From assembly GCA_048938005.1 (NCBI GenBank), contig JBHLMQ010000062.1, positions 1-16,430 on the forward strand: a stretch of DNA of 16,430 bases, read 5' to 3'. The notes beneath the pieces are model-generated. The model made no database searches and was not told the origin of the DNA. It was given only the letters and a program-made list of their open reading frames with translations. A program made the translations under genes and the position numbers. This DNA comes from Promethearchaeota archaeon. GTDB taxonomy: Archaea; Asgardarchaeota; Lokiarchaeia; Sigyniarchaeales; SOKP01. Below, one piece after another: positions 1 to 16,430 of this stretch; position 1 is the first letter of the stretch; the number at the start of each line of letters is the position of its first letter.

Positions 1-11
1 AATTCACTCAT
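1..11 (-). CDS. Probable 5' end (M-S-E-...) of a gene running off the left edge of the window
   Basis: The minus strand reads GGTGA-atcaaa-ATG AGT GAA TT: an archaeal Shine-Dalgarno-like GGTGA (18-22) 6 nt before an ATG at 11..9. Only three full codons are visible. Confidence 0.45.
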
Positions 12-133
12 TTTGATTCACCATATTAAAAATATCATTTTTTAAAAACAAAATTTGTAGTAATCTAGATTAGAGAATGTTTTATTTAAAAATTTATTTA
101 AACTGAAAGAAAATAATGAAAATCTTTTTAGCT

Positions 134-154
134 AAAGAAGGAACGGGAACCCGT
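134..154 (-). terminator. Possible terminator or short hairpin after the roadblock gene
   Basis: GC-rich inverted repeat ACGGG-AA-CCCGT (143-154) about 10 nt past the stop at 164. On the minus strand it is followed by a pyrimidine tract (ttccttcttt). It stands out in an AT-rich spacer, but the stem is short. Confidence 0.3.
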
Positions 155-163
155 AAAATATGT

Positions 164-1156
164 TTAATCTTCTTCTTGGTCCCATCCAAGATCCTTTAAA
201 ACAGAACCAAGAGCTTCAGATTCTTCCTCTAACACAAATTCTGTATCATATTCAGAAGCAGAAATTTCTGATTCAAAATCTGGGGGAGCTAACTCTTCAA
301 ACGATGGTAATTCATCAAGAGGGGGTAATTCTTCAGTTAATACCGCTTCTTCTGAAATGGGTGCTCGTTTTTCTGAAATTGGTTCTTCATCAATTTCCAT
401 TGGAGTATAATCATCAAGGGGAATCGGTGGAACTTCATCCTCATATATTTTAAATCCAGTCTGAGTTGCTTGAATTATAGTTTCTGGGATATGAGATGCC
501 TCGGATTCAGCAACTGCTTTTATTTCCTTATCAAGCCCTAATCCTACTGATTTTGGAATTGAAACAACACCACTTTCTGTTGATGCTTCAAGTTCTTCGA
601 ATTCAATATCTTCTTTTTCCCAATTATCTAAAAATCCTAATAAATCATCTAAAGCTGCTTTATCTTGTTCAAGTGAAGGTTTTACTATTAGTTTAGTTTC
701 TTCTTCTATCTTTTGCTGTTCAATTTTCTCTATTTCGGATTCTTCAAGAGATAGCATCATTTCTGTTTCTTGATCTCCAGAAATTAACTTATTTAACTCT
801 TTTGCTAACTCTCTTAAATAACCTAGATAGTAGCCAATATGATAAATAGCTCGTAGACCTCCAAACACAATGTATTCGTCATTAATAGCCATCAAGATAC
901 TATAACCTGATGTGTTATGTAAAATAATTTCTGTTAAAGCACCATGAACAGTTGCTTGGTTCAATCTTAAGCCTAAATCTATTAAGGCAGTACTTGATGC
1001 AGAAGTAGCATCAGCATCTAATTCTGAAGAAGTTGCGCTGGCTACTTTCATTCCTACTCGAGATAAAACTGAAAGATTTTCTAAATCAGTTTTATTTTCT
1101 TCTTCTCTTAATACATGCATCATTTTATTACGGATATCTTCTGCAATTGTAGACAT
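164..1156 (-). CDS. Roadblock/LC7 (LAMTOR2/MglB-like) domain protein with a long acidic disordered C-terminal tail
   Basis: aa ~5-126 follow the roadblock pattern: helix, 'NLSVLSRVGMKVAS', 'DADATSASSTALIDLGLRL', 'LTEIILHNTSGYSILMAINDEYIVFG', then 'IGYYLGYLRELAKEL'. aa 127-330 are E/D/P-rich. SD-like AGGAG lies upstream of the ATG. Confidence 0.82.
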   Translation of the reverse strand: MSTIAEDIRNKMMHVLREEENKTDLENLSVLSRVGMKVASATSSELDADATSASSTALIDLGLRLNQATVHGALTEIILHNTSGYSILMAINDEYIVFGGLRAIYHIGYYLGYLRELAKELNKLISGDQETEMMLSLEESEIEKIEQQKIEEETKLIVKPSLEQDKAALDDLLGFLDNWEKEDIEFEELEASTESGVVSIPKSVGLGLDKEIKAVAESEASHIPETIIQATQTGFKIYEDEVPPIPLDDYTPMEIDEEPISEKRAPISEEAVLTEELPPLDELPSFEELAPPDFESEISASEYDTEFVLEEESEALGSVLKDLGWDQEED

Positions 1157-1251
1157 TTACTTTTGCTCCTTGCTATAATATATGATTAACCTCAATTTTT
1201 TTAGCTAAGATTTAAGTATAAATAGAAAGCCTATTTTAATATATTTTATCA

Positions 1252-1968
1252 TTAATTTATAAATTTCATTAAGTTCATCTGGGTCGAAATTGGTTTTTCA
1301 AGCTTCTCGAAAGAGTACCCAGATAAGTGTGTTATTAATTTCTTCATTTTATTTATTACTCCTTCTTGAAATAAATTATCTGTATTGATCATGAAAACAC
1401 CCTCTTTATTTGAAAGAAATTGTTTGTAATAAGAGAGTATTGTTAATAAATATTCTTTATCTTCCTCATTCCATTCCTTTCGTATTTTTTCTAATGAACC
1501 TCTTTGAATTATTCGTTTCATGATTGTATCAGGTTTAGCATACAAGTAAAAAATATAATCTTCTTTCCATTGAATAGAATTATAGGTATCTAAAATAAGA
1601 CTATAATCTTTTTCTTTTAGGTTCAAACTCTTAGAATATATTAGAACACATATAGGTGTTCTGTCTAAAATGATTATTCTTCCATTATATTTTTCATCAA
1701 AATTTGTAATATTCTGATTACGTTTAATAAATTGTTGAAGAAAATGAAGTTCACTTCTAAATCCAATTTGCTTATTTGGTGATCCAAAAGGAAAGGGTGG
1801 TTTTTTTATATATCTTTCAGGAAAAAACTTAAATTTATTATTATCTTTAACATTTTTTTCTTTTTTAAAAAGATTGAATATAGTAGTTTTTCCAACACCA
1901 TGAGCTCCTGCAATTGAGATGATAATATTATCTTTACTTCCTCTATTTCTATATATTTGTTTACCCAA
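1252..1968 (-). CDS. Deoxynucleoside kinase / thymidylate kinase family P-loop kinase with a C-terminal PIP-box-like motif
   Basis: Walker A 'IAGAHGVGKTT', 'FPER', the NMP/dNK 'ILDRTP' motif and the lid 'YLYAKPDTIMKRIIQRG'. TTG start with GGAG upstream. The substrate cannot be determined from sequence alone. Confidence 0.8.
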   Translation of the reverse strand: MGKQIYRNRGSKDNIIISIAGAHGVGKTTIFNLFKKEKNVKDNNKFKFFPERYIKKPPFPFGSPNKQIGFRSELHFLQQFIKRNQNITNFDEKYNGRIIILDRTPICVLIYSKSLNLKEKDYSLILDTYNSIQWKEDYIFYLYAKPDTIMKRIIQRGSLEKIRKEWNEEDKEYLLTILSYYKQFLSNKEGVFMINTDNLFQEGVINKMKKLITHLSGYSFEKLEKPISTQMNLMKFIN

Positions 1969-2097
1969 TCTTTTTTACTCCGAACAATAAGATTAAATCG
2001 TAATAATAAAACTATAGTTAAAATATAATAAATCTAGAGATTATTGATTTTTCTTATTATTAAAATTTTATATTTGGGGGGTAATTAGTTAGTTAAA

Positions 2098-3138
2098 TTA
2101 AAGAAAGATTAGGATCAATGCAATAACATTATAACTAATATTAGCTATAATTGTATTATATATATTTCCATTTAAAGAATAAAGAAGTCCAAGCACTACA
2201 AATGATAGGAAATTTAGGAGAATAAAACTCACTCCTACCGGGAAAGAAAATAACAGCATTACAAGTGAATAAATTAGCGCAACCAAGAGGATCACATAAA
2301 ATTCATTTTTAAATTTTTGTTTTAGTGTATTATGTAAGACACCTCTAAATACAATTTCTGAAAAGATTGTTCTGAAAAATATTGAAATAGTTAGCAGTAT
2401 TATCCACAATAAGTCAGCATTTCTAATTAACAAGTTCTGATTTTCTATACTTGATTTAATATCAAAAAAGTCTAGGCCTGCATCTGAAATGAAGTTAATT
2501 AAAGAATCAGAAAAAAAACTTACCAATAATAAAACAAGACTACCCAAAATCCCGATTAGTACTGCTATGATTATTTTTTTTGAATCCGAAAAAAAACCCA
2601 ATTTGTTAAAGCTATGCTTTTTTCTAAGAATATAATATATTGGATATATTCCAAATAATAGTTCAGGAATTTGACTCAATATAATTAGTTGAATACTCAT
2701 TTCAAATGAAATGAAAGTAAAAATTAAAAAGAAAGCAATCACTAAAACATAGATACAGGTTCCGAAAACATTAATCCCTTCTCTTAAGTTCCAAGAGTCT
2801 TTCTTTAATAAGAACTTCTGTTCAGGTTCAAGCTTTTTACTTGTAAAAATTAACCCTGGTTTCTTTTGAATTGCTGCTTTTTTAACTTCAGATAATTTTT
2901 CTAATGTGGTGTTACATATTGGACATTGATCTAAAATAGTGGATGTAATCATAGAACCACAACCAGGGCATTTTCTTGAAAGTTCTACCTTTTCGAAGGT
3001 TGGTGGTTTCGGAATTTTTTTGCTTGGTTCAAGTTTAATAACTAATTTCCCACATTTAGGACAATAAATCTTTCCTTCTTCAATATCAGATCCACAATAT
3101 ACGCAATATTTGATCTTTCTCTTATTATCTTTTGACAT
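2098..3138 (-). CDS. Double zinc-ribbon + CPBP (Abi/CAAX protease, Rce1-like) intramembrane protein, probably catalytically inactive
   Basis: N-terminal CVYC/CPKC/CPGC/CPIC. From aa ~122 there are several hydrophobic TM segments, with 'KLGF' and 'SEIVFRGVL...' plus 'LGLLYSLNGNIYNTIIANISYN' matching the CPBP motif layout. Confidence 0.78.
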   Translation of the reverse strand: MSKDNKRKIKYCVYCGSDIEEGKIYCPKCGKLVIKLEPSKKIPKPPTFEKVELSRKCPGCGSMITSTILDQCPICNTTLEKLSEVKKAAIQKKPGLIFTSKKLEPEQKFLLKKDSWNLREGINVFGTCIYVLVIAFFLIFTFISFEMSIQLIILSQIPELLFGIYPIYYILRKKHSFNKLGFFSDSKKIIIAVLIGILGSLVLLLVSFFSDSLINFISDAGLDFFDIKSSIENQNLLIRNADLLWIILLTISIFFRTIFSEIVFRGVLHNTLKQKFKNEFYVILLVALIYSLVMLLFSFPVGVSFILLNFLSFVVLGLLYSLNGNIYNTIIANISYNVIALILIFL

Positions 3139-3260
3139 AACTCTTATTTTAAATAAAATTCTTTTTCATAACTTTATTTTGCAAAATATATAAACTAAGA
3201 ATTATATAATTTTTGTTTACAATTTAATATATTAAATAAATAGGTATACTGTTTGAATAT

Positions 3261-3647
3261 ATGCTAAAAAAAATCTTTAAAAAAAGAATTAATGAAATAC
3301 ACGAGAAAGTTAGGGATAAAAGAATTCTACTCGCTGATGATATGTCTAATTTCTTCGGATTAGAATCATTAGGAGTATGGAAAGTTCGTGGGAACGGTGT
3401 TTTATTACTAACAGAAGAACAACTAATCTTTGGAATGTGGAAACCTAAGAAAGAGTTAATAATCCCGATTAAATCTATTATTAAAATTACAAATCCAAAA
3501 TCACATATGCATAGATCCGTATTTAGACCACTTTTAAAAGTAATATTTAATAATGAAATTGGAGAAATTGACTCTGCCGCGTGGTATGTACAACATTTAG
3601 ATAAGTGGAATGAGGTTCTTAACAAGTTACTTTTAAAAAATAGATAA
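3261..3647 (+). CDS. Small stand-alone PH-like (GRAM/bPH-type) domain protein
   Basis: 'RGNGVLLLTEEQLIF...ELIIPIKSIIKI...LLKVIF...AAWYV...KWNEVLNKL' matches the G-x-L-x-L-T-x-x-x-L-x-F / I-P-x-x-x-I strand pattern and the terminal Trp-containing helix of PH-like folds. ATG start, and codon usage resembles its neighbours. Confidence 0.65.
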   Translation: MLKKIFKKRINEIHEKVRDKRILLADDMSNFFGLESLGVWKVRGNGVLLLTEEQLIFGMWKPKKELIIPIKSIIKITNPKSHMHRSVFRPLLKVIFNNEIGEIDSAAWYVQHLDKWNEVLNKLLLKNR

Positions 3648-3650
3648 AAT

Positions 3651-4928
3651 TCACGTATTTTTATGCTTATTAATATTTTTTAAATTCTTTTTCGTAATAG
3701 AACTTAATTCCATAAGTAAAAGTCCGTGATAATAAGAAATCGAATCATAATATACTTCTCCTAAATCTGCTTTACCAGCATATACTAATGCCATTTGAGC
3801 ATTGAGTGCTGCTCTCATTAAAAGTTCAACTCCTTTATAAATTAAATTTGGAGACCAAGTTCCATTGAGTGGGTTAGACCACCATGTTGGACATGAATGA
3901 AGGCTTCTATCATAATACCACCTTCCTGTATTATAATAATTCTCAACCTCCCAATCTGTTGTTAAATCTAAATTATCTGCTAATTCCATTAGATTATTAA
4001 GGCTTTTGATTATTTTCCAGTAATATCTATGTATATTGTTATTAGGATGTTTCCATAATGGATAAGGAATACCCTCCTGAATATCTTCATAAGTGGTGCT
4101 CCAACTTGATTCACGAGGTATGATTTTTTTTTTACTTATTGGAAAATATTGATCCAATTCTGAAATTGATATCATTTTCATTGTCTCTTCAACCTGAATG
4201 AGATCTAATACTTTCTTTAAAAATGTTCTTTCATAATTTTTGATATGATGGCCAAAAGTCTCACCATCCATTGCTGTGATAACATATTTATTAATTACTT
4301 TTGCTGATTTTGCGTGGGGATTATTTTTTGGTTGAAAAATCTCTTTAATTGATTTGATGAATTCCTTTGCAGATATATCCTTAAAAGAGATTTTATTACT
4401 AAGAATGTCATCTCTAAAGAACAATTGAAGTCCATTAGGTGAGCAAAAAATTTGGTCATAAGGCCAGCCAACCGGGCAAGCTATTCCACTTAAAATTACC
4501 CATCTGTATCCTAACTGGCGAATAAATTTAGCTACCCCTCCCGATATAGCCATTTCTGGTGGAAAAAAACCTTTTCTATGCCAATGACCAAATTCTTTTC
4601 TGTTCACTTCTTCATTCATCTGAATCTGATGTTGTGCTTCTTTTTTTGGAATTAATGGAAGAATGGGATGAAATTTTGCTGTTCCTACAATCTCAACTTT
4701 ATTCTCAGATACTAAATTTTTTAGTAGATCCATTGTATCTGATATTCCATATTCATAGAGTAATTCAATTAGAACTCCATTAATATTTAAGCAGAATTTT
4801 ACATTTTCGTATTCTTCCAGTAATTTAAACACGGGTTTATAACACTCTTTATCAACTTTTTTCAAAATCTTAAGTTCTTGCGTTGGGGGTTGATAAATAT
4901 GGAGTAAAGGAGCCCAATATGTTACCAT
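3651..4928 (-). CDS. Glycoside hydrolase family 57 (alpha-amylase/amylopullulanase-like)
   Basis: GH57 conserved regions: 'LHIYQP', 'GTAKFHPILPL', 'GFFPPEMA' (nucleophile Glu), 'AMDGETFGHH' (acid/base Asp) and 'ESSWS'. No signal peptide is visible. Confidence 0.9.
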   Translation of the reverse strand: MVTYWAPLLHIYQPPTQELKILKKVDKECYKPVFKLLEEYENVKFCLNINGVLIELLYEYGISDTMDLLKNLVSENKVEIVGTAKFHPILPLIPKKEAQHQIQMNEEVNRKEFGHWHRKGFFPPEMAISGGVAKFIRQLGYRWVILSGIACPVGWPYDQIFCSPNGLQLFFRDDILSNKISFKDISAKEFIKSIKEIFQPKNNPHAKSAKVINKYVITAMDGETFGHHIKNYERTFLKKVLDLIQVEETMKMISISELDQYFPISKKKIIPRESSWSTTYEDIQEGIPYPLWKHPNNNIHRYYWKIIKSLNNLMELADNLDLTTDWEVENYYNTGRWYYDRSLHSCPTWWSNPLNGTWSPNLIYKGVELLMRAALNAQMALVYAGKADLGEVYYDSISYYHGLLLMELSSITKKNLKNINKHKNT

Positions 4929-5053
4929 CTAACTTAATAATCCTAACTTTAATTATATCTTTTTAATTACCAATATTATTAATTTAAAATTAGAATTATT
5001 CTAATAATATTTTTTGATAAAATCTTTACTGTGTCAATTAAAGTGAAAAAAAA

Positions 5054-6160
5054 ATGAGTGAAATTAAATTTGGTAATCAACTATTTTTTTCCCATTCTTA
5101 TGATTTTCTTCGGAAAAAGGTTACTACAGCCAATAAAGAGAATTGGGATTCAATATGGTTTCCTGATCATTTGACGGGTATGCCAGGCGTATTAATAGAT
5201 GATTTTTTAAGTTTATGGCCAGTTTTTGGTTCATTTGCCGAATTGGCGAAGGGAAAATTATTTGGTTCAGCAGTAACAGACCCCCATAGAATTCATCCCG
5301 CTGTGCTAGCTCAAATAGCAACAACAATAAACCATATTTCTGGAGGAAAGTTTATACTTGGAATTGGTGCTGGAGAAGCAATGAATTTAAGAACTTATAA
5401 TATAAACTATGATCATGCGCTCACTAAAATGAGAGAAACTATTGAATTAATAAAATTATTTTGGAGAAAGGGCAAACGAGTGACATATAAAGGTAAATTT
5501 TATGAGACCAAAAAAGCACTATTACTTCCTCAGCCAATATCAGAAATTCCAATTTGGGTTGCCGCTAATGGTCCAAAAACGTTACAAATGACCGCAGAGA
5601 TTGCAGATGGTTGGTTACCGACGGGAATTACAATTGATTTCTATAAATCTGCCCGAGAAAAAATAGTTAATGTTTTAAATGAAAAAGGAAGGGATATTTC
5701 AAAATTTACTTTTGGAGCATTTTATTTTCTCTTCATGAATGATGATGAAGAGCAAATTAATGAAGTAGTAAAACGGTTAAAATATAGTCTTTTATTGCAA
5801 CCAAGAGCAATAAAGGAAATAGGATTCTGGAAAGATGAATTTGATGATATATTTTTTGAGGCTACTGGATTTGGCTGTGAAGAAGTAAGTCCCCTCAAGG
5901 TTGATAGAGATGATTTACTCAAATTTGATTTAAAGAAATTAGAACCAATACTTGATAACATTCCTGATAAAGTTATCCGTGAGAATGGTATAATTGGAAC
6001 AAAGGAGGAAATTATTAAAAAAATCAAGAATTATATTGAAACTGGTGCACAACATTTTGTTTTCACTATAGATAATGGTGCATCAAGTAAGAATGCTCCT
6101 TTTACCTATTGGGATGTATGCAAAATAATTAGTGAAGAAATAATCCCTTTATTCAAATAA
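5054..6160 (+). CDS. LLM-class (luciferase-like) flavin/F420-dependent oxidoreductase, Mer/Fgd-like
   Basis: 'DSIWFPDHL', 'GSAVTDPHRIHPAVLAQ', 'SGGKFILGIGAGE', 'PIWVAANGPKTLQMTAEIADGWLP' and 'IGTKEEI'. F420 use is inferred from the archaeal context. Confidence 0.88.
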   Translation: MSEIKFGNQLFFSHSYDFLRKKVTTANKENWDSIWFPDHLTGMPGVLIDDFLSLWPVFGSFAELAKGKLFGSAVTDPHRIHPAVLAQIATTINHISGGKFILGIGAGEAMNLRTYNINYDHALTKMRETIELIKLFWRKGKRVTYKGKFYETKKALLLPQPISEIPIWVAANGPKTLQMTAEIADGWLPTGITIDFYKSAREKIVNVLNEKGRDISKFTFGAFYFLFMNDDEEQINEVVKRLKYSLLLQPRAIKEIGFWKDEFDDIFFEATGFGCEEVSPLKVDRDDLLKFDLKKLEPILDNIPDKVIRENGIIGTKEEIIKKIKNYIETGAQHFVFTIDNGASSKNAPFTYWDVCKIISEEIIPLFK

Positions 6161-6182
6161 TAAATACATTTCTTAAATTTTA

Positions 6183-7295
6183 TTATTTCTCAATGATTGT
6201 TTCTTTAATAGCTGTTCCAAAATGAGTTGCTCCAGGACCAATATGAACCAGAATTTCATCTCCAACTTTGAGATCTACAACAGATTTTGCATTTCCATCC
6301 GCATTTACTAAGCGAATAGTCTCTGCATTTTGACAAATACAACTTAAAGGTATCTTTTTCTCGCCTTTAGATACTTCTAATTCAAACCTAAGCATTGGAC
6401 GTGTTTCAATTTTTACTCTTCCAACTGATACAACACGAGCTTCACCTTTAGTATTAACTACTAATACCTTATCACCGCCCTTTAATTCGCTCAAATAATT
6501 TGTCCTATAAATTTTCTCTGGATCGTCATTAGGGACTAAAATATAAGCAGAAACATCTCCCGCATTTACTCTAAAAGGTCGAGACGCAACAAATTGTGTT
6601 TCAAACACTTCTGCATGCACTAAAGCAAAGCCCATTGCAGTACTTCCAATGAGCATCCCTTCTCCGGGATGAAGAAGAGAGGTAGTATCTATACATACTC
6701 TTTCGCTCTCAGGAATACTTTGAATGCTTAGTATTTTTGCCCTAACTATTTCCACATTAAATCCTGCTTGTACAAGATTTTTCAAATCGACGATATCATT
6801 AGCATCCTTTGGTGTCATGAGAATCCCATCGACACCAATTTCTAAGGTTTTAAGCATTAATTCTGCCTCTTTAACATCCTCAACTGACGCAATCAAATCT
6901 GTTTCGTTCGAGTGCATTTCTGCTATTAAATTTTCAAATGGAATTATTTTCCAATCTTTAGCAGACACTATGATAAAATCCACTTGCCCTGTATTGGCAA
7001 GGTCTTTAATTTCAACTTCATCATCTTTTGATTTCAATTCTTTATAAAATCCAAGATTCTCTTCTGGAATTCCATCTCCGAGAACTTCATTCAGGATTGC
7101 TTTATCTGTATATATCCTATACTTAGGGGATAATTCTAAGTCTTTTGAGTATATATTTATACGCTCAATTTTTTCGAACTCAGAGTAGGTTTCTTTAGAA
7201 ACCAAGAAATTTAGAATATCTTTATTAAATGCTTCTTGAACTAATTCTTTGAAATTTTCGGTCGTGGTTTCAAAATCTAATATTATTTTTTTCAT
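6183..7295 (-). CDS. aroB': 3-dehydroquinate synthase II (archaeal alternative shikimate entry)
   Basis: 'DWKIIPFENLIA', 'LEIGVDG', 'RVCIDT', 'GEGMLIGS', 'RPFRVNAG', 'YLSELKGGD', 'VGRVKIETRP', 'QNAETIRLV' and C-terminal 'HFGTAIKETIIEK'. Confidence 0.93.
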   Translation of the reverse strand: MKKIILDFETTTENFKELVQEAFNKDILNFLVSKETYSEFEKIERINIYSKDLELSPKYRIYTDKAILNEVLGDGIPEENLGFYKELKSKDDEVEIKDLANTGQVDFIIVSAKDWKIIPFENLIAEMHSNETDLIASVEDVKEAELMLKTLEIGVDGILMTPKDANDIVDLKNLVQAGFNVEIVRAKILSIQSIPESERVCIDTTSLLHPGEGMLIGSTAMGFALVHAEVFETQFVASRPFRVNAGDVSAYILVPNDDPEKIYRTNYLSELKGGDKVLVVNTKGEARVVSVGRVKIETRPMLRFELEVSKGEKKIPLSCICQNAETIRLVNADGNAKSVVDLKVGDEILVHIGPGATHFGTAIKETIIEK

Positions 7296-7446
7296 GGTGC
7301 TTAAATATTGGTCTATGCTAAACTTTTTTGATAAGAATTATTTTATTATATTATAGCAAATATTATTAAATTTTTAAGTCAAAAAAATTATTTAATTCAT
7401 AAATCAGATAATATTAAATTAAAGTTCTAAATGGAGTAATAATAAA
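7296..7446. promoter_or_regulatory. Divergent promoter region between aroB' and the ESCRT-III gene
   Basis: Very AT-rich 151-bp spacer between head-to-head genes, with several TATA-like runs and SD-like GGAG at ~7433-7436 before the ESCRT-III ATG. Exact TATA/BRE positions cannot be assigned. Confidence 0.45.
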
Positions 7447-8097
7447 ATGGGTTTAAAAAAGAGACTCTTTCCACGTAAAAGTAAAGAAAAAGATGACTTA
7501 GTAGCAATGGCCAAAGGGCATATCCATAAATTAAATTTAATGAATAAAAATTATAGTAAACGTGCAGAAATCAGTAGAAAAAATGCAAAAATCGCTTTAA
7601 AACGAGGAGAAAAAGATCGAGCGAAAAATTATCTCATTCAATATAAAGCTTATCAAGCGAAAGTAGACCGTGCCACTAATATTAGGGGAAAAATCGAACG
7701 GCAAATTCAGGCAATAGAAGAGGGAATGCTCATATCTCAGACAGGTGATGTGATGGGGGGAATAAGGGATGAACTCGAATTTATTGCAACAAAAGCATCA
7801 CCAGCGAAAGTTGCTGAAATTGCAGAAGATTCTGAAGCATATGTATCGGAAATTGAGGAAGCTGCAGAAATTTTAGCTGGCGATCCTGAAATTGATTTGG
7901 CAATTGATGTTACAGAGGAATTAAATCAACTAGAGACAGAAATGTTGTTGGATCAAGGCGGGGCAATGCCTCAAATTCCTTCAGACGAACTTCAATACAT
8001 TCCAGAATATGATCTTGAAGAAGAAGAAGCTGAAGTTAAATCAAAAGAAAAATTAAAGGACGAAATTGATAAATTAAGAAAGGAATTGGAAGGCTAA
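7447..8097 (+). CDS. ESCRT-III / Snf7 family protein, most similar to the Vps20/Vps32/Vps60 (CHMP4-6) class
   Basis: Basic N-terminal helical hairpin ('AKIALKRGEKDRAKNYLIQYKAYQAKVDR...IERQIQAIE') and acidic C-terminal half ('VSEIEEAAEILA', 'DVTEELNQLETE'). It also has an N-terminal amphipathic 'MGLKKRLF', a MIM2-like 'MPQIPSDEL' and a terminal helix 'LKDEIDKLRKEL'. 216 aa is typical. Confidence 0.9.
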   Translation: MGLKKRLFPRKSKEKDDLVAMAKGHIHKLNLMNKNYSKRAEISRKNAKIALKRGEKDRAKNYLIQYKAYQAKVDRATNIRGKIERQIQAIEEGMLISQTGDVMGGIRDELEFIATKASPAKVAEIAEDSEAYVSEIEEAAEILAGDPEIDLAIDVTEELNQLETEMLLDQGGAMPQIPSDELQYIPEYDLEEEEAEVKSKEKLKDEIDKLRKELEG

Positions 8098-8126
8098 TTC
8101 TTTTTTGTATATATATTTTACTTTTT
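8098..8126 (+). terminator. Oligo-T terminator-like tract after the ESCRT-III gene
   Basis: 'ttcttttttgtatatatattttactttt' directly after the TAA in a convergent 65-bp spacer. Archaeal intrinsic termination occurs at T-runs. Confidence 0.35.
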
Positions 8127-8162
8127 ACAATTAACTTATATTAATTTTAAATTTGAGATCTA

Positions 8163-9182
8163 TTATTTTAATTCCTTTAACGCAAGAACCATATTTTTTA
8201 CTTTTTTGATTGCTATATCGTATCCGTCTTTTTCTCCAAAAGATCTTAACTCGAAAAAACCACAATCAGGTTTAATTATTAAATTTTCAAAACCATATTG
8301 ATCAATTCCTTTTTTTATAAATTTTTTAAGAAATTCGATATCCTCAATGTATTCGCTAATTTGTTTATATTCAATTGGCACACATTTAGATTCAACAACA
8401 CCCATAGCTAATTTTTTATCAGTATCTTGGAAATGCTTTTTTTCGAAAATATTGAAATTTTCTTCATTTGTTCTAAACTCGTGATCTAGTATGTTCACTT
8501 CTGTATTCAATAATATATCTCGCAATTTTGGACTAATTTTACCACACACATGAATAGATGACAAGGATTTTATTCCAGATATCGCTTTATTTATAGTTTT
8601 AATGTAAAAATCTTCTTTATGGAATAAAGGCTTCTTTCCTATTAAAAGCCCTAAAATAGGCTCATCCATCGAAATTAGATTTATCCCCATATCATTATAA
8701 GCAGCTCCGATTTGTTTCATTATTTCTGCGAACTTATCAATAATCCAATCTACCATAACTGCTCTCGGTTCTTTAAAAATAAAACGTGAAAATCCTTTTG
8801 TAAGTTCCTCTTTCAAAATAATTTCAAATGTCAAAGTAAATGGTCCAGTTAAACATGCTTTGGTTCCTTTAATTAAATCATTTAAATGAGGATGTTCTTT
8901 CAAAAATTTGATCATGAATTCTCCATATTCTGTTGCCACGTTGTATTTAGGAATCTCGAAATCTCCAAATAAATAAAATTTTTTATAAATCTCTTTTAAT
9001 TGGGTAATTATTTCTGCTAAAGGAGATAAAAATTGACTAATCATTGAAACTAATTGAGGATAACATGGATAATCAATTCCTATATCTATTATATCGTTGA
9101 AAACCTTATACATATTTTCATTAGTATTATTTAAGGGCCAACTACCGACAACTGTAGTAAATAATCCATCGACCTTATCCAT
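8163..9182 (-). CDS. Core (single-barrel) cobalamin-independent-type methionine synthase, MetE catalytic-domain family
   Basis: 'TTVVGSWP', 'KACLTGPFTL', 'ISMDEP', Zn ligands 'IHVCG' (H-x-C), 'LDHEF' (E) and 'IKPDCGF' (C). At 339 aa it lacks the N-terminal barrel of full-length MetE. Confidence 0.85.
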   Translation of the reverse strand: MDKVDGLFTTVVGSWPLNNTNENMYKVFNDIIDIGIDYPCYPQLVSMISQFLSPLAEIITQLKEIYKKFYLFGDFEIPKYNVATEYGEFMIKFLKEHPHLNDLIKGTKACLTGPFTLTFEIILKEELTKGFSRFIFKEPRAVMVDWIIDKFAEIMKQIGAAYNDMGINLISMDEPILGLLIGKKPLFHKEDFYIKTINKAISGIKSLSSIHVCGKISPKLRDILLNTEVNILDHEFRTNEENFNIFEKKHFQDTDKKLAMGVVESKCVPIEYKQISEYIEDIEFLKKFIKKGIDQYGFENLIIKPDCGFFELRSFGEKDGYDIAIKKVKNMVLALKELK

Positions 9183-9262
9183 AAGGTGTAGAATAGTAAT
9201 AAAAATATAAATATAGGATAGATAAAATATGCAGATAACGCATAAAATTTATAAATAATATT

Positions 9263-11242
9263 TTATGTATAAAATCGTTTTTTATCAAAATTTCTGCTAT
9301 TTTTCCTTATGTCTTCAACCTCCTGCAAACTTTCTTGTAACTCTTGGATTTTTTTATCAATTAAATAAATTTCTTTTTGTAGATTCTTAAATGTTTTAAA
9401 ATAATCAACTTCAGAAATAATTCCCTGATCGAATTTAGCATCAAGCTTTTTTAATGTTTCTTTTAGACTGTATCTCTCTTTGTCCAATTCGAGCATTTTT
9501 TTATGTTTTTCTTTATCTATTTTAAAAAGCTTTCGTTTATACCTATAAGAATTATGTGGTGAAATATATTCCGAATCGAATAAATCAGAAAGGTGATTTC
9601 TGTTATAATCTTCGAATGTCGCTTCGTTATTTAAAGAATAATCGTTTTCATTGTATCTATTATTATTTATATTATTTATTGGGTTAGAGATGTAGGGATT
9701 TAAGTTATTAAGTAGTTCATTATCCAAATTAATTCTTTGAGGATTGTAATTTTGAAAGCGATTTGGATTATAGAAATTTTGTAAAAAGAAGGAGTTTTTA
9801 TCATAAGGGGGTATTTGAGAATTGCCGATAAATTGAGTTGGTTGAATATGAGGTTGGAGATAAGGTGAATTATTTATTTTATGAAAAAAATTTGAGTTTC
9901 CTGGAAAATTGAGCCAAGGTTGAGCCCTATTTTGGGGATGAATAAATTGAGATGATTCTCGAGATAAAAAATTGGGTATTTGATTGGGTTGAACATTAAA
10001 AGGATTAGCCAAATCTTTATTATAACTGTGTATGTTTTCAAAACTTTTATTATATTGGCACTTTATACTAAAAAATGAGTTAATGCTTTCTTCAATAAAG
10101 TTTGTTAATTCATTCAAATCAACATCAATTTGTTGAAGTTTTTTTGCGGTTTTTAAATCATATATCGTAGTTTCGTCAAAGGATCTTGCCAGAAGAATGT
10201 ATTCAATTACTCTTGAAACAGATTTAGGAGGTAATGTAAATTCATATTTTCCATAGGTAAATTCAATATAGAGTTTTTTGAAAACCTTGCCTTTTTCTCT
10301 TATTTTTGTTAAATCTTGGACAGGTGCTTTAAAAATTAATTCTTTTTTCTTTTTAACTACACCATGTTCATGAACAAAAGATAGATCAAAATTAGTAATA
10401 AATAAAATCCCTTTATCTTTCTTGAATTTTTCTTGGGTATTCAATCCATTGGTTAATTTAGCAAAAATAGCATATACAGGTTTTTCACCTTCCGCAAGCC
10501 TTAGTAATTTCTTGTAAGCACTAAAATAATAACTAATCTTAGCAATAAATTGTAGGTTTTTTTCAAAGGTTTCGAAACTATCATTGAATGTTTGGATATT
10601 ATTTGTTATAAACTCATCAATAGCATTATAACTCCGCAATAAATTTTCAAAGATTCCTTCTATGATTGTTATATTTGAATTTGGTTGAGTGTAGGTATCA
10701 AAAAAATACTCTTTATTTTGATTTAATTGATGAAAATGAAGATTAACTTTTTCAAATAAAGTATTCTGGATATAGAGAAATAATTTAAAAAGAGCTAATA
10801 AATCCGATTCCATATTGGGAAAATGATAACATTTATTGGGAGGTTCTCTTACTTCCTTGATTTTTGATTGGAATACATATAATTTATCAAGAATGTCTTT
10901 TAAAGGCTCTGTAAATAATCGTGAATTTTTTATTAAATCTAAAAATCTCTTTTCAAGTTCTTCTTTTTTCTCGTATATGTTAATAATTTGATGGGAGCTA
11001 CACTTTGGGCATGCTGATAAACGTTGATTAATTTTTATTATATTCTCATTTCCACAATCATTACATACTTTCTTTTTTTCAGAGTCCAAAGTTTTAATAT
11101 TTTTTGATTTACAATCTTGACAAATAAAAAAATCAACTTTTTTCTCATGCAAACAGTCAGAACAACAACTAGCGCCACACTCTTCACAATAATAAGCTAA
11201 CTTAACATATCTGTGACAAAAACGACAAACCTGATCTGACAT
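9263..11242 (-). CDS. Multidomain hypothetical protein: multi-CxxC (FYVE-like) zinc finger + helical region + PH/GRAM/GLUE-like domain + N/P/Q-rich low-complexity region + steadiness-box(Vps23 core)-like C-terminal hairpin
   Basis: Six CxxC pairs in aa 6-81. 'LAEGEKPV...KGILFITNFDLSF...APVQDLTKI...KLYIEF...YEF...VSRVIEYI' at aa ~247-352. N/P/Q-rich aa ~410-550. 'LKETLKKLDAKFDQGIISEVDYFKTFKNLQKEIY' at aa 593-626. The CDS itself is highly confident; the domain calls are by eye. Confidence 0.7.
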   Translation of the reverse strand: MSDQVCRFCHRYVKLAYYCEECGASCCSDCLHEKKVDFFICQDCKSKNIKTLDSEKKKVCNDCGNENIIKINQRLSACPKCSSHQIINIYEKKEELEKRFLDLIKNSRLFTEPLKDILDKLYVFQSKIKEVREPPNKCYHFPNMESDLLALFKLFLYIQNTLFEKVNLHFHQLNQNKEYFFDTYTQPNSNITIIEGIFENLLRSYNAIDEFITNNIQTFNDSFETFEKNLQFIAKISYYFSAYKKLLRLAEGEKPVYAIFAKLTNGLNTQEKFKKDKGILFITNFDLSFVHEHGVVKKKKELIFKAPVQDLTKIREKGKVFKKLYIEFTYGKYEFTLPPKSVSRVIEYILLARSFDETTIYDLKTAKKLQQIDVDLNELTNFIEESINSFFSIKCQYNKSFENIHSYNKDLANPFNVQPNQIPNFLSRESSQFIHPQNRAQPWLNFPGNSNFFHKINNSPYLQPHIQPTQFIGNSQIPPYDKNSFFLQNFYNPNRFQNYNPQRINLDNELLNNLNPYISNPINNINNNRYNENDYSLNNEATFEDYNRNHLSDLFDSEYISPHNSYRYKRKLFKIDKEKHKKMLELDKERYSLKETLKKLDAKFDQGIISEVDYFKTFKNLQKEIYLIDKKIQELQESLQEVEDIRKNSRNFDKKRFYT

Positions 11243-11398
11243 TTTTAAATTATTAACCCAACCAAATAATATAAGAAATCTTTAAAATCGCTTTTTCAAA
11301 AGAATAAGAAATTCTTTTCCTATTATATCATTATATTATACATGTATCATGTAATATCCAGATATAATTGAGAAGAAATATCAGCTTTATATGGAAAA

Positions 11399-11692
11399 TT
11401 ATTTAACAATTTTTATTTTTTTGCCGAGTGCTTGACCTGGAACTCCAGCTTTCTTAAAGTGGGCTCTGACAGCACCGTTATTTCCATGTGCTCGAGTTAT
11501 TACTCCTTTTAATTCCTTACCTGTAGGAGTATTCCAAGAAACTGTTCTCCCAATAAGTTTATTAGCATCTTTTCTTGTCTTAATATTTGGGAAAACTAAG
11601 ATACATTGTTTTTGATGTACAGTATGACGCCCGCGTCTATAATTCGAAATTACTCCTTCCATGCCTAGTATCTCTAATTTATTTAGCGACAT
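11399..11692 (-). CDS. rpl35ae: 50S ribosomal protein L35Ae (eL33)
   Basis: 'GVISNYRRGRHT', 'ANKLIGRTVSW', 'GVITRAHGNNGAVRAHF' and 'PGQALG' are L35Ae signatures. Confidence 0.95.
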   Translation of the reverse strand: MSLNKLEILGMEGVISNYRRGRHTVHQKQCILVFPNIKTRKDANKLIGRTVSWNTPTGKELKGVITRAHGNNGAVRAHFKKAGVPGQALGKKIKIVK

Positions 11693-11809
11693 CTTAAATC
11701 AATAATTTATAATCTATATTCTACTCTTAAATTAATGGAAGAAATATTCCAATACTATTAAGTTTTTTCAAATAATTTCTCAAGGCATTAAGGAATAAAA
11801 TTTTTGAAC

Positions 11810-12976
11810 TTAATTGAGTAACTCGTAAGATTGATTCCATGATTCTAAATTTAGTAATTTTATTTTTTCTATGAACTTTTCTTCAGAAATTTTATCCTCC
11901 TTAACTATCAAATCATTAACTTTCCTGATAATGGAATTTTCCAAGTTTTCAAGTTCAATTTTCTTGTTTACGGGTTTGGACATTGTATGCTTACACCAAA
12001 ACCAATCGTGATTAATCATAGTATATGGTCCTGAGTTATAATATTTTTGACCCTGAATAGGAAAAGCATAAGGTTTATAAATGCTAACACACGGAAGTGT
12101 CGTTCCCGTGAACCAATGAATTGATTTTTTTCCCTTCCTTAAATGAGAAACTTGAGAGCCAGTTGATTCAATACCTCCATGCATGCAAATTCCAGCTTGG
12201 TGCTCTCTTAAAAATTCCATCATCAATTTTGGGGAAATTTTCCCTTTGTTATTATTCAATAATATAGTAGATTTTCCCTCTCTTGAGTAAGGTGAAGGTT
12301 TAGGAGAAATAGGCTCTCCAGAAAAAGTTACCGCAAAATCGAATTCATCATCATCTTTACAATAATTTTTATCGATAGCATGTTGGATAATTCCATTTTT
12401 TCGAAGGTCTCCTTTACCTCTAATAGTAATACCATTTGAAATTGATCTTACATCCTTAATTTTTTCAACAATCCACCATTTATCAGCAGTTTCTAAGACA
12501 TAAGCTTCCTTATAATCTGCAATTATAAAGGAATTATGGTACATCCAACTCGGATCATCATATGCACAACCTCCTCCTTGTCCAAATTTTTCTAATAGAG
12601 ATATAATTACATCCAATGCATCTTTTGCTGTTTTTCCTCTCTCAAGTCCTAACCTTAATAGATCCATACCTAAAAGACCAGTATTCCTTAGTGCTTCAAG
12701 AGTATATACTGCCTCATTTCCAATTACAACTCCATATTCATTAGCACCCATTTCTGCACCCCACATCCACCATGGTTGACTTAAAATAACTGCTGCTGTC
12801 TCAGAAACTTGTGGTATCGAAATATAAGTACATTTTACTTCTTCTCCTCTTGAAAAATTAGACCTCGGGGAATAAGTTATTAATTGAACTTCATTCCAAG
12901 GGCGATCTGAATTCTTACCAAAAATTACACTTCCATCATGAGTGGAATTGCCAAGTGCTACTAATGTATCACACAT
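11810..12976 (-). CDS. Peptidase C69 family (secernin-like) N-terminal nucleophile hydrolase/dipeptidase
   Basis: N-terminal 'MCDTLVAL' (Cys2 nucleophile), 'IFGKNSDRP', 'WMWGAEMGANEYGVVIGNEAV', 'GMDLLRLGLERG', 'HNSFIIAD', 'AYVLET', 'RSISN' and 'ICMH'. Confidence 0.92.
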   Translation of the reverse strand: MCDTLVALGNSTHDGSVIFGKNSDRPWNEVQLITYSPRSNFSRGEEVKCTYISIPQVSETAAVILSQPWWMWGAEMGANEYGVVIGNEAVYTLEALRNTGLLGMDLLRLGLERGKTAKDALDVIISLLEKFGQGGGCAYDDPSWMYHNSFIIADYKEAYVLETADKWWIVEKIKDVRSISNGITIRGKGDLRKNGIIQHAIDKNYCKDDDEFDFAVTFSGEPISPKPSPYSREGKSTILLNNNKGKISPKLMMEFLREHQAGICMHGGIESTGSQVSHLRKGKKSIHWFTGTTLPCVSIYKPYAFPIQGQKYYNSGPYTMINHDWFWCKHTMSKPVNKKIELENLENSIIRKVNDLIVKEDKISEEKFIEKIKLLNLESWNQSYELLN

Positions 12977-12998
12977 AAGATATACTCATTCCTTTTGA

Positions 12999-14219
12999 TT
13001 ATTTTAGATAATTCAAAGCGGTTAAAGCATAGATTTTGGTAACATTTATTACATCATCAATGTAAACAAACTCATCTTGAGCGTGATGATTATTCTCCCC
13101 TCTAATAGGTCCGATCAAAATAGTTTCAATTCCATTCTCTTGAAATATTTGAGCATCAGATGTAGGTATAAAAGTCTTAAAATCTCTTTCTTCATTAAAG
13201 ACAGTTTTGAATGCTTTTTTTACTACATTCGCAAAAGTAGATTTAGTATTTAATATCATTGGGTTAATTAAAAGTCCTATTTGGGCAGTTATATTTAAGT
13301 TGGGATCCTCCTTTTTAAGGTCCTCTACAAAATTTAAGATTCTCGTTTTAATACCCTCCAAATCCATTTCTGGAATGACAGTAATTAAGCATTGCAAAAT
13401 ACAATTATCTGGAGTTGAAGATACTGAATTACCTCCACTTATTTTTGTAAAAGTTACTGAACTTATTTTAGATGGAAGATCAGGAGGTACTGGATATTTG
13501 GTTTCTATTTTTTTGAATTCTTCTTGTAATTCCATTAAAAAATTCATAATTGTTAACATCTTGCCAATAGCATTTATTCCTGAGTATTTATTACGATTAG
13601 GTGGAGGTAAATCTGGATAAGCTTGTGCATTACGACGTATTCCTCTAATAATAAAACTGATTTGCAACGTTCCACCTAGATAAGCAAATGGATAATCAGA
13701 GCAAACATCACCTAACAAACAAGCATCTCCAGTAATAACTTTATCCTTTACGAGATATTCTGTACCAAGTAAACCACCGACTTCTTCATTAATTACAACA
13801 GTTATAATTAATTTTCCATTCAAATCTATTCCTAGATCTATTAGAGCTTTAGTAGCGAAAATCTCTGCTGCTACACATGCCTTATCATCAGCAGCACCAC
13901 GACCATATATTTTATTCCCAACAATTTCTCCTCCATGAGGATCCATAGTCCAGCCATCATAAGTGGGAACTGTATCAAGATGGGCATTAAATATTAGAGA
14001 TAGGCCATTTTCATTTCCTATTTCCCCAATAACATTCTTTTTCTTAACTTTTGTATTTATATCAAAATCTTTCATTTTTGATTCAACAATTTTAGATATT
14101 TCTTTATATTTCCCTGGGGGTACTTCAGAGGGTATTCGAATCAAATCTTGGAGAAACTGGATTATTTCATCTTTCATACTATCTATTTTATCGATAATTG
14201 CTTTTTCCATATTATCCAT
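12999..14219 (-). CDS. M20 family metallopeptidase (ArgE/DapE-like deacylase)
   Basis: Metal-binding motifs 'NAHLDTVP', 'GRGAADDK', 'NEEVGG' and 'HAQDE'. I moved the start to the ATG at 14219 because the track's GTG at 14228 looks like part of an SD-like GTGA. Confidence 0.9.
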   Translation of the reverse strand: MDNMEKAIIDKIDSMKDEIIQFLQDLIRIPSEVPPGKYKEISKIVESKMKDFDINTKVKKKNVIGEIGNENGLSLIFNAHLDTVPTYDGWTMDPHGGEIVGNKIYGRGAADDKACVAAEIFATKALIDLGIDLNGKLIITVVINEEVGGLLGTEYLVKDKVITGDACLLGDVCSDYPFAYLGGTLQISFIIRGIRRNAQAYPDLPPPNRNKYSGINAIGKMLTIMNFLMELQEEFKKIETKYPVPPDLPSKISSVTFTKISGGNSVSSTPDNCILQCLITVIPEMDLEGIKTRILNFVEDLKKEDPNLNITAQIGLLINPMILNTKSTFANVVKKAFKTVFNEERDFKTFIPTSDAQIFQENGIETILIGPIRGENNHHAQDEFVYIDDVINVTKIYALTALNYLK

Positions 14220-14353
14220 TATTTTCACTGATAATTTTTTTGGGAATTTTAATAAAAGTGAAAATGAAATTTTTAATTTAAACTATAGTTTGAAGAAAAT
14301 AAAAAGATTAAATGCCAGAATTTATAAAAATAAAAAAATAGATAAAATTGTAA

Positions 14354-14728
14354 TTATACGAGGGCTATAGCATCAATCTCAACTAATCCATATGGAAGTG
14401 GACAGGTCGCTTCTATGGTAGTTCTTGCGGGAAATTTTTCAATTACACCATTTTGTTCGAAAAATTCTTTATAAGCTTGATTCATCTCTTTGAAATCAGA
14501 CATGTTTTTTAAAAAAACACTCACTTTTACAATGTTTGAAACATTAGCTCCTGCCGCTTTTAAAATATTTTTTATTTTTTCGAATGCTGATAAAGTTTGT
14601 TCCTTTATATCCTGTGCCTCTGGAGTAGTAACTTGTCCTGATATAAAAAGTAGATTTACAGCTTTTATACCTAAACTATACGGTCCTGCTTTTGGAGATC
14701 CAGTATCAATTTCTTCAATATTTACCAT
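14354..14728 (-). CDS. ridA: RidA (YjgF/YER057c/UK114) reactive intermediate imine deaminase
   Basis: 'GPYSLGI', 'LFISGQV', 'VKVSVFL', 'MNQAYKEFF', 'FPARTTIE' (conserved catalytic Arg) and 'LVEIDAIA'. The ATG at 14728 has SD-like AGGTGA (14737-14742) 8 nt upstream, so the track's GTG at 14740 lies inside the SD. Confidence 0.9.
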   Translation of the reverse strand: MVNIEEIDTGSPKAGPYSLGIKAVNLLFISGQVTTPEAQDIKEQTLSAFEKIKNILKAAGANVSNIVKVSVFLKNMSDFKEMNQAYKEFFEQNGVIEKFPARTTIEATCPLPYGLVEIDAIALV

Positions 14729-14742
14729 TTCATTTATCACCT

Positions 14743-14959
14743 ATATAATTTTTAATTAATTCATATTGATTTATTACCAATTAGCATTATTACATAGTTA
14801 TAAAATTTATTTATAGTTGTATATGATTCAAACAAATCCAATTTTAATTAAGTTTTAATAAAATTCTTTTTTTAACGAATTAAAACTTAGTATTTAAAAA
14901 ATTATACTGAACATTTGGATTTAAGACTACTAAAAGCATTCTATAAAAATTGAAACATT
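14743..14959. promoter_or_regulatory. Divergent promoter region between ridA and glycogen synthase
   Basis: AT-rich ~220-bp head-to-head spacer with TATA-like elements such as tatttaaaaa (~14891) and ttataaaa (~14798). Exact sites are not resolvable. Confidence 0.4.
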
Positions 14960-16430
14960 TTGAAAGGTACCAAAGATAATATTTGGATATTTACCTTCGA
15001 ATATGCGGGGATTGTGAAAGTAGGCGGTCTTGGAGAAGTACCCGCAAATCAAGCTAAACATCTAGCTAAAGATTATGAAATCACAGTTTTTATTCCATCA
15101 CATGGTCAAATGCAAGAGCTTGAAAAAACTATTAAATGGGAAAAGCAACCATTTAATTGTGTTGGACAAATAAATCCTTCACAGCTAGGGATAAACGAAC
15201 CAGAAACTACCTATAATATTTCGTTTTACAAATCGAAAATCAATGATGTAAATATTATTTTATTGCATGGTGAAAATCCATTTACTAGCAAAATATTAGA
15301 TGATAAGATCGTCTATAATCCTGATACACTTAGTGGAAAGATTTGCCTTTTTAGCATAGGAATGCGTTGTTATATTGATTTTTTAATTGATACCCGTATA
15401 GAAAATTTACCAGATATAATTCATATCCATGATTATCACGCGGTTATCCCTTTTATTGGAATTAAACAAATATTAGCTAAAAATGGGTTAGATGTATCTT
15501 CTATAATTACTATCCATTTACTAACTTGGCCAAGATATACAATTGATTTTTATAGGACATGTGGAATAGATGAGACACCCATTACCATACATTTAAAAGA
15601 AGGTCTTAAACCATTAACCCTATTTGAATTTTTCTCTATATGTGAAAAAATAAGTGGAAGTTATCAACCACCTTCAGTGGAGCAAATAGGGGCGTTTATT
15701 AGTGATTTAGTGACAACGGTAAGTCAGTCTTATTTAAAATCAGATATAATTCCAAATTGCGGCAAAGAATTAATTGAATTCAAATCTAATTTTGTCTGGG
15801 ATGGGTGTGATTGGGATTATGACGAGATTTTTCAACAAGTATTAAAAAATCATGAACATGAAATAAGAGAAACCTTAGATATATCCCATGAGAATGATCT
15901 AACGCTATCAGACATGAAGAAATATTTGTTAACTCATAAGTTATCCCATTTAGACAGAAGTCCTTTAATTCAATCTGAAAAAGTTTTGAAATTAATTAAT
16001 GAAATTTCAAACGGAAATGAATTTGTTAGAAACGGATATATTAAGGCTTTCAACGAATCAGGTCCATTAGTAATAACAACTGGAAGGATATCACCCCAGA
16101 AAGGATTTGAAACAGTTTTTGAAGCCATTCCTATGGTATTGAAAGTTATTTCTGATGCCAAATTCTTATTTCTTATATTACCTACTGATTATAGTTTAAA
16201 CGAAATTAGGAGTTATGCTCAATATGTTAAGAAGTATCCTAATAACATAAGAATTATTTTTGGAGTAGCTACAGATATTTTTCATCTCGCTCATATTTCT
16301 TCTGATGCTTATTGTGCTTTATCTAGATGGGAACCATTTGGTATTATTGCTTTAGAAGCAATGTCTACAAAACTGCCAGTAATCGCAACAAGAGTCGGAG
16401 GGTTTCAAGAATCTATTATAGATATTAGAA
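14960..16430 (+). CDS. glgA: Glycogen/starch synthase (GT5, GT-B fold), 3'-truncated by the window edge and absent from the ORF track
   Basis: My manual translation from TTG 14960 (in-frame TGA at 14951) is open to the end: MKGTKDNIWIFTFEYAGIVKVGGLGEVP (KxGGL ADP/UDP-glucose motif), 'PDIIHIHDYHA', 'ITIH', 'TTVSQSY', 'WDGCD', 'GRISPQKG', 'SRWEPFGIIALEAM' and 'RVGGFQESI'. Confidence 0.92.
   Translation, partial: MKGTKDNIWIFTFEYAGIVKVGGLGEVPANQAKHLAKDYEITVFIPSHGQMQELEKTIKWEKQPFNCVGQINPSQLGINEPETTYNISFYKSKINDVNIILLHGENPFTSKILDDKIVYNPDTLSGKICLFSIGMRCYIDFLIDTRIENLPDIIHIHDYHAVIPFIGIKQILAKNGLDVSSIITIHLLTWPRYTIDFYRTCGIDETPITIHLKEGLKPLTLFEFFSICEKISGSYQPPSVEQIGAFISDLVTTVSQSYLKSDIIPNCGKELIEFKSNFVWDGCDWDYDEIFQQVLKNHEHEIRETLDISHENDLTLSDMKKYLLTHKLSHLDRSPLIQSEKVLKLINEISNGNEFVRNGYIKAFNESGPLVITTGRISPQKGFETVFEAIPMVLKVISDAKFLFLILPTDYSLNEIRSYAQYVKKYPNNIRIIFGVATDIFHLAHISSDAYCALSRWEPFGIIALEAMSTKLPVIATRVGGFQESIIDIR

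What the first reader, a model, noticed from the sequence alone, without database searches (positions are those of the whole stretch)
9323..9505. C-terminal hairpin aligns without gaps to the TSG101/Vps23 steadiness box
Seen: aa 592-634 'SLKETLKKLDAKFDQGIISEVDYFKTFKNLQKEIYLIDKKIQE'. The human TSG101 steadiness box as I recall it from memory (needs verification) is 'AIEDTIFYLGEALRRGVIDLDVFLKHVRLLSRKQFQLRALMQK'. They align without gaps, keeping T, L, G-x-I, K, L and the hydrophobic register (F/Y, V/F, F/Y). Known: this hairpin builds the ESCRT-I headpiece with Vps28 and Vps37. Caveat: SHOCT domains share the 'G-x-I-S/T-x-x-E/D-Y/F' turn, but the match here extends through a longer second helix.
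Basis: partly seen in the sequence, partly recalled or inferred. Interest (0 to 1): 0.72.

Follow-up and report, generated by a model that had tools for sequence, protein, structure and literature searches.

The report
Known Asgard ESCRT-I-like steadiness-box protein
The flagged hairpin is a real Vps23-type steadiness box at the end of a 659-residue Lokiarchaeial protein, but this protein family (zinc ribbons, PH domain, steadiness box) has already been described, so the finding is correct and not new.

Summary
The quoted peptide is real: aa 592-634 of a 659-aa ORF at window 9263..11242 on the minus strand.

Evidence that it is a steadiness box (SB):
- Pfam's best family is Vps23_core, at 19.2-23.0 bits. 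That is below the gathering score of 26.8. SHOCT scores only 16.5-16.9 bits, on the turn alone.
- A profile of the C-terminus finds UEV/E2-fold proteins with Vps23_core tails among 1.84 billion representatives.
- That profile aligns to those tails at 97.5% probability, E 7.9e-12.
- A broader profile's top hit among 177,635 PDB sequences is the yeast Vps23 SB (E 0.0015, gapless over 55 aa). Human TSG101 scores E 0.054.
- 0 of 2000 shuffles reach the real score.

The whole protein matches the published Asgard family Znr_CC_PH_SB (asCOG cog.011556; PMC10936438). The gene order is the same as in Lokiarchaeum GC14_75. It has six invariant CxxC pairs and a PH region aligned to bPH_3/GRAM-positive relatives. 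The ESCRT-IIIB (CHMP4-7) orthologue lies downstream in 70 of 80 related loci.

Verdict: observation confirmed, interpretation supported, already known, low interest.

The parts
9263..11242 (-). Whole gene: 659-aa Znr_CC_PH_SB-type protein (P0001), stop codon included
   Evidence: ORF list and translation. 258 full-length relatives at E<=1e-3, of which the 120 listed are 52-99% identical and mostly named Promethearchaeota/Lokiarchaeia. Same position between L35Ae and MetE as the published Lokiarchaeum GC14_75 member of cog.011556.
10988..11242 (-). N-terminal zinc-ribbon region (aa 1-85) with six CxxC pairs at C6, C19, C27, C41, C60 and C78
   Evidence: All twelve cysteines of the six pairs are invariant in 21 sequences. 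The pairs are located. Pfam gives only weak DZR (E 0.0016) and zf-B_box (E 0.027) on the fragment. NCBI names several relatives 'B-box zinc finger protein'.
10508..10987 (-). Conserved, presumably helical region (aa 86-245), the 'CC' of the family name
   Evidence: Strongly conserved in A1 and aligned along its whole length to distant relatives. That it is helical or coiled-coil is taken from the paper's family name, not tested here.
10178..10495 (-). PH/GRAM-like domain (about aa 250-355)
   Evidence: hhalign of A1 against A4: probability 100%, E 3e-106, 659 columns. 9 of the 11 A4 proteins pass Pfam bPH_3 (gathering score 23) at the aligned position, about 250-352. The window protein alone gives only PH_SLA1 at E 0.013 to 4.9. 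Atlas leads (GRAM/Vps36_ESCRT-II, bPH_3) all score below 0.9.
9548..10048 (-). N/Q/P-rich, poorly conserved linker (aa 399-565) with two conserved short motifs: aa 484-499 (window 9746..9793) and aa 549-555 (window 9578..9598)
   Evidence: Composition: 37 N and 16 P in aa 400-570. Invariant residues are F485, Q488, N489, N494, Q497, N498, Y499, H550 and F555 in A1. No P[ST]xP or YPxL motif is present.
9308..9526 (-). Steadiness-box hairpin (aa 573-645): helix 1, a G-x-I-S-E turn at aa 607-611, and a longer helix 2.
   Evidence: Pfam Vps23_core on aa 573-627. hhalign to UEV/E2-fold SB tails: 97.5%, E 7.9e-12. PDB top hit is the yeast Vps23 SB. Shuffle control: 0 of 2000. That it folds as a hairpin is inferred from these alignments; no model could be made.
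9266..9307 (-). C-terminal tail (aa 646-659) with the motif SRNFDxKRFYT
   Evidence: Conserved in the close clade and absent in the 39%-identical relatives L076 and L078. Function unknown.
7447..8097 (+). Neighbouring ESCRT-IIIB gene (Vps20/32/60-like, CHMP4-7 orthologue), convergent with the SB gene
   Evidence: Pfam Snf7 E 7e-11. PDB 9fn1_U E 4.4e-100 over the full length. 9FN1 occurs in PMC11791191, the paper on the cryo-EM rods of Loki GC14_75 CHMP4-7. Present downstream in 70 of 80 related loci.

Best explanation
The hairpin is the C-terminal steadiness box of a Lokiarchaeial member of the published Asgard family Znr_CC_PH_SB (asCOG cog.011556). The architecture, from N to C terminus, is:
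- three zinc ribbons;
- a conserved, presumably helical region;
- a PH/GRAM-like domain;
- a long N/Q/P-rich flexible linker;
- a Vps23-type helical hairpin.

Likely mechanism (inferred, not shown): the PH domain, and possibly the zinc ribbons, place the protein on a membrane or on cargo. The SB hairpin packs against the SB hairpins of other Asgard ESCRT-I-type proteins (Vps28, UEV-Vps23, free SB proteins) to form a headpiece-like bundle. This would couple the protein to ESCRT-II and ESCRT-III. It may fill the place of the Vps37-type third hairpin, which PMC9192718 reports as having no clear Asgard homologue.

Shown here: the homology of the hairpin, the domain order, orthology with the published family, and conserved neighbourhood with the ESCRT-IIIB gene. 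Not shown: any binding, membrane association or ubiquitin recognition.
For: (1) Hairpin homology.
- Vps23_core is the top Pfam family for the protein and its C-terminal pieces. It matches 16 of 19 family C-termini at E<=1 and 13 of 21 full-length members at E<=0.01.
- An hmmsearch with the C-terminal profile A2 over 1.84 billion representatives gives 111 hits at E<=1e-3. I scanned 89 of them with Pfam. Of these, 20 carry Vps23_core at E<=1e-3 (5 at or above the gathering score), 8 carry UQ_con/UEV in front of the matched tail (library-wide E 6.5e-6 to 8e-4), and 15 carry bPH_3/GRAM.
- hhalign of A2 against those eight UEV/E2-fold proteins: 97.5%, E 7.9e-12, 58 columns, onto their C-terminal SB.
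- Shuffle control: 48.9 bits, with 0 of 2000 shuffles reaching it.
- The broadened profile A5 has the yeast Vps23 SB chains as PDB hits 1, 2 and 4 (E 0.0015-0.0038, gapless). TSG101 6vme_B scores 0.054 and Vps28 scores 0.4.
- One of 25 family fragments carries a precomputed PF09454. UniRef names the Lokiarchaeum orthologue P0091 'SB domain-containing'.

(2) Family membership.
- Six invariant CxxC pairs.
- Full-length hhalign to relatives with bPH_3 at or above the gathering score.
- The gene order GlgA-RidA-ArgE-PepD-L35Ae-[this gene]-MetE-ESCRT-III-DHQS-Mer-GH57 is identical to the published table for Lokiarchaeum GC14_75, where the gene is labelled Znr_CC_PH_SB, cog.011556.
- PMC10936438 calls the family a likely ESCRT-I component. 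The preprint 10.1101/2023.07.25.550441 lists cog.011556 as 'Steadiness/Vps23 box'.

(3) ESCRT context.
- The ESCRT-IIIB orthologue lies downstream in 70 of 80 loci. In 30 of them it is directly adjacent (median gap 55 bp).
- 9 of the 10 loci without it have at most 2.3 kb of downstream sequence.
Against: - The window protein never reaches Pfam's Vps23_core gathering score (19.2-23.0 against 26.8).
- Coiled-coil families score nearly as well. APG6_N matches 18 of 19 members, with a best E of 7.3e-6.
- Single-sequence and narrow-profile PDB searches are not significant for ESCRT-I chains.
- The UEV/E2-fold comparison set was picked from hits of the same profile, so one search is not fully independent.
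- The same profile also picks up SHOCT-bearing tape-measure proteins at E 3.8e-5 and 1.3e-4.
- No long stalk helix directly precedes the hairpin, unlike what PMC10936438 describes for eukaryotic Vps23. Only about 25 residues lie between the low-complexity linker and the hairpin.
- The whole 20-kb neighbourhood is syntenic within Lokiarchaeia, so adjacency to ESCRT-IIIB may reflect general synteny. The two genes are convergent and not co-transcribed.
- No structure or complex could be modelled.
Confidence: 0.8

Rival explanations
1. The hairpin is a generic SHOCT-like bihelical oligomerisation or membrane-proximal module, not an ESCRT-I-specific steadiness box. Its likeness to Vps23 would reflect only the shared G-x-I-[ST]-x-x-[ED]-[YF] turn.
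For: - Pfam SHOCT matches the turn at 16.5-16.9 bits, E 0.005-0.007.
- The C-terminal profile hits two tape-measure proteins with SHOCT above the gathering score (P0201, P0216) at E 3.8e-5 and 1.3e-4.
- In P0201 the profile match (91-140) overlies Pfam's SHOCT match (94-115).
- P0214 scores sub-threshold for SHOCT, Vps23_core, CdvA and GvpG together.
Against: - SHOCT scores about 6 bits below Vps23_core and covers 19 residues, against 51-55 for Vps23_core.
- SHOCT matches only 2 of 19 family members at E<=1, against 16 of 19 for Vps23_core.
- The individual matches to SHOCT hairpins are 8-14 bits, against 40-49 bits for SB-type relatives.
- Of the 89 hits scanned, 3 have SHOCT, against 20 with Vps23_core and 8 with UEV/UQ_con.
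- The rest of the protein and its gene context are those of a published ESCRT-linked family.
Confidence: 0.1
2. The protein works like CdvA rather than Vps23. It would be a membrane-bound adaptor that recruits the neighbouring ESCRT-IIIB (CHMP4-7) directly, without an ESCRT-I/II relay, through its hairpin or its conserved C-terminal tail.
For: - Conserved neighbourhood with the ESCRT-IIIB gene: 70 of 80 loci, 30 of them directly adjacent.
- CdvA-like matches in 4 of 19 family C-termini at E<=1 and in 3 of the 89 profile hits scanned.
- Published HHpred similarity between SB and CdvA hairpins (PMC10936438; preprint).
- A clade-specific conserved C-terminal tail of unknown role.
Against: - No CdvA match for the window protein at E<=10.
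- The genes are convergent, and the whole region is syntenic.
- Lokiarchaeia also encode Vps28, UEV-Vps23, Vps22 and Vps25, which interact in two-hybrid assays (PMC9192718). A relay therefore exists.
- No binding test was possible.
Confidence: 0.08
3. The resemblance is a chance or composition effect of a lysine/glutamate-rich coiled coil.
For: - Several coiled-coil Pfam families score within a few bits: Prefoldin_2, APG6_N, KIF21A, THOC7.
- The PDB hit lists are full of coiled coils.
Against: - 0 of 2000 shuffles reach 48.9 bits (maximum 10.2), and the reversed sequence scores -3.0.
- The E-values to UEV-bearing proteins are significant across the whole library.
- hhalign E 7.9e-12.
- The hairpin residues T596, L600, G607, S610, Y614 and F615 are invariant across 21 full-length family sequences. 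Across the wider set of 19 C-termini, T596, L600 and F615 remain invariant and G607 stays at 90% or more.
Confidence: 0.02

Closest known systems
Znr_CC_PH_SB (also written Znr_PH_CC_SB), Asgard asCOG cog.011556, e.g. Lokiarchaeum sp. GC14_75 gene As_004-p_01543 (PMC10936438)
   Same: Same length class: 650 aa against 659 aa. P0091, of 650 aa and 57% identity, is the likely same record. Same domain order. Same flanking genes on both sides over about 14 kb.
   Different: Nothing of substance: this is another Lokiarchaeial orthologue. An entry 99% identical over 85% of the query is already in NCBI, and the exact sequence is in the ESM Atlas.
Asgard UEV-Vps23 proteins (UEV/E2 fold + stalk + SB; preprint 10.1101/2023.07.25.550441, PMC9192718)
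   Same: The C-terminal hairpin is homologous: hhalign 97.5%, E 7.9e-12, 34% identity over 58 columns.
   Different: There is no UEV domain. In its place are zinc ribbons, a conserved region and a PH domain, joined by a roughly 165-residue low-complexity linker. Ubiquitin binding, shown for UEV-Vps23 in those papers, is untested here.
Eukaryotic Vps23/TSG101 steadiness box (Pfam PF09454; PDB 2f66, 2p22, 6vme)
   Same: Gapless alignment of about 55 residues across both helices and the turn. Yeast Vps23 is the best PDB match of the broadened profile.
   Different: Below Pfam's cut-off. E is only 0.0015 for yeast and 0.054 for human. No adjoining long stalk. Headpiece partners are unknown.
Yeast Vps36 (ESCRT-II): split PH (GLUE) domain with inserted zinc fingers
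   Same: A PH-type domain combined with zinc fingers in an early-ESCRT protein. This analogy is drawn in PMC10936438. The Atlas gives a lead to GRAM/Vps36_ESCRT-II clusters at 0.81.
   Different: No winged-helix domains. The zinc ribbons are N-terminal, not inserted. The similarity is analogy plus weak leads only.
SHOCT (Pfam PF09851)
   Same: Shares the turn motif L-x-x-L-x-x-x-[FL]-x-x-G-x-I-[ST]-x-x-[ED]-[YF].
   Different: The SHOCT model is 28 positions and covers only the turn here. It scores lower than Vps23_core, and the context is different.

Membership tests
Vps23_core / steadiness box (PF09454) | Score at or above Pfam's gathering cut-off (26.8 bits) | tested here: not met
   19.2 bits for the whole protein; 22.3, 22.9 and 23.0 bits for the C-terminal pieces. 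It is still the top family each time. One of 25 family fragments has a precomputed PF09454.
Vps23_core / steadiness box (PF09454) | Profile-level homology to the SB of proteins that also carry a UEV/E2-fold domain | tested here: met
   hmmsearch E 6.5e-6 to 8e-4 for eight such proteins in 1.84 billion representatives. hhalign 97.5%, E 7.9e-12. 3 of the 8 pass the Vps23_core gathering score. The set was chosen from hits of the same profile.
Vps23_core / steadiness box (PF09454) | Alignment over both helices and the turn to a solved Vps23/TSG101 SB | tested here: met
   2f66_A E 0.0015, gapless (profile positions 29-83 on chain residues 7-61). It is the top hit of 177,635. 6vme_B (TSG101) scores E 0.054. 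Narrower profiles and the single sequence are not significant.
Vps23_core / steadiness box (PF09454) | Folds as a helical hairpin | not testable with these tools
The one accepted job failed. The Atlas holds no model.
Vps23_core / steadiness box (PF09454) | Packs with Vps28 and Vps37-type hairpins into the ESCRT-I headpiece | not testable with these tools
   Complex prediction had a full queue and was then declared unavailable.
Vps23_core / steadiness box (PF09454) | Long coiled-coil stalk directly before the hairpin (as PMC10936438 describes for eukaryotic Vps23) | tested here: inconclusive
   Only about 25 residues (aa 566-590) separate the N/Q/P-rich linker from the hairpin. No structure prediction was available.
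Znr_CC_PH_SB (asCOG cog.011556) | Three N-terminal zinc ribbons | tested here: met
   Six CxxC pairs in aa 6-81, all cysteines invariant in 21 sequences. Metal binding is not shown.
Znr_CC_PH_SB (asCOG cog.011556) | PH domain in the middle of the protein | tested here: met
   Met by transfer. hhalign of A1 against A4 gives 100%, E 3e-106 over 659 columns, and 9 of the 11 A4 proteins pass bPH_3 at the aligned site. The window protein alone gives only weak PH_SLA1.
Znr_CC_PH_SB (asCOG cog.011556) | C-terminal SB | tested here: met
   See the rows above.
Znr_CC_PH_SB (asCOG cog.011556) | Orthology with a listed member | tested here: met
   Same flanking genes as As_004-p_01543 in supplementary file 2 of PMC10936438. 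L35Ae lies upstream in 76 of 80 related loci, and MetE is found in 45 of 80.
SHOCT (PF09851) | Score at or above the gathering cut-off (27 bits), with the domain covering the module | tested here: not met
   16.5-16.9 bits on 19 residues (model positions 2-20 of 28). Not listed for the whole protein at E<=10. 2 of 19 relatives at E<=1.
CdvA (PF18822), Mod_r/Vps37, Vps28 N-terminus | Any Pfam match to the hairpin | tested here: not met
   None of the three is among the 22 and 15 families listed at E<=10 for the two C-terminal pieces. CdvA matches 4 of 19 relatives at E<=1, best 0.0055. HMMER's filters drop most matches above E of about 0.1.

The most novel reading that the evidence does not exclude
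In Lokiarchaeia this single chain may act as a self-contained early-ESCRT adaptor. It would sit on the membrane through its PH domain and zinc ribbons. Through its SB hairpin or its conserved C-terminal tail it would nucleate the adjacent filament-forming ESCRT-IIIB (CHMP4-7) directly. That is a CdvA-like shortcut which bypasses, or predates, the ESCRT-I/II relay. A linked idea is that the SB hairpin, CdvA and the bacterial/phage SHOCT hairpin are one ancient bihelical module. I found no paper linking SB and SHOCT. In the SHOCT+ESCRT search, 2 papers hold both terms, of which 1 was listed and read in passages. In the four-term search, 33 papers hold at least 2 terms, and 15 were listed; none of those holds SHOCT together with Vps23 or steadiness box.
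Probability: 0.12. Interest if true: 0.6.

Novelty: already known. Interest (0 to 1): 0.2.

Why it matters
Asgard ESCRT-I is one of the eukaryote-like systems used to reconstruct how membrane trafficking arose. PMC9192718 reports that Asgard archaea lack a clear Vps37 homologue. An extra SB-bearing protein with membrane-binding and zinc-finger modules is therefore a candidate third headpiece subunit or cargo/membrane adaptor.

That idea, the family and its domain order are already in print (PMC10936438). This window adds another orthologue and an independent confirmation of the SB call. It also adds a count showing that the gene keeps company with the ESCRT-IIIB (CHMP4-7) gene across Lokiarchaeial genomes. 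No function has been shown for any member in the papers I read, so experiments would still be worthwhile. The finding itself is not a discovery.

Tried and rejected
The job accepted was interrupted. No model exists, so no Foldseek search was run.
- Homo-trimer test. I tried to submit three copies of A2 residues 11-90 to complex prediction. The queue was full, and the tool was declared unavailable. Nothing was folded.
The taxa and names of the distant relatives (A3, A4, A5) stay unchecked.
- ESM Atlas. The middle region gave leads only, all below 0.9. The C-terminus gave no usable hit.
- NCBIfam gave only noise: SidA_fam at E 0.051.
- The PDB search with the UEV/E2-fold alignment A3 was swamped by E2 enzymes and said nothing about the SB.
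- The search for shorter or split forms found 25 hits. All are 55-94% identical to the query C-terminus, lie on contigs of about 10 kb or less (most under 3 kb), and 3 are labelled 'partial'. I read them as fragments of the same family. No closely related free-standing form appeared.
- The bacterial promoter/terminator scan is uninformative for an archaeon: 28 found against 28.9 expected.
- No tRNA and no Rfam family in the window.
- Not searched: metagenome contigs and viral contigs, which are closed.
- Not seen: PDF figure supplements and any HHpred table for cog.011556 in PMC10936438. The term occurs only in supplementary file 2 of the three files held as text. bioRxiv supplements are closed.
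Full report
**What is there.** The window is AT-rich (GC 0.25-0.35) and archaeal. It encodes ribosomal protein L35Ae, type II 3-dehydroquinate synthase, a GH57 glycosidase, glycogen synthase and an Snf7-family protein. The finding lies in a 659-aa ORF at 9263..11242 on the minus strand. The quoted peptide is exact. It is aa 592-634, which is window 9341..9469.

**Is it a steadiness box?** On the single sequence, Pfam's best family is Vps23_core. It scores 19.2 bits (E 1.3e-3) for the whole protein, with aa 573-627 on model positions 3-57 of 64. All of these lie below Pfam's gathering score of 26.8.

SHOCT reaches 16.5-16.9 bits and covers only 19 residues at the turn. Mod_r, Vps28 and CdvA are not among the families listed at E<=10. 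Ordinary coiled-coil families such as Prefoldin_2 and APG6_N score only a few bits lower, so a single-sequence call would be unsafe.

**Relatives of the whole protein.** There are 258 relatives at E<=1e-3. The 120 listed are 52-99% identical, and those that carry a name are mostly from Promethearchaeota/Lokiarchaeia assemblies. UniRef names one of them, P0091, 'SB domain-containing'.

**Search with the C-terminal profile.** A profile of 19 C-termini (A2) was searched against 1.84 billion representatives. It gave 111 hits at E<=1e-3. I scanned 89 of them with Pfam. I left out P0122-P0140 and P0142, which are high-scoring and mostly short proteins that I took to be fragments of the same family, and the 42- and 47-residue hits P0173 and P0217. 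Among the 89:
- 20 carry Vps23_core at E<=1e-3, and 5 of these are at or above the gathering score;
- 8 carry a UQ_con/UEV domain in front of the matched tail;
- 15 carry bPH_3/GRAM;
- 3 carry SHOCT;
- 3 carry CdvA, none at the gathering score.

**Profile-profile and control tests.**
- hhalign of A2 against the eight UEV/E2-fold proteins (A3) gives 97.5% probability, E 7.9e-12, 58 columns and 34% identity, placed on their C-terminal SB.
- An HMM of those SB columns scores the window's aa 570-659 at 48.9 bits. None of 2000 shuffles exceeds 10.2 bits.
- A broadened profile (A5: 13 family C-termini plus 12 short SB-like proteins) has the yeast Vps23 SB as the best of 177,635 PDB sequences: 2f66_A at E 0.0015, gapless over 55 residues. 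2caz_A and 2p22_A follow at 0.0025 and 0.0038. Human TSG101 (6vme_B) scores 0.054 and yeast Vps28 scores 0.4.

**Results against the call.**
- The full-length family profile gives only E 0.24 for 2p22_A.
- The narrow C-terminal profile gives E 0.33-1.2 for six ESCRT-I chains among 38 mostly coiled-coil hits.
- The single sequence finds no ESCRT-I chain among 7 hits.
- The A3 set was selected from hits of the same profile, so one search is not fully independent.

Overall, the hairpin is homologous to the SB of Asgard-type UEV-Vps23 proteins and, through them, to eukaryotic Vps23.

**What the whole protein is.**
- The N-terminus holds six CxxC pairs, with every cysteine invariant in 21 sequences.
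- The family aligns end to end with 11 distant relatives (A4) at 100% probability, E 3e-106 and 21% identity. Nine of those 11 pass Pfam bPH_3 at the position that aligns to window aa 250-355.
- An N/Q/P-rich linker of about 165 residues follows. It contains two conserved short motifs.
- Then come the hairpin and a clade-specific tail.

This is the architecture published as Znr_PH_CC_SB / Znr_CC_PH_SB, asCOG cog.011556, in 'Diversity, origin, and evolution of the ESCRT systems' (PMC10936438). I read passages of that paper and part 109 of supplementary file 2. The paper calls the family absent in eukaryotes, found in several Asgard lineages, likely ancestral, and 'a likely ESCRT-I component'. 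It expects the PH domain to be membrane-associated by analogy with Vps36.

In its table for Lokiarchaeum GC14_75, the gene (650 aa) sits in the order GlgA, RidA, ArgE, PepD, L35Ae, Znr_CC_PH_SB, MetE, Vps20-family ESCRT-III, DHQS, Mer, GH57, an uncharacterised gene, CAAX protease. That is the window's order. A preprint (10.1101/2023.07.25.550441; passages) already lists cog.011556 as 'Steadiness/Vps23 box'.

**Context.** A scan of genome contigs found 114 relatives, of which 80 loci were kept.
- L35Ae is upstream in 76 of 80 loci.
- The Snf7-family gene is downstream in 70 of 80. MetE lies between in 40 of these. In the other 30 the two genes are directly adjacent and convergent, with a median gap of 55 bp.
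- Of the 10 loci without the Snf7-family gene, 9 have at most 2.3 kb of downstream sequence.

That neighbour matches PDB 9fn1_U at E 4.4e-100. The 9FN1 code occurs in PMC11791191, the paper on the cryo-EM rods of Loki GC14_75 CHMP4-7 (ESCRT-IIIB) (passages). The whole 20-kb region is syntenic in these genomes, so the linkage is suggestive and not decisive.

**How it most likely works (inference).** The PH domain and zinc ribbons would place the protein on a membrane or cargo. The flexible linker would give it reach. The SB hairpin would join a headpiece-like bundle with other SB proteins. Two-hybrid data in PMC9192718 (passages) show UEV-Vps23 binding Vps28, and a free SB protein binding Vps28 and Vps22, in Lokiarchaeota. 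The same paper notes that there is no clear Asgard Vps37. I could not test binding. Complex prediction was never accepted, and no model could be made.

**Rivals.**
- A generic SHOCT-like hairpin (0.10). The turn motif is shared, and the profile weakly matches tandem SHOCT hairpins in two tape-measure proteins. However, scores, coverage and context favour SB.
- A CdvA-like direct recruiter of ESCRT-IIIB (0.08).
- Chance or composition (0.02), excluded.

**Verdict.** But the family, its SB and its proposed ESCRT-I role are already published. An entry 99% identical over 85% of the query is in NCBI, and the exact sequence is in the ESM Atlas. Novelty: already known. Interest: 0.2.

Noticed in passing
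window 7447..8097 (+): The Snf7-family gene, one gene away and convergent, is the orthologue of Loki GC14_75 CHMP4-7 (ESCRT-IIIB): PDB 9fn1_U, E 4.4e-100. It follows the SB gene in 70 of 80 related loci and is directly adjacent in 30 of them, with a median gap of 55 bp.
   Followed up: yes
window 3261..3647 (+), overlapping the antisense ORF 3224..3625 (-): Of the two overlapping ORFs, the plus-strand 128-aa one is better conserved: 26 loci at a median 189.5 bits, against 25 loci at 146 bits. It matches the strand of the uncharacterised cog.005314 gene in the published Lokiarchaeum table. It may be a stand-alone PH/GRAM-like protein. The evidence is weak: Pfam Vps36_ESCRT-II E 0.14, GRAM E 0.19, and hhalign to the PH start of the SB family at 64.8%, E 6.2e-5. 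The PDB profile search found nothing relevant.
   Followed up: partly
window 9746..9793 and 9578..9598 (-); tail 9266..9307 (-): Inside the otherwise variable N/Q/P-rich linker there are two conserved short motifs: FFxQNFYNPNRxQNY (aa 484-499) and NHLSDLF (aa 549-555). The extreme C-terminus carries a conserved SRNFDxKRFYT tail, which is missing in the 39%-identical relatives L076 and L078. These may be docking motifs. No P[ST]xP or YPxL motif is present.
   Followed up: no
P0189 (395 aa): A protein with DUF4062 and TIR_2 domains ends in an SB-like hairpin that scores 42 bits against the family's C-terminal profile. Here a steadiness-box-type hairpin is attached to a TIR module.
   Followed up: no
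P0201 (875 aa) and P0216 (1655 aa): Two tape-measure proteins with SHOCT above Pfam's cut-off carry tandem hairpins that the SB profile matches weakly (8-14 bits each). In P0201 the profile match overlies Pfam's SHOCT match. P0214 is sub-threshold for SHOCT, Vps23_core, CdvA and GvpG together. SB, CdvA and SHOCT may be related bihelical modules. I found no paper linking SB and SHOCT among those listed.
   Followed up: partly
window 164..1156 (-): A 330-aa ORF with no family match (Pfam best E 0.057; NCBIfam noise only), yet conserved at the same place in 50 of 80 related loci.
   Followed up: no
L011 (CP070831.1 segment): This is the only related locus with 10 kb of downstream sequence that lacks the ESCRT-IIIB gene after MetE.
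   Followed up: no
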